Shown: positions 1 to 60,747 of the stretch, piece by piece
Layout of the letters: the number at the start of each line of letters is the position of its first letter
How positions within the stretch are numbered: position 1 is the first letter of the stretch
Sequence record: NC_029021.1
DNA length: 60,747 bases
Strand: one strand, 5' to 3'
Source: Enterobacteria phage JenK1
Made by a program: the position numbers and the translations under genes
The notes under the pieces: generated by a model
Database searches by the model: none
What the model was told of the DNA's origin: nothing
What the model saw: only the letters and a program-made list of their open reading frames with translations

Positions 1-552
1 ATGGTAAAGCCTATTCTACCTTGGACACGTAGCATTGAATACGAAGCCGATCTCACTAAAGAAGAGATGGCTATACGTGACTCTGTCGTTGAAGAATATC
101 TGTTCGATTATGATTGGGTTAATGCGTGTAAACGTGTAGGCATGAGCTCCGCAATGGCGTTTGATTATGCTAAACGTTTTCAGGATGATAGCTATTGCCA
201 AAGACGAATTAAAGAACTTCAACAGCAGAAAGCAAGAAGTGCTCAACGTGACAGCAAATATGAAATAGAACAAGAGCGCCAGCGCATCATTGAAGGTCTT
301 AGATTTGAATCCACTTATCGTGGACCTGGATCTTCTCAAGCTGCTCGTGTTGCTGCATATAAACAATTATGTAGCATCTTTGGATTTGAAGCTCCTAAGC
401 AACAGAAGATGGATGTTGGTGTATCTACTGGTGTTATGCTGGTTCCTATGGTTGGTTCTATGGATGATTGGGAAAGAGTTGCTGGGGAGTCTCAGACTAA
501 GCTGCAAGAGGATACTTTAAATGGACTCAATGATTCAGACACCGTCCACTAA
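1..552 (+). CDS. putative terminase small subunit
   Basis: 183-aa ORF starting at position 1, directly upstream of and overlapping the large terminase ORF; assigned by synteny only. An AGGAG RBS sits 7 nt before the window end, positioned for this ATG if the sequence is circular. Confidence 0.4.
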   Translation: MVKPILPWTRSIEYEADLTKEEMAIRDSVVEEYLFDYDWVNACKRVGMSSAMAFDYAKRFQDDSYCQRRIKELQQQKARSAQRDSKYEIEQERQRIIEGLRFESTYRGPGSSQAARVAAYKQLCSIFGFEAPKQQKMDVGVSTGVMLVPMVGSMDDWERVAGESQTKLQEDTLNGLNDSDTVH

Positions 553-2119
553 GGTAGTATGGAAACCACATCCAGGATCTCAGGTACTGGCACTGAGTTG
601 TCCAGCAGATGAGATTTTATATCATGGTACTCGTGGCCCTGGAAAGACCGATGCTCAGTTGATGCGTTTTCGTCGTTATGTTGGCATGGGGTACGGTAAA
701 CACTGGCGCGGTATCATTTTTGACCGAGAATACAAAAACTTAGATGACTTAGTTGCAAAGTCACAGCGTTGGTTTCCTGAATTTAATGATGGTTGTAAAT
801 TCTTATCTTCCAAGTCAGATTATAAATGGGTATGGCCTAGCGGCGAAGAACTAATGTTCCGTGTTGCTAAAAAGCCTAAGGATTACTGGCTGTACCACGG
901 TCAGGAATTTCCATTTATTGGATGGAACGAATTAACTAAATATCCTGATAGTGGACTTTATGAAGCGATGAAGTCCTGTAACCGTACATCCTTTGTTGCA
1001 GAAGAAAACCCGATAATTATTGACGGTGATGTGTATCAGAGAACTGGGCGTCTTGTGCTTGTTCAACCGGACCATGAATACGCAATGCAGTTCATACTAC
1101 CACCTTTGCCGTTGCAGATCTTTTCTACGACTAACCCATTTGGGGTTGGACATAACTGGGTCAAGAAATATTTTATTAACTCTTGCCCTCTTGGGTCCAT
1201 GAAGAAGGAAGTAACAAACGTCTTCAACCCGCGTACACAGAAACGGGAAGACGTAGTTCGAACTCGCTGCCATATATTTGGTTCGTATCGAGAGAACCGT
1301 AACTTGACACCCGAGTATGTTGCGCAGCTTGTAAACATTGACGATCCTAACCTCCGTATGGCATGGCTCGGTGGTAGCTGGGATATTACGTCAGGTGGAA
1401 TGTTCGACGACCTGTGGCGCCAGAATATACATGTGGTCAAACCATTTCCAATACCTCACTCCTGGAGAATTGATAGATCATTTGACTGGGGCTCAAGTAA
1501 ACCGTTTTCTGTTGGTTGGTGGGCAAGAAGTGATGGTAGCGATATCGTGTATCCAAATGGGCGTCGTGTACGAACAGTACGAGGTGACTTATTTAGGATC
1601 ATGGAGTGGTATGGTACTAACGGGAAACCGAACGAAGGTTTAAGATTATTGGATTCTGAAATTGCTCGTGGTATCATCGTCAGGGAAATTGAAGCTGGTT
1701 TATACGGTCGCGTAGTTCCAGGCCCTGCTGATAACAGCATTTGGGACGTTAAGGATGGTAACAGTACCGCAGCAACAATGTCTAAACCAATAACTATCAA
1801 TGGTCGGTCTTATCCCGGTGTACAGTGGATTCGAAGTGATAAATCACCTGGATCTCGTAAAGCAGGTTGGAAACGAATGCGAGAATATTTAGCTGCTTCA
1901 ATTCCGGATCCTAAGGTTGCCGCTTTACGTGAAAGACCTTCTATGTTTATTTTTGACAACTGTCATCACTTTATAGATCTTGTTCCAACTCTTGCTAGAG
2001 ACGAAGATGATCTTGATGATGTCGATACTGATTCCGAAGACCACATTGCTGACGAAGCTCGTTATCGCGTAGCCAACGAAGCACGTGGCGGTAGTATCGG
2101 TAAGACTGTTGGGACATAA
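521..2119 (+). CDS. terL: terminase large subunit
   Basis: 532 aa; Walker A-like GTRGPGKT near the N-terminus; followed by portal-sized ORF. Confidence 0.75.
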   Translation: MDSMIQTPSTKVVWKPHPGSQVLALSCPADEILYHGTRGPGKTDAQLMRFRRYVGMGYGKHWRGIIFDREYKNLDDLVAKSQRWFPEFNDGCKFLSSKSDYKWVWPSGEELMFRVAKKPKDYWLYHGQEFPFIGWNELTKYPDSGLYEAMKSCNRTSFVAEENPIIIDGDVYQRTGRLVLVQPDHEYAMQFILPPLPLQIFSTTNPFGVGHNWVKKYFINSCPLGSMKKEVTNVFNPRTQKREDVVRTRCHIFGSYRENRNLTPEYVAQLVNIDDPNLRMAWLGGSWDITSGGMFDDLWRQNIHVVKPFPIPHSWRIDRSFDWGSSKPFSVGWWARSDGSDIVYPNGRRVRTVRGDLFRIMEWYGTNGKPNEGLRLLDSEIARGIIVREIEAGLYGRVVPGPADNSIWDVKDGNSTAATMSKPITINGRSYPGVQWIRSDKSPGSRKAGWKRMREYLAASIPDPKVAALRERPSMFIFDNCHHFIDLVPTLARDEDDLDDVDTDSEDHIADEARYRVANEARGGSIGKTVGT

Positions 2120-2131
2120 GGAGTTTAACAG

Positions 2132-3658
2132 ATGGCCATTTCTTCGGTTCATCCTAAATATTTACAGTTTAGTGCATTATGGTTGAAGATGCGGGACTGT
2201 TTCCTTGGAGCTGACCACGTTAAGGCTCAAGGTACTTTGTATCTTCCACCGACACCCGCTATGCGTTATGACGGTATGAAACCAGGCGAAGATGGCTATA
2301 TCCGTTACAACGATTATAAAGAACGTGCGGTGTTCCCGGAGTATGTCGCTGATGCGGTAGTTAATCACAGTGGTATGCTTCATAGTAAGTCAGCTATTAT
2401 TCAGTTACCTGCTGCAATGGAACCCCTTCGTCAATCTGCTACCAGCAAGCGCGAAGGTTTAGATCAGCTATTACGCCGCATAAACGAGCTACAGCTACGC
2501 GATGGTCGTCTTGGCCTTCTGTTGGAGCTGCCAGCGGGAAGTACCCGTGACACGCTGCCGTACATCGCAGTATACGAGGCGTTAAGTATACGAAACTGGG
2601 ACGACGGTGAAGATGATCTTGGTTCACTTAACCTTAACCTAGTTGTTCTGGATGAGTCCAAAGAAGTAATGGACAAGACTTCATTTGATTGGACTTATAA
2701 AGTTCAATATCGAGTTCTTGTTCTTGGAAGCGCCAACGTAGATGAACCATCAGATAGCGGTTACGTGTATGGGCAGTATATGACAGAACTGCTTCCTGGT
2801 GAAGATGACGAACCAGAAGAGGTGAGCTCTGACGTTGTAGTCCCTCAGTATAAAGGTACTCCGCTTGAGCAGATACCTTTCGTATTTTGTAACGCTATGG
2901 ACTTAGTCCCAGAACCAGATAAACCACCACTACTCGCATTAGCAAACAGATGTATTTCCATTTATCAGGGTGAAGCTGATTATCGACAGGCTTTGTTTAT
3001 GCAGAGCCAGGATACGCTGGTTGTTCGTGGTGGTATTACGAACAGTGACGCAGTTGATGATAAAGCCCCTGTTCGTGTTGGTGCTGGTGCTCGTATTGAT
3101 GTATCTCCGGACGGTGATGCCAAATACATTGGTACTAATTCACAAGGTTTACCGGAGCAACGTAAAGCACTTGAAGCTGACCATAAAGACGCTCAGACCC
3201 GTTCCGGGCATTTAACCAGTGCAGAAAGTGCTTCTCAAGAATCTGGTGACGCACTGGAAACACGTCTTATCACTAAGACTGCTTCATTAGTTGGTATTGC
3301 TAAGACTGGTGCTGCTGCGTTAGAAAAAATCCTTCGTATTTGTGCTATATGGATGGGATTAAATCCAGACGAAGTTAAAGTTACACCTAACCTTGACTTC
3401 AGCAAAGCTAATATTGAAGGACAGGAATTGGTGCAGGTGCAGACTGCCAAGAATCTTGGTGCTCCGTTATGTGCTGAGTCTATGCACAACTGGTTGCAGG
3501 ATAAGGGAATGACCTCTTTGACGTTTGAAGAGGAGATGAAACGGCTTGAGGAGGAGCGCAAAGAATACCCGTTCCTTTTACCTCAAGTTAAAAACGATCA
3601 GAACCAAATCCAGCAAACAACTGGAGAACAGACGGGGAATGAAAATGCCGCTAAGTAA
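2132..3658 (+). CDS. portal protein (putative)
   Basis: 508-aa ORF immediately after terL and before scaffold and capsid genes; assigned by size and synteny. Confidence 0.6.
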   Translation: MAISSVHPKYLQFSALWLKMRDCFLGADHVKAQGTLYLPPTPAMRYDGMKPGEDGYIRYNDYKERAVFPEYVADAVVNHSGMLHSKSAIIQLPAAMEPLRQSATSKREGLDQLLRRINELQLRDGRLGLLLELPAGSTRDTLPYIAVYEALSIRNWDDGEDDLGSLNLNLVVLDESKEVMDKTSFDWTYKVQYRVLVLGSANVDEPSDSGYVYGQYMTELLPGEDDEPEEVSSDVVVPQYKGTPLEQIPFVFCNAMDLVPEPDKPPLLALANRCISIYQGEADYRQALFMQSQDTLVVRGGITNSDAVDDKAPVRVGAGARIDVSPDGDAKYIGTNSQGLPEQRKALEADHKDAQTRSGHLTSAESASQESGDALETRLITKTASLVGIAKTGAAALEKILRICAIWMGLNPDEVKVTPNLDFSKANIEGQELVQVQTAKNLGAPLCAESMHNWLQDKGMTSLTFEEEMKRLEEERKEYPFLLPQVKNDQNQIQQTTGEQTGNENAAK

Positions 3659-3731
3659 AGGCGTGCAACGTAAAGCAAAAGACAAGAGTAAAAAATAGTT
3701 GCTTCATTCTTAATGATGTATTAGTCTTTAT

Positions 3732-3761
3732 AGCGCGGTAGAACGGTCTATCGCGCTTTTT
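3732..3761 (+). terminator. intrinsic terminator after portal gene
   Basis: Stem agcgcggtaga / tctatcgcgct (11 bp, one G-T pair) with acgg tetraloop, then TTTTT. Confidence 0.6.
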
Positions 3762-3789
3762 AGTGGAACGGTCCACAATGGAGAATTTT

Positions 3790-4668
3790 ATGAACAAATA
3801 TCACATTCATCTAGCGGTAGCTTATTCCGCTGGCTTCTTCCAGTCCATGCCTCGTTTTGGTGCATTGGAACTTGAATATACTTCTGAAGATGAAATCCCG
3901 GAAAACGCGCGTGAGTATTATTCCCAAGAAGGCGATAAGTGGATCCTCACTGGTGTAAAGGGTGGTGGCAAACAGAATATTGACAGGTTGCAATCTGCAC
4001 TTGAAAAAGAACGCAACGATCATAAAGCGGTCAAGAGTAAGCTAAGTAAGCTGAACGGACGTGATATTGACGAACTCTTGCAGCGCGACGCTGAATATGA
4101 AGAGCTTAAACTGCGTGCGGATAAAGTTGATGATGAAAAGTTGGAGCAAATCATTAACGTACGAATCCGTAACAAGTTGACTCCGCTTGAGCGTGAACGT
4201 GACGAGCTGAAAAACAAACTTTCTACCTATGAGAAGCAAGTAGAAGAGCTGACCACAAAAGAGAAGAACCGCATCGTTAAGACCGCTCTCAGCAAGGCTG
4301 CAATGTCTGCTAAAGTGATCACTGAAGCTATTGACGACGTGGAACTGATTGGCTCTCGTTTGTTTGAGCTCACTGAAGACGGTCAGGTTGTGACACGCGA
4401 CGGTGTGGGTGTAACTCCTGGGATCACCCCAGAAATGTGGTTACAGGACATCCAGGATAAGAAACCTCACTGGTTCCCTGGAAACGTTGGCGGTGGTGCT
4501 GGTGGCTCACGTACCCCTGGCGCTGCTGGTAAGAACCCGTGGAGTGCCGACGGTTGGAACCTTACTGAGCAGGGTAAAATTCTTCGTGAAAATCCTGAAA
4601 AAGCAGGCCGTCTGGCAGCCATGGCTGGCGTGGACTTGAAGCGTCCAGTACGTCCAGTTAAAAAATAA
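3790..4668 (+). CDS. scaffolding protein (putative)
   Basis: K/E-rich coiled-coil-like protein with Gly-rich C-terminal region, between portal and capsid genes. ATG at 3790 has a GGAG RBS; the ORF-track start at 3763 is a GTG just after the terminator. Confidence 0.5.
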   Translation: MNKYHIHLAVAYSAGFFQSMPRFGALELEYTSEDEIPENAREYYSQEGDKWILTGVKGGGKQNIDRLQSALEKERNDHKAVKSKLSKLNGRDIDELLQRDAEYEELKLRADKVDDEKLEQIINVRIRNKLTPLERERDELKNKLSTYEKQVEELTTKEKNRIVKTALSKAAMSAKVITEAIDDVELIGSRLFELTEDGQVVTRDGVGVTPGITPEMWLQDIQDKKPHWFPGNVGGGAGGSRTPGAAGKNPWSADGWNLTEQGKILRENPEKAGRLAAMAGVDLKRPVRPVKK

Positions 4669-4677
4669 TAAAATTTG

Positions 4678-4706
4678 TTGACACTCCCTCCGGTTGGTGT
4701 TAGTTT
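4678..4706 (+). promoter_or_regulatory. candidate sigma70-like promoter in capsid gene leader
   Basis: TTGACA (4678-4683), 17-bp spacer, weak -10 TAGTTT; followed by two overlapping hairpins. Confidence 0.25.
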
Positions 4707-4806
4707 TACATCAACCGGAGCACGGGCTCCGATCAATCAAGGATTATTGGAGCCTCCCACGGCGGTAGAGTTCCAAAGTAAATCGATTAACTTTGCGGAG
4801 ACTACC

Positions 4807-5910
4807 ATGTCTAAAATTCTGTCAGCTCCGATGCTTAATTTGCGAGCTACCAATTCAATTCTTCTGTCTGCTGTTCGTCGTGGTGCGATCACTGAACTTG
4901 CAGATGTTATCGTTCCAGAGATCTTCGTACCGTATGTGCAGAACCGCACAACTGAAAAGTCCCGACTGATTCAGTCTGGTGCTATTGAGATTTCTGAGCG
5001 TCTTAACGCTGCATTGATGGGTGAAGGTACTACCTTTAACCAGCGTTTCTTCAAAGACCTGGATCGTGACGAAGAAAACGTTTCAAGCGCAAGCGATGCA
5101 ACCGATTCTACTCCTGGTGGTATCAAATCTGGGCGTGAAATTCAGATCCGTCTGTCCCGTAACCATTCATGGGGTTCTGCGGACCTGCTGGACAGCCTGA
5201 TCTCCCCTGACCCGCTGGACGCTATCATTAACTTAGTGGCAAGCTACCGTCAGAGCCGTCTGCAACGTGCATTCGTTGCAACTGTAGGTGGTGTGTTCGC
5301 TATGAACGCCGCTGCTCCGGCTGGTTCCGGTGATAAGAAGTCTACTCACGTTCAGAACGATATGACCCACGACATTTCTGGTTCATCCTTCGTTGATGGT
5401 GTGACTAACTTCAACCCGGCTGGTGTTATCCTGGCGGCTGGTACTATGGGTGACTCCCTGAACGACCTGTCTATGATGATGGTTCACAGTGTGGTCTACC
5501 AGCGTATGCAGCTAATGAACCTGATCGACTTCATCCCAGATGCTCGTGCTGAAGTAATGATCCCGACCTACATGGGCCGTGAGGTTATCGTTGACGATAT
5601 GATGCCGCATGAAAGCGGTAAATACGAAACCTGGCTGGTTGGTCGTGGCGCATTCCAGTTAGGTGTTGGTTCACCGAAAGTTCCTGTTGAAACTGAACGT
5701 AAACCTGCATCCTACAAAGGTGGCGGTTCTGAAATCCTGTTCCACCGCTGGGAAAACATCATTCACCCTGTCGGTCACGCATGGGTTGGTACTGCTGCTG
5801 AAGGTGGTCCGGATAACGCCGCTCTGAAAACTGCTACCAACTGGGCTCGTGTATTCCCTGAGCGTAAACAGATTAAGATTGCTCGCCTGATCACTCGCGA
5901 ACACGCTTAA
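4807..5910 (+). CDS. major capsid protein
   Basis: 368 aa from ATG 4807 (ORF-track start 4675 is TTG inside the structured leader); strong host-like codon bias (ctg, cgt, ggt, aac); follows scaffold gene and ends at a terminator. Confidence 0.7.
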   Translation: MSKILSAPMLNLRATNSILLSAVRRGAITELADVIVPEIFVPYVQNRTTEKSRLIQSGAIEISERLNAALMGEGTTFNQRFFKDLDRDEENVSSASDATDSTPGGIKSGREIQIRLSRNHSWGSADLLDSLISPDPLDAIINLVASYRQSRLQRAFVATVGGVFAMNAAAPAGSGDKKSTHVQNDMTHDISGSSFVDGVTNFNPAGVILAAGTMGDSLNDLSMMMVHSVVYQRMQLMNLIDFIPDARAEVMIPTYMGREVIVDDMMPHESGKYETWLVGRGAFQLGVGSPKVPVETERKPASYKGGGSEILFHRWENIIHPVGHAWVGTAAEGGPDNAALKTATNWARVFPERKQIKIARLITREHA

Positions 5911-5930
5911 TGCTTTAGCCATGTAATTAA

Positions 5931-5954
5931 AGGGGCCTATATGGTCCCTTTTTT
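5931..5954 (+). terminator. intrinsic terminator after capsid gene
   Basis: Stem aggggcc / ggtccct with tatat loop, then TTTTTT. Confidence 0.6.
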
Positions 5955-5967
5955 GTTAGGAGGAAAC

Positions 5968-6402
5968 ATGCGTTATCAACGTCATTCAAGACATCGTCGT
6001 TATGTACGTCATGAACGTCACGGTTCAGATGCAACACCTAAAGCAAAGATTAAGACTGTAGGTAAAGTTCAGTATTCAGCTGACGGTGAAAGTGGTTGGC
6101 AAGATACAATCCCTGAAGGTCTTATGAAAGTAAGCACACCACTGACTTTCTACATTCGTGCTAAAGAAGTAGATCCAGAGGATGATGGTTCTTATGTTTA
6201 TAAGTTCCAGATTGCCGCTGGAACTGGCGATGCGTTGTCCCTTCAAAATGCGGGCGTCAACAAAGCAAAAATCTCTGGTACAGCTTCAGAGGATATGCTG
6301 AGTAAGACGTTCAGTGTTAACTGTACCGTTGAAGACAGTTATGGGACAGAAGTTACGGGAACTGCATTAACGCAAGCCTGGTCCGCAGCTCCCGCAGCAT
6401 AA
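5968..6402 (+). CDS. hypothetical protein with Arg/His-rich N-terminus (possible head decoration protein)
   Basis: Strong RBS aggagg 5 nt before ATG 5968 (track start 5941 lies inside the terminator hairpin); N-terminus RYQRHSRHRRYVRHERH followed by a beta-rich region; gene is bracketed by two terminators. Confidence 0.5.
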   Translation: MRYQRHSRHRRYVRHERHGSDATPKAKIKTVGKVQYSADGESGWQDTIPEGLMKVSTPLTFYIRAKEVDPEDDGSYVYKFQIAAGTGDALSLQNAGVNKAKISGTASEDMLSKTFSVNCTVEDSYGTEVTGTALTQAWSAAPAA

Positions 6403-6427
6403 ACGTTAAATTGCTAGATGTTTTAAA

Positions 6428-6462
6428 GGGTGTTACACTTCGCTTGTAACACCTTTTATTTT
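6428..6462 (+). terminator. intrinsic terminator
   Basis: Stem gggtgttaca / tgtaacacc with 7-nt loop, then TTTTATTTT. Confidence 0.65.
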
Positions 6463-6471
6463 GAGGAATGA

Positions 6472-7143
6472 ATGATGAAAGACAAGATCATTGAAGGGCT
6501 TCGTAAACTCAACGTTGAGAATGACAATCATTGGACTGCCGATGGCCTGCCTAAAATTGAAGCATTGAAGTTTACAGTTGGCCCGTCCGTCACGCGAGAA
6601 GATGTCAATTCTGTTGCGCCTGGGTTCACTCGTTCAAATCCTGTAATTGAGGACGTCGAACATGAAGAAAAGCATGACACTTCCTCATTGCAGGAAACCG
6701 AACAGACGGAAATTGTTGCAGATACCGACAATGCACAATATGAGTCCTTATCTAAGGCTGAAGCAGATAAGGAAACTGTTAACGGTAAATCGATTGTCAC
6801 TACGCGAGTAGCTTTAGAAGTCAACGTGAGCGATGCAGTTAAAGCAATGCTCAAAGGTATTCCAGATATTGACTTTGACACTGTTTCTGTGGAAGAACTT
6901 AAAGAATATGAAAAAGTTCTTTCAGAACAAGTCAACGCAGACAACCAGATGTTATCTGCAATGTACGAACTTGTTGAATCTCGTGCTAAATTGTACGCAA
7001 AAGTCAACACTGAAATTGAACGTCGTAAACCTAAGACCGAGCTGGCTCACACGTTAGCATCTTTCCGTGATCAGATGGCACAAATCCCACATGTGGTCAA
7101 TCAGCCTCGTATGGTTGTTCGTAACGGTATCCGCACTCGCTAA
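6472..7143 (+). CDS. hypothetical acidic protein
   Basis: 223-aa ORF with GAGGAA RBS; no recognisable motif. Confidence 0.55.
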   Translation: MMKDKIIEGLRKLNVENDNHWTADGLPKIEALKFTVGPSVTREDVNSVAPGFTRSNPVIEDVEHEEKHDTSSLQETEQTEIVADTDNAQYESLSKAEADKETVNGKSIVTTRVALEVNVSDAVKAMLKGIPDIDFDTVSVEELKEYEKVLSEQVNADNQMLSAMYELVESRAKLYAKVNTEIERRKPKTELAHTLASFRDQMAQIPHVVNQPRMVVRNGIRTR

Positions 7144-7151
7144 GGTGACAT

Positions 7152-7481
7152 ATGGCATTTCGAACAGACAAAAAGTTCTTGTTTCATATGATGCAACGTA
7201 ACAGACGTCGTCGAGATGCCACGTTGAACCCTGTAAGCGGTGTCCTGGGGTGGGTAACGCCGCCCCCGTCGACAGGTGTGGTAGATACCGATTACGTTAC
7301 AACGTGGCAGAATGGACAAACACCTTACGTTGTACAGGTCTTTAAAGATAAAGAATTGGTCTCACAGAATCAGTCTGATTTGCAGACCTTCACAATTAAC
7401 GAATCGTCTGCTGCAAGGTATGACATTAAAATTATAAGTGCAGACGGACAGATTCTTAATGCTACGATAGATATTGCTTGA
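7152..7481 (+). CDS. hypothetical protein (head-tail region)
   Basis: 109-aa ORF in a translationally coupled series between capsid and tail genes. Confidence 0.5.
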   Translation: MAFRTDKKFLFHMMQRNRRRRDATLNPVSGVLGWVTPPPSTGVVDTDYVTTWQNGQTPYVVQVFKDKELVSQNQSDLQTFTINESSAARYDIKIISADGQILNATIDIA

Positions 7482-7488
7482 GGCGCAT

Positions 7489-7992
7489 ATGACTGTAACT
7501 ATCATTGTTGAAGATGGGTCTTGTGTACCTAATGCAAATAGCTATATTGATGTCGAATATGCTACGCAATATTTAGAAGACCGTGGATTTACTGTCCCAG
7601 CGGAAGATAAGTTGAAACCTATGCTTATCAACGCAATGGATTTTATGGAAAGTCTTAATCGCTATAAGGGCAAGCGCACTAACCAAGATCAGGAACTACA
7701 GTTCCCGCGCAGCGGCTTATACAGCGACGGTGTAGAGATTCCAGGTAATACCATACCTGTAGCAATTAAGCGAGCACAGGCCCAACTGGTCGCGGATACG
7801 GTGCAGAGCGGTAAGCCATTATTAAGTAACAGTACCAATTATGCACTGAAAAAGCGTATTCTTGGACCTCTGACGCTTGAATACGCAGTTGGTCAGAGTG
7901 CTGTATTAGAAAGTGCAACACCACACCCGCGTTTCTGGGCTTTGATTAATGACTACCTGCGAAGCTCTAGCTCAAAAGGAGTAATGCGATGA
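7489..7992 (+). CDS. putative head-tail connector protein
   Basis: ATG 7489 with GAGG RBS (track start 7474 is TTG); position between capsid and tail genes. Confidence 0.45.
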   Translation: MTVTIIVEDGSCVPNANSYIDVEYATQYLEDRGFTVPAEDKLKPMLINAMDFMESLNRYKGKRTNQDQELQFPRSGLYSDGVEIPGNTIPVAIKRAQAQLVADTVQSGKPLLSNSTNYALKKRILGPLTLEYAVGQSAVLESATPHPRFWALINDYLRSSSSKGVMR

Positions 7993-8363
7993 CAATTGCT
8001 TCAGAATTTATTGCAATGGCACATGAGATGTTGAACGACCAAGAAATTGGTTTTGATGGAACACTCATTGTTAAAGTAAAAGAAGATGGAAGTGAATCAA
8101 GGCCTTGGGCTCCAACTTTTAAAGAACAAGAAGTACCACTGCGTTTGTTCTATGACGAGCAGTCAAAGACTAACGTAAACGGTAGCATAGTTCTTCAAGG
8201 TGAAAAGGTCTTTATCACTTACGAACCGGACGGTATTAGTCTGGAAGATTGCATTGGTTTTAAATTTATTGACCACAAAGGGCGCTCGTTCGTTGTTAAT
8301 GCAGTTGAGCCTATCGGTGCGGGTGGAACTACAATCATTAGTTACGTTAAAGTTGGTTCCTAA
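7989..8363 (+). CDS. putative head-tail joining protein
   Basis: 124-aa ORF; start overlaps upstream stop (ATGA); AAAGGAG RBS. Confidence 0.5.
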   Translation: MTIASEFIAMAHEMLNDQEIGFDGTLIVKVKEDGSESRPWAPTFKEQEVPLRLFYDEQSKTNVNGSIVLQGEKVFITYEPDGISLEDCIGFKFIDHKGRSFVVNAVEPIGAGGTTIISYVKVGS

Positions 8364-8782
8364 TGGCTAAGAAGAGCTTCCGTGATCAGTTTACCAGTGC
8401 TCAATTAAGAGCCATGCAAAAAGCCGCAGGTGAGGTAAAACAAAGACTTTATGGCTTCGTTAGTGCTGTTGTTGATGACACTCCTGTTAAGGACGGTGGA
8501 TTACGCGGAAGTTGGCAGATACAGAAATCACCCGACCTTATTGAGGACAATCTGCCGGAAGACCCGTCCGGAGCTGCTACGAAACAAAGATTGTTTACTA
8601 AAATAAGATATCTCCCAATCCATCAAGATTGGGATATTTATTTTGGTAACGGTAAGCCTTATGCTCAGAAGATCGAATATGAAGGTTACAGTAAGCAGGC
8701 GCCTAACGGGATGTTGCGTAAGAACATCGCAAGAGGTGGACAAGCATTCAGTGGATTTAAACTTGGGAGCTTTGATAAATGA
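8363..8782 (+). CDS. putative head-tail joining protein
   Basis: 139-aa ORF; TAATG overlap with upstream gene. Confidence 0.5.
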   Translation: MAKKSFRDQFTSAQLRAMQKAAGEVKQRLYGFVSAVVDDTPVKDGGLRGSWQIQKSPDLIEDNLPEDPSGAATKQRLFTKIRYLPIHQDWDIYFGNGKPYAQKIEYEGYSKQAPNGMLRKNIARGGQAFSGFKLGSFDK

Positions 8783-9246
8783 TCCCGTATCCGTTTCATT
8801 GGGTAGAAGATACCCTGAAATCACACTTAGTGAATAACTATGCTGAAATGTCACACGCTATGGCGTGGAAGAACTTGACATTTGATGCCAGCGGCTTTAA
8901 AGTGTGGTTAAAGATTATCAATACCCCATCCAGTGAAGATCCTGTAACGTTAGGCCCTTATGGCGATAATGAAATGCGTGGGTTTTTACAGATTGGTATA
9001 TATTCACAGTTGAATATCGGTATTGAAGAATCTAACGCTGTTCTTGGGCATGTGAGTAAAATCTTTAGTGTGCCAAGACAGCTCCAGGCACCGGACGGCT
9101 GCATGTTAAGACTGACAAGAAAGACGTTTTCCCAGGGCGGGCAGACGTCAATTGCAGACTTCACTCGCGGTGGTGTTGAAGGTGTTTGGGATGCTCAATA
9201 TGTAACAATCTACTGGCTCGCACGTGAGCCTAAACAGAGGATATAA
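8779..9246 (+). CDS. putative tail completion protein
   Basis: 155-aa ORF; ATGA overlap with upstream gene; precedes major tail gene. Confidence 0.5.
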   Translation: MIPYPFHWVEDTLKSHLVNNYAEMSHAMAWKNLTFDASGFKVWLKIINTPSSEDPVTLGPYGDNEMRGFLQIGIYSQLNIGIEESNAVLGHVSKIFSVPRQLQAPDGCMLRLTRKTFSQGGQTSIADFTRGGVEGVWDAQYVTIYWLAREPKQRI

Positions 9247-9248
9247 CG

Positions 9249-10430
9249 ATGGCTGAAGGTTCACGTTATAGTAGCTATTACATCAAAGAACAGACCTCCG
9301 GTGTCACTCCGTCTAGCGGAACTCTGAAGGTCTTTCGTGCTACTAAATCGGGTCTTGATATTAAAGTCGCTACTCTGCAATCTGAAGAAATTCGAGATGA
9401 CGCGGAAGTGGCGGATTTCCGTCTTGGTGCTCGTCACGTAGAAGGTACAGCAACGGGTGAATTGTCTTATGAGACATTTGACGACCTGTTGGGTGGTGCA
9501 TTACGTGGTACGTTTGCGGGAGAAGCGTTGACCGCAAGTATCGAGCGCCAATCTTTTACCTTTATTGACTATAACGCAGATATTCCGGATTTCCCGTATA
9601 CCATCTATCGTGGTTGTGAAGTTAACAGTCTTGCAATTACTGTAAGTGCTGAAGCTATCACCAGCGTGGAATTCGGTATCGTTGGTCGTACAATGGAACA
9701 GGCTGCTACCCTGCCGTCTGGTCTAAGTAAAGGTACTCGTACGACTACGTCACCTATGGATGGCTTCTCTGGTAAGCTAACTATGGGCGATGTGTCTGTT
9801 GATGTTATCACTGAGATGGCTATTAACATTGAGAACGGCATCGAGCCTCGTTTCGTTGTTGGTTCCAAGTTCTCTATCAAGCCAAGCTCTAAACGTCGTC
9901 AGATCAGTGGTACACTGACCGCCTACTACGAAGATAACAAACTGCGTAGTAAATTCCTGAACGAACAGGAAAGCGACCTAACTATCGACATCCTGGACGG
10001 AACTACTGGTGCTGGTTATCGTTTCAGTATGCCTCGTATCAAGATTACGGAAGCTCCGCGTCCGATCGATGGTGAAGGCGATATCATGCTGAACATGAGT
10101 TATACTGGTCTGTTGGACCAAGACGAAGGTTACAGCATTCGTATTACTAAACTTCCTCCGATGTCTTTCACGACCGATCTTACAGGAAACAAGACTATCA
10201 CTAAAGGACAAACACTAACCCTTTCAGTTGTGGTCAAAGGTGGCGAAGAACCTTATACCTATGTATGGAAGAAAGGTGGTGTTGTTATTCCGGAAGCTAA
10301 ACAAGCGACATACACTAAATCTAACGCACAAGAGGCGGATGCCGGTCAGTATGTATGTGAAGTAACAGATTCACATGGTCGTACTATACCGAGCACACCT
10401 TGCCTTGTTGCTGTTAATCCTGGTGAGTGA
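9249..10430 (+). CDS. major tail protein with C-terminal Ig-like domain
   Basis: 393 aa; C-terminal roughly 90 aa has an Ig-like pattern (YTYVWKK...GQYVCEVTD); located just upstream of the chaperone and tape measure genes. Confidence 0.65.
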   Translation: MAEGSRYSSYYIKEQTSGVTPSSGTLKVFRATKSGLDIKVATLQSEEIRDDAEVADFRLGARHVEGTATGELSYETFDDLLGGALRGTFAGEALTASIERQSFTFIDYNADIPDFPYTIYRGCEVNSLAITVSAEAITSVEFGIVGRTMEQAATLPSGLSKGTRTTTSPMDGFSGKLTMGDVSVDVITEMAINIENGIEPRFVVGSKFSIKPSSKRRQISGTLTAYYEDNKLRSKFLNEQESDLTIDILDGTTGAGYRFSMPRIKITEAPRPIDGEGDIMLNMSYTGLLDQDEGYSIRITKLPPMSFTTDLTGNKTITKGQTLTLSVVVKGGEEPYTYVWKKGGVVIPEAKQATYTKSNAQEADAGQYVCEVTDSHGRTIPSTPCLVAVNPGE

Positions 10431-10470
10431 TTGGAACGGGGTGCAAACCCCGTTTTATTAAGGAACGATT

Positions 10471-10899
10471 ATGTCTTCAGAAAACAAACAAGTATCCACT
10501 GAAGTTGCAAAGAAAGCTGTTGGTACATCTTTCCGTGACTTTAACTTGAAAAAGAAATTAGAAAACGCTCCGCTGTTGCATTACCCGCTTGTTTTTCCAG
10601 GACAGGGTGATACAGGTCACTGGTTGAAAATTCGCAACCGCCACAGCGAAGAATTTCGTCAAGCAGATTTAAAAGCGCAACGTCAGATCAGTGCGCTTGT
10701 CGTTGCCAACGGATCTTTTGAAAAGATTGATAAGGACATGCTCGACGATATCAATATGCGAGCGTTCTGTAAATTGGTTGCTTCGTGGAGCTTCGAAGAA
10801 GAATGCAACGAAGACAATCTTCTTGAATTCTTTGATAATAATCCGTTTGCGTATGACGACATTAATCGTCTGGCAGCTCAAGATTCCCTTTTTTTCTAA
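10471..10899 (+). CDS. tail assembly chaperone (G-like)
   Basis: 142-aa ORF directly upstream of tape measure; ends just after a T-rich slippery run. Confidence 0.65.
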   Translation: MSSENKQVSTEVAKKAVGTSFRDFNLKKKLENAPLLHYPLVFPGQGDTGHWLKIRNRHSEEFRQADLKAQRQISALVVANGSFEKIDKDMLDDINMRAFCKLVASWSFEEECNEDNLLEFFDNNPFAYDDINRLAAQDSLFF

Positions 10900-11282
10900 G
10901 ATCCCGCGAAAAGTTAATTGATCACTTACTGCTCGAATGGCAATTGCACAGTTGCCCGCCGGGCAGTAAGACTCCAACAATTAAACATCTCCAGCACGTT
11001 AAAAAAGTCACTGGTAAGACTCCCTCCTTACTAGCAAAGTACGAATCCAGCTCCGTACCGCACGAACTCAGATACATTTACAAGTTATTTCTTGACTTTT
11101 ATAATGGTGATAAATTCAGTTACAGCGAATTTAATGCCTGGCAAGATTATATAGGTGTAGAACTTGATTTTAGAGAGCGTGAACTAATTCGGCAGATTTG
11201 TCTTGAACGGCAAGCATTTGATATTAGGCGTCAACAAGAACTTATGCAACACGCTCAGACCAATAATAAAGGAGGTAAATAA
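10471..11282 (+). CDS. tail assembly chaperone frameshift product (GT-like) via -1 frameshift near 10890-10896
   Basis: Heptamer T TTT TTC (10890-10896) lies 1 codon before the G stop; the -1 frame is open from 10866 to 11282 and ends in TAATG overlap with the tape measure start. Confidence 0.5.
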
Positions 11283-14200
11283 TGGCTGATGCAGCTGACA
11301 TCGTCATTAGAGTCCGTGCTGAAGGTATTCAGAATGCTGAAACAGCACTGCGACGCTTGCAAGCGGCAGGTGTAAGAGTTGAGACTGTCAGCTCGCGTAT
11401 GGAGAATGGTTTTCAACGTGCGGCTACAAGTGCTGACGCATTCCATCATGCCATTAGTGCAATCTATACGGTAATGACTGTAACCACACTGACATCCTAC
11501 GTCGGCGGGCTTGCTAAGTTATCGGATGCGTGGCTGGACGTTACTAACAAACTGGCTAACGCCAACTCTGCAAACGAGCAGATGGTTGATATTCAAGAGC
11601 GAGTATTTGGTATCGCTCAAAGAACTCGTACGAGCCTGGAAGCTACGTCAACTCTTTATGCTCGTATGGAACGTTCACTGAACCAGTACGGTGTGACTGG
11701 TAAACAGGTCGCTCAGATCACTGAAACAATTAACAAGGCAATGATTGTTTCTGGTGCAACCACTGCAGAATCTACTGCTGCTATTATCCAGTTCTCACAG
11801 GGTCTGCAATCCGGCGTGTTACGTGGGGACGAATTCCGTTCTGTAATGGAACAAGCTCCTCGTCTTGGTAAGATGATTGCAGATGGTCTTGGTGTTGGTA
11901 CTGCTGGTCTACGTGAGATGGCTAACACTGGACAATTAACCGCTGATGTTGTTATTAACTCCATCTCTAAAGCTGCATCAACTATTGACGATGAGTTTAA
12001 TCGTACAATACCAACGTTCTCTCAGCGAATGGAGATTGCGAATAACAACCTGATTAAATTCGCGGGAACGTCAACCTCGGTACAAACTGTGGTCAATTCA
12101 ATGGGTGCTGTCATTGAAACTGCTACAGACCACCTCACCTTGCTGTCTAATATCGCAATCGGTGTTGCTGCTATTGTTGGCGGTCGAATGATTACCGCCC
12201 TGGCTGGGCAGATTGCAGCATTCATAAAGCTCAACGCGATACAAGCAAGTAGCTCGGCCATAAACATCAAGACCATTGATGGTATCACAAGATCCGCAGT
12301 AGCTCGATATAATGAAGCACAAGCAACGTTAGCACAGGTTGCAGCCGAGCGCACCAAGATTCAGGCGGCATTGCAAGCCAACCAAACGTATTATAAAGGT
12401 ATAGCGACACTCAACGCATACATGCAGAATACGCGGCAGGTGCGCGAAGCTACGGAAGCTGTTGCTATTGCCCAGACTACCATGCAGGCGCGTATGGCTG
12501 CCGCGACTGTAGCGTCCCGTGTGCTTACTGTCACCATGACAGGCCTGCGGACGGTAATGGGCTTGATGGGTGGACCTGTAGGTGTGGTCACATTGGCTGC
12601 TGCCGCATGGTTCATGTGGAGTCAAAACAGTAAACAAGCTGTCCAGGATGCACAGAACCTTGCTTCCTCCCAAGAAGATTTAAAGAACAAGTTAAAAGAA
12701 ACAACTCTTGAACAGCAACGAGCTCTTAGTGTTCAGTTGCAACGTGCCGCTATTACGTTGGACGAACAGATTGCCTCTGAAAACAGGGAGTTGGCTGAAT
12801 TAAAGAACCGTCTTAGCACAGTAACGCGCTATCAAGCTGAAGCAACTGAAGGAACAAGCGAGTATAACCGACTCACTAAAGACCGTAAGGAATTAGAAGG
12901 TGACGTTGCTATTAAGATTGGTGAAATATCTACTCTTGAGCAAAAAGCACAACAGATTAAATCTAATTTAACGACTGTACTGAACAATTTAACTGCTGCT
13001 GTAATGGGTCATACTGATGCACTCAAAGCAGAAAACGAGCAGTTATCTATTAATATCAGTTCTGCTGCCGGTCGTTCGAAGGAGCTAGTTAGTGCAATCC
13101 AAGCTCAGAATAATGAGCTCGATGTTGCTCAATTGAAGATGTCTGGTCATGCACGACAAGCAAGCATCTTAAAAGATGCTCAGACAGCTCTTGGTAAGAA
13201 GTATAAAGAAAACGAATCCTTCATCAAGAACTATATTAGCGGTCATGCTGACGCAACTGCTGTATTAACGGATGAGCAACGAGGACTGGTTGAATTTATC
13301 AACTTGTCTGGAAAGAACTATGACGCTCAGAAGAAGATCCATGAACAGCAAGAAAAAGAACGTCAGAGTAAGAAAGACAATAAAGCTGCCATACGCTATG
13401 CTGAACAATGGGATAAAGCATATGAACGCGTAGAAGCGCGTGGTGCTACTGGTTTACAGCGTCTTAACTTACAGCAAGAAGCTGAAGTTCGTGCTATTCG
13501 TGATAAAGCTGAACGAGCTAAAGCATCTGAAGAAGAATTACAGAATGCGTTACTGGCTATTCAACGTAAGTACGATCTGAAACGTGCAGAACTGGCAGAG
13601 CAGTACAAGCCAGGCGTTGCAATGGTGCGTGCGTACAAAGAAGCCCAGCAAGAAATAAATCAGTTGCTTGAAGCTGGTTTATTGACAGAGCAACAGGCAT
13701 ATACGGCTAGATTGAATTTGCAGGCGGATTATTATACAAAACGTGCGCAGATGCAATCTGAATTGAACCCTGCTGGACAAGCTGCTGATCAAGAAGCTGC
13801 TGAACTTGCAACACTTAAATCCCAGTATGAAACAGCGATTGAACTAGCTGCTGGCAAAGAAGAGCAACTAACCGCTATCAAAGAGAACTATGAGCGCATA
13901 CGACACGACATTCAGTTGAAGTACGCTCAGAAGCAGATGCTCGCTCAGAACCAGACGGCAATGGCTTACATTGAAAGTCTGAGTTCTATGGCTGGGTCAA
14001 TGACCACAATTATGGCGGCTGCTGGCGATGACGCTAGTGGTGCTTACAGGGTTATGTTTGCACTGTCTAAATCGTTCAGTATTGCTCAGTCGATGTTAAG
14101 TATTACCACCGCACTGTCGCAGGTGTTAGCAGATCCGACAGCATTGACACCGATGCAAAAGATGGCCAACTATGCAACTATTGCGGCCGCTGGTGCTAAC

Positions 14201-14542
14201 ATTATTTCGACATTATCCAGTGTCGCTCTTACTGGTATGGCTCACGATGGTATAGCCAACGTTCCAGAAGAGGGTACGTGGCTTCTGAATAAAGGTGAAC
14301 GAGTTCTTAGTCCCCAACAGAACGCGGACTTTACTAACTTTATGAAGGGTCAATCAAATACTGGCAATAATTCGGGTGGGGGTGTTATCATTAACCAGAA
14401 CTTTAACATCCAGGGTAGTGGTGATGCAGCTTTGAAAAGCGCAGTTCAACAAGCTGCGAGAGATGGCGCCCAGCAAGGTTATAACATGGTACTCCAAGAC
14501 TTTGCTAACCGTGGATCAATTAGAAAATTAGCGTTGGGGTAA
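11282..14542 (+). CDS. tail tape measure protein
   Basis: 1086 aa, Ala/Gln-rich and largely helical-looking, with hydrophobic Gly-rich segments; follows chaperone pair. Confidence 0.85.
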   Translation: MADAADIVIRVRAEGIQNAETALRRLQAAGVRVETVSSRMENGFQRAATSADAFHHAISAIYTVMTVTTLTSYVGGLAKLSDAWLDVTNKLANANSANEQMVDIQERVFGIAQRTRTSLEATSTLYARMERSLNQYGVTGKQVAQITETINKAMIVSGATTAESTAAIIQFSQGLQSGVLRGDEFRSVMEQAPRLGKMIADGLGVGTAGLREMANTGQLTADVVINSISKAASTIDDEFNRTIPTFSQRMEIANNNLIKFAGTSTSVQTVVNSMGAVIETATDHLTLLSNIAIGVAAIVGGRMITALAGQIAAFIKLNAIQASSSAINIKTIDGITRSAVARYNEAQATLAQVAAERTKIQAALQANQTYYKGIATLNAYMQNTRQVREATEAVAIAQTTMQARMAAATVASRVLTVTMTGLRTVMGLMGGPVGVVTLAAAAWFMWSQNSKQAVQDAQNLASSQEDLKNKLKETTLEQQRALSVQLQRAAITLDEQIASENRELAELKNRLSTVTRYQAEATEGTSEYNRLTKDRKELEGDVAIKIGEISTLEQKAQQIKSNLTTVLNNLTAAVMGHTDALKAENEQLSINISSAAGRSKELVSAIQAQNNELDVAQLKMSGHARQASILKDAQTALGKKYKENESFIKNYISGHADATAVLTDEQRGLVEFINLSGKNYDAQKKIHEQQEKERQSKKDNKAAIRYAEQWDKAYERVEARGATGLQRLNLQQEAEVRAIRDKAERAKASEEELQNALLAIQRKYDLKRAELAEQYKPGVAMVRAYKEAQQEINQLLEAGLLTEQQAYTARLNLQADYYTKRAQMQSELNPAGQAADQEAAELATLKSQYETAIELAAGKEEQLTAIKENYERIRHDIQLKYAQKQMLAQNQTAMAYIESLSSMAGSMTTIMAAAGDDASGAYRVMFALSKSFSIAQSMLSITTALSQVLADPTALTPMQKMANYATIAAAGANIISTLSSVALTGMAHDGIANVPEEGTWLLNKGERVLSPQQNADFTNFMKGQSNTGNNSGGGVIINQNFNIQGSGDAALKSAVQQAARDGAQQGYNMVLQDFANRGSIRKLALG

Positions 14543-14544
14543 AG

Positions 14545-15135
14545 ATGGCGATATTAACCTGGCCTGAAGCCTTAAGACCTTCTACAATGGACTGGGATCT
14601 CGTATCTAACTCTGTAAAATTTACAAGCCCCTTCAACGGGGCTTCACAGGTTGTAGGATATCCAGGATCACGTTGGAAGGCAAGTCTTAAATTTAATAAC
14701 TTGGACGATTGGGAATCCCGAAAGCTGGAAGTCCTTATCGCTAAGTTGGACGGCATGGTTGGCATGATAAAGTTGCACGACTTCGGTAGATGGGGACGCC
14801 CACCAGTTGGGACACCTGTGGTCAAAGGAGCAAATAATACCGGGACACAGATACAGTCAAGAGGTTGGCTCGCTAAACGCCTTGTTCTACAAGAAGGTGA
14901 TTACATTACTGTCAACAACGAACTCAAACTTGTTACAGAAGATGTATGGAGCGACGCCAGTGGTCTTGCTACGGTGTACTTTGCACCTATGTTAAGAAAT
15001 GTTCCACCTGACGGAGCTAAGATAGAGACTGAAAACCCATTTGGATTGTTTCGTTTATCCGATAACACAAATGGTGTGTCCCGTCAACCCGCATTCAATA
15101 ACTCGTTCACGTTAGAGTTTGAGGAGACTTTTTAA
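14545..15135 (+). CDS. minor tail protein
   Basis: 196-aa ORF between tape measure and tip protein genes. Confidence 0.5.
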   Translation: MAILTWPEALRPSTMDWDLVSNSVKFTSPFNGASQVVGYPGSRWKASLKFNNLDDWESRKLEVLIAKLDGMVGMIKLHDFGRWGRPPVGTPVVKGANNTGTQIQSRGWLAKRLVLQEGDYITVNNELKLVTEDVWSDASGLATVYFAPMLRNVPPDGAKIETENPFGLFRLSDNTNGVSRQPAFNNSFTLEFEETF

Positions 15136-15720
15136 ATGATATTTAGTCCATTCAGTGACTCTTTATTGGACTCTATGGAACAACCTAGCGTCACGATGAT
15201 AATTGCAGTTGCAATTTATTTTGATTCGGGAACAACAAGAGTCCATTCTGGTACTGGCGTATTATCTATTGATGGTCAGACATTCGTTGGTGTCGGTAAT
15301 CTTGGTGATGTAGGTGGTGTCACGGAAGAGAATACTACCAGTGCAAGTACGATGTCTCTTACATTAAGTGGACTTGATATGACACTTGTTGGGCAGACAC
15401 TCAATGAAAACTGCGTAGGACGCGATGTGAAATGTTATATTGCTACTATGGATGAAAGAGGGCAAGTGACTAACGCTAACGTCCTTTTTGAAGGTTTTAT
15501 TAGTGATACTGCAATGCAAGCGGGCACAACAAACGCTATCACATATACGGTGTCAAATATATTTGAAAAGTGGTCTTCCGGTATACCGGATCGTTATACG
15601 GATGAAAGCCAACAGCGATTACATCCAGGAGATCGCTTCTTTAGATATGTTGCACAGATGGCAGAGCGTTCAATTTATTGGGGAAGTAAAAAAGATGCAC
15701 CAGGATTCAACTACAATTAA
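15136..15720 (+). CDS. minor tail protein
   Basis: 194-aa ORF, translationally coupled in the tail tip module. Confidence 0.5.
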   Translation: MIFSPFSDSLLDSMEQPSVTMIIAVAIYFDSGTTRVHSGTGVLSIDGQTFVGVGNLGDVGGVTEENTTSASTMSLTLSGLDMTLVGQTLNENCVGRDVKCYIATMDERGQVTNANVLFEGFISDTAMQAGTTNAITYTVSNIFEKWSSGIPDRYTDESQQRLHPGDRFFRYVAQMAERSIYWGSKKDAPGFNYN

Positions 15721-16129
15721 GATTCCAGGTTGGCAGACACGCTTGCTAACCACAGTTAACTCCCTCAAAGAAGTTCCTTTCCAATGGGGTCAAAATGATT
15801 GCTGCATCTTTGCCGCTAAGTGTATTGATGCTCAATATGGTACAAAGATTGCGGATGAAGTTGTCGGTCAATATGACTCCGAGATTAGCTGTAAACGATT
15901 TATGCTAAAACGAGTCAAAGACACATCCTTAGCAATGGTTCTTGACTCATTCTTACCAGTTCGTGTAGACAGAAAGTTTGCTCAACGCGGTGACGTAGTG
16001 ACATTTAACGGGGATCTTGGCTTAACTGCTGGGGTGCTGTGGACAGGTTGCATCTGGGCGATGGGCCCGAATGGTGTTGTTACCTTTAAACTGGCGGACG
16101 TCGAAATCACAGACGCGTGGAGGGTGTAA
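15695..16129 (+). CDS. tail assembly protein with NlpC/P60-like motif (lambda K-like C-terminal domain)
   Basis: ATG at 15695 (track start 15488 overlaps the upstream gene); WGQNDCC and GDVV motifs resemble the NlpC/P60 part of lambda K; immediately precedes the J-like gene. Confidence 0.4.
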   Translation: MHQDSTTIKIPGWQTRLLTTVNSLKEVPFQWGQNDCCIFAAKCIDAQYGTKIADEVVGQYDSEISCKRFMLKRVKDTSLAMVLDSFLPVRVDRKFAQRGDVVTFNGDLGLTAGVLWTGCIWAMGPNGVVTFKLADVEITDAWRV

Positions 16130-19100
16130 ATGCCACCAGCAATAATTGGAGCTGTAGTTGCTATCGGTGCAGCGGCTGGGGCAGCGGCAGGTATTATCAC
16201 AGCCACTACTGCGCTTGTGATTGGTATTGCTGCCAGTGCTGCTGGAGCTCTACTTACAAAAACTCAGAGCTATAACTTTGACTCCTATACACCTCAGAGT
16301 GAGCGTAAACAGGTTATTCGTGCTGCTGCTGCATCCAGGACAGTGATTTATGGGACAACTGTGTCTAGTGGTGTTCTTGTATTTGCAGAAGAAGAACCTG
16401 GAGTACAGGATCCAGATAAACACGGTGAGAACTACGAGAAGTTGACTCTTGTATTGGCATTAGCTGGGCACGAACTGACCGAAGTAGGACAAGTGTGGTT
16501 AGGGGATGATCCAATAGGTACTTATGCGGGAAATGCGTCCTATAAGGTATACAACAATCCTACTACGGTCAGCCAAGACATGTTGAATCGTTGCCCATCA
16601 TGGAAAAGGGACATGATTGGTAAAGGTATCTGCTGGATGCAATTGAATCTAGTATATGATTCACAGAAGTTTCCAGCTGGGCTTCCTAATGTCAAATGTG
16701 TTAAGAAGGGGAGAAAAGTTCTAGACCCTAGAACTGGTCAGATGGTGTTTAGCAATAATGCCGCCCTTGTGATTTTGGACTATCTTCGAGTGTATCTTAA
16801 ACGCGGAGACGATTCAATTCTTTGGGACCAGTTCAAAGAGGCCGCTAACATATGTGATGAAAGAGTTAAGAACGCGGATGACACGTTTGAATCCCGGTAT
16901 ACTATCAACGGGGAATTTGACATGGATGAAGCACCTTCCAAGATCCTGGAAGACATGCTTGACGCTTGCGGTGGGGAGTTGACTTATATCGGCGGTAAGC
17001 ATGGTATCCTAGTAGGTGCATATTACGGGCCTCCGGAATTAACTCTGGATACGAGTTGCATTGCTGGTGACATTAAAATCACACCAGAGACAGCTTTTAA
17101 AGATCGAACTAATACAATCACAGGTACTTACATCGATCCTCTGCAAAACTATCAAGAAGCAGACTTCCCGTCTGTAAGTGTTTCTGAATGGGTACAACAA
17201 GACGGTCAAGAGATTACACAAGACGTCGATTATCGTTTTGTCACAAGCCCATATCAGGCTCAACGTCTAGCTAACTTGACGTTGAAACGCAAACGTATTG
17301 GTCGTTCCATCGAGATACCATGTAACATGCGTGGGTATCGTTTCCGTCCAGGTATGTATGTCTACGTTGACATTCCTAATATTGGAATGAACAAAGTAGA
17401 GATGCGTGTTATTAAGTGGCAGTTTGATCCGAAAGGTGGTGTCACTGTAACTGTACGTCAAGACTTCCCGGACTTATGGGACGATGCAATTGGCAAACCT
17501 GTAGAGCGACCAGATCTAGTGGATTTGCCTACTGGTGGCGCTATGCAACCTCAGAACCTACAATATGAAGTCTTACAAATTAGCGACGTTGTACAGGGTG
17601 TTCTGTCGTGGCAAAATATAATGGCTGTAGCCTACAACAACGTAGTAATTAAGAAAGATGGTACTACCGTATTGACGGTGCAAGTACCGGGCCAGAGCAC
17701 GCGGATTACGGGGCTTATTCGCGGCGCTTATACAGCACATGTGAAAGCTGTGGCGTATACCGGCGCAACAAGTCCAGAAGCGTATCTTGAATTCAATATT
17801 CAAGCACCTTCCGCCCCTACGTCTGTTGAAGTAACGCAAGGCTACTTCGCAGTGACATTGAAACCAAAATCTGCAGATCTGGCGAACGTTAGTACACAAT
17901 ATGATTTCTGGACGTCCGGTGAAACAAGATTACCATCCGCCGCTGTAGACGTTGTAGAACGACAGGCCACCCGTGCTGGTATGGGCACAACGTGGACTTC
18001 AGAGGGGTTGCTTAATGACCACACTTATTACTGGTACGTGCGGGCAATTAATGCTTTTGGTTCTTCTTCATTTGTAGAGGTGGCTGCAAGATGCTTCACA
18101 GATGCTGCTGGCCTTATTCCGCAAATTGACACAGAGTTCAAAGGTACTAACACCTATAAAGAACTTATGGCTGAGATTGGAAGCGTCAGCGATGGTGTCA
18201 AGAGTTATGTGGACGACCAAATTGAAACCTCTGAAGGGCGCTTAACTCAAACAATAGATACAGTACAACAATCTGTAGTTCTTGTTGACGGTAAAGTGCA
18301 GCAACAGGGCGTCACAATCAATGAACAGGGGCAGTTAATAGATGCTCAAGGTAAGTTGATCGAGACAAACGGCCAACAGATCAATGTGGTCAAAGCTACT
18401 GTACAGGAAGTCAGTAAGTCCGTTGTGGATCTTGAAGGTAACGTCAACGCTCAGTGGGGTGCCAAGATCCAGGTAGATAGTAAAGGTCAAAAATACGTTG
18501 CCGGTATTCAGTTAGGTATGGAAGGTTCCGGTGGAGCCATTCAATCTTACTTTATGGTCAACGCCAACAACTTCGCTATCTATAACCCAACTAACAGCAC
18601 AGCGGATTTAGCATTTGCAGTTAAAAACGGTCAAGTGTTCATGAAGGCAGCGTTCATTGAGAACGGTTCTATTGATAATGCTAAGATCGGTAACTATATT
18701 CAATCTAACAACTATGTAGCTGGTTCTGCAGGCTGGAAGTTGAATAAAGCTGGGGATGCTGAACTGAATAATGTTGTCGTGAGGGGTACGGTATATGCCA
18801 CGAACGGTAGATTCACAGGCGAGATACAAGCAACTAGTGGGACATTTAAAGGTACAGTTGAAGCAAGTAGATTTATCGGGGATGTAGTCGCAATCTATAC
18901 TTTCCCAGATATATTAAGTATAGGTACGGATATTTCCGGTGAGCAATATAAAGTATACACTTATAATGACTCGTCATCCTCCCCACAAGCAAGATCTGTT
19001 GTATTTGATTGTATAGTGAGAACTACAAATACTACAAATGGATATAAATTAAAACTAACATTAGCAGGTCAATATAGGGAATATGTATTCTATCAAACTA

Positions 19101-19258
19101 ATACTATGATTCCTATAAAATTCGGAGTAAGTGGAGTTACAACACGTAGTATACAACTGATTCTGGATACAGATAGGGGTAGTGGTACACATATAGATAT
19201 AATAGCACCGACATTAACAATAGGGAGAGCTAGTGGTACTTTCACTGTAAGTGGATAA
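16130..19258 (+). CDS. tail tip / host specificity protein (lambda J-like)
   Basis: 1042 aa; C-terminal half contains segments matching lambda J as recalled (YVAGIQLGMEGSG...NNFAIYNP, fibronectin-like YYWYVRAINAFGSSSFVEV). Confidence 0.85.
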   Translation: MPPAIIGAVVAIGAAAGAAAGIITATTALVIGIAASAAGALLTKTQSYNFDSYTPQSERKQVIRAAAASRTVIYGTTVSSGVLVFAEEEPGVQDPDKHGENYEKLTLVLALAGHELTEVGQVWLGDDPIGTYAGNASYKVYNNPTTVSQDMLNRCPSWKRDMIGKGICWMQLNLVYDSQKFPAGLPNVKCVKKGRKVLDPRTGQMVFSNNAALVILDYLRVYLKRGDDSILWDQFKEAANICDERVKNADDTFESRYTINGEFDMDEAPSKILEDMLDACGGELTYIGGKHGILVGAYYGPPELTLDTSCIAGDIKITPETAFKDRTNTITGTYIDPLQNYQEADFPSVSVSEWVQQDGQEITQDVDYRFVTSPYQAQRLANLTLKRKRIGRSIEIPCNMRGYRFRPGMYVYVDIPNIGMNKVEMRVIKWQFDPKGGVTVTVRQDFPDLWDDAIGKPVERPDLVDLPTGGAMQPQNLQYEVLQISDVVQGVLSWQNIMAVAYNNVVIKKDGTTVLTVQVPGQSTRITGLIRGAYTAHVKAVAYTGATSPEAYLEFNIQAPSAPTSVEVTQGYFAVTLKPKSADLANVSTQYDFWTSGETRLPSAAVDVVERQATRAGMGTTWTSEGLLNDHTYYWYVRAINAFGSSSFVEVAARCFTDAAGLIPQIDTEFKGTNTYKELMAEIGSVSDGVKSYVDDQIETSEGRLTQTIDTVQQSVVLVDGKVQQQGVTINEQGQLIDAQGKLIETNGQQINVVKATVQEVSKSVVDLEGNVNAQWGAKIQVDSKGQKYVAGIQLGMEGSGGAIQSYFMVNANNFAIYNPTNSTADLAFAVKNGQVFMKAAFIENGSIDNAKIGNYIQSNNYVAGSAGWKLNKAGDAELNNVVVRGTVYATNGRFTGEIQATSGTFKGTVEASRFIGDVVAIYTFPDILSIGTDISGEQYKVYTYNDSSSSPQARSVVFDCIVRTTNTTNGYKLKLTLAGQYREYVFYQTNTMIPIKFGVSGVTTRSIQLILDTDRGSGTHIDIIAPTLTIGRASGTFTVSG

Positions 19259-19263
19259 AAAAT

Positions 19264-19283
19264 AGGCGCTCTATCGAGCGCCT
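19264..19283. terminator. bidirectional terminator between J-like gene and minus-strand moron
   Basis: Perfect 8-bp stem aggcgctc / gagcgcct with tatc loop, A/T runs on both sides. Confidence 0.6.
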
Positions 19284-19288
19284 ATAAT

Positions 19289-19579
19289 TTATTTACAACC
19301 TTCAGACCAACCAACACGGTTCATAGCCGGTGAGCAATCAGGTTTGACTTTTTTACCTTTCATCCACTCAGCTTTAGCTTTACCAGCGGTAGTACCTTCG
19401 TAGATGGAAGTCTGGTGCTCAATGTTACTTACTCCACCAGTATGCCCGCCTAATGATGAACCACTACCAGGACCACCAGCTCCACCATTACCTGGACCAC
19501 CAGTACCACCGGAAGGACCAGTCGCGTAAGCAAACGTAGCAGTCATAGAAAGGATAATGGCGCAGATTAAAGTCTTCAT
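19289..19579 (-). CDS. secreted Gly-rich small protein (moron)
   Basis: Start at second Met (MKTLICAIILSMTATFAYA signal peptide) with AAGGAG RBS; Gly-rich mature region with two C-terminal Cys; opposite strand to flanking tail genes. Confidence 0.6.
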   Translation of the reverse strand: MKTLICAIILSMTATFAYATGPSGGTGGPGNGGAGGPGSGSSLGGHTGGVSNIEHQTSIYEGTTAGKAKAEWMKGKKVKPDCSPAMNRVGWSEGCK

Positions 19580-19610
19580 TTCGAACTCCTTTATGTTTGT
19601 GTGTAACAAC

Positions 19611-19638
19611 TATATAGGGATATAATTTAAGATGTAAA
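19611..19638 (-). promoter_or_regulatory. candidate sigma70 promoter for moron
   Basis: Minus strand TTTACA - 16 bp - TATATA upstream of the moron RBS. Confidence 0.35.
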
Positions 19639-19665
19639 CCCCGATCTTATATAAGGGCACAACTC

Positions 19666-22600
19666 ATGGCAATTCGTTTACATGGTATTTTAGTTGATGG
19701 ATTGAATAAACCAATCGTCAATGCAAACGTCTTCTTACTTGCACGAAGCAATACTATTGTAGTTCTAGGTGGAAGTAAAGCGGTATTTAAGACCGATTCA
19801 CAAGGTGCTTACGACGTCACAGTGAACACCGGGCATTATGTGGTTATCATTGGACCAGAAGGTAAGGAACCATATAAAGCGGGTGACATTGTAATCTATG
19901 CAGATAGCCAGAACGGTTCACTTAACGCATATCTTACTAAATGGGCTCCAGAAGAAACCACACCTGAAATACTTCAGGAAATAAAGCAACTGGTGGCTAA
20001 CTCTGAGCAATTTGCATTGCAGGCGTCTGAATCTGCTGCTAATGCTAAGAAGAGTGAGCTTAACGCGGAGACAAGTAAAAACTCTGCTGCAACGGACGCA
20101 GCGTCAGCTCTGCTGTCAAAACAGGAATCTGCTGCTAGTGCGTCTTCCGCATTGCAATCCAAGAACGCTGCGGCTGGTTCTGCTACATCAGCTCAACAAG
20201 CTCTTACTGCTGTGCAAGGACTCAAAGCTGAAGTTCAGCAATTAAAAACCGACACGCAGCATATTAAAGAAGAGGGCGTCGCTGAAGTAACAGCTCTCAA
20301 AAATGCTGCAACTACTGCGGCTAACAATGCTAAAGCATCAGAAACTGCATCTGCTAATAATGCGACTTTGGCTGATACTAAAGCAAAGGAAGCGTCTGCA
20401 AGTGCAACCACTGCCAATCAAGCGAAAGTAGCTGCTGAGGCAGCAAAGGCCGCATCCGAAGCAAGCGCAGTTGAGTCCGCTACTTCTGCTGGTAAATCGC
20501 AGACCGCAGCTAATGCAGCTAAGGCAAGCGAGACGGTTGCAACACAGAAGGCAGCTTCGGCCTCTACGTCTGAAACTAATGCGGCAGCTTCCGCTCAGAC
20601 TGCGACTAGCAAAGCTGGTGAGTCTGCCGCTAGTGCTACCGCAGCTAAGGCAAGCGAAACTAATGCTAAGACTTCAGAAACTAATGCTGGTACATCAGCT
20701 GGAAGATCTGAGTCTGCTGCTTTACGCTCAGAAGCTGCTGCCCAACGTGCGGAAGACATCGCTGATGCAATTGGTCTTGAAGACGCAACTTTGACTGTCA
20801 AAGGTATCGTTCGTCTTAGCAATGATACTAACAGCACTGCTGAGAACCTGGCAGCTACACCAAAAGCTGTTAAAACAGTCATGGACGTTGTTAATACTAA
20901 AGCTCCGTCAAGCAGTCCTGTTCTAACTGGTGTACCAACGGCACCAACTCCAGCACCTGAAGTCAATAACAATCAAATTGCTACAACTCAGTTTGTACAC
21001 CAAATTATAAGCGCACTGATTGGTGATGCACCAGGCGCTTTAAACACTCTGAAGGAGTTAGCTGACGCTCTTGGCGGTGATCCGAATTTTGCAACGACGA
21101 TAACCACACTTATTAACAGTAAGTTGGCTAAAGATCAGAACGGTGCTGACATTCCTAATAAGCAATTGTTCATTGATAACGTTGGTCTACGCGAGACTGT
21201 CAACTTAGCTCTCGGTGCATTGAAGAAGAACCAAAACGGTGCGGATATACCGGACAAAGGTGTCTTCCTTAATAACATCAATGCTGCCAGCAAGACGGAT
21301 ATGGCCGCTAAGAAAGGCATGAAATATACTGTGGTCAATGCCCCAGCGGGGGTTGAAGCAGGTAAGTTTTATCCTGTTGCGATTCGTCGTTCTTCTGGAT
21401 TCAGCAGTGAATTAGCATCCAGGGTGACAATAAGTACAGGTTCAAGAACGGGAAACCATAGGCTGAACAACTGCGAGTTCAATGGTTTTGTTATGACTGG
21501 TGGTTGGACTGACAGGGGACGTTATGCTTATGGAATGTTCCACGCATATACTGCAAATGAACGTGCTATTCATTCCATTCTGATGAGTAATAAAGATGAT
21601 GATCTGTGCTCTGTGTTCTATGTCGAAGGTGAAGCGTTCCCTATTTCTGTATATGTAGAAGAAGGTTTATCTGTTGTTGTACCATCTGCCGACTATGTTG
21701 TCGGACAAACGACTTACAAATGGGGTGCTACAGACCCTAGAACAGAATGCGTGGCCACTGATACTGTACTTGATTTCTCCAATGGTAGAGGATTCTATAG
21801 TTCTCACGCTCTCCTCACAAATGTAGATATTAGTGGTGCCAGAATCTACGCTAACGGTGAAATCGTAGCTCGTGGTGAGAATCAAGTCCGCATGATTGGT
21901 GGAGACTATGGTGCATTATGGCGCAATGACGGTGCCAAGACCTATCTCTTATTTACCGCTAAAGGCGATCAATACGGTGGTTGGAACGATTTAAGACCAT
22001 TTATGATTGATAACGCTACCGGTGAGTTTACCATTGGTACTAAATTGAACGCCGGTCAAGGTGTGAATGGTAACGCATCCAGTGCTACTAAGTTACAAAC
22101 AGCGCGTAAGATTGGTGGCGCCTCGTTCGACGGTACTGCTGACGTCAATCTTCCAGGTGTTAACATTCAGGGTAATCAGAACACAACTGGTAATGCGGCA
22201 ACTGCTACCAAACTACAGACAGCACGTAGGATTGCCAATGTACCTTTTGATGGTAGTGGTGATATATCAATTCCACCTAGAAATGTGAATGCGTTTGCGT
22301 TAGGACTGACAGGTAGTATTAGTGTAGAAGATGATATAGATAACAACAGCGTTCCGTGGAATGCTATATCTGGTGTCTATAACCATCAGAGAAGGGGTAG
22401 CTCGGATCTTGTAGTTCACTTTTATCAACATACTGGTTCAACTCCTGCTTTACAGATAAGAGGTAACTATAAGAATGGTGGTATTTGGTATCGTACAGCG
22501 CGTGATGGCTATGGTTTCGAAGAAGATTGGGATCAAATTTACACTAAAAAGAACCCACCTCCTGTGGGTGAAACCTTACCTGTAGGTGTTCCATTACCGT

Positions 22601-23328
22601 GGCCTACAGATACACCACCGTCCGGTTATATTGTAATGCAGGGTCAACCCTTCGATAAAGCTGCATACCCGAAACTGGCTGCTGTATACCCAACGGGTGT
22701 ACTTCCAGATATGCGTGGTCAAACTATCAAAGGTAAACCAGCAAGCGGTCGTGACGTACTTTCTACAGAAGCTGATGGTGTGAAATCACATACTCACACT
22801 GCGTCTACTGCATCTGTCGATCTTGGAAGCAAGACAACTTCTAGCTTTGATTATGGTACTAAAGGGACAAGTAGTTTCGACTACGGTACTAAGACGAGTA
22901 ATAATACTGGTGCGCATACACATGGTATTAGCGGAACAGCAAATAGTGCAGGTGGGCACCAACACCAGAGTTCTGGACCATATGCGAATTCTAGTGATAG
23001 TGATCTCTTTCCTAACGGTTATACCCAGGTTTCAGCCACAAACAAACCAGTTGTACCACGGCAAGGTGGCGCAGGTATGACCCGTGTATCAGGGAAGACA
23101 TCATCAGATGGTGCTCATACCCACTCGCTGTCCGGTAGTGCCGCAAGCGCAGGTGCTCACGCACACACTGTTGGTATTGGCGCGCATACGCACTCAGTCG
23201 GTATTGGTGCTCATAGTCATACAGTCGCTTTAGGTTCGCACAGCCACGGTGTTACAGTTAACGCAACTGGTAACACAGAAAACACTGTTAAGAACGTTGC
23301 ATTCAACTATATTGTGAGGGCTGCTTAA
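19666..23328 (+). CDS. stf: side tail fibre protein (lambda Stf-like)
   Basis: 1220 aa; N-terminal domain, long Ala/Ser/Thr-rich repeat region, and C-terminal GAHxH repeats ending [16 protein letters not shown], which matches the lambda Stf C-terminus as recalled. Confidence 0.85.
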
Positions 23329-23905
23329 TGTCTTTTGAAATGAGTAATGAAGACCAGACTGTAACTGTGTACGACTACTCCAATGATACGGGCGAATATG
23401 TGGGAACCCGTGAAGCGTATGTGGTGGCCAACACAGGTCTTCCAGCATGTTGTACTGATATGGAGCCTCCAGTGGCTCCAGAAAATCATGTGGCGATTTT
23501 TAAAATAGACAGCGAAGTATGGATTTTGCGTGAGGACCATCGAGGGAAAGTCGTATACGATAAAAATACAGGACTTCCTTTAGTGATAACCACAATTGGA
23601 TCACTCCGGATAATGTGACCTATATCGCTCCCAACGGCGAGTATATGAAGTGGAACGGCGATATGTGGGTGGACGACCCGGATGCACAACGTGCTAAGTT
23701 GGTTGCGGATGCAACACAACATAAAACAGATCTTCTTAATTTAGCAGATTATAAAATCAGTATTCTGCAAGATGCTGTGACTTATAATCTAGCTACTGAC
23801 GAAGAAAGTTCGATGTTGGAATCGTGGAGAAAGTTTCGTGTACTTGTGAACCGCATAAACGAAAACGATCCACAGAATATTATCTGGCCTGAGTCTCCAG
23901 AATAA
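23328..23905 (+). pseudogene. tfa: tail fibre assembly protein gene (tfa) split by a frameshift at about 23604-23606
   Basis: ORFs 23328-23618 and 23615-23905 together align colinearly with lambda Tfa as recalled; continuity is restored by a -1 shift after CTC at 23604-23606. Confidence 0.6.
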
Positions 23906-23944
23906 TACCTGTCGTAGTGACCTCCATTAGCTTGATATAAATAA

Positions 23945-23987
23945 TTATCCGCTGTAAGTCCAACGACCAGCGGATAATTTTTATTTT
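23945..23987 (+). terminator. intrinsic terminator after tail fibre module
   Basis: 10-bp stem ttatccgctg / cagcggataa, 13-nt loop, then TTTTTATTTT. Confidence 0.7.
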
Positions 23988-24099
23988 CAATATTTACAAA
24001 TCATTTTTACGCTTTACCTTGTGATTCCCCACTTTTGCTATATGCTTGCTCTGTAACGTAAGAGTTACATCAATTTAACAATCTAAATGGGGAATCCAT

Positions 24100-24813
24100 A
24101 TGTCTGACATGACTCTTATTCCGGGCGGTTTGGGTGGCGGTTTCGGTGGTGAAGCTGGCGCAGCGGCCGTTGGCGGTGGTATCGGTGGCTTAATCGGTTC
24201 GTGGATCGGAAATGGTTGGGGTGGCAATGTCGGTTGGGGTGGTCGCGGCGGTTGGGGTGGTGGTGTCGGTGAAGTCCAGGCTTCCGTAGATACTAACGCA
24301 ATTCTGCAAGCCATCAATAACGGCAACCTGCAAAACATCCAGGGCCAGAACGGTACTAACCTGACTGTCGAACGTTCTGCGGCGTCCACCTTCAACGGTA
24401 TTACTCAACAGAACACTCAGAACATGCTGGCTTCCGTTCAGGGCTTTGCTGGTCTGAACACTGAAATTCGCACTGGTACAGCGTCTGTCGTAGCTGCTGT
24501 CAATGCTGCGGATGTAAACGCGTTGAACCGTTCCTTCCAGGCTCAGTTAGCTGCTCAGGAATGTTGCTGCGAGACCAACCTGAACATCGAACGTCAAGCG
24601 AACGAAACCCGTGGCCTGATCCGCGATCAGTTTGCTCAGTCTCAGGCTGTTCTGATCTGTGATCTGAAATCTCAGTTGCAGGAAGCTCGCTTTGCGAACT
24701 CCCAGCTTCATCAGACCGCTCAGATCGATTGTAAGATCAATCAGGTTGCACAGCTCGTTAACTTCAAACTGCCAACCCCTCCGACTCCGCCGACTGGTTG
24801 TTGTGGTTGCTAA
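24100..24813 (+). CDS. Gly-rich N-terminal / Cys-containing hypothetical protein
   Basis: 237 aa; N-terminal 60 aa dominated by GG/GW repeats, Q/N-rich middle, CCC and C-terminal GCCGC; strong host-like codon bias; bracketed by terminators. Confidence 0.6.
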   Translation: MSDMTLIPGGLGGGFGGEAGAAAVGGGIGGLIGSWIGNGWGGNVGWGGRGGWGGGVGEVQASVDTNAILQAINNGNLQNIQGQNGTNLTVERSAASTFNGITQQNTQNMLASVQGFAGLNTEIRTGTASVVAAVNAADVNALNRSFQAQLAAQECCCETNLNIERQANETRGLIRDQFAQSQAVLICDLKSQLQEARFANSQLHQTAQIDCKINQVAQLVNFKLPTPPTPPTGCCGC

Positions 24814-24834
24814 GATCCTAAAGTGTGGTCAACT

Positions 24835-24858
24835 AAACGCCTCTCACGGGGCGTTTTT
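24835..24858 (+). terminator. intrinsic terminator
   Basis: Stem aaacgcc / ggcgttt with 8-nt loop, followed by TTTTT. Confidence 0.5.
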
Positions 24859-24875
24859 AAAAAGAGGTCAGACAT

Positions 24876-25241
24876 ATGGGTCACATTAAATTAGCAACAC
24901 TTGCGTTACCACATATCCGTCTTCCAATGATTGCTTTACCGCATCTGGTTTACAAGACGGGTGAGCACCATACAGAGGAGCATCACGAACATGATAAACT
25001 TCATGCTAGAGATCATGAATCTATGGCAGTTATGGAATATGTGCATGAGCGGATGGAACAACCTCCGTCAACTTGGGCGGCGTACAGTAGCAAGTCCGGC
25101 GGTATGATGTCAATTGTCGAAATGGAGTATCGTGAACTGATGGAAAAGAAAGCTGAAGGTTCACATACTGGTGTAGAAAAAGAACTAACTGATCTTGCTG
25201 CCGCTTGTATTTGTGCGCTCAAGAAAATGAAAGCGAAGTAA
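24876..25241 (+). CDS. His/Glu-rich hypothetical protein (possible MazG-like NTP pyrophosphohydrolase)
   Basis: 121-aa ORF with E/H/D-rich helix-like segment; assignment weak. Confidence 0.35.
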   Translation: MGHIKLATLALPHIRLPMIALPHLVYKTGEHHTEEHHEHDKLHARDHESMAVMEYVHERMEQPPSTWAAYSSKSGGMMSIVEMEYRELMEKKAEGSHTGVEKELTDLAAACICALKKMKAK

Positions 25242-25257
25242 AAGATAGGAAGCCGAC

Positions 25258-25806
25258 ATGCAGAACATAAACAATGGTATGGGCGTTACTCAATTCAATG
25301 GTATGAAACCGAAAAGCTCCATCAGCGTTGGCGGCGTTGAATGGGCGTTACGTCGGGACGCTACCGATTCAACGACTGCGTTTCCGCACCAAAAGGTCAG
25401 CTGGCTAAATGCTGGTTGCGAACCTATGGCAGATGGTCGGGTTCATTATTGTTGGATAATGGGTGTGATACCACCAACGCCAGGTACTATCGAACGTCCA
25501 GTGAATGTGATGTATGTTGGCTTCCACCAGTTTAAGATCACAATAGCTCCGAACTCCATTAGCCAATCCGATCTCGATCGTATGCACGTATATGTGAGCG
25601 ATAACTCTGACTTTGCAGGTGAATTCGTAAGTAAGTTCTTAGGGCTGGAACCCGCGCAGCCTGTAGAATCCCGTGAGAGCATTAGCCCATGGCCACCAAC
25701 GATAGATCAGAGCGTGTTACACGCGAAACCGCAGACTCCAGAACCTCAGGCGCAACCACAACCGCAAACTGTGGTCAAGCCAGAGCAGAAAGGTGAAGTT
25801 AAATGA
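25258..25806 (+). CDS. hypothetical protein
   Basis: 182-aa ORF with Pro/Gln-rich C-terminus. Confidence 0.5.
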   Translation: MQNINNGMGVTQFNGMKPKSSISVGGVEWALRRDATDSTTAFPHQKVSWLNAGCEPMADGRVHYCWIMGVIPPTPGTIERPVNVMYVGFHQFKITIAPNSISQSDLDRMHVYVSDNSDFAGEFVSKFLGLEPAQPVESRESISPWPPTIDQSVLHAKPQTPEPQAQPQPQTVVKPEQKGEVK

Positions 25807-26072
25807 CGAAGAACGAAGGTATTGATAAAGTAGTTCAGCAACTGGCAATACGTGCCCATGTTGTAGTAGACGAAGGTCATTCCGAATTAGACATCCTAAA
25901 GTCCGCTTTCAATGACTTCAAATCCATGGGTTCTTTAACTGGTATTATGTCAGTGATGAGCTCAGGTAAATTAACTCAGCAACAAGTTGATGTTGCACAA
26001 CGTATTGCTGTAAAGGTCTTGGCTGTGCTAGGCATCCAAGAATCAAATAAAAAACAAAAAAAAGAAGAATAA
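25803..26072 (+). CDS. hypothetical protein
   Basis: 89-aa ORF; ATGA overlap with upstream gene. Confidence 0.45.
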   Translation: MTKNEGIDKVVQQLAIRAHVVVDEGHSELDILKSAFNDFKSMGSLTGIMSVMSSGKLTQQQVDVAQRIAVKVLAVLGIQESNKKQKKEE

Positions 26073-26108
26073 GCAGAGGCAACGTGCGGTATTTTGGGGC
26101 ATTTTATT

Positions 26109-26144
26109 GTGGGCCAGTATAAACGTATTGGCCCACTTTTTATT
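26109..26144. terminator. terminator at convergent junction of plus late genes and minus replication operon
   Basis: 8-bp stem gtgggcca / tggcccac, 12-nt loop, then TTTTTATT on plus strand. Confidence 0.55.
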
Positions 26145-28116
26145 AAGCGGCGTATGCGAGTTTTTCCAGCAATTTTTCCGCTTTAGCTATGTACACTTCG
26201 TGGTTGAGATCTGGCGGTAATTGGTCAGTGAGTTCCATCATTGGTTTACCCCCTGCTGTCTTACCAACACGACCTCCACTCTTGACTATTAGTATTTCAG
26301 GTACTTCTTCTTTTGTATAGTACCAGCGAACAACCTTACCTAACGGCTCACTATTCCACGCAGCTCCACCATTAGCTGTCTTGATACAAACAAACTTACG
26401 AATATCCTGACACTCTGTGATAGTTTTGGCAATTGGTGTACCGTCACGAAGCAGATTAACAACTGCATCCATAATGATCTCACCTTCTGCGTTTTTAGCA
26501 AGACCTGTCTCAGCGAACCAACCTTTACGCTTGGCTTTACCATCCGCTTTGATTGCAACGTAGTTGTTAACGTTTGCAGAGTTAAGGCGCAGGTACTGGT
26601 TCAACTCCATTTCAAAGCCAGTTGTCTCTTCCCACCACTTAATGATATCTGTCATTAATTGCTTCTTAGCTTTGCAAGGTTTAATAACAATACCGTCCGT
26701 GTTAGCACTGACGACCTGAATACCGTTAAGCTCCAGTGTTTCAATGAGCATAAGCAAAGCCAACTGGCCTGTCAATGTGGTCTGAATAATAAGGTGCGGT
26801 GCATACAGAATAGAGAACGGTGAACCGAACTTACCATAAGAACCGTTAATAACGATCTTAAGAGTTTGTGCAGTCTTATCGTCATGAGCCATCTTAGCTG
26901 CAATACGTCGTTCTACGATCTTAACAAAGATATCTATAAAGCGCGGGCCCAGGTGCTCAGGATACAGTTGCTGGTTAATGATACAGATTGGGTAGTATGA
27001 CGTTACGTCAGCATCCCACATCTCTTCATCTTCAGATGGTACAATCTCCATTAACTCTTCGCAGGAGTGCAGACCACCGATACCCATGTTGTAGGTTGTC
27101 TGATTGATTGTAAACTTCAAAGAGTTCATTGTAGATGGTTGCTTAATTTTACCATCTTCTGCAACTCGGAAGTAACTATCAAGCACAACCTGAAATACAG
27201 ACTTCATTAGTGGAGTTTGGAAACCTAACCACACTGGAGGATTGTACCTAAAGGTTCTGCCAACTTCCACCATTCCCTTCTGTGGTACGAAGCCCAGCAT
27301 TTCCTTCATTTCGTGACGGATTACAGCTTCTGCAATCTGTGCATCGGATTTAGAGCGAAGGTCCACTTTATACTCTTCACTCATAATCTCACGTAGATGG
27401 ATCTGTTCTTCCAGGGAGTTAAACAGAGCCATTGTTGTATCAAGGTCGTTAATACAGTAGAAGCGCACAATAGCGATCTGTTCTACGGATAACGCCCAAT
27501 GTGGTGGGAATGGTAAGTCCTGGAGCTTCTGCATGTGCATACGGCCACCATACAACTTCAGCGAACCGAAGCCAGGAGCTACCTCTTGAACGTCAATGTG
27601 GTCAATCCAAAACTGTTTTACACCAAAACTGTTAAGAATGTCCCACGGAGCCCACTCTTCCTGGATCATCCTGTCACTTGCTTCTTTCAGCTTGTCAACA
27701 GTTAAACCAGCAATGGCAAGGAATGTCATCGTATTATCGTAGTTTCTTGAGTTGAAACCAACAGTACGAAAGTTCTTCATTATCCATTCATATTTTTCCG
27801 TGTCGAGTGTCTGACCGGCAGTCATTTCTAGATAATAGACCTTACCGAACTTAACCCCTTTAAACGCCACAAGAAAATAGTTCTTGTAACATTCAATATC
27901 GTATACGAACGTTTCTTGCGCAAAATACATCTCCACTAATTCACCGTCTGTCATACGCGGATCATTAGCTGCAAAACGCATTGCTGCATCAAGACCTGGA
28001 AGGTAATCCGGGCGTTCCCATACCCTTTCAACTGGTTGACGTTTTACTTTCTGTTTCTTCTCTTTCTTAGCGGGAGGTAAATCCTCCCAAAAGAAACCAA
28101 TAGCATCTTTTCTCAT
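26143..28116 (-). CDS. DNA polymerase, family B, with 3'-5' exonuclease motifs
   Basis: 657 aa; Exo I YDIE, Exo III YCINDLD, motif A DVTSYYP, motif B KIVINGSYGKFG, motif C NTDG. Confidence 0.8.
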   Translation of the reverse strand: MRKDAIGFFWEDLPPAKKEKKQKVKRQPVERVWERPDYLPGLDAAMRFAANDPRMTDGELVEMYFAQETFVYDIECYKNYFLVAFKGVKFGKVYYLEMTAGQTLDTEKYEWIMKNFRTVGFNSRNYDNTMTFLAIAGLTVDKLKEASDRMIQEEWAPWDILNSFGVKQFWIDHIDVQEVAPGFGSLKLYGGRMHMQKLQDLPFPPHWALSVEQIAIVRFYCINDLDTTMALFNSLEEQIHLREIMSEEYKVDLRSKSDAQIAEAVIRHEMKEMLGFVPQKGMVEVGRTFRYNPPVWLGFQTPLMKSVFQVVLDSYFRVAEDGKIKQPSTMNSLKFTINQTTYNMGIGGLHSCEELMEIVPSEDEEMWDADVTSYYPICIINQQLYPEHLGPRFIDIFVKIVERRIAAKMAHDDKTAQTLKIVINGSYGKFGSPFSILYAPHLIIQTTLTGQLALLMLIETLELNGIQVVSANTDGIVIKPCKAKKQLMTDIIKWWEETTGFEMELNQYLRLNSANVNNYVAIKADGKAKRKGWFAETGLAKNAEGEIIMDAVVNLLRDGTPIAKTITECQDIRKFVCIKTANGGAAWNSEPLGKVVRWYYTKEEVPEILIVKSGGRVGKTAGGKPMMELTDQLPPDLNHEVYIAKAEKLLEKLAYAA

Positions 28117-29105
28117 AGACGAAATCCTACAATTACCCCACGTAGATTTTCACCATAAAAAATAATAGGAGTTGAAAGACCCCTTTCGTCCTTTTCATTG
28201 AAACGCGAGGCATCCCAGTCCGTTGCAAGTCCTTTCAACTGCATAATAAGATCTATATTATACACGCCAATTGACTTGGATTCACGGAACATTGCACTAG
28301 CACCATCCAACTCGTTGTAATGTGTGCGTACAACACCGTTTTCCATGTAAATACGCCCATCCCGCTCACAGAACGGTTTTATCTTTTCTAGGCAATTAAA
28401 AAGCTCAGTATCAAGCGTATAAACGTCGGACCCCTTTTCTGTGCGCTCAATTATCTTATCAATGTTAGGCCACTTTAATTCCAGCAATTGTGTACGCAAC
28501 CAGCAACCGTCTTCGTAGTGAAATGTCATACTGGTATCCGTACATTGAATTCTTACTGGTGGCTTTTTAATACGCAATAATTCTTTGATGGCCATACGTG
28601 GCACAACACAATCTACAGGGAATACAGCACCGAACCAATATTGTATAATACTAGCGTTGTTGGTCGCGTACATGCTGCCCTGTTTTACCAGCACGCCGCA
28701 AGACCACGGGCGGGAAGCATCGTCGCTTATAAATGGCGTTACGCGGCTTAAACCGTTGAGAAAAAGCTGACCGTCTATTTCGTGAATTGTTCCTTCTGGC
28801 TCTACGTGTGCAGTTGGTTTTTGAAGAGTATCCACACTAACCTTAAAGCCACCAGACTTAATGCTCAACTTACCGTTCGCCAACATTGTCATCTGTACAG
28901 CTTCATCACATGCTGCAATAGCTTTCAACATTGGTTCAGCTTTAGGTGTGCAGTCAATATTCAGCGGCACTGGACTACACAATGAAATAGTTCCGTTGAA
29001 CCCGCGCACAGTACCATCAACAATACGGAAGTGAGTTAAACCTTCCTGAAGTTCTTTCTTAGCTACAGAACCCTGAACAAACTTTAAAGCATCAAGTAAA
29101 TCCAT
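28113..29105 (-). CDS. hypothetical protein between DpdA and DNA polymerase
   Basis: 330-aa ORF, translationally coupled to polymerase; no motif recognised. Confidence 0.5.
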   Translation of the reverse strand: MDLLDALKFVQGSVAKKELQEGLTHFRIVDGTVRGFNGTISLCSPVPLNIDCTPKAEPMLKAIAACDEAVQMTMLANGKLSIKSGGFKVSVDTLQKPTAHVEPEGTIHEIDGQLFLNGLSRVTPFISDDASRPWSCGVLVKQGSMYATNNASIIQYWFGAVFPVDCVVPRMAIKELLRIKKPPVRIQCTDTSMTFHYEDGCWLRTQLLELKWPNIDKIIERTEKGSDVYTLDTELFNCLEKIKPFCERDGRIYMENGVVRTHYNELDGASAMFRESKSIGVYNIDLIMQLKGLATDWDASRFNEKDERGLSTPIIFYGENLRGVIVGFRL

Positions 29106-29113
29106 AAGTAACC

Positions 29114-30067
29114 TTATTCGTCAAATAAATCCTGGAGACGTTCGTTGAACTTCCCATTGTGGTTAGCAAGAATCATAGCGTTGACCACACCATACGCCCA
29201 TAAATTGTATGCAGCGCGTGATTCGTATATCGTTGAAAGTCGTTCGTATGTGAAACCTGACTCCTCTAAGTAGCGTAGAACGTTATTCTGTTCTATTTCT
29301 GAAAGGTTACAGATATGCTGTCCTTGATAATGGCGTGACGGGGACTTTTCGGATACCTGCATTGGGCCCCACTTAGGAGTTTCAATAGCACCAAACGCCG
29401 CAGATTGAATCCAGGAGGATGAGTCACAGGAGTACCACGGGTAACGCTCCATAAGCGGGCGGGACGTAATACCAAAGCCGTGGACTTTAATCTTAGCGCG
29501 TCCACTACCGTCTACAAGGTGTTTATCCCATACCCTGTCCAGCCATACCTGAAGTTGTTGTGTACTCGCTCCAACAAGACCACCGAGAGTGATATATTCA
29601 TAATTTCGCACATAATGGTCCAGGTATTCAAAAGGTTCACCGGCGTGGAAGCATGGTAAAGGTCTTACACCCCTGGCTTCCATCTCTTCCTGGTTGCGCC
29701 ACGTTTGAAGTGGATCTCCGATACCATCGAGTACAGAAGCCATAAGCGAACCATCTTCTACACGGATGATATCTATGTTTCGTTGGATGTAATCACAGTA
29801 TTCTTTAACCGATAACGTAACTCCCAAAGTGTAGGCTGAGAACGCCCCGGAGTCGAGGAATATCTTGGCCCCATCGGCACGCATGGCATCAACATAGGAT
29901 TGCTTTCCAACGTAGTGCCAGGATTCAAGAATGTTTGGAATATTCTCGACAACGCGTTTTTCTTGCTCGTTGAGTTTGACATAGCGGTTCATTCCTGGTT
30001 TATAGCTGTTCGTATATACGGCAGCCATATAAATCTGAAAGGTATAATCGATATCTTGTCTGTGCAT
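29114..30067 (-). CDS. dpdA: tRNA-guanine transglycosylase-like DNA 7-deazaguanine transglycosylase (DpdA-like)
   Basis: 317 aa; FLDSGAFS motif resembles the TGT DSGGFQ substrate-binding motif and YSCDSSSW resembles the catalytic Asp region; adjacent to the preQ0 pathway genes. Confidence 0.6.
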   Translation of the reverse strand: MHRQDIDYTFQIYMAAVYTNSYKPGMNRYVKLNEQEKRVVENIPNILESWHYVGKQSYVDAMRADGAKIFLDSGAFSAYTLGVTLSVKEYCDYIQRNIDIIRVEDGSLMASVLDGIGDPLQTWRNQEEMEARGVRPLPCFHAGEPFEYLDHYVRNYEYITLGGLVGASTQQLQVWLDRVWDKHLVDGSGRAKIKVHGFGITSRPLMERYPWYSCDSSSWIQSAAFGAIETPKWGPMQVSEKSPSRHYQGQHICNLSEIEQNNVLRYLEESGFTYERLSTIYESRAAYNLWAYGVVNAMILANHNGKFNERLQDLFDE

Positions 30068-30136
30068 TGTTCACCTAACAAATAAGCGCCCGTAGGCGCT
30101 TATTATATTAAAGATAATGTATGATTCGCAAATCAG

Positions 30137-30751
30137 TTACTTTTTACACGCTTCAAGAAATTCCCGACGCCATGTGTCACCAGTTACGTCCGGTAATACA
30201 CCATCGCCCAATGCAGTACGCCCGCGGAATGCCTTAGTGATGGTTGAGCTACCGCATACCTGTTTAATACCGCGCGACTCCATGCACATATGTTTTGCAT
30301 CGATGTAGACGCACACAGCTTTCGGCTCTAAATGGTCACGGATGGCGTCCGCAATCTGGTTAGTTAAACGTTCTTGGACTTGCAAACGTCGAGCGAAAGC
30401 ATCAACTACCCGAGATAACTTGCTGAGACCGACAATTTTTCCATTTGGAACATATCCAACCACCGCATGACCAATAATAGGAGCCATGTGATGCTCACAA
30501 TGACTATATACAGGGATATCGCGAACGATGACCATTTCATCGCAGTCTTCCCCACCATCTTCAAATGTCTTGAACAGGGATGCGATATCGACAGAATAAC
30601 CCCCGAACCACGTCTCAAATGCTTTAGCGACGCGCAATGGAGTTTCAACTAGACCTTCACGCAAGTCATCGCCACCTTCAATCAACTTTAAAATCTTTTC
30701 AATACTGTGCGAAATTTCTGCTCGGTTTGTCATCTTTGTAAATTCATTCAT
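30137..30751 (-). CDS. folE: GTP cyclohydrolase I
   Basis: YSHCEHHMAPIIG signature; ATG at 30751 chosen (track start 30787 is TTG and overlaps QueD). Confidence 0.85.
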   Translation of the reverse strand: MNEFTKMTNRAEISHSIEKILKLIEGGDDLREGLVETPLRVAKAFETWFGGYSVDIASLFKTFEDGGEDCDEMVIVRDIPVYSHCEHHMAPIIGHAVVGYVPNGKIVGLSKLSRVVDAFARRLQVQERLTNQIADAIRDHLEPKAVCVYIDAKHMCMESRGIKQVCGSSTITKAFRGRTALGDGVLPDVTGDTWRREFLEACKK

Positions 30752-30777
30752 GGTTTGCAGTTTCCTTGTGTGGTCAA

Positions 30778-31311
30778 TTATTTGCAATAGTTAACATGGC
30801 ATTTGGACGTTTCTTCAATGGTGCATTCTACCAATTCAACACCATATTGGTCAAGCAGTTGAGGACCAATTACGTCAACCATATATGCAGCTAAGTTTTC
30901 CGCAGTTGGGTTGAATGGTAAAGCTACCAAAGAATCAAAGAACGGATCATAATCTTCATCCGTTACTAAATTGTTCTCACGTGCAAACTTAGTCGATGCG
31001 ACAACAATGAGCGAATTAATTACGCTGTCTTGTTCCCAATGCAGGAACTTATGATCCCAATTATCTTCCAACCACTGGCAAAGCGTAGTTTTAACCACAC
31101 TGAAGTCGATAACGCGACCTACGTCATCCAGCGAACCTTCTAGAGCAAATCCACTTACAGACTTGACGTAACCTTCCGACAATGTTTTCTTCGGGGCAAC
31201 TTTAAAATGGAACTTATAGTTGTGGCCATGCAGGTGACGACATTTACTTTCATGTCCTACGACACGATGCCCAGCGCAAATCTCATGTGAACGAATAACA
31301 GTGTAACCCAT
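30778..31311 (-). CDS. queD: 6-carboxy-5,6,7,8-tetrahydropterin synthase
   Basis: CRHLHGHNY zinc-binding Cx4HGH motif; start at Met 31311 avoids overlap with upstream gene. Confidence 0.8.
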   Translation of the reverse strand: MGYTVIRSHEICAGHRVVGHESKCRHLHGHNYKFHFKVAPKKTLSEGYVKSVSGFALEGSLDDVGRVIDFSVVKTTLCQWLEDNWDHKFLHWEQDSVINSLIVVASTKFARENNLVTDEDYDPFFDSLVALPFNPTAENLAAYMVDVIGPQLLDQYGVELVECTIEETSKCHVNYCK

Positions 31312-31312
31312 T

Positions 31313-32728
31313 TTATTCCTCGCTTTCGTATTTAATAACTTCTTGTGCATTATTAATATTAAACGCAGTCCGACGCATCATGCAAGGGCCACAAGTACCG
31401 CAATGCAAATCCCCGTTACGGTAACAGCTCCAAGTGTGCTCCAACGGGGCCCCTAAACGCAGACCTGTAGCGACAATTTCGTGCTTCATTAAGTTACCTA
31501 CCGGCATGAGCACTTCAACGCGCTTACCGTCCCCTACAGCGAACGGTAACACTTGATTAAAGCGGTTAATAAACTCAGGCTCGTTGTCCGGATAGGCTCC
31601 AGCTTCTTCTAGGTTGTTACCAAGAACAATATAGTCGAAACCGTTAGCTTCTGCGTATGCAGTAGCAACAGAAAGCATTACAAGGTTACGAGCTGGAACC
31701 CATTCATGCGCGAATTCAGCGCCTTCTTCACCGCCAGCAATTGCAGCATCTTGATCAAATAACGGGCTATCTTTTTTATCGTAAATTGGAATTGGGAATT
31801 CAACTAATGGAACTTCCATCACTTCCGCAATCTTACGAATAGCATACAGCTCATTAGTTTCTGCACGACAACCATACTGGAAGTTAATCAGAGTAACATC
31901 TAAACCATTGGACTTACACATTTGAGCTGCTACTGTGCTGTCCATACCGCCACTGGCGACAACTAACGCACGTTGAGTTTGCTTATTTGGAATAAGATCA
32001 ACTTCATTGCACACATCAGTCGATGTGACCACATTACATGAATAAGGCTTCAGCATCTGCTTAATAGCGCGGGTTGGTAGCATGTCTTCCTGGCTGGCGA
32101 AATACATACCAGTATCAGTCTTACCGATCCAGATTGGACGATAATTACATGCTGTAAACACACATCCTGGAAAGGAATCATGTGTTGCAAGGATTGCGAA
32201 GCTACCTTTCAATTTGCGAACAACTTCATGAAACACACTGTACAGGTAATTAAAGTCAGACAAACACATTTCATCTGCTGAAAGTGTACATTCTGCCAAC
32301 TGTTCAACGATCGCAGCACTATCAATCTTAGTCTGTAGGGCATAGGTACGAAGGTCTTTATCGTTCGCAATAGTACCGTTATGAACAATAGTCCAACCAT
32401 CCATATGATACGGTTGCTGGTCCCACTCATTCTTGTCAACGACCCACTCTGTAGTCGGTTCAGCGCGAGCGTTACCAATCATTGTGAAGCTACCAATAGC
32501 TCCAGCATGAGATACAATGCGCCCAACTTTAACAAGACGTTCCAGCGATGTTTTCTTACCGACACTAACAATACGTTGCGGGTGCATACTGTGGTCACCA
32601 TGCGTAAAGCGTACACCAAGACCATCACGACCACGGCTGATACTAGCTTTAATAAGATCCTCAATGTCGTTACGGATAATAAGACTTTCAGGTTGACCGT
32701 TAGTAATAACACCAAAGATAGAGCACAT
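31313..32728 (-). CDS. queC: class-II glutamine amidotransferase fused to QueC-like PP-loop synthetase (Gat-QueC)
   Basis: Start at MCSIFGV (AsnB-type N-terminal Cys nucleophile); SGGMDS PP-loop; C-terminal WSCY...CGTCGPC...R zinc motif typical of QueC. Confidence 0.75.
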   Translation of the reverse strand: MCSIFGVITNGQPESLIIRNDIEDLIKASISRGRDGLGVRFTHGDHSMHPQRIVSVGKKTSLERLVKVGRIVSHAGAIGSFTMIGNARAEPTTEWVVDKNEWDQQPYHMDGWTIVHNGTIANDKDLRTYALQTKIDSAAIVEQLAECTLSADEMCLSDFNYLYSVFHEVVRKLKGSFAILATHDSFPGCVFTACNYRPIWIGKTDTGMYFASQEDMLPTRAIKQMLKPYSCNVVTSTDVCNEVDLIPNKQTQRALVVASGGMDSTVAAQMCKSNGLDVTLINFQYGCRAETNELYAIRKIAEVMEVPLVEFPIPIYDKKDSPLFDQDAAIAGGEEGAEFAHEWVPARNLVMLSVATAYAEANGFDYIVLGNNLEEAGAYPDNEPEFINRFNQVLPFAVGDGKRVEVLMPVGNLMKHEIVATGLRLGAPLEHTWSCYRNGDLHCGTCGPCMMRRTAFNINNAQEVIKYESEE

Positions 32729-32729
32729 A

Positions 32730-33491
32730 TTATTTACCTTCCTTAACCATTTCAATTTCACGCTCAACGGATGCAATAATATCGTTGAGGTCTTCCAGTA
32801 AGTCTTTATGACCGCGCTCACCCGCACACAGCACTTTCTTCAGTGCATGTTGCATGGGCCCACTGGTTACATTGAATGCTTTAATTACGTCGTACACGTC
32901 AACCCATACATCGATTTCGATTGGGCTACCGTTAAGGTCATGGGATTCAAAAGTTTTAATTTTGCGCATATATTTATTTGGACGTGGAGCTTTAATCTCC
33001 TGGATACAACCCTTGTCGATAAACGTTTCTTTAATGAATACTTCCGGATCGCCTTCTTTGTTACGATCAACTTTAAAGACGCTCGTAAGTACATCTTCCA
33101 TGATACTTGTTAATTTATGAGTGGACGTTGTGTGCTTCATGGTATTCGCTTCCGCTTCTTCTGACACTTTCTGACTTCTTCTAGCAGAAGCATTGATACG
33201 CCATTTGTAAAGTGCGTTACGTGGAGGTGTTACATGCGTGTTGTAGACCGTCTTTAAGTTCATAAGATCGTGTCCATCCATAGCTTCAACAAAAACAGTG
33301 AGTGCAGGACTACTATCGTTCAGAACATCCACCAAATATCCTTCCCGAATTACAGATGCAAGAGCTGCATGTGACGCGGCCTGAGAAACTGTGGTTACAT
33401 AATGTTTCACAAATCCGTCTTCATCAAACAGACACTGGTTTAACACATTTTCTGGAACAATTTCACCGAGTAATTGAACGTGCTTATTCAC
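32730..33491 (-). CDS. hypothetical protein embedded in 7-deazaguanine cluster
   Basis: 253-aa ORF between Gat-QueC and QueE, tightly coupled; no motif recognised. Confidence 0.55.
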   Translation of the reverse strand: MNKHVQLLGEIVPENVLNQCLFDEDGFVKHYVTTVSQAASHAALASVIREGYLVDVLNDSSPALTVFVEAMDGHDLMNLKTVYNTHVTPPRNALYKWRINASARRSQKVSEEAEANTMKHTTSTHKLTSIMEDVLTSVFKVDRNKEGDPEVFIKETFIDKGCIQEIKAPRPNKYMRKIKTFESHDLNGSPIEIDVWVDVYDVIKAFNVTSGPMQHALKKVLCAGERGHKDLLEDLNDIIASVEREIEMVKEGK

Positions 33492-33525
33492 AATAATTTA
33501 CCTTATTAGTTGAATATGTATAACT

Positions 33526-34314
33526 TTACTCTACACCTAAATATTTATGAATCTGCAATTGCACGATGTAATTGTGCTTCATTGCATATTTAACGACAGC
33601 TTGAGCGTTTGCTTTATTAGCATCGTCGTCCTGTTCATCCATAGGTTGAAGATAAATCTTACCTTTAAAGTGTACAGGTGGGCGTGCAATAAATGGTGTC
33701 GCACGGTGATCCAGTGCCTGCAACGGTAATCCATCTTCCTCGTTGACGTTTCCGCTTTTCATTACATATTTGAAAGCATCCGCTCGAGCGGAAACGCTAG
33801 GGTGAACCTTTGCTGCCTTAGGACTACATACTACCACACAGTTATAGTTGAGTTCACGCGGGATAGGCATAGTTCCGTTAGTTTCGACCTGTACGCGATA
33901 ACCTTTCATATCAATAAGGTAATTGATAAAATTAGCAACTTCAGGTTGACGGAAAGGTTCGCCGCCAGTAATGACAACTAAGTTAGTCTTGGCTTCACCA
34001 GTAACACGGACAATCTCTTGCCAAATGTCACCGTGGTTCATCTTCTTACGATTGGATGTATAGTTTGTATCACATCCTGGGCATTGCAGATTACAACCAG
34101 CTAATCGAACAAATACGGCAGGTTGACCACAAAATGGGCCTTCGCCTTGAATGGTATGAAAAATGGAATGTACGTCAAGAATACCACGTTCACGAACTAA
34201 CTTCTCAGGTTCCTGAGTATTAATAATTTTCATATGATTTCCAAATTTGGCTTGAGCCCAGTGGTGGGCGATAATGGCTTGTGCAAACATTTGAACCTCG
34301 GGGTAAGATAACAA
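33526..34314 (-). CDS. queE: 7-carboxy-7-deazaguanine synthase (radical SAM)
   Basis: CNLQCPGC radical-SAM Cx3Cx2C-type motif; 262 aa. Confidence 0.85.
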   Translation of the reverse strand: MLSYPEVQMFAQAIIAHHWAQAKFGNHMKIINTQEPEKLVRERGILDVHSIFHTIQGEGPFCGQPAVFVRLAGCNLQCPGCDTNYTSNRKKMNHGDIWQEIVRVTGEAKTNLVVITGGEPFRQPEVANFINYLIDMKGYRVQVETNGTMPIPRELNYNCVVVCSPKAAKVHPSVSARADAFKYVMKSGNVNEEDGLPLQALDHRATPFIARPPVHFKGKIYLQPMDEQDDDANKANAQAVVKYAMKHNYIVQLQIHKYLGVE

Positions 34315-34358
34315 AGGGGCAGTAAATGCCCCTTCTGAGTTTCCGAAGTATCTACAGA

Positions 34359-35183
34359 TTACTCTGCAGTTTTCTGAGACGGAATTTCTACGTTAGCGGC
34401 CGCTTGTGCAATATTAGCAGGTACTGGAACGGATACGCGACCAGTAATGCCCATGTATTTTTTCCAGCGAGCGTATTCCGCTTTAACGTTCGCTTCGTTC
34501 AGGCCTTTGTCCAGTGCAACAGGCAGAACGTAGCTGATCGGTGCAGTCTGACCCAGCTCCATGGTGACAGCGTCAAAGATATCCCATGCAGCACGGCACA
34601 GAGTACCGACACCAGGCTTACGAATACCGTTCTGTTCAGGCTCTTTCTTAGCTTCGCGTTCTGCTGCTTTACGAGCACGCTCTTCGTCCTGCAGACGTTT
34701 CTTCTCAGCGCGTTGTGCGTCACGTTGAGCTTTTTCAGCGGCCTTAGTGGCTTCGCGGGCAGCGGATACACGACCTTTAACATCTTTCAGAGTGGATTCA
34801 ATGGAGGAAACCAGATCTTCAGATGCTGCAACGGCAGTTTTCAGCTGATCGTTGTCTTTAACTTTACGTGCTGCCGCTTTAACAGCTTTCAGACCTTCTT
34901 TAGCGGTCTTCAGTTGAGCGGTAACTACGCCTTCAACTGCTTTAACTTCGTCCAGCAATGAACCTTCGTTCAGGGTCGCGAACTGTTCTTTAACAGCGGA
35001 CATAGCACCTTCGATCACATTGTAACCGGCAGTGGCTTCGTTCATTGCGGCGTCAACTTTAGCCTGCAATTCACGTGCTGCTTTTTCTTCAGCTTCACGT
35101 TTTTTCTTTGCTTCAGCTTCTTTTGCTGCTTTCTTTGCTGCTTCTTCTGCTTCCAGTTGTTCTGGAGTTTTCTCTTTAGCCAT
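34359..35183 (-). CDS. highly charged coiled-coil protein, probably abundant
   Basis: 274 aa, K/E/A-rich N-terminus, globular C-terminus; very strong host-like codon bias; strong promoter immediately upstream. Confidence 0.6.
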   Translation of the reverse strand: MAKEKTPEQLEAEEAAKKAAKEAEAKKKREAEEKAARELQAKVDAAMNEATAGYNVIEGAMSAVKEQFATLNEGSLLDEVKAVEGVVTAQLKTAKEGLKAVKAAARKVKDNDQLKTAVAASEDLVSSIESTLKDVKGRVSAAREATKAAEKAQRDAQRAEKKRLQDEERARKAAEREAKKEPEQNGIRKPGVGTLCRAAWDIFDAVTMELGQTAPISYVLPVALDKGLNEANVKAEYARWKKYMGITGRVSVPVPANIAQAAANVEIPSQKTAE

Positions 35184-35238
35184 GATTTAAATCCTCACAG
35201 TGTGGTTATTGGTTGTGAACTACGTTCTAAGTGGTTGC

Positions 35239-35267
35239 ACTATAACCCCTCTAAAAGAACTATGCAA
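35239..35267 (-). promoter_or_regulatory. candidate sigma70 promoter
   Basis: Minus strand TTGCAT - 17 bp - TATAGT, then GAGGA RBS for the 34359-35183 gene. Confidence 0.4.
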
Positions 35268-35279
35268 TATTTTAATTAA

Positions 35280-36002
35280 TTAATTTAAGCCACGTTCTTT
35301 TACCCAGACCCCTAATGTATTACTTGATGTATTACGCTTCACACCTTGTGCCTCTAAACGATCCATCATTTGTTTTCTAAGCTGTAGGATTTCCTTCTTG
35401 TCACGAGGTTCACCAGCTTCTTTCCACATTTCGTCAGCAACAGCGAAAATAATATCGCGAGTGCCGGCTGTACGCGACGTTGCGGCACGTTTTTCGTTTG
35501 CCGGTGTGCTAGTACCTTGCCGCTCTCTTGTCGGTGTCCATGCCCCTTGTATGCCCATATTTGTTTGTACGGTTGGGCCGTCAATGATGGTGGATTCCAA
35601 TGAACTATCATTCCGTACTTGAATATTAGGCTCCTCCCCCAAATCTGGAACAGAGCTGCCTTCGCGGTACATGCACTCACCCTCTTTATTACTAGCAATT
35701 GCCCAGTCCGCTTGTTCAGCCACATCCGCATCTATTACTGTCTCCGGTATTTCATTTAAAAAGTAATGGATGATCTTACTGATCATTTTCTTTGGATATA
35801 AAGCACCTTGCTTATTACCCGTTAAGTTGATGTACAAAAGCTGCATTTGCACATCATCAAACTCTTTATACAGTTCTTCAACTTCTAACGGAAGAACTAC
35901 AGAACTTTCGCTACAGCATAGAATTCCATACTCATGAAGACGTTGGAAGTTTGGATGTTTGGCTAACACCTGCATCCGATCATAATCAATTAAGACGTAC
36001 AT
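35280..36002 (-). CDS. hypothetical protein
   Basis: 240-aa ORF downstream of helicase. Confidence 0.5.
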   Translation of the reverse strand: MYVLIDYDRMQVLAKHPNFQRLHEYGILCCSESSVVLPLEVEELYKEFDDVQMQLLYINLTGNKQGALYPKKMISKIIHYFLNEIPETVIDADVAEQADWAIASNKEGECMYREGSSVPDLGEEPNIQVRNDSSLESTIIDGPTVQTNMGIQGAWTPTRERQGTSTPANEKRAATSRTAGTRDIIFAVADEMWKEAGEPRDKKEILQLRKQMMDRLEAQGVKRNTSSNTLGVWVKERGLN

Positions 36003-36022
36003 GTTAATCCTTCCAATTAAAA

Positions 36023-38026
36023 TTAAAACGGTATGTCGTCATCAAAATCTGGTGGTAGTTCTTTACCGTTACCAGTAAGAATAGGTTGATTAGACGTAGA
36101 ATGCAATACTGTCGTACGGGAATCAGTCTGCTCATCTTCATCAAACTTATTCGTATAACTTCCACCAAACTGGGACAGACCATTCATTGCTGCAATTTGT
36201 ACAACAGGACGTTCGTTTGTTGCTTCTTTCTTACCGAACTCGCTACCGTCATAACAACTATTCAACACTTCAGGGAACTTACCCTTCAAGTTGACATATA
36301 TGTGCGTCGGTACACGAAGCTGGCTGACCACATTGAGAGCTTCGTCAATGTTAGCTGGGATTGCCAAGCTGCAATGCTCGCGCCACCAGTTACGCGCTTT
36401 CTTGCCCGCAAAGCCAGTATGGAACAGGCAGATATATTGTTGGATAGTCTGTGAGCCACAAAGATAGTCGACACGAAGTGTTGGTGGTTTAGAACGGTCG
36501 CCCCTGTTCTCGTGGCGGTAGTAACTTACCATATCAACTTTCAATACCTCAGTGACCGGTAAATCATTCTTGATAATAGCTTTCGTACTAGCACTCGCCA
36601 TTAGTTTCTTCTCAAAAGTAAACTCATGACCGCAATAACCAGCACGGCACGCTTTATTATTTGTAATGGTATAGCCTAATCCTTGTAGATAGAGTATTTC
36701 TTCATGCGACATGCTACTTGTGTCGAATGGTTTTAACCCACCACAGAATCGAACTGACGCATGGTTCCATGTTTTACATACCGGGCATTCTTTAACAGGT
36801 GCAGCGGACTTTCCTTTCTGCCCTGGGCGCTTAGGAATTACAGGGTCATTAATAGGCCCAAGGCGTCTTGTGTTACCTGCATAGTCCAATACAAGACAGT
36901 TCTGTTTATGCGAAGCGGAGATAGCTTGCAAACGACCCTCTGTTGTGGTCAAATCAAAACCATCTGCATAATCAGGTCGTGTACCACGTCCAAGCATCTG
37001 AACCCACAAACGGGAAGATTGAGATGGTCGCATACCAATTATCAAATCAAGCCCCGGATGGTCAAAGCCTGTCGTTAATACGTTGTTGTTTGCTATTGCC
37101 TGTAAACGACCAGCTTTAAAATCAATAAGATACTGGTCACGCAAGGCTTTCGGTGTATCACCAGTTACAACTTCACAACTAATACCGCGCTCGTTGAGGT
37201 AGTCTTTGACATCTTTTGCATGGTCTACACCAGCACAAAAGACAAGCCAACTCATTCTATTCTCTTCTTCCGCAATACTAATCGCATCATCTAATAAATG
37301 GCGAGTTACATCAGGATCGTTTACAACCTTTTGAAGTTCGCTTTCAATGAACTCACCGCCTCGAGTATGAACACCACTTACGTCATACTCTTTCTTTGTT
37401 TTACGTGGTACTAACGGAACAAGATAACCTTCATCAATGAACCAGTTGAAGCACTCTACGGTACACGCGTTAAATACGATTTCATCAAATAGAGCGTTAG
37501 GCGCATAATCATCTTTGATGATAGAACCAAAACCAAGACGCCAACTCGTAGCAGTAAGACCGATAATCTTTAGATATGGGTTCTTTTCACGAATGTGCGC
37601 AAAGAACTTCTGATAACTTGTTTGCTGATTTGGGCTAATAAGGTCACATTCGTCAACTATAATAATATCAACGTCCTCGAAGTATTTAGCTTGTTTTGCA
37701 ACAGACTGAATACCTGCGAACGTTATCATTGCATTCTTATCCTTGCGACCCATACCAGCACTATAAATACCAGTCGGTGCTTCAGGCCACAACTTCTTAA
37801 ATTTATCGTGGTTCTGGTCTATCAATTCTTTTACGTGAGTAATTACCATCATGCGGGTACTACCCCAATTATCGTGAATTGTCTTTAATAGACCAGCAAT
37901 TACAAGGGACTTACCAGTCCCTGTAGGCAACAAGATAACAGGATTTCCTGACTTTTCACCATACTTGATGAAATAGCGCAATGTACTGTTTACAGCTTCT
38001 TGCTGATAATCACGTAGTTTGAACAT
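36023..38026 (-). CDS. superfamily 2 DNA helicase with SSB-like C-terminal tip
   Basis: Walker A LLPTGTGKS, DECD box, Cys-rich region; extreme C-terminus PPDFDDDIPF matches the E. coli SSB C-terminal tip. Confidence 0.75.
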   Translation of the reverse strand: MFKLRDYQQEAVNSTLRYFIKYGEKSGNPVILLPTGTGKSLVIAGLLKTIHDNWGSTRMMVITHVKELIDQNHDKFKKLWPEAPTGIYSAGMGRKDKNAMITFAGIQSVAKQAKYFEDVDIIIVDECDLISPNQQTSYQKFFAHIREKNPYLKIIGLTATSWRLGFGSIIKDDYAPNALFDEIVFNACTVECFNWFIDEGYLVPLVPRKTKKEYDVSGVHTRGGEFIESELQKVVNDPDVTRHLLDDAISIAEEENRMSWLVFCAGVDHAKDVKDYLNERGISCEVVTGDTPKALRDQYLIDFKAGRLQAIANNNVLTTGFDHPGLDLIIGMRPSQSSRLWVQMLGRGTRPDYADGFDLTTTEGRLQAISASHKQNCLVLDYAGNTRRLGPINDPVIPKRPGQKGKSAAPVKECPVCKTWNHASVRFCGGLKPFDTSSMSHEEILYLQGLGYTITNNKACRAGYCGHEFTFEKKLMASASTKAIIKNDLPVTEVLKVDMVSYYRHENRGDRSKPPTLRVDYLCGSQTIQQYICLFHTGFAGKKARNWWREHCSLAIPANIDEALNVVSQLRVPTHIYVNLKGKFPEVLNSCYDGSEFGKKEATNERPVVQIAAMNGLSQFGGSYTNKFDEDEQTDSRTTVLHSTSNQPILTGNGKELPPDFDDDIPF

Positions 38027-38977
38027 TTACTCACCGTAATAATCTGCTGCTTCGTATTGACCACATGCTGCCATCTGATCTTCCTTCGTTAATACACCTT
38101 CGGTTCCATCTGTGATGTATGCAGTAGCAGAAGCTAATTTTATTGCACATCTCCAGGTTCCATCTTCAAGCGGATAAGAGTGCTTACAGGTGCGGCAGTT
38201 AACTTCAGGCATCTTGTTGTTATGGCACACTGCTTTGTGGTCACACCATTTGCATTTATAGTAGGATTTACTTTCATTGATCTTAGGTGGTGGACATTCT
38301 GCCAGTGCAATTACAAATCCACGGTCTTTGTAGCGTTCCGCGGTTTCTTTATCAAATGGTACAAGCTCTGCCCAAATCTCGTCCGTGTTCTTATTAACTG
38401 CAATATAAAGAGCGGCTGGGAGCCCATAGTACAACATGTACTCCTGCATCTGAACATAGTGCTCCCATTTGGATTCCATCACACCATTAACGACAAGTTT
38501 CTTGAACGAATCGTTATTGTGCGTTTTCATCTCCGTCAAGATTGGTGTAGAAGGTTGTGGCATGTCGGGGCAACCAATGACAATACCATCTATCGCAGAG
38601 CCAAAGTGCCCGTTGAGATAGCTAACTCGATACTGGCTGCCATTTTCGTCTTGTTGGATGACTTGCATACCAGCGGTAAGTAATAAGGCCACGAAGCGGC
38701 CTTCTTCAAGATGCCCGCGATTGAATAGACGTAATGTTTTACCGTTAAAGTGCGGTTTTGTTGCCCATCGCCATCCGTAGAAGATTGCTCTGCTACACTC
38801 TTGCCCGATAAGACTAATCCCAAGATGCGAACGGAATCCGCCATCTCCCTCTCGATATGCGTCTTCAATATGTGGTAATACTTTTCCGAGCCATACTCTG
38901 TAAGCGGATCCTTGATCTCGTTCAATACAGTCATTGAATAACTCCATTGTCTTAGTAGCAGGATAAAAATGTGGCAT
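38027..38977 (-). CDS. PD-(D/E)XK exonuclease (RecB/Cas4-like) with C-terminal Cys cluster
   Basis: Motifs AIDGIV, LTEMK, QMQEY plus multiple C-terminal Cys (CKWCDHKAVC...CRTC). Confidence 0.55.
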   Translation of the reverse strand: MPHFYPATKTMELFNDCIERDQGSAYRVWLGKVLPHIEDAYREGDGGFRSHLGISLIGQECSRAIFYGWRWATKPHFNGKTLRLFNRGHLEEGRFVALLLTAGMQVIQQDENGSQYRVSYLNGHFGSAIDGIVIGCPDMPQPSTPILTEMKTHNNDSFKKLVVNGVMESKWEHYVQMQEYMLYYGLPAALYIAVNKNTDEIWAELVPFDKETAERYKDRGFVIALAECPPPKINESKSYYKCKWCDHKAVCHNNKMPEVNCRTCKHSYPLEDGTWRCAIKLASATAYITDGTEGVLTKEDQMAACGQYEAADYYGE

Positions 38978-39039
38978 ATCATAATCCTATATAGAAAAAT
39001 AAAGCTCCCGGAGGAGCTTTATTATAACATGATTTTTAA

Positions 39040-39963
39040 TTACTGTGCAGCGTCATCGCCTTCAGTGGAACGTTTCCACGGTGGAGTCTTGGTCTGAGCT
39101 GCTTTAGCGATATCGTCCTGGACTTCAGGTTCTGCATGGTTAGCAGTACCAGTGTTCTGAGCCTGAGTTTGCGGTTGCTCTGCTCCAGGTTGTACCTGCT
39201 GAGTTGCCCAGTTAGGTTGCTGTGTGGTTTGTTGCTGCGGCTGCTGCGCACCAGTAGCCCACGGTTGAGATTGCGCCGCACTGTTAAAATCAACTGTTCC
39301 AGACTGCTGCTGTTGCTGTACCGGCTGCTGCGGCTGTTGTTGCTGCTGCGGTTGCTGGAACCCCTGAGTCTGAGGTTGTTGCTGCTGTTGCTGCGGCTGC
39401 TGCCCAAATGCGCCCGGGAAACCCTGCTGCTGCGGTTGCTGCTGTTGTTGCTGAGCACCACCGAACGCACCGCCACCAAATGCTGGAGATTGTGCTGCCG
39501 CTGCCGGAGTTGATTTAGGCAGGTTAGCCATATCCGCCTTAGTTGCGTATACAACACCTTCCATGTTATCAATTGCTTGATAAATCTGAGGTTCGTTGTT
39601 TGGCTCATAGCCAGGTTGTTGACGAACTTTCACTTTCAGGTTAAACGGAATACCGTGCAGTTGTTCAGTATCGTTCCAAACTGGAACTTTAACAGCACGG
39701 GACAGCTCTGCCAGTTCTTCCATTGCAATCTGTACAGCGACAGGGTTCGCGTTCTTGACGTTGTAACCGCCAAACATCACACGACCAGCAAAATCACCCT
39801 GCATAATCTTAAACTGAAGATTCAGACGCGCACCGCCTGGAGTTTTAGTCGGTTTGATTTCAGAGTTTACAATCTGAACAACATACCAACCAGCGGGCAT
39901 CAAGCTGTTGTGTTGACGCTCTGCGTGCTGTCCAGCGTTAAATTGCATTCCTAAACCGGCCAT
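39040..39963 (-). CDS. putative ssDNA-binding / annealing protein with Gln-rich linker
   Basis: Folded N-terminal 150 aa, then roughly 100 aa of poly-Q/P low complexity and acidic C-terminus; adjacent to Sak4-like ATPase. Confidence 0.45.
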   Translation of the reverse strand: MAGLGMQFNAGQHAERQHNSLMPAGWYVVQIVNSEIKPTKTPGGARLNLQFKIMQGDFAGRVMFGGYNVKNANPVAVQIAMEELAELSRAVKVPVWNDTEQLHGIPFNLKVKVRQQPGYEPNNEPQIYQAIDNMEGVVYATKADMANLPKSTPAAAAQSPAFGGGAFGGAQQQQQQPQQQGFPGAFGQQPQQQQQQPQTQGFQQPQQQQQPQQPVQQQQQSGTVDFNSAAQSQPWATGAQQPQQQTTQQPNWATQQVQPGAEQPQTQAQNTGTANHAEPEVQDDIAKAAQTKTPPWKRSTEGDDAAQ

Positions 39964-40709
39964 TATTGTACCCCTTTGATTTTGTTAATGATTGCACCGA
40001 GATGTGGATATTCCATCTGTTCTAACGAACCAGAACGATCTTTACATACATTTGACAGATCTGGTCTGGTCAGCAGATAACGAAAATCTGCTTGAGTATT
40101 TTGGTCTTTACCAACACTAATTTTGAAAACTTCATCAAAAAAGTATGGTAATTCTGGACCTAATTTTGCACCAGGCATAGAAGGACCATAAGACGTAATA
40201 CCTGTTAACTCGTCCTTATTACGGGACATTTTAGCTGCCATGTATACGTTAAGTCCAGGGATATCTCGAAAAGCACGAACTAACGTTTGCATCTTCTCAA
40301 TGAGATCCCCATAAGCCTGACGCGGATCCTTCACAGTGCGCTTCGCATTGTTAAGGCACTTTTCAGCAATCTCAGTAAGTGAATCCAGCGCAAGAGACTG
40401 AAAGCGCGGTAAACCATCTTCACCTACAGGATTGTTTGCAGGGTTAGTCGCCCAAACATAAGCCTGCTCCACATCCTGGATATTTTCAACCGTGATGGTT
40501 GGAATATCGTAACAGATATCTGGTCTGTTTTCACCAAACACACGAGCAATGTTATTCGGTGTTAAAGACAGAAGCCCAGACTCTGCAGAAATCAGCAACG
40601 GTCTTGGAAGGGTTGCTGTAAGCATGGTCTTACCCATACCGGATTCACCATACACAAGCATCTTGACACCAGTGTCCAAAACTGCCTGCGCGGTAGTTGT
40701 AAATTGCAT
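39963..40709 (-). CDS. RecA-like recombination ATPase (Sak4-like)
   Basis: Walker A GESGMGKT, Walker B-like LALDSL; roughly 250 aa; ATGA coupling with neighbour. Confidence 0.5.
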   Translation of the reverse strand: MQFTTTAQAVLDTGVKMLVYGESGMGKTMLTATLPRPLLISAESGLLSLTPNNIARVFGENRPDICYDIPTITVENIQDVEQAYVWATNPANNPVGEDGLPRFQSLALDSLTEIAEKCLNNAKRTVKDPRQAYGDLIEKMQTLVRAFRDIPGLNVYMAAKMSRNKDELTGITSYGPSMPGAKLGPELPYFFDEVFKISVGKDQNTQADFRYLLTRPDLSNVCKDRSGSLEQMEYPHLGAIINKIKGVQ

Positions 40710-40773
40710 ATGTTGTTCCTTGTGTGGTTACGGTTGCAATACTAGGACCTAATTAACCTGAATGCAAACGTGA

Positions 40774-41721
40774 TTATTCACTAATATCTGTTGGATCACG
40801 GAAACTTTGATGCGTAGGAATACGCAATTTGTCCTTCATACCATGAGCAAAGAATTTCCATTTAGAAATCTTCCCAATGAATTCATCAGGATGTTCAAAA
40901 TAATATTTACGTTCTTCGTGCGTAAGACGACCAGCACCTACACGCATCTCTTGTCCGACTTCAATAAGACCTTCGAGGCCTTCTGGTACTGTAAGCACAC
41001 GTACATCAAATGAGCCAACCATACCATTTGGAACCATATTAGCTTGATGGCTTGAACGATAAGTCTGCCCTAATTCATTAATCTGGGCTTCATTCTCATT
41101 GGTGCAACCTTCGATGATACGAATGATCTCACCTTCACCATCAGTGAAACGTTTAATGCGGAGATAACCGCCTTCACGCTGCGTACTGCGACCCCATTTA
41201 TATTTCGCTTCAAGGTCACGAATGATCACACCTTCGTATCCCATATCAAGCCAAATATTTTCCCACTCCAAGAGTTCTTGTTCGTTGTTGACCACATACA
41301 GTGGCACAAGTTTCACGTCCATCAACTCGCCGTTAGCGTGACATTCGTCCACGTACTTCTTGAGCATATCATAACGCTCTTTGTACGGTAGATGTGCAAC
41401 GTTTGGTTCGCACAAATCGAATACATGCCACGTCCAAACGTATTCACCTTCAATTTTAGATGTTGCACTACTTGTTTTGCGACATAAGTCAAAGTCTGTT
41501 TCGTTCCCAACGGCAAGCTCACCGTCCATACCATCATAAATGGGAGATCCAAACACCTTTGCGACCTGCTTATTTGCAAAAGATTTAAGACTTCGTCCAA
41601 CAAGCTCCCCAAACGGTTTCATTCCACGAACGCCGTCAATTTTAGGCATAATACCTACAGGATATTTCTGTTTAGCTGAATCCCAATCTGTTGCAAGAAA
41701 AGGACGAAATTTTTTAGTCAT
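40774..41721 (-). CDS. ATP-dependent DNA ligase
   Basis: Motif I KIDGVRG (KxDGxR); start at MTKKF (track start 41736 is 5 codons upstream). Confidence 0.75.
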   Translation of the reverse strand: MTKKFRPFLATDWDSAKQKYPVGIMPKIDGVRGMKPFGELVGRSLKSFANKQVAKVFGSPIYDGMDGELAVGNETDFDLCRKTSSATSKIEGEYVWTWHVFDLCEPNVAHLPYKERYDMLKKYVDECHANGELMDVKLVPLYVVNNEQELLEWENIWLDMGYEGVIIRDLEAKYKWGRSTQREGGYLRIKRFTDGEGEIIRIIEGCTNENEAQINELGQTYRSSHQANMVPNGMVGSFDVRVLTVPEGLEGLIEVGQEMRVGAGRLTHEERKYYFEHPDEFIGKISKWKFFAHGMKDKLRIPTHQSFRDPTDISE

Positions 41722-42248
41722 CTGAACCCTCCACATGCAAATTCGTCATGTATAGATTTTCTCATATCATCTAACCATTCTGAAGCAAGAGCTAAACCTT
41801 CATCCGTAAATGGAAACACCTTCTGTTTACGTTTACCATTAACTTGAATTGCGGCGCACCAACGCTCATAACCATTATTGTTTACAAACCGAGATACACC
41901 TTTTACACCGGAAGTGTTGTTAGCCTGAATAATTTTATTACAGTTATTTTGGCTTGATGTGGCTTTTCTAATATTACACCATCTGTTATCAAAACCTTTC
42001 CCGTTTTTATGGTCTATTTCGGCTTGAGGATCTTCCCCTGTCATCCATTTCCAAATGACCCTGTGAACAAAGTAATCGCGTCCTTTAAGACCTACATACT
42101 TATAATTTAGACCATAATACCCAGCTTCCGCTCCAGCAACTCTTCTCCGCCAACTTTTACGCCAACTAAGAATGCCAGTTTCCGCGTTATAATCCAATAA
42201 CTCTTTTAATTCCTGTTGACTATAAGGAATAGGTTTAAATCGAGCCAT
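41718..42248 (-). CDS. HNH homing endonuclease with AP2-like DNA-binding domain
   Basis: HRVIW...IDHKNG...N...NLR HNH motif and GVKGVS...W.A AP2-like segment; free-standing between ligase and RNase H. Confidence 0.65.
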   Translation of the reverse strand: MARFKPIPYSQQELKELLDYNAETGILSWRKSWRRRVAGAEAGYYGLNYKYVGLKGRDYFVHRVIWKWMTGEDPQAEIDHKNGKGFDNRWCNIRKATSSQNNCNKIIQANNTSGVKGVSRFVNNNGYERWCAAIQVNGKRKQKVFPFTDEGLALASEWLDDMRKSIHDEFACGGFR

Positions 42249-42825
42249 TGAAATTTACCTTTGTGTGTTCCCGAACAAGAAGTTTTAACTTCCTAACCCA
42301 AGATTGCTGTTTCTCAATGTTAACTTTCTTCAGTTTAGGAATAACGGATTTTGCTGTATCTACTTTTAATTTATCGTAGTCCATGCGTCGTCTACCTGTT
42401 CGCATGTGCATACCCGCAATTTCATCGCACTTGTCTTGTGCAAGGCTACGGGAATCCATCCTACCTGAATGACCTTTAACATGACGAAATTGGAAACTAA
42501 GCCTATTCTCGACAATAGTATCCATGAACCATTTATATACTTGCTGCTCTTCTCCTCTCGGTGGACGTTTACCTTCGAACATATGGATAGCTGCTTTGCA
42601 ATCCGTCTGGAACAATATAACGTCGTTTGTGTAGATAAGTCCAGCCTCTATACCGTGATATAAACCGTTAGCTACTGCAATACATTCAACTACGGTATTA
42701 TCTGTGTGACCATGTGCAGGGCCACCAAAAGCCTTCTTACCCCGTTTGGAGGCTACCCAAATCCCATAGCCTCCACATTTAGTACGGTGACAAAACGACG
42801 CATCCGATATTATCGTGATGAGCAT
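42235..42825 (-). CDS. rnhA: ribonuclease H
   Basis: DASF...E...D...HVKGHSG...CDE catalytic pattern of RNase HI. Confidence 0.75.
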   Translation of the reverse strand: MLITIISDASFCHRTKCGGYGIWVASKRGKKAFGGPAHGHTDNTVVECIAVANGLYHGIEAGLIYTNDVILFQTDCKAAIHMFEGKRPPRGEEQQVYKWFMDTIVENRLSFQFRHVKGHSGRMDSRSLAQDKCDEIAGMHMRTGRRRMDYDKLKVDTAKSVIPKLKKVNIEKQQSWVRKLKLLVREHTKVNFNGSI

Positions 42826-43251
42826 TTAACCCTTCTTAACAGCGATCTTAACCTGTGGAGAACCTGGAGTTGTGGTCACACATTCGTCAAAGATCGCCAA
42901 CTGTTCAGCTGTGAGCTTACGATATGCAGCCACACGGAGTTCTACTTTAGTTTCAGTAACTTCGTTAACATCCACACCAGCTTCAATAAGGTCTGGCAGG
43001 ATCTGACTAAAGATCGCCTTATCAACTTTACGCGTATAAGGTTGAGTAACAACAAGATCATCACCTGTATCAAGTTTAATCTTGTTAGTATTCTCGTTAA
43101 GACCATCTGGAAAGAAGACGCTAACCACACTTTGGCGCAGTGCGCGTTCTTGCGCTTGTACTTTGGCCAATTCTTCTTTCTTAGAATACCAGTTGTAAAG
43201 GAGTTCGTACTTCTGCTCTTCAGTTAAGTTCATTTCTGGTAGCTGGACCAT
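42826..43251 (-). CDS. hypothetical protein
   Basis: 141-aa ORF; no motif. Confidence 0.5.
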   Translation of the reverse strand: MVQLPEMNLTEEQKYELLYNWYSKKEELAKVQAQERALRQSVVSVFFPDGLNENTNKIKLDTGDDLVVTQPYTRKVDKAIFSQILPDLIEAGVDVNEVTETKVELRVAAYRKLTAEQLAIFDECVTTTPGSPQVKIAVKKG

Positions 43252-43260
43252 GTTATCACC

Positions 43261-43578
43261 TTATTGCAAAGATAAAGATACAGTAATAAAGTTTCTTGCC
43301 TGAATATCACTACTTACATTTTTGTCATTCATTGTGGATTCTACGAACTGCATTACTTCCTTCGTAGACATACCCGATTCTGAAGCTGTTCTTGCAGCTT
43401 TACACAGACCGATGCTAGTCTTAATGACGTTATCAGCGTACTTCTTATCAATATTGTAACGCTCATTCTTAATAAGAATGTCTTTATTTACAATGTCTGA
43501 GACAGTTTCACAATTGAACGTATATGCGTTCGCGTTGACAGATACAACTAATCCTAACAAAACAAGTAGCTTTTTCAT
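43261..43578 (-). CDS. secreted small protein
   Basis: Signal peptide MKKLLVLLGLVVSVNANA; AAGGAG RBS; own promoter upstream. Confidence 0.6.
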   Translation of the reverse strand: MKKLLVLLGLVVSVNANAYTFNCETVSDIVNKDILIKNERYNIDKKYADNVIKTSIGLCKAARTASESGMSTKEVMQFVESTMNDKNVSSDIQARNFITVSLSLQ

Positions 43579-43605
43579 TTCTAGCTCCTTTTTCTTAATG
43601 AGGGT

Positions 43606-43634
43606 ATATTACCCAACTAAAACGTTGATGTAAA
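43606..43634 (-). promoter_or_regulatory. candidate sigma70 promoter enclosed by inverted repeat
   Basis: Minus strand TTTACA - 17 bp - TAATAT, flanked by 8-bp inverted repeat GAGGGTAT / ATACCCTC. Confidence 0.4.
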
Positions 43635-43649
43635 TACCCTCGGAGCTTA

Positions 43650-44168
43650 TTACAGCTTACCAGTAGAACCAAAACCTCCGCGGCCTGTTTCTTCTACAAT
43701 ACCAGAAACAATGCGCGTACGAACCAACTCCACAAGACGTGCCTGTGCAATACGTTCGCCAACCTGGACTGTATAAGGTTCACAAGAGTCGTTATGCAGA
43801 CGTATCTTCAACTCATCACGGTAATCATGATCAATGATACCAGTACAGTTACCTAAACGAATTCCGTGTTTAAACCCGTGACCGCTACGTGAATAAACTT
43901 CCAGGCCGTAACCATGAGGGATCTGTAGCTTAATACCCGTGCTGAACGTATACGCACGACCTCCATAGATAGTTACGGGCTCTGGTTCATCCGCATAGAT
44001 ATCAAAGCACATAGAACCTGGAGTGGCAAATCGCGGCATTTGAGCAGTGTCCGTAAGGAGCTCCACGATTAGCTGTTGCACAGCGCCATCTTGAACCGCA
44101 ATAGTACCTTTGACAGTTACATCTTTGATAATATTAGACATATCGTCTTTGTTAGTCATGTTTTTCAC
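43650..44168 (-). CDS. dut: dUTP diphosphatase
   Basis: Motifs RSG, GIIDHDYRDEL, RGGFGSTG. Confidence 0.8.
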   Translation of the reverse strand: MKNMTNKDDMSNIIKDVTVKGTIAVQDGAVQQLIVELLTDTAQMPRFATPGSMCFDIYADEPEPVTIYGGRAYTFSTGIKLQIPHGYGLEVYSRSGHGFKHGIRLGNCTGIIDHDYRDELKIRLHNDSCEPYTVQVGERIAQARLVELVRTRIVSGIVEETGRGGFGSTGKL

Positions 44169-44307
44169 TCTCTTTATCAGACAGACGTTATTCCCACTGT
44201 TGCTTTAACTGATAATAACGATAAGCGTCCTCACCAGTTTCAGCTTCCCGTTGCATACGTTCACACCATTGAACGGGACTTTCCTCACTACTCACTTCTT
44301 ACACCTC

Positions 44308-44769
44308 CTAAGCGTGGCCGTTTCTCTTAATGTATTCGTAAGCATGTGATTTAAAGATCATTCGAAAATCTTCCAGGGATATTTCACATCTTGGGGGATC
44401 TTCTTTGTGATGTTTCGCTTCATCAGCGAAAAGCATGATAGGGTTCATATACAGGACTACGCGCCAGGACTTTTTATTCTGACGGTACATAAGAACTGGA
44501 AACTTGTCTGCTTCCAATGCGCTCTTAACACACTGCGCCCACCATGTGTTAATTGATAACTGCTCCTGTCGTTTAACTTCTACCGCATAGAAACAGGTAT
44601 TTGTGATATCACAACCACCTACAGCACTCTGATTTTGGTTACGTTGTGCTATGGGCTTTTCTGGATAAGTCATTCCAAGAGCGGCGTAAACTTCTTCGTA
44701 GATATCATTAAAGAATTTACAAATTTCACGCTCACCTGTTTGACCTTTGGTACGAGGATTAGCTCCCAT
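44308..44769 (-). CDS. putative nuclease (PD-(D/E)XK-like)
   Basis: GQTGERE and D-x-EVK pattern; start at second ATG (44769), which has a GGAG RBS. Confidence 0.4.
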   Translation of the reverse strand: MGANPRTKGQTGEREICKFFNDIYEEVYAALGMTYPEKPIAQRNQNQSAVGGCDITNTCFYAVEVKRQEQLSINTWWAQCVKSALEADKFPVLMYRQNKKSWRVVLYMNPIMLFADEAKHHKEDPPRCEISLEDFRMIFKSHAYEYIKRNGHA

Positions 44770-44784
44770 GTTATAAATCTCCAT

Positions 44785-44814
44785 CCAAAAAATAGGGGGT
44801 ACACAAGTACCCCC
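44785..44814 (-). terminator. hairpin with U-run (terminator or attenuator) on minus strand
   Basis: Perfect 8-bp stem GGGGGTAC / GTACCCCC, 4-nt loop, then TATTTTTTGG on the minus strand immediately before the nuclease gene start. Confidence 0.4.
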
Positions 44815-44955
44815 GAAAGCGAAGCATATAATAGATAATAACATGTCAGCGAGAGGCAGCCTTCGAAAAGGGGTAATCTACCAACCACTCTCGCAAATAA
44901 TGTTAACCCGTTTACGTGTTTGATTACAATACACGAATTCGTCAGAATTCACAGG

Positions 44956-45231
44956 TCATACCGTACATTTTTGCCAATGGCCCATAGAAAATGACAGCGA
45001 AGTACAGACAACTTCCAGCCCGTCATCATCACGCACCACGGGCAAAGCTAGGCCGCTGCGGACGTTATGTACAGTGCGGTGTACTCTATACACAGAGTTA
45101 TGCGTAAAGCGCCGCGTGTTCGCGTTTGTGCAGCGTAATAACGCTCCGATATGTACAAGTGGAGCAGGCATAGTAAAACCAATCATTAGATCCTTCTCTT
45201 TCTTATTAGGCTGGCGTACAGTTACATTCAT
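44956..45231 (-). CDS. hypothetical protein
   Basis: 91-aa ORF; ATGA overlap with upstream small ORF. Confidence 0.4.
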   Translation of the reverse strand: MNVTVRQPNKKEKDLMIGFTMPAPLVHIGALLRCTNANTRRFTHNSVYRVHRTVHNVRSGLALPVVRDDDGLEVVCTSLSFSMGHWQKCTV

Positions 45232-45407
45232 TGTGTCGTCCCCTCATTTAAAGATTCCAGGCGCTCACCTAACAAAATGAGCGATTTAATTTGATGCGGT
45301 TTCTTACCAAGATGTTCAGCAATGTGGTTATAAGTAAAACCTTTCTCCCGCATACGATAAGCAGTAATGGCGGCATTGCGATTGCGGATATCGGTTTTCT
45401 TACTCAT
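45228..45407 (-). CDS. small helix-turn-helix protein (59 aa, below ORF-track cutoff)
   Basis: Translation MSKKTDIRNRNAAITAYRMREKGFTYNHIAEHLGKKPHQIKSLILLGERLESLNEGTTQ; start overlaps upstream stop. Confidence 0.35.
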   Translation of the reverse strand: MSKKTDIRNRNAAITAYRMREKGFTYNHIAEHLGKKPHQIKSLILLGERLESLNEGTTQ

Positions 45408-45712
45408 GGTAAACTAGCTCTCCTTAATTTAGCTTCAATACGATTAATTAGCATCGACATACTACGATCTGCAACCATATGATGCGGTTCGTAGTAACCA
45501 TATGCCCAATAGTTTACCTCTTGCCCACAATGATTACAATTAATCTTTGACTCGCATACAGGCGAATAGTAGCCATCAACTTGATCTACGACAGTCTCTG
45601 TAAACTCAGTGTGACCACACTTTGGGCATCGTATGCACTTCATTTGCTTGTCGTAGTTTGAGCGAAAAGTATAAGGCTTCCACCCTAACACCTTGTATAT
45701 TTTGCTGGGCAT
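45404..45712 (-). CDS. zinc-ribbon protein
   Basis: Two CxxC pairs (CIRCPKCGH ... CNHCGQ). Confidence 0.5.
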   Translation of the reverse strand: MPSKIYKVLGWKPYTFRSNYDKQMKCIRCPKCGHTEFTETVVDQVDGYYSPVCESKINCNHCGQEVNYWAYGYYEPHHMVADRSMSMLINRIEAKLRRASLP

Positions 45713-45936
45713 TAGTGTAGATTCTCTTTAGGTTGTTCTTCGCTCGTCATAAGATGAGCTAATACGCTACATGTGTTTGATTTCTGCCAGGCTTTCTCAA
45801 TTTCATCTAATGAGGATTCTGGTTTACATAAGCGATAGGCTTCCATGAAGGAATTCTGGGCTGCTTCAATGATTGCCAGAGACACTAATACTCTTTCGTC
45901 TATCATTGTCATCATTTCTTCACATTTATTACACAT
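45712..45936 (-). CDS. hypothetical protein
   Basis: 74-aa ORF in coupled series. Confidence 0.45.
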   Translation of the reverse strand: MCNKCEEMMTMIDERVLVSLAIIEAAQNSFMEAYRLCKPESSLDEIEKAWQKSNTCSVLAHLMTSEEQPKENLH

Positions 45937-45953
45937 ATTATTTCTCCTGTGTC

Positions 45954-46175
45954 CTAATCATTAATTAATGTGATATCATCTACAAAAAATAAGCTATCGT
46001 TCTGGATACATTTACGTCGATTGATAATATCGTCGACATTGTAGTCCATCAAGGAAGGGTACTCGACCTCATCCTTCATACAAGGCCCATACACACTCAG
46101 ACCCAACTCAGCCAAATGTTGCATGAATCCTTCAAGAGATTTTTTAGTATAAATTGTCGTTTTTAATTTACCCAT
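45954..46175 (-). CDS. hypothetical protein
   Basis: Internal Met start chosen to avoid overlap with 46211-46408 ORF. Confidence 0.35.
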   Translation of the reverse strand: MGKLKTTIYTKKSLEGFMQHLAELGLSVYGPCMKDEVEYPSLMDYNVDDIINRRKCIQNDSLFFVDDITLIND

Positions 46176-46210
46176 CGCCCACTCCTTAAATCTTAATGGT
46201 AAACTGGAAG

Positions 46211-46408
46211 TTAAAAGAACGTACCAGTTAGCACATACAGCACAGCGTCGCGCAGTGTTGGCAACAAAGGTGAACAATTAGGAACGCTGTAGAATTTACG
46301 TGATCCCACTTTAACACTTACTATTGTAATAGAACGTTTATTGCGCTCTACTGCGTAGAGACCACCACCAAGACGACGGACTTTATATAGAGGTTGATGC
46401 TTTTGCAT
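46211..46408 (-). CDS. hypothetical protein
   Basis: 65-aa ORF. Confidence 0.35.
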   Translation of the reverse strand: MQKHQPLYKVRRLGGGLYAVERNKRSITIVSVKVGSRKFYSVPNCSPLLPTLRDAVLYVLTGTFF

Positions 46409-46425
46409 GTTTTAACTCCTTTCAT

Positions 46426-46704
46426 TTATTTGCTGACACGCATGGCTCTACCTGTTAAGAAGGTGTATCCACAGTGCCGCATTAAGTCACGTTCTTCTAT
46501 TACACTTCGTAACTGGCGTGACAGCGTTTCATAGTAAGGACGGACTTCGTTCTTACTGATAGCTAAAGCATAGGCGAACAGTTGTTCCGAGTCAATACGA
46601 TTAGACTTGATTCTTTTGATCGCCTGCTCAATTCCTGGGAACTCCTCATCCTGGTATAGAGCACCGTACACAATTTTAATAGCTGCTAGATTGTAACTGG
46701 ACAT
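46426..46704 (-). CDS. hypothetical protein
   Basis: 92-aa ORF with GAGGG RBS. Confidence 0.5.
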   Translation of the reverse strand: MSSYNLAAIKIVYGALYQDEEFPGIEQAIKRIKSNRIDSEQLFAYALAISKNEVRPYYETLSRQLRSVIEERDLMRHCGYTFLTGRAMRVSK

Positions 46705-46739
46705 TTGACCCTCGGACGTAAAATAATTCTTGATACCTA

Positions 46740-46767
46740 TTGCATTCCTAAGGAAATGCTCTATAGT
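46740..46767 (+). promoter_or_regulatory. candidate sigma70 promoter for plus-strand small gene
   Basis: TTGCAT (46740-46745) - 16 bp - TATAGT (46762-46767), then GGAGG RBS. Confidence 0.45.
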
Positions 46768-46802
46768 ATGTATTATACAGTTTGTAAGCGGAGGAACACA
46801 AA

Positions 46803-47033
46803 ATGACTCACCAAGATCTTATAAAAAGAAACATCAGAACTGCAATGAACAAGTCAGAGGAATTCTCACATAACTGTACTGATGGTACTCATAAAATTAG
46901 ATACGAATATATGGGATCCTCAACTGTGGTTAAGTTTGAGAAAGATGAGTATCACGTTGGAGATTTTTCAACACCAGATTACGACGAGATGTTTGAATAC
47001 GTTGTATGTGGGTTCTTAAAATTGCACGAATAA
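46803..47033 (+). CDS. small Cys/His-containing protein on opposite strand to surrounding operon
   Basis: 76-aa ORF with its own promoter, RBS and terminator. Confidence 0.55.
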   Translation: MTHQDLIKRNIRTAMNKSEEFSHNCTDGTHKIRYEYMGSSTVVKFEKDEYHVGDFSTPDYDEMFEYVVCGFLKLHE

Positions 47034-47036
47034 TAT

Positions 47037-47064
47037 AATGGGCGCATATAGCGCCCATTTTTTA
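47037..47064. terminator. intrinsic terminator
   Basis: Perfect 9-bp stem aatgggcgc / gcgcccatt, atata loop, TTTTTT on plus strand. Confidence 0.7.
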
Positions 47065-49611
47065 TAACTTAATAACTTCGTTCATTCTCTCAATATCTAC
47101 CAAATAACACTTCATTCTCGGTGGTGTAAACTCTGCGCCGAAGAAATTTGAAAAGTCCATTGGCCTCATCTCGGTAAGAACTTCCATAGACATCAAACCA
47201 TAGATTGTATTGTCTATGACCTGTAGGATGTTGTCATTTCTTGTCTGTTTAAAAGCCTTGAACTGGCGACATACTGTGCATAAATCACTCCTTGTGACAA
47301 TAAATGCGTCCTTAAACATGGGAAACCGTTTATATACACCAGCTTTAACTTCACCATCCAAGAACTTCTTAATGGAGTTCAGCATTATCTTCTCACGACT
47401 TGTACTGTCCGTAGAACCAATCTGCCCACTGTTACGCTTCTCTAAGAAACGCTCGTTACCCTGATCGATAAATGACTCAGCCCAACGATAATGTTCCATG
47501 GTGACAACAGGACGCTCACTGTTATCTGCAACAGCAAGAAGAGAAGCTATACGCAATACCTTCAACGCCTTCCTTGTGTACATCTGACGAATTACTTCGT
47601 CTTGCACCTGCTCACCATCATTGCCGCTGTTCAGGAACTTCGCAACAATATTATCAAGATTATCAAACGCTTCGTGTACCTCTGCTTCCATTTCAACATA
47701 ACATGGAGCAGTCCCTGACATAATACGCACAGCTTGTTTATAGATAGCTCCAATAGTGCGCAGAATTGCTTCTGGATATTCCAGGAGCATACTTTTATTC
47801 ATCAACGGTCGGTTAGCAGTACATTCCCATGCGATAATGCGGGACATGAAACCACTTGACATCATACGGTCATCTACGTTCCCGTAAAATTCATCTGGTG
47901 TCGTTTCACCTGCAAAACTATACGCCTTGACCTTACCGCCAGCAGTCGTATTATCTTTACTAGAGTGCTTTGAACCACCTGAGAAAGCGTAGAAATGCCC
48001 CTTATCATAAAGGGAAAGCATTTCATCCATAATGTCTTTAGCTTTACCGACTTCCATCTTACCGTTACGGAAAAACGCACCGACTTCAGTCTTATAGTTA
48101 ATGGATGAGCCACAGGACATAACTGACGTATCCATTATGACGTCTTTACGCAATGCAGCATCAGACGCATATGTACTTGTATCCAGGACACGTTCAATAC
48201 CAAATATCTGCTGCCCGTCCTGGCCGCCATAATTGGATACTTGAGAAAGAATAGTTTCAATGTTAGAGCGAAACGCTTCTTTACCAATACCAGAACGTGC
48301 AATCAGTACAAAGTAGTTATTCAAACCACTTCGTGTGACTGTGTTCCACGCCTTACCGCACATACCACTAAATAAAGCAAGAGCAGACAGAATACTAATG
48401 TCTTTAATAGGCAACAAGCTCGCTTTATACATATTACGCGCAACCTCGCCCATAAAGCCCGGAGGCCAAGCCAAACCGTCTGCCTGCTCTTCAGTGTAAT
48501 TGCCATCTGTGGTCAACACTTCTTCAGGTGGGCGTTCTGGTGTAGTTGCTTGACGTAGTTTTTCCGTGCGCTCTATAGCTGCATTAACGTTATTCTGAAC
48601 TATCTGCATAAGTCCCATAGATTTGACATGGGCATCATAGCGATAGTTGCGAATCATTCTATCCAGGTGATACGGGCGTTTGATTTTTTCACCAGGCAGA
48701 CGACGGGAATCATCGTAACGACTACTCATTGGTGAATACATGAACAAACGTCTTACCTGGAAATTGTACTTACTCTTAAAGCAAAGAAAGTCAATTAATG
48801 CAAACTCTGCTTCGGACTGAGAAGGGAAACAACGTTCACCGATAGAAGTATCAACTTCTTCAGCTCTCCAACGACCTTCCCATAGTTGCTTAAACAATGT
48901 TCCGTTTTCTTGTTCACACAACTGAATATAGACATCCTGGTCTTCCATTGCATATGGGTCGTTACTAAAATCTTCTTCAGTAAGTTCCAGCATTTGGAAG
49001 CCATCAGACTCATTAATCTCACTCATCTCAGACATAAGTTGATGAATGAGATTAGCGATATACCCTTCGCTTTCACTGCCTGGAGCACCAGACACAGTAC
49101 GCGGAGTAATATCCCAGTGATCTCCTGTACAGATAATAAAGCGATACTGTGAATACACTTCCACACCATCGCGGCGCTTACCAGCCTGAGGTATGGAATA
49201 AATCCATGTGTGCAACCCATCACCACTTCTGGAAATTTCCGTATAGCTATGGAACGATTCAACAATCTTCTTATATCGCTCACCAGCAACTTTCTTTTCC
49301 ATTTCAGACATGGTATCTTTAATGTCCATGTCTATACAACAGAACGGGTCACTTGGAAGTAGATAGAAACCTAAACGCAAGTTATGGCCGATCTCGTTAT
49401 AATAACGAACGCAGCGTTCAGCATCTTCAAAAGACATAAGTAAATGCAGGTTAGACGGTTTCTTATCATTGCCGTCTTTACGAAGTGGGACCATATCCCC
49501 TAAATCATCGTCCCATACATAAGGTTGTTTTTCTGATGATGTACCTGGATGGAAACCGCAGACAGCCCACTGTTCGTATTGTTTAATTTCTTGAGGAAAA
49601 AGTTCCAGCAT
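47062..49611 (-). CDS. DNA primase-polymerase (archaeo-eukaryotic primase-like) replication protein
   Basis: 849 aa; N-terminal AEP-like motifs CIDMDIKD (DxD) and SGDGLHTWIY (sGxGxH); large C-terminal domain unassigned. Confidence 0.55.
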   Translation of the reverse strand: MLELFPQEIKQYEQWAVCGFHPGTSSEKQPYVWDDDLGDMVPLRKDGNDKKPSNLHLLMSFEDAERCVRYYNEIGHNLRLGFYLLPSDPFCCIDMDIKDTMSEMEKKVAGERYKKIVESFHSYTEISRSGDGLHTWIYSIPQAGKRRDGVEVYSQYRFIICTGDHWDITPRTVSGAPGSESEGYIANLIHQLMSEMSEINESDGFQMLELTEEDFSNDPYAMEDQDVYIQLCEQENGTLFKQLWEGRWRAEEVDTSIGERCFPSQSEAEFALIDFLCFKSKYNFQVRRLFMYSPMSSRYDDSRRLPGEKIKRPYHLDRMIRNYRYDAHVKSMGLMQIVQNNVNAAIERTEKLRQATTPERPPEEVLTTDGNYTEEQADGLAWPPGFMGEVARNMYKASLLPIKDISILSALALFSGMCGKAWNTVTRSGLNNYFVLIARSGIGKEAFRSNIETILSQVSNYGGQDGQQIFGIERVLDTSTYASDAALRKDVIMDTSVMSCGSSINYKTEVGAFFRNGKMEVGKAKDIMDEMLSLYDKGHFYAFSGGSKHSSKDNTTAGGKVKAYSFAGETTPDEFYGNVDDRMMSSGFMSRIIAWECTANRPLMNKSMLLEYPEAILRTIGAIYKQAVRIMSGTAPCYVEMEAEVHEAFDNLDNIVAKFLNSGNDGEQVQDEVIRQMYTRKALKVLRIASLLAVADNSERPVVTMEHYRWAESFIDQGNERFLEKRNSGQIGSTDSTSREKIMLNSIKKFLDGEVKAGVYKRFPMFKDAFIVTRSDLCTVCRQFKAFKQTRNDNILQVIDNTIYGLMSMEVLTEMRPMDFSNFFGAEFTPPRMKCYLVDIERMNEVIKL

Positions 49612-49620
49612 GTTATTACC

Positions 49621-49857
49621 TTAAAACGTAGCGGGATTAATTTCAAATAACGAACGTGATGGTACAACATCAAAGTTGACATCTACCAGCTTAAAAGAAT
49701 TCGTGTAAACACACCATGTACCGACTTTTTCATTAAAGACGGGCTTGTCATTATTAAATGCGTACACGCAACCATCAGAATCTGTTGCAATATATCTTGT
49801 GTCTTTTGGTACTTCTACATCTGAACCATAATAGTGAACGGTAATTAAATCTGACAT
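49621..49857 (-). CDS. hypothetical protein
   Basis: 78-aa ORF. Confidence 0.45.
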   Translation of the reverse strand: MSDLITVHYYGSDVEVPKDTRYIATDSDGCVYAFNNDKPVFNEKVGTWCVYTNSFKLVDVNFDVVPSRSLFEINPATF

Positions 49858-49931
49858 GTTATTCTCCTACGATCCATTAGGACACACCTAGTATATACTG
49901 ATGGATCGGCAGGGGGCTAACCCCCTGCAAA

Positions 49932-50330
49932 TTATGGTACTAAGACCCAACGACAGGTGATAGGTTTACACGTTACTTGTTCTTTAGAGATAGTAATTCT
50001 GTCCCTGAACATTATTCTCGGATAAAAATATTGCATGTAATTATCCGAATCCGTTTTACATTGTGCATTCAATATGCGGGAGCTAACAATAAACTTTAAA
50101 TCCGCCCAATCCTCCATAGAATCAGAAAAGGATAAGATACGCCCATTTCCACGGACTTTAGCTGTTGACTTAGCTGGTAGTCTGTGGTCAATATCACACG
50201 GTAAGTCTAAAGCAGGTAGCTTCCCTTTGATTAATTTATCGGTATTAAAAGAGCCAATTTCCAAAGTATGGATATTTTGACCTTTAATTGGTTCTTCAAA
50301 CTTAACATCGACAACGAGTTTAACTAACAT
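49932..50330 (-). CDS. hypothetical protein
   Basis: 132-aa ORF. Confidence 0.5.
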   Translation of the reverse strand: MLVKLVVDVKFEEPIKGQNIHTLEIGSFNTDKLIKGKLPALDLPCDIDHRLPAKSTAKVRGNGRILSFSDSMEDWADLKFIVSSRILNAQCKTDSDNYMQYFYPRIMFRDRITISKEQVTCKPITCRWVLVP

Positions 50331-50344
50331 AACTTACCCTATAA

Positions 50345-50614
50345 TCACCATAAAATTTCTACACTTTCAGTATCCAGCTGACTTAATGGTTGCTTATATG
50401 AGATTGTATATCCAAATGATACCAGTTGTTCAGTGACCTTTCTCATTACAGGACGTGCATTAGGACTACCGATTTCACTATATGGCTTTTTAAATAATTT
50501 AATATGATCCCTGCCATCTAGAGACGCTTTAGTAATCCATTTATCCAAATCATCAAGATATGCACCGGTATCCAAGTTTTCACTATTTGTACGAGCTTCT
50601 TGTGCTGTAATCAT
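50345..50614 (-). CDS. hypothetical protein
   Basis: 89-aa ORF. Confidence 0.5.
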   Translation of the reverse strand: MITAQEARTNSENLDTGAYLDDLDKWITKASLDGRDHIKLFKKPYSEIGSPNARPVMRKVTEQLVSFGYTISYKQPLSQLDTESVEILW

Positions 50615-50616
50615 GA

Positions 50617-50832
50617 TTATTGCTCCATAGCTTGTTTCATCAATGCGTCATAGATACGTTTCGCACTAGACGCGTTCCACAGTTGTTCGTCTGTCTGAAC
50701 TTCCTGGTTCCATTGCTTGTCAAACAAACCTTCTTCATACGCATCTTTAATACGCTCGCACAAAGTAAGAATGTCGGTCTGAAGAATATCAATTTCTTCT
50801 TGTGTTAACGCAGTTTGGAGTTCTTTACTCAT
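50617..50832 (-). CDS. hypothetical protein
   Basis: Internal Met start (MSKELQ) chosen to reduce overlap. Confidence 0.4.
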   Translation of the reverse strand: MSKELQTALTQEEIDILQTDILTLCERIKDAYEEGLFDKQWNQEVQTDEQLWNASSAKRIYDALMKQAMEQ

Positions 50833-51217
50833 CCTTATCACCTTCTTTATTGAGTTGACCACATGCTTGAGTCCATTGTCCGTTCAATGTTCGCTTAAGA
50901 TCGTCTTTGCGCATACGTTCGAACCATTCAGTGTGGTCATGTGGATTGTCGCTTACTTTATAGTCAATATTAACACACGTTTCTTTGAAATCCATACCTT
51001 CCAGGTCCACGTTATAACAGATATCGATTTCAATACCTGGCTCAGTTAATACCCAAAAACCATCGCCATCAATACATTCGCACCACTGAGGTTCATTCTC
51101 AAATGCAGTTAAAGTACCGTCCTCGTCAACCGCAAGGTATTTCGCCCACACTGGAACAAAGAACACTTCACCGAAGTAGCGCACAGCCTTCTGAGTAAGG
51201 TTAATTTGCATCTTCAC
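50825..51217 (-). CDS. hypothetical protein
   Basis: 130-aa acidic ORF. Confidence 0.5.
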   Translation of the reverse strand: MKMQINLTQKAVRYFGEVFFVPVWAKYLAVDEDGTLTAFENEPQWCECIDGDGFWVLTEPGIEIDICYNVDLEGMDFKETCVNIDYKVSDNPHDHTEWFERMRKDDLKRTLNGQWTQACGQLNKEGDKDE

Positions 51218-51554
51218 CTCCCGATACTAGTTCCAAAGTCTCACGAAGCAGACGCTCGAGCTTCGATTTATTTTTGATAAGCTGATATTGCCGATCTACC
51301 ACCAGCACCTTCTCGCGGTTACGCATAAGGTATTCGAACGCACTTTGAAAATCTTCGACTTTACCTTCATAACCTAAAGCCTTGGCAACGTGCGACACGC
51401 GATGGAACAGAAAGTCCGCAAAGTCCATAAATTCCATCGCATTGACAATAGCGTCAAGTAAATCAGGATTTGTATTCGGGTCGACCTGTTTGGCTTGTTC
51501 AAGAAGTCGCACCTTTGCTTTATATAAAGGTGAATTGCTCACTGTTTGCATCAC
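51201..51554 (-). CDS. hypothetical protein
   Basis: 117-aa ORF. Confidence 0.5.
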   Translation of the reverse strand: MMQTVSNSPLYKAKVRLLEQAKQVDPNTNPDLLDAIVNAMEFMDFADFLFHRVSHVAKALGYEGKVEDFQSAFEYLMRNREKVLVVDRQYQLIKNKSKLERLLRETLELVSGGEDAN

Positions 51555-51820
51555 TTCCTCCAGATTTTACGTGATTCTTCAATACGGATGTTGTACCGTA
51601 TAAGCTGTTGCATAACTTTATGCAGGTCATCAAGATGCTTCCTTAAACGAAGACGTTTCTTGATAGCCCACAGGTTCTTCATATCTGTTCGGCGGAGCTC
51701 CTCCCTTAAATACAATGAAAAGTCAGTCTGGTGGTTTAAGATAAATTGAATACGCATCAAGGTATCCGACTTACGATAATCAGGATACCATTTAGGAAGA
51801 AGATCTTGTTCGCCAACCAT
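51551..51820 (-). CDS. hypothetical protein
   Basis: Start at internal ATG 51820, one nt after the stop of the upstream gene; the longer track ORF overlaps the upstream gene. Confidence 0.4.
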   Translation of the reverse strand: MVGEQDLLPKWYPDYRKSDTLMRIQFILNHQTDFSLYLREELRRTDMKNLWAIKKRLRLRKHLDDLHKVMQQLIRYNIRIEESRKIWRK

Positions 51821-51821
51821 C

Positions 51822-52442
51822 TCACGCTCCAAACTGATCAATGTATTCAATGAGCTCTTGCAATTCTTTCTGTAACTGCACATTACCACTATTATTCGTC
51901 TGAAGTCTAACGAGGCACTCCTTGATATGTGCAATGTGGTTAGCACCCATCCGACGCTTCTGTACATCACACCAGCGAACAACACCATCTTCAATATATG
52001 CACGACGCGCTTTACCACGTGGGTATCGCAGCGGCCGAACTTCACACTTATCGCCAACCCACTTAAAGCCCAGGATCATAACAGCGTTACCTTCCGTATC
52101 AGGACACACGTCAAAACAACTGGTGAACCCTTTACTGTGCATATACTCGTCGAGCGGAATCACACAATCCACCTCTAACAACCAGTACCCGAAGTAAATG
52201 TCAACAGTAAACATCATCCCCAACATCGGAGCCGACCAGCACATATACATCCGCCCGTCATCCAACTTCTTGACCGCATTCGGCCGCAACACGAGGCCAG
52301 CCTCCTTCCACGCTTTGACCACATTACTTAGGCTTTCATTATGCTGCTCTAATATGGCTACCGCTTTGGCGTACATTTCTTCGTTGTAACCGAACATTTC
52401 TTGTACGTGTGCGTGTGTTATTTCAATTTTACGATTGCGCAT
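51822..52442 (-). CDS. hypothetical early protein (first gene of long leftward operon)
   Basis: 206-aa ORF preceded by repeat-rich control region. Confidence 0.55.
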   Translation of the reverse strand: MRNRKIEITHAHVQEMFGYNEEMYAKAVAILEQHNESLSNVVKAWKEAGLVLRPNAVKKLDDGRMYMCWSAPMLGMMFTVDIYFGYWLLEVDCVIPLDEYMHSKGFTSCFDVCPDTEGNAVMILGFKWVGDKCEVRPLRYPRGKARRAYIEDGVVRWCDVQKRRMGANHIAHIKECLVRLQTNNSGNVQLQKELQELIEYIDQFGA

Positions 52443-52505
52443 AACCTCACCCTTGATGATAATAAATCGATTAATTTTGAAATTCAGTTGCCAAGTTTTA
52501 ATTTA

Positions 52506-52576
52506 TGCGAAGTTTTTGCTATTTGCAACTGTGATATTTTGCGGTGTTTGTATATGCAAAGTTTTTGCTTTTGCAA
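52506..52576. promoter_or_regulatory. two operator-like palindromic repeats upstream of leftward operon
   Basis: tgcgaagtttttgctatttgcaa (52506-52528) and tgcaaagtttttgcttttgcaa (52555-52576); each carries TGCAAA/TTTGCA inverted half-sites around palindromic TTGCAA. Confidence 0.4.
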
Positions 52577-52605
52577 AAATTACAACAGTCTGAAGGTGAG
52601 AAATT

Positions 52606-52651
52606 GTACATTTATAAAGATCGGTGAAAAAATGCACAATTTATAAAGACC
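52606..52651. repeat. direct repeats of TTTATAAAGA motif
   Basis: tttataaaga at 52611-52620 and 52640-52649; inverted copy tctttataaa at 52789-52798. Confidence 0.5.
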
Positions 52652-53039
52652 CCGTAATACATAAAACGGCGAAGCGAAGTGTATGAAAAATAATGGAAAA
52701 TTTTGAGGATTGGGAGGTTTGTAGTGATTTATATTATTTATAAAGGGGTCTCGTGGGGGTCGTCAGTAGACAACTCAAAAACAAAAAATCTTTATAAAAT
52801 TTATATAAATACACACATATACACATTTTTACCTTATTTTTCATGCACTTACCTCCTTTCATTTCGTATATTAAGCGACAATATACGAGCAATATAAGAA
52901 ATATTTGTTGCGCAACGACTGTGTGTTTTCTAACCAATCGAAAGATTGCTTTATATACGTCCGCGCGTCTAACACAAAAGAAAAGTAGATTGCAAGCGAT
53001 TTTTGCTGAGGTAACTCTCGAAGTGAAAGCGATTTGCGA

Positions 53040-53420
53040 GTTTGAAATTTTGTAGCCCGAAAACGATTCTATTTTATGGTATAAATGTCGGATTTTTCGG
53101 TGAAAGGTGGCTTTTCGGTGAGGTTGGGTGGCTGGAATCGGGGTAGCGGGTAGACCATAAAGCGAAAATAGCCGCGAAAACGGGGCACGCAGCGCGATTA
53201 ACTGGTTGGATCGGTGTAAGGGTGGCGGTGAGGGGCGAAAATGCCGCAAAATCGCGTACAGGGAAGCAGGGAGTGGATCACTGTAAGGGCGTGTAAGGCG
53301 ACTGAATTGGAGTCAATGGTAATGTACGGAAGAGGGATTCAGGTTCTTAGAGCGCGAATGGTGGAGTTATGGGTGAGGAATATGTGGTCAGCAGGGTAAC
53401 GCGGGAGGTTATGCAGGTAC
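53040..53420. repeat. purine-rich non-coding tract with tandem and dispersed short repeats
   Basis: ttttcggtga(a/g)(a/g)gtgg twice (53094-53131), gcgaaaat(a)gccgc(g)aaaa twice (53162-53183, 53234-53255), recurring GGTGAGG / GTAAGG motifs; no convincing ORF. Confidence 0.5.
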
Positions 53421-53457
53421 AAAAACGAAAGCGCCCCGTTGGACTTCAACAGGGCGC
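53421..53457 (-). terminator. intrinsic terminator ending leftward early operon
   Basis: Minus strand stem GCGCCC / GGGCGC with 15-nt loop, then TTTCGTTTTT. Confidence 0.5.
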
Positions 53458-53480
53458 GGATTATATAATGCAGTTAGAAG

Positions 53481-53729
53481 TTATTTACAAGTTAATAGTA
53501 CCGCCCAGGTATTATCTGGAAGCGTACCAACTCCAAGTATTTTAAGTTGAAGCGACTTGTTCTGCATGTTGTAATTGTCCAGTAACTCCTGGGCCGCGGC
53601 AGCGGCGTTCGCTTCACCGTTCAGGTTGTAGTCGTTTGCAGTTATTGCGCACATACCGAGGCCAACCGCTTTGAAGCGCATACCTTTGGATTGAGTCGGT
53701 GCTAGTGCTTTGACATGGATAGCGTTCAT
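53481..53729 (-). CDS. hypothetical small protein, paralog family B (copy 2)
   Basis: 82 aa; alignable with 54260-54505 product (shared AAA.EL...G.LPD pattern). Confidence 0.55.
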   Translation of the reverse strand: MNAIHVKALAPTQSKGMRFKAVGLGMCAITANDYNLNGEANAAAAAQELLDNYNMQNKSLQLKILGVGTLPDNTWAVLLTCK

Positions 53730-53758
53730 ATTATTTATCTCCGTTACAATTTGAAAGG

Positions 53759-54016
53759 TTAGCAGCTTTTTAACAGGTTAATGAAGCCCACCAGCGTGGA
53801 CGCGGTTGCAACCAGGCGGCCCATAGTATGCAGTTCCGCGTAAACTTTACCGTCGTTGAACACTGTTAAATAAACGTTAAGACCATTGCAACGGACGCGA
53901 TATTTGCGCGAGTTATTATTGAAAGTTTCTAATTCCGCAGTGATAGTCGCAAGATTAGCTATACGCTTGCCGATAATGCGGCGAGTGATAGTGGACTGGT
54001 TTAATACTGTAGACAT
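53759..54016 (-). CDS. hypothetical small protein, paralog family A (copy 2)
   Basis: 85 aa; N-terminus STITRRIIGKRI matches SMITKRIIGKRL of 55331-55636 product; AGGA RBS. Confidence 0.55.
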   Translation of the reverse strand: MSTVLNQSTITRRIIGKRIANLATITAELETFNNNSRKYRVRCNGLNVYLTVFNDGKVYAELHTMGRLVATASTLVGFINLLKSC

Positions 54017-54053
54017 AATCTTTTCCTCTGTTAACTATGCGAAGTGCATATTA

Positions 54054-54076
54054 TTGCCCACTGTTACTATGGGCAA
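54054..54076 (-). promoter_or_regulatory. palindromic element overlapping candidate promoter (copy 1)
   Basis: ttgcccactgttactatgggcaa; on minus strand reads TTGCCC - 17 bp - TAATAT upstream of 53759-54016 gene. Confidence 0.4.
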
Positions 54077-54084
54077 TGTATATG

Positions 54085-54249
54085 TCACTCAGCGGACACA
54101 TATTCTAACGCTTCTGATAGTGTAGCGAAGTGACCATCACTCACCAGATTAATAGCGTACTCAAGTTGATCCCGGGTCAGGTTGCGAAACTTGTTACGGA
54201 TGTGATAGCAACGACCGCGATAAATAACCTGGAAATAATTGCGTTCCAT
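54085..54249 (-). CDS. hypothetical small protein
   Basis: 54 aa from internal ATG 54249 with GGGGA RBS (longer track ORF overlaps upstream gene). Confidence 0.35.
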   Translation of the reverse strand: MERNYFQVIYRGRCYHIRNKFRNLTRDQLEYAINLVSDGHFATLSEALEYVSAE

Positions 54250-54259
54250 AATTATCCCC

Positions 54260-54505
54260 TTATGCAACGATGAACGCGTAACCGCTTTGATCCGGGAGCT
54301 CACCACCAGCAACAATCTCAAACTCAACACCCGCTTTATCGTTGAACTTTTTGATAAGCTCTTCCGCTGCGGCGCGGTGGTTGCCGTAAACACCCAAATC
54401 GTCACGCCATGTGATAGTCAAGGAGCCGTTCCAGCCTGTTGCTTTTACGCGCGGGTCACGGGTGGCAGTCGGGTTGATGAATTTCGTGATGATAGCTTGA
54501 GCCAT
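54260..54505 (-). CDS. hypothetical small protein, paralog family B (copy 1)
   Basis: 81 aa; paralog of 53481-53729 product. Confidence 0.55.
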   Translation of the reverse strand: MAQAIITKFINPTATRDPRVKATGWNGSLTITWRDDLGVYGNHRAAAEELIKKFNDKAGVEFEIVAGGELPDQSGYAFIVA

Positions 54506-54510
54506 GATAA

Positions 54511-54729
54511 TTACTCCGGTAAAATTACAGTGACGTTAATATTTGCAATGCGAGCGCACTCGCGGAAACCTTTTACATAAGCATCCATTTCGTCATAGGA
54601 TGCGAATGTCACGTCCGGGACTGGTCCGTTGTTAATATTCACGCAATATTCGTGTTCGTCCAGGTCAACCCAGCAGTATAGAACTATAGTTTCCATATTA
54701 TTTACCCTCCGTATAGTAAAGACCCGCAA
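54511..54729 (-). CDS. hypothetical small protein
   Basis: 72-aa ORF (possibly starting at internal METIVLYC). Confidence 0.45.
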   Translation of the reverse strand: MRVFTIRRVNNMETIVLYCWVDLDEHEYCVNINNGPVPDVTFASYDEMDAYVKGFRECARIANINVTVILPE

Positions 54730-54774
54730 CTATTGGAGCTCCGAACACCAAGAAAGCTAATAAGTAGAACATAA

Positions 54775-55269
54775 TTAGTTACCCCCTTTATTATTGAGCC
54801 CGTTGAATTTACGCCATGCGTAGAATTCAATCGTTGCATTATTAATATTCCAACCATTAGCTTTCGCAAGGTCACGGACGTTACCAATAGTTGGCACACT
54901 ATCAGGTAACATATTATCCAGGGCATTCCAAACGTCTGCGCATTTACCTTTAATTGGGCGGCGGACCCCGTTGCGCGTTTCGCTGCGCGTTTTGCTCTTG
55001 GCGGGAGCGACCGGAGCTTGTTGTGTGGTCACTTCCACGACAGTCGCTTTATCAGCTTCAACCAGATCGTTAGCTGCCTTGTTAACCGCGCTTTCGCTGT
55101 ACCAGTAGCGGCCACCGTCTTCTTGCGGTTCCTGGTGAATAAAGCTATTAGCTGTCGCAGTGTCCACATCCAGAACCTTTTTTAAGGCACGGCGAGCGTT
55201 AGACATATTGGTGAAGAAGCGAGCATCTTTTGCTACGCGAGTGATAGTAACCATTGTGAATATCTCCAT
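54775..55269 (-). CDS. hypothetical protein
   Basis: 164 aa; N-terminal TITRVAKDA loosely resembles paralog family A; preceded by second copy of the palindromic element. Confidence 0.5.
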   Translation of the reverse strand: MEIFTMVTITRVAKDARFFTNMSNARRALKKVLDVDTATANSFIHQEPQEDGGRYWYSESAVNKAANDLVEADKATVVEVTTQQAPVAPAKSKTRSETRNGVRRPIKGKCADVWNALDNMLPDSVPTIGNVRDLAKANGWNINNATIEFYAWRKFNGLNNKGGN

Positions 55270-55296
55270 GTTGTTCTAGCGGATTGCTAGTGGGAG

Positions 55297-55317
55297 CCCA
55301 CTGTAACAATGGGCAAC
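55297..55317 (-). promoter_or_regulatory. palindromic element (copy 2)
   Basis: gcccactgtaacaatgggcaa; 19 of 21 nt identical to copy at 54056-54076. Confidence 0.4.
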
Positions 55318-55330
55318 CATTAGCACGCTA

Positions 55331-55636
55331 TTATTGTTGAATAGCTTTATCTATCATTGCGATGAAGCAGAACACAGACCAAAGGCTATTCGCTTGGCAT
55401 ACTGCGCGGCCGTACATTACAGCGTGAGAGCTAACAGTACCGTCCTCGTTAATGCGAATATATAACGGGGTGCTGGAATACTTTTCGTTGCCCGGGAGCA
55501 TTACTAAATACTCGTCGAAACCCCAATCCCCGTCGACTTTTTCCGCAGTAAGGCCCAGCTGATACAGGCGCTTGCCGATAATACGTTTGGTGATCATGGA
55601 CTGGGACATAGAACGCGGTAAGTAGATAATGGACAT
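55331..55636 (-). CDS. hypothetical small protein, paralog family A (copy 1)
   Basis: 101 aa; AAGGGAG RBS; paralog of 53759-54016 product. Confidence 0.55.
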   Translation of the reverse strand: MSIIYLPRSMSQSMITKRIIGKRLYQLGLTAEKVDGDWGFDEYLVMLPGNEKYSSTPLYIRINEDGTVSSHAVMYGRAVCQANSLWSVFCFIAMIDKAIQQ

Positions 55637-55821
55637 AATGCAATCTCCCTTCGGGTGAAGCGGGCGCGGAACCCGTGTCCCGCTTTAAAACCCCCTTTAC
55701 CCCACGCGTTTATAGTATGACAACAGGGTATCAGATGCAACTATTATCTGCATTATTTTAGAACTTTTTTAGTTGTGTTTCATAATAATAACATCCGGGA
55801 CTATACGGTAGATGGTGTGCC

Positions 55822-55890
55822 GGAAATACCAGGTAGCGCGAGTGTGCTGAAAATACCAGGTAACAGCACGCGCAGGAAATACCAGGTAGC
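55822..55890. repeat. three iteron-like direct repeats in divergent intergenic region
   Basis: ggaaataccaggtagc (55822-55837), gaaaataccaggtaac (55849-55864), ggaaataccaggtagc (55875-55890); spacing 27 and 26 bp; each contains CCAGG. Confidence 0.55.
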
Positions 55891-56241
55891 ACATACATAG
55901 ACAGCACATAGTGGGCAGGTGGATAGTAACAGATGTAATTATACTGGACGGTATAGTATAGTCATGTAATAGATAGCACACTAATCAAATAAAAAATAAT
56001 AACGCGTGTAACAATAAACAACGTTATAGTAGAGCGCATGACAGTCACATCACGTAACAATCACCTCACTGACGATCACGGGACGTTATAGTAACGCCGC
56101 GGGGCGGCTCTTAGATCTCTGCCAAGGATTCATCGTTTGTAGATTGTCTCGTCACTAGACACTTTATATCCTCACCTCACCTGCCCTATATTGTTCGTAT
56201 AAAGTTAATTCCGTATGTAAATACTCGAGAGGAGATCTGTT

Positions 56242-56529
56242 ATGTTCGTTCTGGCTTTCAGTAGTGCAATATGGCTAGGTATCAACTGGATCCTTGCAAT
56301 TATATTGGGTCTTGTGATTTGGTATGTGCCGTTTATGCGTTACGCTGTTATCATTTCGCTTGTATATTTAGTTGTTAAACATTTCTTCGTATGGTGTGTA
56401 TGCAACCCACAAGCTGCAAACATCAAACGTAACAAAGCGAACTTCTTTAGTGTACTTATTTTAGGTTCACTGATTGTGTACGCATGGTTGCTCGGTGCGC
56501 AGAACTTAGGTTGGTTCACGTTACCTTAA
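56242..56529 (+). CDS. small membrane protein
   Basis: 95 aa with two or three hydrophobic helices. Confidence 0.5.
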   Translation: MFVLAFSSAIWLGINWILAIILGLVIWYVPFMRYAVIISLVYLVVKHFFVWCVCNPQAANIKRNKANFFSVLILGSLIVYAWLLGAQNLGWFTLP

Positions 56530-56614
56530 TGTGGTCACTAATTGTTGCGGCCGGCTATGTTAATCAACTTGCGTATCCTGTTATAGTTATTCCGTTAACG
56601 TTAAAGGGGTTTAT

Positions 56615-56980
56615 ATGAACGAGAATATAGTTAAAGCCTGGTCTATCTTACGACCACAGTTGAAAGACGATCGTGTCGCTTTTGTTTTATGTCCTGCTAA
56701 CGAATATCGCCGGAAGCTCGAAGAAGTGTTGCGCGAAGATCCTGAGTTCGTTCGCTGTGTGCAACTGTCGCGGGAGTCATCTGTGGTACAGTTTGATCGT
56801 TTCCATCTTCGTTTGGTTGCTCATCGCAGAGACTCGTATGAAGACACTGTAATTCGTACGAGTGGCTTCCATTGTGATATTGCGATTCTTGACTGTGAAT
56901 TAAGTATTGGGCAGAAACAAGAGTTATATAATCTCGCTCGTGAACGTCATGGTGAATTGTTGATTGTGGAAGTGCAATAA
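56615..56980 (+). CDS. hypothetical protein
   Basis: 121-aa ORF. Confidence 0.5.
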   Translation: MNENIVKAWSILRPQLKDDRVAFVLCPANEYRRKLEEVLREDPEFVRCVQLSRESSVVQFDRFHLRLVAHRRDSYEDTVIRTSGFHCDIAILDCELSIGQKQELYNLARERHGELLIVEVQ

Positions 56981-57318
56981 TGGCCAAAGATATCGTTATT
57001 CCGAAAATGTATTGCCAACTTCGTGATACTTTATTACAAAGCGGTTGGATTATTAGTCACACCGATGTGAATGATACTTATATTGTTCTTATACCACCTG
57101 ACGGGACGATATCCTGCATTTTGCACTACATGCCCGAAGCAAAGACGGTTTATCCGAACGGGTCGTTCTTACTTCGTCTGCGCTCCGATACATGGAAGAT
57201 CCAAACGGATACCTGTGCAATTGACGAGAATACCAGTAAAGAGTTTATTCGCAAGCTAACTCAGCTGAATAAAATCTACCAGCATGTTAAATTTGATTTA
57301 TTTAAGGAAGTCTTCTAA
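56980..57318 (+). CDS. hypothetical protein
   Basis: 112-aa ORF; coupled to neighbours. Confidence 0.5.
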   Translation: MAKDIVIPKMYCQLRDTLLQSGWIISHTDVNDTYIVLIPPDGTISCILHYMPEAKTVYPNGSFLLRLRSDTWKIQTDTCAIDENTSKEFIRKLTQLNKIYQHVKFDLFKEVF

Positions 57319-57758
57319 TGCTTACTATCAACGATCCAATCAAGCATAAAACTCAGAAAAGCATAATGGCTTGCATTCCTACCTGTCTTGCTATGCTTCT
57401 TGACAAAGACCCTGAGCAGGTATATGACGAGTTCACAAAGGACTATATCCGTGGACATATTGATGTTGCTAGTTATCTATATCGATACGGTATCTTTGCG
57501 CAGCCGCATATCACTGCCGGTATGCACCAAATCCGACCTGGGCGCTTGTATCTTGCGACTGTACCCTCTTTGCAGTTACCTGGACTTTTCCATCAGATCA
57601 TTATTGACGCTCGCTTCGGCGATGTTAAGGTATACGACCCATGTAAAGGTCTGCAAGGGAAACAATACTATTCCTATGACCACGTTGCAGAGGGTAATGA
57701 TCTGGCGTATCCTCTGCGGTCTTTCCTGATTGATTACGAAATTATATTGCCGGGGTGA
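57318..57758 (+). CDS. papain-like cysteine peptidase, C39-like
   Basis: Q at -6 then CIPTCLAML (compare C39 CGxACLAM), later HQIIIDARFGDVKVYDP (compare C39 HFVVL...DP). Confidence 0.5.
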   Translation: MLTINDPIKHKTQKSIMACIPTCLAMLLDKDPEQVYDEFTKDYIRGHIDVASYLYRYGIFAQPHITAGMHQIRPGRLYLATVPSLQLPGLFHQIIIDARFGDVKVYDPCKGLQGKQYYSYDHVAEGNDLAYPLRSFLIDYEIILPG

Positions 57759-57761
57759 TTT

Positions 57762-58115
57762 ATGAGCTTGCAACGTTTTGACAATGCAGAACTCGCGTGT
57801 GAATTTGCAAAGCGTAAGTTCGCTAAAACAGGTACGCCGCGATGCGTACATGCGGCTATTGGGCAAAATGGGGCAAAGTATTGGTACGTTGGTACAGTAG
57901 CTCAGATCAAGCGAAGATTCGCGACTACGCCCGAAATGCGCCGGCTTGGGTCCCCTACACTTGTGCGAAACAGGCAGTTGGATAAAGAGGAAATTTATCA
58001 ATTTCTTAGGAATTACACTGGTAAAGAGAATAGATTTCAGGTTGCAGCGAAAGAGTTCAATATCGGTCTTTCCACTGCTTATAAAATTTATCACATATAT
58101 GGGCGTTTAATATGA
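57762..58115 (+). CDS. putative DNA-binding protein (C-terminal HTH-like)
   Basis: 117 aa; C-terminal segment QVAAKEFNIGLSTAYKIY resembles a helix-turn-helix. Confidence 0.4.
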   Translation: MSLQRFDNAELACEFAKRKFAKTGTPRCVHAAIGQNGAKYWYVGTVAQIKRRFATTPEMRRLGSPTLVRNRQLDKEEIYQFLRNYTGKENRFQVAAKEFNIGLSTAYKIYHIYGRLI

Positions 58116-58606
58116 CCGCAATTGCTTATCGTAATGGTATATTGGCTGTAGATCGTCAGGTTACATGGGGTAATATTGCAACAACTACGGATAAAGTTCA
58201 CACTGTCAACATTCCAGGAATTGGACTTTGTCTTGTTGCGATGTCTGGTAAACTACGTCCTGTAACTGATATTATAGACCATCTGAAAACTACGGTTCGT
58301 GGACGCAAAGAACCTTTCTCAGATTTAAATCCGGATTCCCGTTATGGTATTGCGGTGACGCAGGAGCTTGTCGTATATCCTATCTACGGGGATGGTAAAT
58401 TAGGTCTACCGGACACTAATGAATTTATTGCGGAAGGTAGCGCGTTTGAGTTCTTGATGGGTGCAATGGCGGGAGGTTGCACCGCCGAAGAGGCTGTACG
58501 GCTGGCGTGCGTATATTGCGATAGTTGTGGTCAAGGGGTTAAGTTCTATGATGTAGCCTATACTCTTAAAGTGGCGCAGTGTAAAATCGAGGAGAAACCA
58601 TTTTGA
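58112..58606 (+). CDS. HslV-like N-terminal nucleophile peptidase
   Basis: MTAIAYRNGILAVDRQVTWGN aligns with HslV N-terminus [24 protein letters not shown] as recalled (Thr nucleophile after Met); later IAEGSAF...AGGCTAEEA resembles HslV IAIGSGG...TELSAREIA. Confidence 0.55.
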   Translation: MTAIAYRNGILAVDRQVTWGNIATTTDKVHTVNIPGIGLCLVAMSGKLRPVTDIIDHLKTTVRGRKEPFSDLNPDSRYGIAVTQELVVYPIYGDGKLGLPDTNEFIAEGSAFEFLMGAMAGGCTAEEAVRLACVYCDSCGQGVKFYDVAYTLKVAQCKIEEKPF

Positions 58607-58794
58607 AGAAACCTAAGACTGGTCTGTTCCTTTGTGTTGGTGGACCTTTTGACGGTAAGCGTATACGCTTAACAACATCAGATTTGTATCCAAGTTCCTC
58701 CGTTTTCTCTGTTCCATCCTATAAAAACGGTGAGAAGGGGCAATACGTCTGGAATGATGAAATTCGAAACAGTGTAATCTGGAGAACATCGTGA
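58603..58794 (+). CDS. hypothetical small protein
   Basis: 63-aa ORF; ATGA-type coupling. Confidence 0.4.
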   Translation: MKKPKTGLFLCVGGPFDGKRIRLTTSDLYPSSSVFSVPSYKNGEKGQYVWNDEIRNSVIWRTS

Positions 58795-59018
58795 GTGATC
58801 CTACAAATGCACAATTAGCCGCTGCAAGAGTGTATATGCGCGGAGCTGCCGCTGAGATTGATGCTTTGCCACAATTTGAAAAGCATGTACAGCAACTCGA
58901 AGATAAATTCAAGACTCTTAAAGATCTAGGGGATACAAAAGATGCTATAGCCTTTCTTCTTGCTATCCAATACTTGTCTATGGGGGTTGGTGACAAAGTA
59001 TGTTCCTTAGAAGAATAA
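58791..59018 (+). CDS. hypothetical small protein
   Basis: 75-aa ORF. Confidence 0.4.
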   Translation: MSDPTNAQLAAARVYMRGAAAEIDALPQFEKHVQQLEDKFKTLKDLGDTKDAIAFLLAIQYLSMGVGDKVCSLEE

Positions 59019-59500
59019 TTGGTATTGTTGCACCTTGGATACCACTTGTCATAATTGCTATTCTAGCCAACTGGGCTTATGACAATGCCATAGAATCAGC
59101 TAGAAAGGAGGGTTTCGATGCCGGTGTGTCGTACCAAAAAGAAACTCAGAAAGCGGTTGATTTCGAGGAGGAGAAACGAAGAGCGTATGAGAAAGACACT
59201 ATCGAACGTCAGTACCGATCTCGTATTGAATCTTTGGTTGCCGATCTTAATAATTATCGCGCTACTAATGACAGGTTGCACAACGAAATCGCAACCGTCC
59301 GTAAGTACCTCGGTGACGCTACCGGCCCTCAGCCCGACAGCAAGACAACCGCCCAGATCGCCCGTGTGCTCACCGAGCTGTATTCAGAAAGCGTCACAGA
59401 ATACAGACAAGTGGCAGAAGAGGCTGAAAAGTATCGTCTTGCCGGCGAGCAGTGCGAACTACAGTATGATGCAATGCGAAATCCGCGTAAAGAACGGTGA
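59000..59500 (+). CDS. inner-membrane spanin (Rz-like)
   Basis: N-terminal transmembrane helix, then charged coiled-coil-like periplasmic domain; contains embedded +1-frame lipoprotein ORF. Confidence 0.55.
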   Translation: MFLRRIIGIVAPWIPLVIIAILANWAYDNAIESARKEGFDAGVSYQKETQKAVDFEEEKRRAYEKDTIERQYRSRIESLVADLNNYRATNDRLHNEIATVRKYLGDATGPQPDSKTTAQIARVLTELYSESVTEYRQVAEEAEKYRLAGEQCELQYDAMRNPRKER

Positions 59501-59531
59501 TAAACTGCAAAGTCCTTGCCGGATTGCGTAA
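59187..59531 (+). CDS. outer-membrane lipoprotein spanin (Rz1-like), embedded in +1 frame
   Basis: Signal peptide ending in lipobox LLMTGC, Pro-rich mature region; ATG 59187 preceded by GAGGAGGA. Confidence 0.55.
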   Translation: MRKTLSNVSTDLVLNLWLPILIIIALLMTGCTTKSQPSVSTSVTLPALSPTARQPPRSPVCSPSCIQKASQNTDKWQKRLKSIVLPASSANYSMMQCEIRVKNGDKLQSPCRIA

Positions 59532-59622
59532 CTAACCGTTCAATCTTAATCACACATAATTGATTGTGTGCGTGTGATAATTCAACTATGCTCTATTCGG
59601 TTTAACTGAATGGAGCTTTTTT

Positions 59623-60057
59623 ATGACTATGCAACCACGAGGCATCCGGAATAACAATCCTGGAAATATTCGTTGGGGTGATAACTGGAAAGGTCTTGTT
59701 CCTGAAAACAAACGGACTGACCGTTCTTTCTGTCAATTTATCGATGTAAAATACGGTATTCGCGCCATTGCGCGTATTCTACTAAACTACCGCAACCGCG
59801 AAGGGATGAAACGTGTCGGAAATAAAGGGATTGACACTGTACGGGAGATTATTTCGCGCTGGGCTCCGCCGAATGAAAATAACACTGAAGCTTATATTCA
59901 ATCTGTGTCTAAGGCTTGTGGTGTTGGTGCAGAACAGCCGATTTCAGTGACCGATGATAAAATCATGCTCGCAATCGTGAAAGCGATTATCAAACATGAA
60001 AACGGTGTGCAACCTTATTCTGATGAAGTTTTGCTCGCGGGTATCCACATGGCATAG
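59623..60057 (+). CDS. hypothetical protein, possibly lysis-associated (candidate endolysin by context only)
   Basis: 144-aa soluble protein between spanin pair and two small membrane proteins; no catalytic motif recognised. Confidence 0.3.
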   Translation: MTMQPRGIRNNNPGNIRWGDNWKGLVPENKRTDRSFCQFIDVKYGIRAIARILLNYRNREGMKRVGNKGIDTVREIISRWAPPNENNTEAYIQSVSKACGVGAEQPISVTDDKIMLAIVKAIIKHENGVQPYSDEVLLAGIHMA

Positions 60058-60070
60058 TAAGAGGTTATAA

Positions 60071-60379
60071 GTGTCGCCGAACTGGGATTGGAATATAGTT
60101 TTTATTCTGACTGCCATTGCAATGGTAGGGGGTTCCCTTGGCTACGCTGCAAGAACCCATGATGCTAAAGAAAGGTTCAGACTCAGTGTCTTCATTCAAG
60201 AGGGTGCTTTTTCTGCATTCTTTGGTTTCTTGATAGGTGTAATTAACGTGGAACATGGTGTCTCACTGGGGCTCAGTGGGGCGTTCATAGGTGTGTTATC
60301 TTGGTCCGGTTCAAGAACCATGCTAAAGTTTCTACGGAGAAAGACAGAAGTATGTGACCGAGAAAAGGAAAGAGGTTGA
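60071..60379 (+). CDS. small membrane protein (holin-like)
   Basis: 102 aa with two to three hydrophobic helices and charged C-terminus; GTG start with GAGG RBS. Confidence 0.4.
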   Translation: MSPNWDWNIVFILTAIAMVGGSLGYAARTHDAKERFRLSVFIQEGAFSAFFGFLIGVINVEHGVSLGLSGAFIGVLSWSGSRTMLKFLRRKTEVCDREKERG

Positions 60380-60381
60380 TT

Positions 60382-60618
60382 ATGCGTCACTTCATCAACG
60401 ATCTTCTCATGTTGTGTAAGAAACCGCGATTGCTTTTCATCTATATGATGATTGGACTTGTACAAATTGGAGTCAGTGCTATCGCCATTGATCAGATGCA
60501 CAAGAAACACAGGGCAAACCTGCAACCTTCAACACCACCTGTTTATGTGGTCAATAAGGTTGAACAAATCAAACAAGATATCCGGGAGATAACGTACATT
60601 CCTAAAGTGGAAATGTAG
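60382..60618 (+). CDS. small membrane protein
   Basis: One predicted transmembrane helix; ATG 60382. Confidence 0.4.
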   Translation: MRHFINDLLMLCKKPRLLFIYMMIGLVQIGVSAIAIDQMHKKHRANLQPSTPPVYVVNKVEQIKQDIREITYIPKVEM

Positions 60619-60633
60619 ATTGGTTTATAAGTA

Positions 60634-60671
60634 AAGCCCGCTCCTTGAATTTATATCGAGCGGGCTTTTTA
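60634..60671 (+). terminator. intrinsic terminator at end of right arm
   Basis: 10-bp stem aagcccgctc / gagcgggctt, 14-nt loop, then TTTTTAT. Confidence 0.7.
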
Positions 60672-60690
60672 TTGACATTTGCTATAACCC

Positions 60691-60719
60691 TTGCAATTAA
60701 TTAATCCACCGCTTATATT
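60691..60719 (+). promoter_or_regulatory. candidate sigma70 promoter reading across the window junction toward terS
   Basis: TTGCAA (60691-60696) - 17 bp - TATATT (60714-60719); AGGAG at 60736-60740 lies 7 nt before the window end. Confidence 0.35.
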
Positions 60720-60747
60720 CGTGTCAAGAATCGACAGGAGTAACTTT

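Follow-up and report, generated by a model that had tools for sequence, protein, structure and literature searches.

A small, probably secreted protein encoded opposite to the tail genes of phage JenK1 and its possible role in superinfection exclusion

An antisense gene between two tail genes

The window analysed here is the whole 60,747-nt sequence of the Enterobacteria phage JenK1 (NC_029021.1), a member of the genus Nonagvirus (Queuovirinae) that shows ~99% identity to the phage HdK1 over the region compared. The structural arm of the genome is encoded on the + strand and holds only one gene on the - strand, an open reading frame specifying a protein of 96 amino acids (ATG at 19579, stop codon at 19291-19289). 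It occupies the gap between gpJ, which ends at 19258, and the side tail fibre gene, which starts at 19666; it overlaps neither of them, and its end is separated by 31 nt from the gpJ stop (table 1). The translation of 19579..19289 (- strand) begins with MKTLICAIILSMTATFAYA and continues as TGPSGG...DCSPAMNRVGWSEGCK. An earlier note on this DNA had reported such a reading frame, antisense between a J-like and an Stf-like gene, and had called it a moron. Our analysis agrees on both counts: as far as its sequence features indicate, this is an opposite-strand unit inserted between genes of the late tail operon and equipped with a promoter-like site of its own and a hairpin followed by a T-run.

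The length of the reading frame is unremarkable, as antisense frames of 108 and 125 aa also occur nearby, and the case for a real gene is thus built on its conservation. The protein belongs to PHROG 2243 (E 5.7e-30, residues 1-96 matching profile positions 3-86 of 87), a small orphan family of phage proteins annotated as of unknown function, and its homologues fall into 103 clusters. Members of the family are under strong purifying selection, with dN/dS values of 0.04-0.13, and indels among them stay in frame.

Table 1. Features of the JenK1 window discussed in the text.
Feature	Position	Strand	Basis
96-aa protein (predicted secreted), coding sequence including stop codon	19289..19579	-	translation; phrog_2243 match; homologues; dN/dS
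Ribosome-binding site AAGGAG	19586..19591	-	read from sequence, 6 nt before ATG
Sigma70-like promoter (predicted)	19609..19638	-	TTTACA 19638-19633 with TATATA 19616-19611 or TATAGT 19614-19609
GC-rich hairpin common to the convergent gpJ and small gene	19262..19285		10-bp perfect stem, 4-nt loop
Putative Sec-type (signal peptidase I) leader, residues 1-19, MKTLICAIILSMTATFAYA	19523..19579	-	leader features conserved in 92/92
Gly-rich, probably flexible linker, residues 20-49	19433..19522	-	16 Gly/30; tandem repeat; length variants
Conserved core, residues 50-96, VSNIEHQTSIYEGTTAGKAKAEWMKGKKVKPDCSPAMNRVGWSEGCK, with Cys82...Cys95 loop	19292..19432	-	invariant or near-invariant columns
gpJ 3' end (J residues ~920-1042), receptor-binding C-terminal domain swapped between phages	18887..19258	+	identity collapse, DNA homology stop, GC dip

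Position next to the receptor-recognition gene

The small gene is convergent with a receptor-recognition tail gene in all 25 phage and prophage loci examined, the partner being gpJ in 21 of them and a 334-414 aa tail-fibre gene in the four loci of the Klebsiella/Enterobacter-phage type. In 24 loci the two genes are 27-40 nt apart; in the remaining one the distance is 253 nt. The backbones that carry the gene comprise Nonagvirus, T1-like phages, lambdoid prophages, and Klebsiella and Enterobacter phages. In the lambdoid prophages it is flanked by J and the side tail fibre genes, and this bears out the lom-like position previously proposed for it.

Other genes can occupy the same place. The phage 9g, ~90% identical to JenK1 on both flanks, has there, in the same orientation, a gene for a 77-aa lipoprotein (phrog_12984); the same lipoprotein type is found in the Enterobacter phage AS5, and a lipoprotein is annotated at this slot in many Seuratvirus and Nonagvirus records. 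The phrog_12984 gene thus shares slot, orientation, size and flanking hairpins with the small gene of JenK1, in Nonagvirus genomes that are otherwise ~90% identical, but the lipoprotein is unrelated in sequence and bears an LTAC or VGC lipobox. In GS166 the slot is taken by a different two-Cys protein, likewise with a secretion leader, and this leader is identical over 20 residues to that of two members of PHROG 2243 (P0077 and P0092); one secretion signal has thus served different mature parts, which were exchanged behind it. No other exclusion candidate of the lipobox type was found in the JenK1 window.

The neighbouring gpJ has an exchange history of its own. The J proteins of JenK1 and 9g are 86% identical overall, being nearly identical up to approximately residue 915, where identity collapses. 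The DNA similarity shared with 9g, with PD328 and with the prophages L011-13 and L020 ends at 18882-18886, and the GC content over the 3' end of gpJ is 33% compared with 42-48% in the flanks; farther upstream, the same protein contains the Pfam domains Phage_Tail_Tip and Ig_J. Nearly the same small protein accompanies at least four types of J C-terminus that are mutually 26-38% identical, and the small gene thus recombines independently of the J receptor domain, with junctions at 18886/18887 and 19288/19289. Conversely, 9g and AS5 have one lipoprotein type, yet their J domains are only 32% identical. Inferring the receptor from the J C-terminal domain was considered and abandoned, as these domains are 26-41% identical whatever small gene follows, which makes identity uninformative. 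The receptor domain common to JenK1, HdK1 and HdSG1 has been described as an orphan with no receptor assigned (PMC8594841, S2B legend), and our survey of the literature on JenK1, HdK1, the accession of the plasmid protein (see below) and terminal receptors of Nonagvirus yielded neither a receptor assignment nor a study of the gene.

Expression signals

The strong ribosome-binding site attributed to the gene is indeed present, AAGGAG lying 6 nt from the ATG, and AGGAG/GAGG motifs occur at the equivalent place in other lineages of the family. The promoter requires more caution. The site proposed in the earlier note (TTTACA-16 nt-TATATA) exists, together with an alternative spacing (TTTACA-18 nt-TATAGT) that scores 10/12 in our scan, but the single match is not significant, since the region has three such sites where shuffled sequences would lead one to expect 3.8. 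What speaks for a promoter is that unrelated lineages each have a TTGnnn-17-TAnnnT sequence at the matching relative position, namely TTGACA-17-TATGGT, TTGCAA-17-TAGTAT, TTGCAT-17-TATAGT and TTGCGA-17-TATTAT.

The hairpin downstream of the gene has a predicted folding energy of -21.8 kcal/mol (z -6.4) on the - strand and -21.2 kcal/mol (z -5.4) on the + strand, and is followed by a U6 run on the former and only by AAUUUAUUUA on the latter. It is best interpreted as an intrinsic terminator of the - strand gene with a weak U-tract in the opposite direction; its earlier description as a perfect bidirectional terminator is accurate for the stem, but is overstated as regards direction, because nothing better than AAUUUAUUUA follows the hairpin on the + strand. 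The tail-fibre genes on the + strand can be reached only by read-through of this hairpin. A hairpin with a T-run at this place differs in every phage or prophage lineage, so that each lineage has a terminator specific to it, and most have their own promoter.

A leader, an expandable linker and a conserved core

All 92 full-length members of the family display the features of a Sec-type leader (a positively charged n-region followed by a hydrophobic core), and none of them has a lipobox ([LVI][ASTVI][GAS]C); a small-x-small motif closes the leader in most members as judged by eye. In the JenK1 protein cleavage would occur after AYA and before T, leaving a mature protein of ~77 aa with a net charge, counted from the sequence, of ~+3. 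The signal peptide noticed earlier is thus supported by comparison across the family, and the same is true of the two C-terminal cysteines, Cys82 and Cys95, since exactly two Cys are found in the mature part of 89 of the 92 members. The Gly-rich character of the mature region has fared differently: 16 of the 30 residues at positions 20-49 are indeed Gly, but the stretch is no family trait, being absent or short in most members. Its DNA contains a 24-nt tandem duplication (19460-19510), and in-frame variants of its length give proteins of 72-96 aa. We therefore regard it as a lineage-specific, expandable linker.

The AlphaFold2 (AF2) model of the full-length protein is mostly disordered (pLDDT 54.8, with the linker residues below 50). 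Modelling the core separately raised the pLDDT to 69 and gave two helices plus a short helix within the Cys loop. The type of the C-terminal loop tracks the genus of the host rather than the type of the element, with the loops in elements of E. coli, Salmonella and Citrobacter differing from those in Klebsiella and Enterobacter phages. A possible mimicry of TonB or TolB boxes (QTxI[YF]E, GWSE) was rejected, as these motifs match only loosely and the Klebsiella and Enterobacter versions have no GWSE.

Searches beyond the family returned little. Scans of the 96-aa protein against Pfam, NCBIfam and PADLOC gave no meaningful match, and a profile search of all PDB chains, 8A60 (Llp) and 9RPS (Rtp45) included, gave nothing below E = 1. 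Foldseek with the moderate-confidence model found no match in the PDB and only a family member in BFVD. When 1.84 billion representative proteins were searched exhaustively with a profile, 12 clusters were recovered, all of them family members, and nothing linked them to a known family; no homology was found to Lom, to Cor and Llp, or to other known families. Membership in the Lom/Ail family is contradicted by the lack of a Pfam match at E values up to 10 and by the size of the mature part, ~77 aa against the 170-200 aa of that family. When one genome per species was scanned, the sole hit was a contig of 2.7 kb from a Sulfoacidibacillus assembly, most likely a contamination.

Homologues on conjugative plasmids

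Homologues also occur on conjugative plasmids of the IncX1 and IncX4 types, in the vicinity of a YadA-type adhesin. In the three loci inspected, the gene is located 28 nt after a gene for a trimeric autotransporter with a YadA anchor, on the same strand. The plasmid and Klebsiella-phage homologues match PHROG 2243 at E values of ~1e-14 to 7e-15. Among 5426 complete E. coli genomes the family is present in 55, at three chromosomal and 54 plasmid places. These plasmid neighbours, together with the expandable linker and the independent recombination described above, go beyond the original observation. The plasmid protein lacks a lipobox, which sets it apart from entry-exclusion lipoproteins of the EexN/TrbK type, and the IncX4 plasmid pCROD2 encodes a separate annotated lipoprotein of the EexN family. 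An apparent second family copy on IncX plasmids turned out to be the leader of a YadA-like gene, resembling the chimeric protein P0054. The idea of an immunity or inhibitor protein for the thermonuclease encoded next to the plasmid gene was discarded, as the phages have no such nuclease nearby.

What the protein may do

The slot downstream of gpJ has a known speciality. The proteins of the Cor/Llp and Rtp45 families, encoded at the same locus, are proven receptor-blocking exclusion proteins, and experiments have established that Rtp45 and Llp are small periplasmic proteins binding the periplasmic face of LptD and FhuA; of these two, our analysis confirmed a disulfide for Rtp45 only. In these phage groups, published work locates receptor-binding proteins, along with the cognate exclusion factors, immediately after gpJ (PMC8594841; PMC11990801; bioRxiv 10.64898/2026.04.02.716166), and a role in exclusion would match the literature on the locus in small siphoviruses (PMC8594841, PMC12685063, PMC11990801). 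We thus tentatively favour, with somewhat more doubt than confidence, the interpretation that the product of the JenK1 gene is a periplasmic factor, soluble and not lipidated, which serves superinfection exclusion or receptor masking as a functional counterpart of Llp, Cor and Rtp45. Besides the slot itself, this interpretation draws on the convergence with a receptor-recognition tail gene in every phage and prophage locus, the allelic replacement by lipoproteins in sister phages, the lineage-specific expression signals, the purifying selection, the conserved leader and Cys pair, the leader identity of the GS166 protein with P0077 and P0092, the lack of a rival lipobox-type candidate in the window, and the match of loop type with host genus. 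The receptor module of JenK1, HdK1 and HdSG1 being a published orphan, the partner protein is expected to be an unfamiliar one.

The likeness to Llp (T5), Cor (T1, phi80 and HK022) and Rtp45 (Rtp) includes a small size (~6-8 kDa mature, secreted), a gene directly beside the receptor-recognition gene at the same locus in small siphoviruses, the Cys pair as a parallel to the disulfide of Rtp45, and a structure poorly predicted by AlphaFold. The differences are nevertheless substantial. The 96-aa protein has no lipobox, so that a soluble periplasmic state is predicted for it in place of an outer-membrane anchor, no similarity in sequence or fold is detectable, and its gene is not strictly tied to one receptor-binding domain and occurs also on plasmids. 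Each of these differences casts doubt on an exclusion function: the lipid anchor of all proven receptor-blocking proteins at the locus is missing, nearly the same protein goes with divergent J C-termini, and the IncX1/IncX4 homologues beside a YadA-type autotransporter offer no obvious context for phage exclusion; the same holds for the low to moderate confidence of the AF2 models and for the lack of any relation to T4 Spackle (Sp) as well. The independent recombination is a weaker objection, because 9g and AS5 share their lipoprotein despite having dissimilar domains.

If the exclusion reading is correct, the gene's own sigma70-type promoter would be used by host RNA polymerase at an early stage of lytic infection and, in lysogens with the prophage copy, constitutively. 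For Llp, early expression during infection has been reported (Decker et al. 1994). The Sec system would export the precursor, which would be cut after AYA, and oxidation of the two C-terminal Cys would close a 14-residue loop. The 47-residue helical core and the loop may then bind the outer-membrane receptor of the J tip from the periplasmic side, or, alternatively, an envelope component needed right after adsorption. Later virions would thereby be blocked from irreversible adsorption or injection, and the progeny would be spared loss on cell debris; the Gly-rich segment would serve solely as a flexible, expandable spacer.

The plasmid homologues suggest a different function, unlikely in our opinion, according to which the protein is an envelope accessory factor outside phage exclusion that is carried as a fitness 'moron', for example a helper or regulator of an adhesin or outer-membrane protein, or a protection against colicins, envelope stress or host factors. 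Some trimeric autotransporters do have small dedicated helper proteins, which would fit the position of the plasmid gene immediately after a YadA-anchor gene, and the occurrence in prophages and plasmids is consistent with such a function. However, strictly virulent phages (Nonagvirus, T1-like) keep the gene under strong purifying selection, and a gene for long-term host fitness would be of little use to them; furthermore, the phages encode no autotransporter, and the slot is otherwise occupied by exclusion-type lipoproteins.

The lambda genes lom and bor provide a comparable case of location, given that the lambdoid-prophage copy has J on one side and the side tail fibre genes on the other, and is equipped with a promoter and a terminator of its own. 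Lom, an outer-membrane beta-barrel of ~200 aa, is encoded on the strand of J, and differs further in the lack of homology and in that the 96-aa gene is also kept by strictly virulent phages.

A periplasmic block acting after adsorption, on incoming DNA or on the tape-measure and other ejection proteins rather than by masking a receptor, seems quite improbable to us, even though several of our results would suit it. Such a block should act on many J-type siphophages whatever their receptor, and possibly on conjugative DNA too, and the same protein does occur with J C-terminal domains of several unrelated kinds and with more than one type of tape measure, has a gene that recombines separately from the receptor domain, would be soluble with no outer-membrane anchor, and has homologues on conjugative plasmids. 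T4 Spackle, a helical, soluble periplasmic protein of ~8 kDa (mature) made with a Sec leader by a virulent phage, is a precedent for a soluble periplasmic entry blocker and, in leader, mature size, helical fold, solubility and origin from a virulent phage, resembles the 96-aa protein as predicted, but there is no homology between the two. Spackle inhibits the gp5 tail lysozyme, which J-type siphophages are not known to have, and its gene is not known to lie next to a receptor-binding gene. Another precedent is the HXS effector (PMC13128918). Against a post-adsorption block stand the adjacency to a receptor-recognition gene (J in most loci) instead of tape-measure or early genes, the presence on IncX plasmids of the EexN entry-exclusion lipoprotein, the lack of homology to HxsA or Spackle, and a net charge too low to suggest DNA binding.

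The Gly-rich composition and the C-terminal Cys loop are also reminiscent of microcin V, a class II microcin, but a secreted microcin-like toxin is very hard to reconcile with a leader of the Sec rather than the double-glycine type, with a location between gpJ and the side tail fibre gene that has neither an exporter nor an immunity gene nearby, with the lack of the Gly-rich part in most family members, and with the absence of any bacteriocin model above the cut-off. Finally, a chance antisense frame in an intergenic spacer is scarcely credible, for although similar lengths do arise by chance nearby and the promoter match by itself is not significant, this notion is contradicted by the selection on the sequence and the in-frame indels, the many homologue clusters on different elements, the conserved leader and Cys features, and the ribosome-binding site, terminator and mostly also promoter that each lineage has of its own.

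Broader meaning

A more general idea, which we regard as speculative and rather improbable, is that the family forms a new class of self-masking peptides, soluble in the periplasm, which accompany the surface adhesin of whichever mobile element carries them and neutralize the receptor of that adhesin from inside. The adhesin would be the J tip in virulent and temperate siphophages and the YadA-type trimeric autotransporter in IncX plasmids. The peptide would then serve phage superinfection exclusion as well as plasmid surface exclusion or the avoidance of self-aggregation, and would point to the receptor of the JenK1/HdK1 group. A conceptual parallel is TraT of F-like plasmids, a ~25 kDa outer-membrane lipoprotein that mediates surface exclusion and, in addition, blocks phages specific for OmpA; it is an envelope protein combining plasmid exclusion with receptor masking, and PHROG 2243 is common to phages and conjugative plasmids. 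TraT is not homologous to the 96-aa protein, though, and the IncX plasmids have their separate EexN lipoprotein.

To our knowledge, the receptor-blocking exclusion proteins understood so far are only of the lipoprotein types Llp, Cor and Rtp45. Proteins of this kind influence the efficacy of phage cocktails, the survival of progeny at lysis and the resistance of lysogens to related phages, and, if our preferred reading is true, the known exclusion repertoire would gain a family that occupies the same slot but is not lipidated. The family is attached to the orphan receptor-binding allele of JenK1, HdK1 and HdSG1, and is present in E. coli prophages and IncX1/IncX4 plasmids as well. The 47-residue core would then provide a handle for identifying the receptor of the orphan allele, and the plasmid link could join phage exclusion to the biology of conjugation.

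A single gene on the opposite strand

The gap between gpJ, which encodes the tail-tip protein, and the side tail fibre gene is occupied by a single opposite-strand gene, the sole minus-strand gene of the plus-strand structural arm (1-25.8 kb), whose product is predicted to be secreted (see table). The strong ribosome-binding site proposed for it in the earlier note is indeed present. A promoter of its own had been claimed as well, and a sigma70-like site does occur, but such a match does not stand out from shuffled sequence (three found in the region, 3.8 expected). Similarly, the hairpin described as a perfect bidirectional terminator has a perfect stem, but a convincing U-tract on the minus strand only. 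Since the promoter scan revealed no plus-strand promoter-like site between the hairpin and position 19666 from which the tail fibre genes could be expressed, the hairpin must be read through on the plus strand.

Elsewhere in the window, just one further small protein with a Sec-type secretion signal was found, encoded in the minus-strand early/replication arm. ARAGORN called a tRNA-Ala(TGC) at 26546-26619 (+), inside and antisense to a 657-aa ORF (26143-28116, -), so that this call may be a false positive.

Coordinates of the features discussed (window positions, or positions in the collected locus, L0xx, where one is named)
Feature	Position	Strand	Remarks
gpJ	16130-19258	+
Hairpin, perfect 10-bp stem	19262-19285		starts three bases past the small-gene stop, followed by six U; -21.8 kcal/mol, z -6.4
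Small gene	ATG at 19579, stop 19291-19289	-	96 aa: MKTLICAIILSMTATFAYATGPSGG...DCSPAMNRVGWSEGCK
Ribosome-binding site AAGGAG	6 nt upstream of the small-gene ATG	-
Sigma70-like site	upstream of the small gene	-	TTTACA-16 nt-TATATA or TTTACA-18 nt-TATAGT
Side tail fibre gene	19666-23328	+	one 1220-aa ORF
Predicted Sec-type secreted small protein	43261-43578	-	105 aa, begins MKKLLVLLGLVVSVNANA; phrog_32702, function unknown
phrog_12984 lipoprotein	9g, L002 4686-4919 (-); AS5, L018 3377-3613 (-)		77-78 aa; annotated only 'lipoprotein'
Predicted secreted two-Cys ORF	Salmonella phage vB_GS166, L017 3446-3715 (-)		89 aa; right after gpJ; unannotated
Autotransporter-homologue pair, IncX plasmids	L016 7563-9234; L031; L032		IncX4 and IncX1
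Family protein P0054	Salmonella plasmid contig, L015 8001-8228		in-frame deletion chimera

The protein family

In the region compared, identity to Escherichia phage vB_EcoS_HdK1 is 98.8% and to HdSG1 97.9%; both phages belong to Nonagvirus (Queuovirinae), and their records list the small gene as 'hypothetical protein'. The side tail fibre gene of HdK1 (L001 6667-10333) is recorded as two overlapping CDS (112 and 1112 aa), so that one of the genomes has either a frameshift or a sequencing error here.

The small protein matches PHROG 2243, a family of unknown function (E 5.7e-30), and a search of 5.8 billion proteins yielded 103 homologue clusters at 90% identity. Pairwise Nei-Gojobori dN/dS values are 0.04-0.13 among close copies and 0.15-0.4 for more distant pairs, considering only those with unsaturated synonymous sites; judged by sequence, the gene is real. 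The suggested signal peptide is borne out by a positively charged N-terminus and a hydrophobic core in all 92 full-length members, none of which has a lipobox. Exactly two Cys occur in the mature part of 89 of the 92, and the two C-terminal Cys pointed out earlier belong to the conserved part of the family, the C-terminal ~47 residues (GVSNIExQTxI[YF]ExTxxGKxxAEWxKG[KR], then Cys...R.G...Cys). The Gly-rich mature region, although correctly recognised in the window protein, is limited to one sub-lineage and predicted by AF2 to be disordered; the underlying DNA contains a 24-nt tandem duplication, and the length variants of the family (72-96 aa) are in-frame indels within this stretch.

The protein resembles nothing known. 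No meaningful match was obtained in Pfam, NCBIfam, PADLOC or a profile search of all PDB chains, and the only 12 clusters retrieved when 1.84 billion representative proteins were searched exhaustively with a profile were all family members. The AF2 model of the whole protein is of low confidence (pLDDT 54.8), and that of the core alone, with two short helices and a helical turn within the Cys loop, is of moderate confidence (pLDDT 69); Foldseek found no match to the small protein model in PDB and a sole match, again a family member, in BFVD.

Genomic context and mosaic structure

The comparison drew on the window and on 27 collected loci with a family member, taken from isolates, contigs of IMG/VR and Logan/ENA, and bacterial genomes. 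Each of the 25 phage or prophage loci has the gene converging on the large tail gene of the receptor-recognition locus. This tail gene is J (1009-1389 aa) in 20 loci, a truncated J in L028 and a 334-414-aa tail fibre in four Klebsiella/Enterobacter-phage-type loci; 24 loci have a gap of 27-40 nt between the two genes, and one has a gap of 253 nt. The backbones are unrelated, comprising Nonagvirus, ~50-kb T1-like phages, lambdoid prophages of E. coli chromosomes and Klebsiella/Enterobacter phages. A GC-rich hairpin with a T-run, different in each lineage, lies past the stop codon, and a TTGnnn-17-TAnnnT promoter, also differing by lineage, is found ~25-35 nt before the ribosome-binding site, except in early-operon cases. 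The function of these predicted signals thus appears conserved without their sequence, which would argue for an independent transcription unit more strongly than the lone promoter match of the window does.

Two sets of records call for comment. L028 is a 2664-bp contig (NZ_MPDK01000063.1, contig63) from the assembly of the acidophilic Firmicute Sulfoacidibacillus thermotolerans; it carries a coliphage cassette (J 3' end, small gene with a 93% identical protein, tail fibre 5' end) and is almost certainly a contamination. The gpJ segment of the 'Campylobacter phage A118, A120, A121...' records (H145-H151 of the phage matches, 47-50 kb) is 83% identical in protein sequence to its counterpart in a T1-like coliphage contig, and these genomes seem to be of coliphage type, with Campylobacter entered as the host.

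The window and a lambdoid prophage of E. coli CUPF06 have in common a 1.1-kb block (18648-19752, 91.5% identity) that spans the J C-terminal region, the hairpin, the small gene and its promoter and reaches 87 nt into the tail fibre gene. Compared with PD328 and several other prophages, in contrast, homology stops exactly at 18886/18887 and restarts at 19289, in the small-gene stop codon: the small gene and promoter are 91-94% identical, whereas the J C-terminal domain, the receptor-binding part, and the hairpin differ. As the junctions 18886/18887 and 19288/19289 recur in other phages and prophages, the receptor domain and the small gene represent separately exchangeable modules. The GC content of 33% in the J C-terminal region (18850-19300), against 42-48% in the flanks, is consistent with its horizontal acquisition.

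Other occupants of the same slot

According to published work, the locus downstream of gpJ determines receptor specificity and also encodes the cognate superinfection-exclusion factors (PMC8594841; PMC11990801; bioRxiv 10.64898/2026.04.02.716166). On either flank phage 9g matches the window at ~90% identity, but from J residue ~915 to where the tail fibre gene starts the identity collapses; in 9g this interval holds a different J C-terminal domain and, oriented as the small gene, a 77-aa lipoprotein with an LTAC lipobox. Enterobacter phage AS5 also carries this lipoprotein, which is likely a candidate exclusion factor for the 9g-type J domain. A lipoprotein is annotated at the slot in many Seuratvirus and Nonagvirus records, and the annotations in JenP1, JenP2 and BRET read 'membrane associated protein' and 'outer membrane protein', labels that, for T1-like phages, a recent paper gives to the two genes lying upstream of cor. 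The GS166-type two-Cys protein also occurs in Salmonella phage GS71 (unannotated there too) and in BHUENT2 and BHUENT9, whose records lack any annotation; the first 20 residues of its leader exactly match the leaders of family members P0077 and P0092, but its mature part is not related.

Overall, at least eight C-terminal types of the neighbouring tail protein occur together with the family. Such a variety of partners speaks against a strict one-domain, one-partner rule, but the argument is weak, since J C-terminal domains of this kind all show 26-41% identity to one another; 9g and AS5, for instance, have one lipoprotein type in common with J domains 32% identical.

Possible function and plasmid homologues

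The best-supported reading, tentative as it is, is that the small protein is soluble in the periplasm, carries no lipid and acts there in exclusion or in masking the receptor. It is suggested by the position of the gene, its allelic replacement by lipoproteins in sister phages, the small size of the product with its secretion signals and Cys pair, the predicted autonomous sigma70-type expression, and the fact that strictly virulent phages keep the gene under strong purifying selection. The proven exclusion factors Llp, which binds the periplasmic face of FhuA (PMC9586334), and Rtp45, which binds the periplasmic side of LptDE and has a Cys30-Cys38 disulfide (PMC12685063), are of ~6 kDa but, unlike members of the present family, lipoproteins. 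According to the BASEL authors, the allele of JenK1, HdK1 and HdSG1 matches no known receptor (PMC8594841).

An envelope accessory role unrelated to exclusion, which we consider unlikely, is suggested by the plasmid context. A 75-aa homologue with the same C-terminal loop (DCSPAMNRIGWSEGCK) resides on 69 PLSDB plasmids, 62 of them conjugative, and among 5426 complete E. coli genomes it has matches in 55, at 54 plasmid places and only 3 chromosomal ones. In all three typed examples (IncX4, IncX4 and IncX1) it lies in the transfer region, 28 nt after a gene for a YadA-anchor trimeric autotransporter; it is downstream of TrbM/KikA and upstream of a thermonuclease gene, and pCROD2 has a separate entry-exclusion lipoprotein, EexN. 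P0054 begins with the leader of the YadA-like autotransporter (~40 residues) and ends with the C-terminal 35 residues of the small protein. The parallel with the phages, a surface adhesin gene adjoining that of a small secreted protein, is striking. Rather improbable in our view is a receptor-independent periplasmic block of DNA entry, for which the HXS effector and T4 Spackle are precedents. A microcin-like toxin can be largely discounted, given the Sec-type leader and the lack of a nearby exporter, and a chance ORF, contradicted by the selection, is hardly credible.

We found no paper on this family. The existence of the gene is not new, as it has already been deposited as a hypothetical protein and placed in a PHROG of unknown function. 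What appears to be new is its placement in the exclusion slot as a non-lipoprotein alternative, its modularity relative to the receptor-binding domain, and its occurrence in prophages and IncX plasmids.

Follow-up and report, generated by a model that had tools for sequence, protein, structure and literature searches.

What is an array of HxH motifs doing at the distal end of a tail fibre gene of Enterobacteria phage JenK1? An earlier note on this DNA, by comparison with the long tail fibre tip of phage T4, had suggested a metal-stabilised receptor-binding tip. The window analysed here, i.e., the whole stretch of 60,747 nucleotides (sequence record NC_029021.1), is a Nonagvirus (9g-like, Queuovirinae) siphovirus genome; its first 25 kb are 97.8% identical to HdK1, and it is collinear with 9g. 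We consider it very probable (about 85%) that the region encodes the distal part of the side fibre in a 9g-like siphovirus, a collar-plus-needle homologue of T4 gp37 and lambda Stf whose trimeric state and bound metal are predicted by analogy.

The motifs lie in a single gene, stf, whose 1220-residue product is, by exact database match, the annotated tail fiber protein AKA61062.1 of Enterobacteria phage JenK1. The product contains the Pfam domains phage_tail_N, Gp34_trimer, gp37_C and Collar, and it matches PHROG 295 (tail fiber; E = 4e-214); NCBIfam gave no match for it or for either half of the adjoining Tfa protein. The 9g orthologue bears the annotation 'side tail fiber', and the next gene is one for tail fibre assembly. 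In both 9g and HdK1, the orthologue lies downstream of a gpJ-like host specificity protein, and the window is collinear with both phages. The 3663-nt ORF is unbroken in JenK1, and stf is a single ORF in 9g and PD328 as well; in the pieces of HdK1 (1501-5167) and HdSG1 (301-4018), the annotation gives two overlapping CDSs for it, which points to frameshifts. The gene and its modules are as follows.

19666..23328, plus strand: stf, side (lateral) tail fibre gene, 1220 aa (ORF, Pfam, PHROG and exact database match).
19666..20058, plus strand: N-terminal attachment domain of the lambda-Stf type, aa 1-131 (PF08400, E = 1.3e-22; PDB 9e7m, E = 3.8e-13).
21670..22008, plus strand: shaft module resembling the T4 gp34 C-terminal trimerisation domain, aa 669-781 (PF21446, E = 8.8e-39).
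22342..22557, plus strand: gp37_C knob ahead of the collar, aa 893-964 (PF12604, E = 1.6e-7).
22570..22788, plus strand: N-terminal part of the collar domain, aa 969-1041, equivalent to T4 gp37 D10 (PF07484 and alignment to 2XGF).
22789..22965, plus strand: outgoing (descending) needle arm, aa 1042-1100 (HxH1-3 and two SSFDYGTK repeats).
22966..23115, plus strand: hypervariable tip, aa 1101-1150, the presumed receptor-binding head (identity to homologues; DNA comparison with 9g).
23116..23247, plus strand: returning (ascending) needle arm, aa 1151-1194, with HxH4-8 (27-nt period; PF03335).
23248..23325, plus strand: C-terminal strand going back into the collar, aa 1195-1220 (alignments).

Judged by these matches, the stf product is a typical mosaic fibre. 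The PDB entry matched by its N-terminal domain, 9e7m, is a tail fiber protein, and the shaft is rich in Ala, Ser and Thr, with stretches resembling Mu protein S. The gp34-like module is matched by the gp34 structures 4uxe and 5nxf at about 1e-17, and the Mu S/S' structure 8ju3 matches aa 875-969. The Collar domain (PF07484) starts from aa 974 and scores 41.5 to 44.7 bits against a cut-off of 24; the collar is also matched by that of a gp12-like short fibre, 9cuy (E = 2.4e-6). The two SSFDYGTK repeats of the outgoing arm occupy nt 22840-22863 and nt 22870-22893. Phage_fiber repeat PF03335, a GxHxH-containing 14-residue repeat and the curated Pfam name for the needle repeat, was found in six stretches (30.8 bits against a cut-off of 20). 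The C-terminal strand aligns with T4 gp37 residues 1010-1026 and is near-invariant across T4, lambda, 9g and 39 homologues.

The eight HxH motifs listed by the earlier note are all present, in the order given and in one reading frame, that of the 1220-residue ORF.

22789-22797, plus strand: HxH1, HTH, aa 1042.
22915-22923, plus strand: HxH2, HTH, aa 1084.
22957-22965, plus strand: HxH3, HQH, aa 1098.
23116-23124, plus strand: HxH4, HTH, aa 1151.
23158-23166, plus strand: HxH5, HAH, aa 1165.
23185-23193, plus strand: HxH6, HTH, aa 1174.
23212-23220, plus strand: HxH7, HSH, aa 1183.
23239-23247, plus strand: HxH8, HSH, aa 1192.

All 16 histidines within the final 252 residues belong to these motifs; the other 968 residues hold 11 histidines and not a single HxH. 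When the 252-residue C-terminus was shuffled, 0.95 HxH were obtained on average, and shuffling the 157-residue needle gave 1.5; eight were reached in none of 20,000 shuffles in either case. The five alternative frames of 22780-23270 contain zero to two HxH and 3 to 17 stops. Therefore, the array is real and far beyond chance, and both chance and another reading frame were ruled out as its source.

The description of the array as GAHxH tandem repeats needs to be narrowed. GA stands in front of only five motifs, KS, GG and GS in front of the other three, and the spacings along the protein are 42, 14, 53, 14, 9, 9 and 9 residues, so that only the last four motifs are in strict tandem order (period 9 aa, or 27 nt). 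Tandem Repeats Finder (TRF) reports just 2.4 copies, at 23164-23227. At the DNA level, the repeat copies are only 63 to 81% identical. This rejects a recent tandem duplication of the HxH units and indicates that the repeats are old and maintained at the protein level. The histidine columns do not vary in 39 homologues, save where entire layers are missing.

The likeness to the T4 long tail fibre tip proved to be one of direct homology rather than analogy. Residues 969-1220 of stf match PDB 2XGF, the receptor-binding tip of T4 gp37, with an E value of 1.9e-62 (phmmer versus PDB; 2xgf_A 27-242), and 132 of the 216 aligned residues (61%) are identical to T4 gp37 811-1026. In T4, residues 811-881 and 1010-1026 (D10) form a collar, and residues 882-1009 (D11) form a needle inserted in it, along which seven iron atoms are coordinated (Islam et al. 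2019, PMC6957217). The T4 segment 811-1026 holds seven HxH (883/885, 915/917, 929/931, 966/968, 980/982, 989/991 and 998/1000) and no further histidine; all 14 of these histidines align with histidines in JenK1 stf. H929 and H931 of T4 are iron ligands at which alanine is not tolerated, and packing around F970 and H929 depends on G921 and G964 (PMC6957217). Both glycines are kept in stf (G1090 and G1149, respectively), where L1155 is aligned to F970. Sets of three HxH are known to form octahedral His6-Fe sites in gp37, in the fibres of R-type pyocins and in the spikes of P2 and phi92 (PMC6116203). By analogy with these, the histidines of stf would lie on the axis of a trimer and hold a metal.

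How, then, does an eighth motif fit a needle that has seven in T4? Compared with T4 gp37, whose outgoing arm has a single FDYG repeat, stf has a second SSFDYGTK copy (10 residues) inserted in the outgoing arm and an extra 9-residue GAHxHxVGI unit in the returning arm, where the alignment puts the insertion at aa 1165. The resulting layout, with three outgoing and five returning HxH and two FDYG repeats, is common to JenK1 stf, lambda Stf (orf-314) and phage 9g. Arm lengths were compared in two sets of homologues, namely 118 of the 120 closest listed (the best 120 of 1793 at E<=1e-10) and 86 parsable representatives of 50%-identity clusters, from which two mis-parsed cases had been set aside. 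The HxH were assigned to arms by a spacing-based parse, and the length of an arm was taken as the distance from its first to its last HxH. The needles examined carry from 5 to 10 HxH each. Across ten distinct architectures, the outgoing and returning arms co-vary in length (r = 0.996, slope 0.93, constant offset of 13 to 18 residues). Such coupling is expected of a hairpin needle, in which both arms must span an equal length, and as evidence for that topology it is indirect and sequence-based. JenK1 follows its relatives, with 56 outgoing and 41 returning residues and an offset of 15. A simpler count rule, by which the descending HxH plus the FDYG repeats should equal the ascending HxH, was dropped since it fails in 7 of the 118 proteins, those with 20-residue repeats.

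Given this coupling, the eighth HxH is most plausibly a genuine added layer, and hence a predicted eighth metal site, rather than a loop. The site is without counterpart in any solved structure. Korf et al. 2019 have noted 7 to 9 HxH repeats in gp37 of T4-like phages (PMC6563267). The coupling also suggests a rule for the family, in which the needle grows by matched units on both arms, and this would help in modelling or engineering such tips.

Between HxH3 and HxH4, the picture is the opposite of the arms. The 50 residues of the tip (aa 1101-1150) have a mean identity of 21% to 39 homologues, versus 60 to 77% in the arms and collar. Against 9g, the DNA of the tip (nt 22893-23140) is 38 to 52% identical, versus 83 to 94% in its flanks. 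A second island, nt 22185-22530, has a sliding DNA identity of 39 to 72% to 9g, versus more than 90% in its flanks; this second replaced cassette takes in the gp37_C knob, which directly precedes the collar, and may be either a second specificity determinant or merely a swapped module. The tip allele of JenK1 was found only in HdK1 and HdSG1 (96.7%). Its further relatives occur in the lambdoid phages mEp332 and ev099 (~53%) and in the T4-like phages ST0 and PNJ-6 (46%), and the lambda-like tip carried by 9g is absent from JenK1.

By analogy with T4 and Ur-lambda, aa 1101-1150 are presumed to be the receptor-binding head. The T4 and Ur-lambda tips bind OmpC and/or LPS (PMC6957217, PMC12617516), and lambda Stf has been described as resembling gp37 in its distal part by structural homology and as binding OmpC with that part (PMC12617516). 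Furthermore, the BASEL study has described strong variation at the lateral fibre locus in these genera and has proposed O-antigen glycans as primary receptors (PMC8594841). The delimited 50-residue cassette would be the part to exchange for retargeting the fibre.

The arrangement that we propose is taken over from the T4 structure. Three chains would intertwine; each would exit the collar, descend the needle via HxH1, the two SSFDYGTK repeats, HxH2 and HxH3, make the small variable head (aa 1101-1150) that touches the receptor, and then climb back via the five further HxH to rejoin the collar. Each HxH layer would enclose, with six histidines contributed by the three chains, a single axial metal, most probably Fe(II), so that a fibre would hold eight ions, i.e., those of T4 plus one. 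The ions would act as rivets, setting the register of the thin needle and stiffening it, and the swappable tip would set the receptor specificity. Folding would require the Tfa chaperone encoded directly downstream. An AlphaFold2 monomer model of aa 969-1220, built with a 40-sequence alignment, is unreliable (pLDDT 52.6, pTM 0.23).

The chaperone gene adjoins stf, and in JenK1 it is split into two ORFs.

23328..23618, plus strand: N-terminal half of tfa, 96 aa (PHROG 7290/105; Pfam PF28596 Caudo_TAP_N; match to lambda Tfa).
23615..23905, plus strand: C-terminal half of tfa, 96 aa, starting at a GTG that overlaps the first half's stop (PF02413 Caudo_TAP, E = 3.4e-27).

The two halves are 44% and 42% identical to residues 1-93 and 97-191 of lambda Tfa, respectively. 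In 9g, tfa is one uninterrupted gene of 579 nt; relative to it, JenK1 lacks one C between 23605 and 23606, and the first ORF stops 10 nt past this deletion; the tfa of PD328 is also intact. The break coincides with the boundary of the Caudo_TAP_N and Caudo_TAP domains. Six short Logan contigs (SRR9598210-15) are 100% identical to the window and have the same two tfa ORFs. Since they share the deletion, it is not an isolated mistake in the JenK1 record. HdSG1 is also changed at this TC-rich site, by a +2 insertion that produces the same frame, and HdK1 has a different frameshift further upstream. Owing to this split, the assembly of the predicted needle by JenK1 itself is uncertain. The split may mean that a dispensable fibre was lost while the phage was grown on rough laboratory strains, or it may represent a tolerated two-piece chaperone.

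In a further ORF downstream (24100-24813, plus strand, 237 aa), the N-terminal third is extremely rich in glycine (GGLGGGFGGEAG...GWGGGVG), the middle contains Cys (ECCCE) and the tail reads PTPPTPPTGCCGC; the ORF is conserved in HdK1 and JenK1 as a 'hypothetical protein'. Elsewhere in the window, the slippery sequence CCCTTTTTTT occurs at 10886-10895, at the end of a 142-aa ORF (10471-10899) upstream of the tape-measure gene; in 9g, the same motif reportedly directs a programmed -2 frameshift in the G/T genes for the tail chaperone (PMC4276943). ARAGORN called a tRNA-Ala(TGC) at 26546-26619 (plus strand), within a 657-aa ORF on the minus strand (26143-28116). This call is probably a false positive, because Rfam at the gathering threshold found nothing anywhere in the window, tRNA included.

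Of the alternatives to the proposed needle, the one that fares best is that stf is intact but its fibre is not made or folded, the HxH array being a relic in a laboratory-adapted stock whose tfa is frameshifted. The deletion shared with the Logan contigs fits this view, as do the tfa frameshifts of HdSG1 and HdK1, both of which have a split stf as well. Laboratory lambda (lambda PaPa) offers a parallel, having no side fibres owing to a frameshift in stf, and the fibres are non-essential on K-12 (PMC12617516). [quoted passage not shown] Against it, the 3663 nt of the JenK1 stf ORF are uninterrupted, and the split falls exactly between the Tfa domains with a GTG overlapping the first stop, so both halves could still be made. 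We therefore regard such a relic as doubtful, though worth keeping in view.

Conversely, the cut in tfa might not be decay at all. The site could be prone to repeated slippage that turns the assembly of side fibres on and off, or the two pieces could form a working chaperone that folds the eight-metal needle; we take either version to be unlikely.

It is quite unlikely, too, that the fold is as proposed with a metal other than iron, such as zinc, nickel, another divalent ion or a mixture, depending on growth conditions. The stf sequence does not tell one metal from another, and the HxH site of T4 gp12 holds zinc in the crystal, possibly from refolding in a zinc salt; however, the native HxH His6 sites listed in the same report (gp37, the pyocin R1/R2 fibres, P2 gpV and the phi92 spike) all hold iron (PMC6116203). 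Moreover, at the 61% identity between JenK1 stf and gp37, the ligand columns are identical.

Finally, the HxH repeats might be kept merely as recombination boxes or as a beta-strand repeat, with no metal bound, a reading suited by the position of the HxH-bearing conserved arms on either side of the swapped tip, by an identity drop versus 9g that starts and ends within these arms, and by the GxHxH 'His boxes' of T-even gp37, which Tetart and Krisch reportedly described as sites of recombination or duplication. We dismiss it as highly improbable, because the repeat DNA is too diverged to serve homologous recombination within the gene well, the histidines are invariant at the protein level, and the equivalent columns in T4 bind iron and are not replaceable by alanine (PMC6957217).

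The collar-plus-needle reading thus assigns the distal 252 residues of the side fibre of JenK1 and the 9g group to the structurally solved gp37/Stf needle and predicts eight metal sites for the needle of JenK1. Anyone wishing to obtain functional fibres from JenK1 should first check the split chaperone gene. Beyond annotation, the significance is small: the kinship of lambda Stf and T4 gp37 and the iron-binding HxH array are already established.

In comparison with the T4 gp37 tip, the JenK1 fibre shares the needle inserted into a collar and the conserved C-terminal strand. It differs in having eight HxH instead of seven and accordingly eight predicted metal sites, and in a tip of 50 residues instead of 34, the two tip sequences being unrelated. 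Furthermore, gp37 belongs to the long tail fibre of a myovirus, whereas the needle of JenK1 sits on a siphovirus fibre of the Stf type, and the JenK1 chaperone is lambda-Tfa-like. The R-type pyocin fibres, P2 gpV, the phi92 spike tips and T4 gp12 follow the scheme predicted for JenK1, with an octahedral His6 site made by three HxH on the axis of the trimer (PMC6116203); each of them has one such site, whereas JenK1 has an array. Homology of the stf sequence to these HxH proteins was not detected beyond the gp12-like collar (9cuy).

Within the genus, the side fibres of 9g, HdK1, HdSG1 and PD328 are encoded by the same gene at the same locus, with 91 to 95% DNA identity where aligned, and have the eight-HxH architecture. 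JenK1 differs from 9g in the two replaced cassettes (nt 22185-22530 and the tip, nt 22893-23140), and from 9g and PD328 in that their Tfa is intact at 192 aa.

Outside the genus, lambda (Ur-lambda) Stf is among the closest known systems, which bears out the label 'Stf-like' that the region had been given from the start. Like JenK1 stf, it is the side fibre of a siphovirus, with a PF08400 N-terminal domain, a Tfa homologue directly downstream (42 to 44% identity), 65% identity over the last 234 to 252 residues and the same eight HxH (three outgoing, five returning) with two FDYG repeats. The differences lie in the tip allele between HxH3 and HxH4, in the shaft, which is longer in JenK1 (1220 aa) and a mosaic with Mu S-, gp34- and gp37-like modules, and in the split of the JenK1 tfa. 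By its sequence, JenK1 stf adds to this family one member with a lambda-type, predicted eight-layer needle and a less common tip allele.

Follow-up and report, generated by a model that had tools for sequence, protein, structure and literature searches.

Does phage JenK1 carry a working gene for tail fibre assembly? In the JenK1 genome (NC_029021.1; the whole stretch of 60,747 nucleotides is referred to here as the window), two adjacent ORFs lie downstream of the side (lateral) tail fibre gene, stf. An earlier note on this DNA, made from the letters alone, had taken the two ORFs for the N- and C-terminal parts of a lambda-type tail fibre assembly gene (tfa) that is split by a single-nucleotide frameshift, and had offered an inactivating mutation (a pseudogene, like stf in laboratory lambda), a sequencing error or an unusual recoding event as explanations. 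The inactivating mutation is favoured by the analysis described here, while the other two are contradicted (see below).

JenK1 is a virulent Nonagvirus (Queuovirinae, the 9g-like phages). Among the relatives in the database, HdK1 and HdSG1 are nearest (~98% identity), followed by 9g, PD328 and ESCO3. The phage came from animal faeces and was isolated on E. coli K-12 MG1655. Its DNA was taken directly from one plaque and sequenced by Illumina MiSeq at >100x, and assemblies from CLC and SPAdes were cross-checked (PMC4505120).

Layout and identity of the split gene

The side tail fibre gene is intact (Table 1). Its product has Pfam matches to phage_tail_N, Gp34_trimer, gp37_C and Collar, and its counterparts in 9g and PD328 are annotated as side tail fiber. 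The TAA stop codon of stf overlaps the ATG of tfa (TAATG at 23326-23330). The JenK1 gene is therefore located directly downstream of its own fibre gene, as is typical of the Tfa family, and in lambda Tfa, T4 gp38 and Mu TfaMu the gene likewise follows and overlaps the fibre gene. Another family trait, a single uninterrupted ORF of about 185-210 codons, is absent in JenK1 (96 + 96 codons), which differs from these three systems in that the frame is broken at codon 94.

Table 1. Features of the stf-tfa locus of JenK1 (coordinates of the window) and the intact alleles used for comparison
Feature	Position	Strand	Description	Basis
stf, side (lateral) tail fibre gene	19666..23328	+	1220 aa, intact	ORF list; Pfam
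ORF1, 5' part of tfa	23328..23618	+	96 aa from ATG; ancestral codons 1-93, then R I M and TGA	
ORF2	23615..23905	+	96 aa from GTG, -1 frame; frame open from about 23558	
3' part of tfa, -1 frame	23606..23905	+	ancestral codons 94-192 and stop	ORF list; Pfam
Frameshift site	23606..23607	+	1-nt deletion in codon P94	alignments; survey of 28 loci
Hairpin (ATCCGCTG ... CAGCGGAT), then T-run	23947..23987	+	likely terminator	read from sequence
Predicted junction-region peptides			IGSLR/IM, truncated product; IGSLPDNVTYIAPNGEYMK, frameshifted or intact product	
Intact allele, L011			61-kb contig (ERR13332283) encoding the exact repaired 192-aa Tfa	
Intact allele, L012			1.3-kb contig (SRR9598217) encoding the exact repaired 192-aa Tfa	
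Other loci with single-ORF tfa			9g, PD328, L013-L020, L026, L027, L033, L034; also L031 (called product 192 aa)	

The C-terminal region of Stf (residues ~1080-1205; 22900-23290, + strand) contains repeated G-x-H-x-H motifs, in the series GAHTHG, GGHQH, GAHTHS, GAHAHT, GAHTHS, GAHSHT and GSHSHG. These repeats resemble the metal-binding needle of T4 gp37, and are consistent with a dependence on a gp38/Tfa-type chaperone.

The 96-residue product of ORF1 (coding positions 23328-23615) is recorded in GenBank as 'tail fiber assembly' (AKA61063.1 / YP_009219303.1, by exact-sequence look-up). The 3' end of this ORF reads GGA TCA CTC CGG ATA ATG TGA, corresponding to G91, S92 and L93 followed by R, I, M and the stop codon. 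In the -1 frame, the codons from 23606 are CCG GAT AAT GTG ACC (P D N V T). ORF1 and ORF2 are in frames 0 and -1, respectively, and share a 4-nt overlap, with the GTG at 23615 overlapping the ORF1 stop codon as GTGA. The candidate independent starts for the 3' part are this GTG and the ATG at 23645, the latter being the start of the 86-residue GenBank product AKA61064.1. The reading frames bear out the proposal of the earlier note that a -1 shift after CTC (23604-23606) rejoins GSL to PDN, and the joined protein reads ...IGSL-PDNVTY... across the junction.

The joined protein of 192 residues is collinear with lambda Tfa (residues 1-191, 43.5% identity, tblastn E value of 5e-51), which confirms the assignment of the two ORFs as the N- and C-terminal parts of a lambda-type tfa. 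A tblastn search with this protein finds 429 phage records that cover at least 80% of the query, with hundreds of single-ORF Tfa genes. The repaired protein matches the Pfam family PF02413 (Caudo_TAP) with 111.3 bits (E value of 4.7e-32; residues 72-192 on profile positions 1-131), and ORF2 alone has a score of 95.6 bits (profile positions 35-131), the cut-off being 22.1 bits. ORF1 alone has no match in the local Pfam copy at E <= 0.001; a precomputed match to PF28596 (Caudo_TAP_N) is present for its exact product and for all close homologues.

The C-terminal helices of JenK1 Tfa match the Mu chaperone TfaMu in a sequence search (5YVQ_B, E value of 6e-9), with TfaMu residues 113-175 matching the conserved C-terminal helical region of JenK1 Tfa. 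A Foldseek search of the Protein Data Bank with the AlphaFold model of JenK1 Tfa gave no significant match (best E value of 0.54), and a missing match for the N-terminal β domain is expected of a variable fibre-binding domain. No match to JenK1 tfa was obtained by megablast in 5,426 complete E. coli genomes, and this gene thus lacks a close prophage comparator.

The hairpin downstream of tfa is likely to be the terminator of the stf-tfa transcription unit. It was placed by eye and from the HdSG1 and HdK1 records, where a terminator is annotated at the matching position. The simple terminator scan, limited to loops of <=8 nt, missed this hairpin because its loop is longer than 8 nt.

The missing C and the intact alleles

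The two reading frames are separated by the loss of one nucleotide. JenK1 has CC at 23606-23607 where the intact alleles have CCC (CTCCGG versus CTCCCGG), and the corresponding sequence in 9g and PD328 is CTCCCGG or CTTCCGG. The deletion was placed by alignment with 9g, PD328 and 14 further contigs. The split of JenK1 tfa by a 1-nt deletion is thus confirmed far beyond chance, and the main claim of the earlier note is right.

Adding one C at this position produces a protein of 192 residues that is found letter for letter (P0008) in two public assemblies (L011 and L012 in Table 1). The extra C is the only difference between L012 and JenK1 over 1,323 bp. In L011, it is the sole difference in the segment 23131-23975, and the flanking regions differ by ~1 per 40 nt. 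It follows that the CCC to CC deletion postdates all other substitutions in tfa. The earlier note had also considered that an extra C might be found to restore a single ORF. This does not hold for the JenK1 record itself, which has CC, and is true only of the other samples, L011 and L012. These two contigs show that the intact allele circulates alongside the frameshifted one and does not replace it.

An uninterrupted tfa of 579 nt is observed in at least 16 related contigs (Table 1), some of which were reached through their DNA polymerase. IMG/VR, metagenome contigs of JGI/ENA and GTDB genomes were searched with a degenerate pattern that spans the site and allows a gap of variable length. The deletion was found in none of the 8 matching contigs, and all 8 have the in-frame spacing. 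The 90%-identity cluster of the repaired Tfa has 205 members, and nearly all of those read have 192 residues. Moreover, no natural split pair is seen among 62 homologues, all of which are single two-domain proteins or partial fragments. The reliable relatives thus have one ORF here and not two genuinely separate genes, the situation that the earlier note had said would overturn its reading.

Purifying selection on tfa, taken as a single reading frame, is equally strong in the two halves. The dN/dS ratio is 0.081 for the entire gene, with values of 0.073 in codons 1-93 and 0.089 in codons 94-192 (Nei-Gojobori, 11 distinct alleles).

Several of the related contigs are found in bacterial assemblies. 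L020 (NZ_MPDK01000069.1, 2204 bp), with a tfa at 1454-2032 on the minus strand that is 91.5% identical to that of JenK1 (RefSeq WP_181363207.1), belongs to the assembly of 'Sulfoacidibacillus thermotolerans Y002', an acidophilic Firmicute, and a coliphage tfa in this assembly looks like contamination. L033 (GCA_013943165.1) and L034 (GCA_013840925.1) are near-complete Nonagvirus genomes in contigs of 58-59 kb, from isolate assemblies of Shigella sonnei and Shigella boydii, respectively. More than 100 blocks of public assemblies contain the DNA polymerase protein of JenK1 without any change (P0012-P0014). It is very common for virulent Nonagvirus phages to be sequenced together with enterobacterial isolates.

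Sequencing error and recoding

It is very unlikely that the JenK1 genome truly has CCC and an intact tfa, with the CC being an error of sequencing or assembly. The difference is a single base in a short homopolymer, a CCC allele that is identical elsewhere is known (L012), and related records, for example that of HdK1, demonstrably carry many indel errors, all of which would be compatible with such an error. However, the JenK1 record is based on Illumina MiSeq data at >100x and two assemblers (CLC and SPAdes), and de novo assemblies of six other runs (SRR9598210-15) contain the CC allele at 100% identity. In addition, a comparison of the ORFs with those of the related records indicates that the essential genes are unsplit in JenK1, unlike in HdK1.

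The contigs from the six runs encode the exact products of ORF1 and ORF2, and are 100% identical to JenK1 over 1.0-3.0 kb, including the CC. Their serial numbers reach ~173,000, from which we infer that the runs are from complex samples and not from a pure lysate. The six runs may share their origin with the original JenK1 stock; full-text literature searches for the SRA/ENA run accessions found nothing. With the identical CC allele in six further runs and the Illumina record, there is little room for an assembly artefact at this position, and a sequencing error is contradicted.

The SRR95982xx contigs (L005-L012) repeatedly end at ~22606-22636 and ~23932-23961, flanking the stf tip and tfa. 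This suggests that these samples contain several related phages that differ in their neighbouring modules, and that the break positions are mosaic junctions.

The two closest database relatives also have indels in tfa. Alignments show an extra G at codon 21 in HdK1 and a TC insertion in HdSG1, 5 nt upstream of the JenK1 site and giving the same -1 frame downstream. The study that reported HdK1 and HdSG1 used PacBio RSII or Illumina sequencing (PMC6563267). Compared to JenK1, the HdK1 record (MK373794.1; L023/L024) has dozens of isolated insertions of 1-2 nt, mostly homopolymer extensions (for example at the JenK1-equivalent positions 5886, 12064, 13225, 19977, 23390 and 48705). They split the genes for the major capsid protein, tape measure protein, primase/helicase and lysin and other essential genes, as well as stf and tfa. 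These insertions across the record are almost certainly a problem of sequence quality and not biology. The tfa indel of HdK1 is most likely an artefact as well, because dozens of similar insertions split essential genes of this phage, and the HdK1 frameshifts are unusable as biological evidence.

The HdSG1 record is much cleaner than that of HdK1, with few isolated frameshifting indels, including the insertion in tfa and an extra G in stf. The latter is located in a G-run (AAGTGGGGGGGCAAC; 6230-6250 of L021, equivalent to ~21720 in JenK1) and splits stf into two annotated CDS. HdSG1 (MK373795; Korf et al. 2019) is the closest sequenced relative (~98% identity), and its tfa, annotated as 'putative frameshift', is similarly split, into a 97-residue ORF and a C-terminal ORF, at nearly the same codon and with the same downstream frame. 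The two lesions are different, however, being an insertion of TC in HdSG1 and a deletion of C in JenK1, and the reality of the HdSG1 lesion is uncertain. The indels in stf and tfa of HdSG1 may reflect true decay of the fibre module or residual error, and that in tfa may be a PacBio artefact. Three independent inactivations of tfa, in JenK1, HdSG1 and HdK1, were considered and rejected as not solid, the HdK1 record being ridden with indels and that of HdSG1 uncertain.

The frame change might instead be made by the ribosome, in which case programmed -1 (or +2) frameshifting after L93 would allow the split gene to yield a Tfa of full length. In favour of this, the -1 frame is open from about 23558 through the junction, HdSG1 requires an identical change of frame at almost the same position, and L93 is followed by CGG, a rarely used Arg codon at which ribosomes could pause. 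A tail gene cluster with overlapping ORFs in frames 0 and -1 is also seen at the programmed -1 sites of phage tail genes, such as lambda G/GT (G GGA AAG). In comparison, JenK1 has no slippery heptamer and no conservation of the layout, and is one base away from a single ORF. Reading of the 0-frame codons throughout 23558-23618 finds no X XXY YYZ heptamer, and a tRNA-Leu on CUC is unable to re-pair on ACU. The segment 23596-23690 has a minimum free energy of -24.9 kcal/mol, against a mean of -24.4 for shuffled sequences (z = -0.15). Moreover, the two-frame layout is not conserved, with at least 16 relatives having a single frame, and the CCC allele is otherwise identical to that of JenK1. Since nothing else differs between the two alleles, there was no time for a recoding signal to evolve, and the one mutation that disrupted the frame would have had to create such a signal as well. 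Lacking a slippery site and a stimulatory structure, and with single-ORF genes in the reliable relatives, recoding fails as an explanation and is extremely improbable.

Predicted consequences for the side fibres

The most probable account of the locus, held with good confidence, is a recent and genuine loss-of-function mutation in tfa (CCC to CC), which leaves the side fibres unassembled or poorly assembled and is tolerated or favoured on K-12. The deletion at 23606-23607 ends translation from the tfa start after 96 residues. Tfa is expected to act as a chaperone of the lambda/T4-gp38 type, folding and trimerising the distal end of the side tail fibre. The T4 gp38 protein is essential for the folding of gp37, and can be replaced by lambda Tfa (PMC9659904). 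In PMC9608196, which summarises North et al. 2019, Tfa is described as having an N-terminal domain that binds the fibre tip and a conserved C-terminal helical domain for trimerisation. Tfa is not covered in the papers on the structures of Gifsy-1 and Ur-lambda.

The AlphaFold model of JenK1 Tfa (pLDDT of 93.8, built on 46 homologues) has β strands up to residue 116 and helices at residues 118-152 and 158-175. The break, between residues 93 and 94, is located in a loop with the nearly invariant residues G91 and P94, based on the model and the alignment of homologues. As a result, ORF1 is without the last strands, which include the invariant residues W109 and W114, and is cut off from the helical domain. 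This conserved G-x-L-P loop belongs to the β-rich N-terminal region, and the break within it, 24 residues ahead of the C-terminal helical oligomerisation domain, leaves the fibre-binding and trimerisation parts unconnected. With the predicted loss of the chaperone, side fibres would be absent or poorly assembled, despite an intact stf.

The two halves of tfa could still be functional if they are translated separately, by reinitiation at the GTG in GTGA (23615) or at ATG 23645, and associate non-covalently with enough chaperone activity. In favour of this, a weak GGA is found four nt upstream of the GTGA in which the ORF1 stop codon and the GTG of ORF2 overlap, a Tfa domain is still recognised in each ORF, and the CC allele persists in six complex samples. 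However, the GTG is a mere synonymous Val variant, which is GTA in most relatives, and therefore the GTGA arrangement has not evolved for this purpose. The break is inside the β region and parts the strands at residues 97-98, 107-109 and 114-116, together with the invariant W109 and W114, from the remainder. A natural split pair is found in 0 of the 62 homologues, and the mechanism proposed for Tfa, as given in PMC9608196, requires the fibre-binding and trimerising parts to be tethered. A working split of this kind is unlikely.

The CC and CCC alleles are found in different runs of one SRA accession series (CC in SRR9598210-15 and CCC in SRR9598217), which would be compatible with a polymorphism that segregates or is reversible. 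In a reversible system, the C-run would act with the adjacent TC repeat as a slippage-prone on/off switch of the side fibres, and both states would be maintained as bet-hedging between hosts or modes of growth. Both alleles in one run series, with otherwise identical sequence, are in line with such a switch, as are the HdSG1 indel, located in the same pyrimidine tract at a distance of 5 nt, and the indel hot spots and reversion of lambda stf (PMC2762979). On the other hand, known contingency repeats are far longer than the 2-3 nt of these tracts, and the site is varied among intact alleles (ATCTCTTC, TTCACTTC, GTCGCTTC and others), such that the tract is not conserved. In addition, the HdSG1 indel is possibly a PacBio artefact, and the off allele is present in 0 of 8 uncultured contigs. 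A switch at this site is highly improbable. There is a small chance overall that the CC/CCC site and the TC repeat of HdSG1 mark a reversible indel hot spot in natural Nonagvirus populations, or that the split tfa works as two polypeptides. If true, either would explain a 'broken' allele in six complex samples, beyond the plaque-purified stock.

For the favoured loss-of-function mutation, a precedent is found in lambda PaPa. A frameshift in the stf gene of this phage was reportedly described by Hendrix and Duda in 1992, in Science 258:1145. It is also covered in PMC2762979 and PMC12617516. As in JenK1, the frame of the stf-tfa module is shifted by a single base in a siphovirus that is maintained on K-12, and the wild relatives are intact. 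Lambda PaPa is still viable, the central J-type tip being sufficient, and JenK1 is considered to be alike in this regard. The gene that is hit is different, however, being stf itself in lambda PaPa and the chaperone gene tfa, with stf intact, in JenK1. Moreover, lambda PaPa is lambdoid and JenK1 is a virulent Nonagvirus.

Lambda frameshifts that remove the side fibres are frequent in plaques, give larger plaques and are revertible in liquid culture (PMC2762979), and small siphoviruses are believed to use their lateral fibres for binding to O-antigen and not to need them on K-12 (PMC8594841). JenK1 shares with the lambda cases its isolation from a plaque on a K-12 strain without O-antigen (MG1655), and fits the pattern of side-fibre loss, with a fibre phenotype that is predicted. 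The loss would be tolerated on this host, where lateral fibres are dispensable, and the CC allele may even have been favoured during plaque picking, as for the stf frameshift of lambda PaPa. The presence of the CC allele in six complex, non-clonal samples may indicate that it is not a mere artefact of plaque picking, and perhaps that it is not strongly deleterious.

As deposited, JenK1 is probably without working side fibres, and its host range or adsorption on E. coli strains with O-antigen may understate that of the wild type. The addition of one C at 23606-23607 should restore the wild type, and the CC/CCC allele pair is a ready-made isogenic test of the role of lateral fibres in Queuovirinae. 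JenK1 tfa is a fresh case of a known phenomenon, useful for annotation and for users of the phage, and the two tfa CDS in GenBank/RefSeq would be better annotated as one disrupted gene.

Two further ORFs flank the fibre genes. Between the J-like tip gene and stf, a Gly-rich ORF of 106 residues with a signal-peptide-like N terminus (19289-19609, minus strand) sits at the receptor-binding-protein locus, and its CAjan homologue is annotated as a lipoprotein. In the BASEL paper, this locus of JenK1, HdK1 and HdSG1 is unmatched to any known receptor. Just past the likely stf-tfa terminator is an ORF of 237 residues (24100-24813, + strand) with no recorded Pfam match, which has a Gly/Trp-rich N terminus, a Q/N-rich middle region and a C-terminal PTPPTPPTGCCGC tail, and which is conserved in Seuratvirus phages (~78% nucleotide identity).

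What the first reader, a model, noticed from the sequence alone, without database searches (positions are those of the whole stretch)
24100..24813. Codon-optimised Gly-rich, Cys-containing protein as an autonomous transcription unit after the tail fibre genes
The N-terminal 60 aa are GG/GW repeats resembling colicin or microcin glycine-rich regions, and the first ten residues end in a double glycine; the C-terminus carries CCC and GCCGC. The gene is bracketed by terminators and shows the strongest host-like codon bias outside the capsid gene, implying high expression. It could be a virion fibre or decoration protein or a bacteriocin-like factor, and a C39-like peptidase is encoded elsewhere in the genome.
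Basis: partly seen in the sequence, partly recalled or inferred. Interest (0 to 1): 0.55.

Follow-up and report, generated by a model that had tools for sequence, protein, structure and literature searches.

The report
Abundant membrane-anchored phage rod protein
The gene encodes a very highly expressed but dispensable phage protein, predicted to sit in the host membrane and carry a long helical rod with an invariant triple-cysteine motif; it leads a four-gene accessory operon shared by many unrelated phages, its function is unknown, and it does not look like a bacteriocin.

Summary
It is Gly/Trp-rich at the N-terminus, has CCC and a terminal GCCGC, has terminators on both sides, and has the second-highest E. 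coli CAI of 80 ORFs, above the capsid gene. It is not an autonomous unit. It is the first gene of a four-gene operon A-B-C-D (24100-26072) with its own promoter, a predicted 5' hairpin and an internal attenuator. The operon is conserved at about 30% identity in siphoviruses (Queuovirinae, Drexlerviridae, 9NA-like, eiAU) and in PY100-like myoviruses. In distant relatives, the segment aligned with the glycine zipper (G25xxxG29xxxG33xxxG37) is a canonical hydrophobic transmembrane helix. A is therefore best read as a bitopic membrane protein with a roughly 155-residue helical rod and a nearly invariant CCC. The gene is knocked out, truncated or deleted in several laboratory isolates, so it is dispensable on K-12. 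No double-glycine-leader, colicin/microcin or C39 peptidase evidence was found, and no characterised family matches. My best guess, at low confidence, is a stoichiometric, host-envelope-directed accessory factor of the exclusion or membrane-scaffold type. A virion fibre role is less likely and a bacteriocin role is unlikely.

The parts
23943..23985 (+). Terminator-like hairpin plus U-run ending the tail-fibre/tfa transcription unit
   Evidence: RNA fold -22.7 kcal/mol, z = -4.9, 0 of 200 shuffles as stable. Annotated as a terminator in HdK1.
24019..24046 (+). Putative sigma-70 promoter: -35 TTGTGA (24019-24024), 16-nt spacer, -10 TATGCT (24041-24046)
   Evidence: Read from the sequence. The -10 (TATGCT/TATACT) is conserved in the upstream alignment of four phage lineages (A3). 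The consensus scanner did not call it, so this is inference.
24053..24068 (+). Palindrome GTAAC-N6-GTTAC at the predicted transcript start: either a 5'-terminal mRNA hairpin or an operator
   Evidence: Invariant arms in Nonagvirus, Seuratvirus, Hanrivervirus and Sashavirus, while the flanks are about 60% identical. The only exact copy in the window. Folds as a 5' hairpin in all four.
24100..24813 (+). Gene A: the 237-aa protein of the finding (JenK1 AVU35_gp25, PHROG 9288)
   Evidence: (E 2e-130, full length).
24172..24210 (+). Glycine zipper G25xxxG29xxxG33xxxG37 (aa 25-37): predicted membrane-embedded helix
   Evidence: G29 and G33 are invariant and G37/G39 nearly so. GxxxGxxxG occurs in 165 of 170 relatives. 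It aligns with a canonical hydrophobic TM helix in distant relatives. AF2 gives a short helix at 24-32.
24214..24270 (+). 18-bp tandem repeat (3.2 copies) encoding the GWGGxx juxtamembrane linker; length-polymorphic among relatives
   Evidence: TRF score 72. Indels among close homologues.
24292..24759 (+). Predicted continuous alpha-helical rod (aa 65-220); its first half has 11/3 (hendecad) hydrophobic periodicity
   Evidence: AF2 with a 59-sequence MSA gives helix 65-220, with pLDDT 70-89 over about 80-210. Best period 3.67, p about 0.007 against shuffles, no 3.5 signal.
24562..24570 (+). Invariant CCC (C155-C157)
   Evidence: Invariant in A1 and A7. Present in 167 of 170 and 58 of 59 relatives.
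24607..24660 (+). Conserved T170-R171 ... C187-D188 segment; R171 is the exact midpoint between C155 and C187
   Evidence: R171 is invariant and T170, C187, D188 and K190 are at least 90% conserved. The 32-residue C...C spacing is the same in a distant homologue read by eye and is nearly gap-free in alignment A2.
24769..24810 (+). Pro-rich tail ending in GCCGC (aa 224-237)
   Evidence: The terminal Cys cluster is present in about half of the family and is longer (PCPxPAY...GCGCGC) in the distant clade.
24835..24858 (+). Internal attenuator-like hairpin plus U5 between A and B
   Evidence: A terminator is annotated at the same place in Sasha.
24876..25241 (+). Gene B (121 aa): His-rich N-terminus, possibly a MazG-like all-alpha NTP-pyrophosphatase fold
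   Evidence: PHROG 9157. The profile hits PDB 2p06 (AF_0060) at E 0.006. Annotated 'putative pyrophosphatase' in BASEL phages.
25258..25806 (+). Gene C (182 aa), unknown
   Evidence: PHROG 8329. Co-conserved with A.
25803..26072 (+). Gene D (89 aa), unknown
   Evidence: PHROG 7239. Co-conserved with A.
26109..26136 (+). Strong terminator closing the operon, facing the convergent DNA polymerase gene
   Evidence: 12-bp stem plus T-run.

Best explanation
Gene A encodes a bitopic (single-anchor) membrane protein made in very large amounts. Its parts, in order, are a short acidic N-terminal tail (MSDMTLIPGG...), a glycine-zipper membrane helix, a Gly/Trp-rich interfacial linker, a roughly 155-residue alpha-helical rod carrying an invariant CCC and a conserved R171/C187 cluster, and a Pro/Cys tail.

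A is the lead gene of a horizontally mobile accessory operon, A-B-C-D. The operon is driven by its own host-type promoter. Its transcript is predicted to begin with a stabilising 5' hairpin. A partial terminator after A would keep B-D at lower levels.

Inferred mechanism: A oligomerises through the zipper helix and the rod and acts stoichiometrically at the host inner membrane during infection. The most likely role is an exclusion-type or membrane-scaffolding factor directed at the host envelope. The flanking charges slightly favour the rod facing the cytoplasm, where it could meet B-D.

Shown: the anatomy, conservation, operon structure, codon optimisation, dispensability, and homology of the zipper to a TM helix. 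Inferred: membrane localisation, topology, oligomerisation and the envelope-directed role.
For: - Membrane anchor. In about 30 of 49 non-redundant IMG/VR relatives, the segment aligned with the zipper is a canonical hydrophobic helix (e.g. WWIIILFLIFAFGGWG), and intermediates exist. G29 and G33 are invariant. The Trp-rich linker has favourable interfacial partitioning, about -6.8 kcal/mol for residues 25-57. The family profile's only PDB matches are the influenza HA2 fusion peptide plus helix A, at a borderline E of 0.008-0.1.
- Rod. AF2 predicts one helix over residues 65-220.
- Abundance. CAI ranks 2nd of 80 ORFs in the window and 1st in 5 of 6 other loci. A promoter, a 5' hairpin and an attenuator are present.
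- Operon. B, C and D are co-conserved with A at about 30% identity of A in L006, L007 and L009, and also in PY100-like myoviruses and eiAU.
- Accessory and dispensable. There is an amber codon in SeppeHuegi/Skure, a 3' truncation with loss of B-D in VogelGryff, a 5' deletion fusion in KurtStettler, a broken copy in a T5-like phage, and only a C/D remnant in 9NA.
- Host-directed rather than virion-specific. The operon is shared by phages with unrelated morphogenesis and replication modules, and at varied positions. It was not found in 185,579 bacterial and archaeal genomes.
- Not lysis. The phage has its own Rz-like spanin, endolysin and holin.
Against: - The zipper itself is too weakly hydrophobic to be called a TM helix by standard scales: Kyte-Doolittle 19-residue maximum 1.25, and a positive insertion energy by my hand estimate.
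- There is no signal peptide and no experimental localisation.
- Only 11% of residues are charged and the composition is N/Q/T/S/A-rich. From general knowledge, this resembles extracellular fibres more than cytoplasmic coiled coils.
- Very high expression is unusual for a membrane protein and for known exclusion proteins.
- In five lineages, including one distant clade, the gene lies directly after the tail-fibre genes. That could mean a fibre-related role.
- The functions of B, C and D are unknown and give no support to any specific mechanism.
Confidence: 0.35

Rival explanations
1. A is a virion-associated accessory protein. It would be either a trimeric fibre or whisker, or a membrane-penetration (ejection) factor associated with the tail or tail fibres. 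Its hydrophobic, fusion-peptide-like N-terminus would engage the host membrane at infection, and its cysteines would cross-link after release.
For: - The gene lies immediately downstream of lateral tail-fibre/chaperone genes in Queuovirinae, Drexlerviridae, T5-like phages, eiAU and a distant clade with an amidase endolysin.
- High expression, like the capsid gene.
- A long helix with hendecad periodicity and very low charge.
- Decoration and head-fibre proteins are typically dispensable (general knowledge).
- Lateral tail fibres are themselves dispensable on K-12 (BASEL paper, PMC8594841), so loss on K-12 would be tolerated.
Against: - A terminator separates the gene from the fibre genes, and it has its own promoter.
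- In 9NA-like phages it lies between TerL and the portal gene. In PY100-like myoviruses, L006 and L007 it lies among early/replication genes.
- It is shared by siphoviruses and myoviruses with unrelated capsids and tails.
- It is always co-transferred with B-D, which look cytoplasmic.
- No virion proteome covering a phage with an intact copy could be read.
Confidence: 0.2
2. A is a lysis-related membrane protein: a one-TMD holin or antiholin, or a spanin-like periplasm-spanning rod. The glycine-zipper helix would form or regulate membrane lesions.
For: - Architecture of one TMD plus a large coiled-coil domain with cysteines, as in T4 holin T and in i-spanins (general knowledge).
- Glycine zippers drive pinholin oligomerisation (general knowledge).
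- In the distant clade the gene lies between the tail fibre and the endolysin, and no holin was recognised nearby.
- The rod would be about 23 nm long if fully helical, roughly the width of the periplasm.
Against: - The window has a complete lysis cassette elsewhere: Rz-like spanin at 59000-59500, endolysin at 59623-60057, holin at 60071-60379.
- There is no profile similarity to that spanin (hhalign probability 0.2%).
- The acidic N-flank argues against the N-in/C-out topology of spanins and of T4 T.
- Holins are not normally the most codon-optimised genes.
- The gene is dispensable for plaque formation.
Confidence: 0.1
3. A is a cytoplasmic scaffold that is not integrated in the membrane. 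A Gly/aromatic/Arg low-complexity head plus a coiled-coil rod would form filaments or condensates that organise phage processes together with B-D. The CCC/C187 cluster would be a metal site.
For: - No signal peptide.
- The zipper is weakly hydrophobic in the enterobacterial clade.
- The linker is rich in GW/GF/GY and RG.
- B has a His-rich N-terminus and conserved Cys.
- High abundance.
- The operon often borders replication genes.
Against: - Distant relatives carry an unmistakable TM helix at this position.
- The charged-residue content (11%) is atypically low for soluble cytoplasmic coiled coils.
- No metal-binding family matches.
Confidence: 0.12
4. A is a bacteriocin-, colicin- or microcin-like factor. 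It would be released at lysis or processed at a double-glycine site by a C39 peptidase, and would act on neighbouring cells.
For: - The Gly-rich N-terminus resembles colicin translocation domains and microcins in composition (sequence inspection; resemblance recalled from memory).
- A GG near residue 10 is common in the family.
- Lysis would release the protein without an exporter (inference).
Against: - No hit to any NCBIfam model (a library that I recall, unchecked here, includes double-glycine-leader bacteriocin models) or to any Pfam colicin/microcin family.
- No C39 peptidase, ABC exporter or immunity-like membrane gene was found.
- There is no cytotoxic domain after the rod.
- The N-terminal Gly-rich segment is homologous to a membrane anchor.
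- The family is confined to virulent phage genomes.
Confidence: 0.04
5. A is a lateral-tail-fibre chaperone or assembly factor, as annotated in a few records.
For: - Position after the LTF/tfa genes.
- 'Lateral tail fiber chaperone' labels in PJ16 and KurtStettler.
- KurtStettler encodes an in-frame fusion of an S74-type chaperone domain to A.
Against: - The KurtStettler fusion removes A's first ~18 residues and its promoter, and looks like a deletion.
- The operon is not next to fibre genes in several lineages.
- The window already encodes a lambda gpK-type Tfa.
- The membrane anchor and extreme expression are unlike known fibre chaperones.
Confidence: 0.06

Closest known systems
PHROG 9288 (uncharacterised phage protein family; JenK1 gp25, pSf-1 gp92, Sasha gp07, SeppeHuegi bas24_0023/24)
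   Same: Full-length match, E 2e-130. About 124 phage records carry a homologue.
   Different: The family has no assigned function. All source names are 'hypothetical', apart from a few labels ('putative sugar-binding protein', 'lateral tail fiber chaperone') for which I found no supporting evidence.
Influenza haemagglutinin HA2 (class I fusion protein): N-terminal fusion peptide followed by a long coiled-coil helix
   Same: This is the only kind of PDB match for the family profile. Profile positions 22-100 align to HA2 residues 4-86 (GxxxGxxxGxW.G...GW.G, then a helix) at E 0.008-0.1, for both influenza A and B. The overall layout is similar: a Gly/aromatic membrane-active segment, a long helix and membrane-proximal cysteines.
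   Different: The E-values are borderline and the region is compositionally biased. A has no ectodomain receptor-binding subunit, no cleavage-generated N-terminus and no C-terminal TM. This is an analogy, not homology.
Glycine-zipper membrane helices (GxxxGxxxG; Kim et al. 2005 PNAS; Pfam Gly-zipper_Omp PF13488; pinholin S21 TMD2)
   Same: A has a four-glycine zipper with invariant G29 and G33. Two family members give weak Gly-zipper_Omp hits (E 0.029).
   Different: All hits are below Pfam thresholds. Known Gly-zipper_Omp proteins are small outer-membrane lipoproteins, and A has no lipobox.
Phage phi29 p16.7 (abundant, dispensable, membrane-anchored coiled-coil early protein that organises replication at the membrane) - from my own knowledge, not tested
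   Same: Same class of architecture (N-terminal anchor, then coiled coil) and same behaviour: abundant, non-essential and encoded next to replication genes.
   Different: No sequence relationship. p16.7 has a basic DNA-binding C-terminal domain, whereas A is slightly acidic, has few Lys/Arg and carries a Cys cluster.
i-spanin Rz / T4 holin T (bitopic phage membrane proteins with large coiled-coil or globular periplasmic domains and functional cysteines)
   Same: One membrane anchor, a long helical domain, and conserved cysteines.
   Different: No similarity to the window's own Rz-like protein. The flanking charges suggest the opposite topology. The lysis cassette is complete without A.
Colicin translocation domains, class II microcins and double-glycine-leader bacteriocins
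   Same: Gly-rich N-terminal composition and a GG near residue 10.
   Different: No model match, no processing or export genes, no toxin domain. The Gly-rich segment is a membrane-anchor homologue.

Membership tests
PHROG 9288 | Full-length match to the family HMM | tested here: met
   E 2.2e-130, residues 1-236 against profile positions 1-234 of 234.
Double-glycine-leader bacteriocin / class II microcin | Recognisable leader peptide (LSxxELxxIxGG-type) matching curated leader or bacteriocin models | tested here: not met
   NCBIfam gave 0 families at E <= 1. That this library contains double-glycine-leader models is my recollection, not checked here. Pfam gave none. The 10-residue MSDMTLIPGG is shorter than known leaders (general knowledge).
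Double-glycine-leader bacteriocin / class II microcin | Cognate C39 peptidase-ABC exporter and an immunity gene in the same genome | tested here: not met
   No such annotation in the near-identical HdK1 genome. Ten candidate window ORFs gave no Peptidase_C39 hit. This was not an exhaustive scan of every ORF.
Colicin | Receptor-binding and cytotoxic domains recognisable by Pfam, plus immunity and lysis genes | tested here: not met
   No colicin domains. Only 14 residues follow the rod.
Bitopic membrane protein with glycine-zipper TM helix | GxxxGxxxG motif conserved in a hydrophobic segment | tested here: met
   G25/G29/G33/G37. Present in 165 of 170 relatives; G29 and G33 invariant.
Bitopic membrane protein with glycine-zipper TM helix | Segment hydrophobic enough to span the bilayer | tested here: inconclusive
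   Kyte-Doolittle 19-residue maximum is 1.25 in the window protein. The aligned segment in distant relatives scores 1.9-2.6 over 15 residues and is a canonical TM helix.
Bitopic membrane protein with glycine-zipper TM helix | Experimental membrane localisation and topology | not testable with these tools
   Needs fractionation and PhoA/GFP fusions.
Class I viral fusion protein (HA2-like) | Significant sequence or fold similarity to HA2 or other class I fusion subunits | tested here: inconclusive
   Profile against PDB: E 0.008-0.1, restricted to the fusion peptide and helix A. One member hits Pfam Hemagglutinin at E 0.012. Foldseek found nothing.
Class I viral fusion protein (HA2-like) | Trimer-of-hairpins / fusion activity | not testable with these tools
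   The monomer AF2 model gives a single straight helix. No multimer prediction or assay was available.
Spanin (Rz-type i-spanin) | Homology to Rz-like families or to the phage's own spanin; position in the lysis cassette | tested here: not met
   The PHROG Rz-like hit is at 59000-59500, not here. hhalign probability 0.2%.
Caudoviral tail-fibre assembly protein / fibre chaperone | Match to Caudo_TAP or chaperone families | tested here: not met
   Caudo_TAP matches the upstream ORF 23615-23905, not gene A.
Anti-phage defence system proteins (PADLOC) | Match to any PADLOC model | tested here: not met
   0 families for A, B, C and D.

The most novel reading that the evidence does not exclude
The family would be a previously unrecognised class of phage-encoded membrane-remodelling or membrane-tethering machine. 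Its parts are a fusion-peptide-like glycine-zipper anchor, a long hendecad-based rod, and an invariant CCC/Arg/Cys centre that forms an inter-chain metal or redox site (C155...R171...C187 is exactly symmetric). It is conserved from enterobacterial siphoviruses and myoviruses to phages that carry an amidase-type endolysin, which suggests Gram-positive hosts. In the enterobacterial clade it works with a MazG-like partner and two unknown proteins. Such a machine would be made at capsid-like levels to reshape or seal the host membrane during infection.
Probability: 0.12. Interest if true: 0.8.

Novelty: new variant of a known kind. Interest (0 to 1): 0.5.

Why it matters
This appears to be one of the most strongly expressed genes of several model coliphage groups (Queuovirinae, Drexlerviridae, 9NA-like; many BASEL phages), yet it has no known function and is annotated 'hypothetical' or mislabelled. 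This work shows three things. It is the lead gene of a deeply conserved, mobile four-gene operon. Its Gly-rich head is a membrane anchor. It is repeatedly lost on laboratory K-12. Together these turn a vague curiosity into a testable problem: what abundant membrane-associated function do virulent phages need in nature but not in the laboratory? Natural knock-outs (SeppeHuegi amber, VogelGryff deletion) next to intact sister phages give ready-made material. If the function is exclusion or envelope protection, it bears on phage-cocktail design. If it is membrane remodelling with a CCC metal or redox centre, it would be new biochemistry.

Tried and rejected
- Sequence families. Pfam gave only sub-threshold DUF6160/DUF7715 hits and, across 29 members, no consistent family. 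NCBIfam gave nothing and PADLOC nothing. PDB phmmer and hmmsearch gave only borderline HA2 matches.\n- Structure. Two AF2 monomer runs gave a straight helix. Foldseek against BFVD found only one significant match (E 3.6e-06, 57% identity), an unnamed 126-aa viral protein that is presumably a homologue. Foldseek against PDB found nothing. A single long helix is uninformative for fold search, and no multimer prediction was possible.\n- Internal repeats. The QGF(A/S)G(L/V)N motif recurs at 11/22/33-residue spacings in relatives, but an hhalign self-comparison of the family profile was not significant (E 0.52).\n- Antiparallel or hairpin pairing around R171. An MI/APC covariation analysis (258 sequences, Neff 68) showed no enrichment at i+j of about 342. 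This is uninformative rather than negative.\n- Heptad coiled coil. There is no 3.5-residue signal; the C-terminal half has no clear periodicity.\n- Spanin relationship: rejected.\n- Palindrome as a genome-wide promoter or operator element: rejected, since it is the only exact copy in the window.\n- Prophage or bacterial homologues: none found in the genome-contig scan, which is sensitive to close relatives only. An alignment-based scan failed for lack of conserved stretches.\n- Virion proteomics. Sfin-1 lacks the cassette. The CAjan and PY100 papers are not held. The 9g and Vid5 papers give nothing on this gene. Literature searches found no study of the family.\n- B/C/D homologues in the distant TM-type clade: not detectable. 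Operon conservation is therefore claimed only for the glycine-zipper clade.
Full report
WHAT IS THERE

The window is a Nonagvirus (Queuovirinae) genome, essentially Enterobacteria phage JenK1. The finding's region is 99.7% identical to phage HdK1, and the protein is identical to JenK1 AVU35_gp25 / YP_009219305.1, 'hypothetical protein'.

The ORF at 24100-24813 (+) encodes 237 aa, with a GGGGA Shine-Dalgarno sequence 6 nt upstream. 27 of the first 60 residues are Gly. All four Trp lie at residues 35-52, in a stretch encoded by an 18-bp tandem repeat (24214-24270, 3.2 copies). Cysteines are at 155-157 (CCC), 187, 211, 234, 235 and 237.

The 106-aa Pro-rich ORF on the opposite strand (24075-24395) appears to be a mirror ORF of the Gly codons rather than a gene; I did not test this.

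EXPRESSION SIGNALS

- A strong hairpin plus U-run (23943-23985; z = -4.9) ends the tail-fibre/tfa unit.
- A weaker 9-bp hairpin plus U5 (24835-24858) follows the gene.
- A strong terminator (26109-26136) comes only after three more co-oriented genes.

I aligned the upstream regions from four phage lineages: this window, Seuratvirus OddieOddie, Hanrivervirus KarlJaspers and Sashavirus Sasha. The alignment shows a conserved -10 box (TATGCT/TATACT). About 6-7 nt downstream lies an invariant palindrome, GTAAC-N6-GTTAC (24053-24068), within flanks that are otherwise about 60% identical. With TTGTGA 16 nt upstream, this reads as a host-type promoter whose transcript would begin with a hairpin, and the hairpin is predicted in all four lineages. 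The palindrome has only one exact copy in the window. The arms show no covariation, so an operator is an equally valid reading.

The window mean is 0.296 (sd 0.086; 80 ORFs). This ranks second, above the putative capsid gene (0.515) and below ORF 34359-35183(-) (0.627). The homologue has the highest CAI in 5 of 6 other loci examined, whereas the three downstream genes are ordinary. High expression of gene A specifically is therefore a conserved design. It fits a strong promoter, a 5' hairpin and an attenuator placed after the first gene.

IT IS THE FIRST GENE OF A CONSERVED OPERON

The next three genes are B (121 aa), C (182 aa) and D (89 aa). They are co-linear with A in these phages:

- KarlJaspers (Drexlerviridae), 48-77% identity.
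- Sasha (9NA-like).
- Seuratviruses.
- Edwardsiella phage eiAU.
- The PY100-like Yersinia myovirus vB_YenM_25, gp30-33. These phages are described as myoviruses in PMC11269248.
- Metagenomic phages in which A is only about 30% identical: L006, L007, L009 and others.

B has a His-rich N-terminus. Its profile weakly matches the MazG-like protein AF_0060 (PDB 2p06, E 0.006), and BASEL annotators call it 'putative pyrophosphatase'. C and D match nothing.

The operon's position varies:
- After the lateral tail-fibre/chaperone genes in Queuovirinae, Drexlerviridae and eiAU, and as a broken A-only remnant in a T5-like phage.
- Between TerL and the portal gene in Sasha.
- Among early or replication genes in vB_YenM_25, L006 and L007.

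No relative was found in 185,579 bacterial and archaeal species genomes, using a scan sensitive to close relatives only. This is a mobile accessory cassette of virulent phages.

THE PROTEIN FAMILY

The window protein is a full-length member of PHROG 9288, function unknown (E 2e-130). Searches found 177 proteins with the single sequence, 883 with a family profile, and 57 clusters at 50% identity. No Pfam, NCBIfam or PADLOC family matches.

Conserved features across about 170 full-length members:
- An N-terminal M-x-D-M-x-L-L-P motif.
- A glycine zipper, GxxxGxxxG, in 165 of 170. G29 and G33 are invariant.
- A QGF(A/S)G(L/V)N motif. When repeated, it recurs at 11, 22 or 33-residue spacings.
- CCC in 167 of 170.
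- Invariant R171, with T170.
- [LI]-C-D in 154 of 170.

The terminal Cys cluster is present in only 88 of 170. Charged residues make up only about 11%.

AlphaFold2 with a 59-sequence alignment predicts a short helix at 24-32 and one continuous helix over 65-220 (pLDDT 70-89 over about 80-210). Residues 1-23 and 39-64 have low confidence (the earlier run is).

Family-averaged hydrophobicity of residues 65-130 has period 3.67, that is 11/3 or a hendecad (p about 0.007 against shuffles), with no heptad signal. The C-terminal half shows no clean periodicity.

R171 lies exactly midway between C155 and C187. The same 32-residue C...C spacing is seen in a distant homologue read by eye and is nearly gap-free in alignment A2. 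This would fit an antiparallel dimer, or a hairpin, that brings CCC and C187 together. A covariation test had too little power to decide.

THE GLY-RICH HEAD IS A MEMBRANE ANCHOR

An IMG/VR scan returned 59 further loci, on contigs of 5-174 kb. In about 30 of 49 non-redundant relatives, the segment that aligns column-for-column with the window's AAAVGGGIGGLIGSWI-GNGWGG is a canonical hydrophobic helix. Examples are WAWVLIFLIFAFGGWGRNG and WIWIIVLFALFGWGGNG. Intermediate forms also exist: IIGLAALGLIFGDGFGFGG and WIIGLAVVGGIFGNGGFGFGG. CCC (58 of 59) and the QGF motif (59 of 59) are retained, and Pro/Cys-rich C-terminal tails (PCPxPAY...GCGCGC) are common.

The zipper in the enterobacterial clade is therefore a derived, weakly hydrophobic version of a transmembrane anchor: Kyte-Doolittle 19-residue maximum 1.25, against 1.9-2.6 over 15 residues in the distant clade.

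In line with this, the only PDB matches of the family profile are influenza A and B HA2, covering the fusion peptide and the start of the coiled coil, at a borderline E of 0.008-0.1. I treat that as an analogy, not homology.

Flanking charges are acidic on the N side (+0.7/-2.1) and near-neutral on the C side (+1.0/-0.9) (similar figures). This mildly favours N-out/C-in. B-D lack signal peptides (by inspection; no predictor was run). Topology remains unproven.

DISPENSABILITY

Several sequenced isolates carry disrupted copies:

| Phage | State of the gene |
|---|---|
| SeppeHuegi (Skure encodes the same 106-aa C-terminal ORF) | Single CAG-to-TAG amber codon in an otherwise intact gene |
| VogelGryff | 3' end of A and all of B-D lost |
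| KurtStettler | Deletion fusing an S74-type fibre-chaperone domain to residue ~19 of A |
| vaffelhjerte (T5-like) | Broken copy |
| 9NA (classical laboratory phage) | Only part of C, plus D, between TerL and the portal gene |

The gene is therefore not needed for plaque formation on laboratory hosts.

WHAT IT IS NOT

- Bacteriocin. There is no leader, colicin or microcin model hit. No C39 peptidase or exporter was found in the HdK1 annotation or in 10 scanned ORFs. There is no toxin domain, and the Gly-rich part is an anchor.
- Spanin or holin of this phage. The lysis cassette is at 59000-60379, and hhalign to the Rz-like protein gives 0.2% probability.
- Tail-fibre assembly protein. Caudo_TAP matches the upstream ORFs instead.

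MOST LIKELY MECHANISM

Shown:
- The anatomy of the protein.
- The operon structure.
- Codon optimisation as a conserved trait.
- Homology of the Gly-rich head to a transmembrane anchor.
- Dispensability on laboratory hosts.
- Spread across unrelated phage types.

Inferred: A inserts into, or binds tightly to, the host inner membrane. It oligomerises through the zipper helix and the rod, and it acts stoichiometrically, which would explain capsid-like expression. B-D would be made in smaller amounts as partners.

The cassette moves between phages that share hosts but not virion or replication machinery. It often sits where siphoviruses keep receptor-related accessory genes. It is needed in nature but not on K-12. 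For these reasons I favour a host-envelope-directed accessory role, either superinfection exclusion or a membrane scaffold/protection function. Confidence is about 0.35.

Rivals, in order:
- A virion-associated fibre or membrane-penetration factor (0.2). This is kept alive by the tail-fibre adjacency, which recurs even in a distant clade where A lies between a tail fibre and an amidase endolysin.
- A cytoplasmic scaffold or condensate (0.12).
- A lysis-related protein (0.1).
- A fibre chaperone (0.06).
- A bacteriocin (0.04).

NOVELTY AND INTEREST

The gene is known only as a hypothetical protein, and no paper in the library treats it. The kind of element, a promoter- and terminator-bounded accessory cassette led by a membrane protein, is familiar. 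This family's architecture is not: a zipper anchor, a hendecad rod, an invariant CCC, extreme expression and a conserved four-gene context. I rate it a new variant of a known kind, with interest 0.5. It would rise substantially if the CCC centre or a membrane-remodelling activity were demonstrated.

Noticed in passing
window 23328-23618 and 23615-23905 (+): The tail-fibre assembly gene appears as two overlapping 96-aa ORFs. They match the N- and C-terminal halves of tail-fibre assembly families (PHROG 105; Caudo_TAP for the second). HdK1 annotates a single 525-bp gene here. This could be a frameshift, a sequencing error, or a genuinely split or programmed gene.
   Followed up: partly
window 34359-35183 (-): This ORF has the highest CAI in the window (0.627). 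It encodes a 274-aa Ala/Lys/Glu-rich, probably helical protein of PHROG 11298 (unknown function), in the early/replication region. It is another very highly expressed protein of unknown role.
   Followed up: partly
window 24053-24068; L003 4688-4703; L004 ~2990-3005; L005 ~4787-4802: The palindrome GTAAC-N6-GTTAC travels with the cassette across four phage lineages with invariant arms and variable loops. There is no covariation, so it could be a protein-binding operator rather than, or as well as, a 5' mRNA hairpin. It loosely resembles TyrR (TGTAAA-N6-TTTACA) and GacA/UvrY (TGTAAG-N6-CTTACA) boxes recalled from memory.
   Followed up: partly
L012 (SeppeHuegi) 2249-3031; L013 (VogelGryff) 2249-2914; protein P0282 (KurtStettler): Three BASEL Seuratviruses isolated on K-12 carry different lesions of the gene: an amber codon, a 3' truncation with loss of B-D, and a 5' deletion giving an in-frame fusion to an S74-type fibre-chaperone domain. 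Database annotations split or mislabel the gene as a result.
   Followed up: yes
L056 3986-7002 and about 25 other IMG/VR loci (L037-L075): The distant transmembrane-type clade has its own conserved neighbourhood: a Q/Y/P-rich 161-aa protein, a 72-aa protein, A, a Cys-rich 150-aa protein, an Arg/Gly/Tyr-rich 170-aa protein and a 101-aa protein. In L056 this sits between a tail-fibre gene and an amidase endolysin, which suggests Gram-positive hosts. Some contigs are 110-174 kb.
   Followed up: partly
L002 (Salmonella phage vaffelhjerte) 3674-4264: This T5-like Epseptimavirus carries only a decayed copy of gene A (internal stop; CCC changed to YCC) right after its lateral tail-fibre gene. The record annotates only the first fragment.
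   Followed up: yes
L014 (Salmonella phage 9NA) 3870-4676: 9NA gp13-gp14 are remnants of cassette genes C (truncated) and D, between TerL and the portal gene. A and B are missing, whereas the related Sasha has the full cassette plus a homing endonuclease at the same site.
   Followed up: partly
window 24876-25241 (gene B): The variable His-rich N-terminal stretch (EHHTEEHHEHDKLHARDHE here; HHHHHYHHGHH in Sasha) and the invariant AAAC motif hint at metal binding. Together with A's CCC, this may point to metal or redox chemistry in the module.
   Followed up: no
window 58112-58606 (+): This ORF matches PHROG 1040 'peptidase HslV family' (E 3e-34) but no Pfam family. It lies just upstream of the lysis cassette.
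   Followed up: partly
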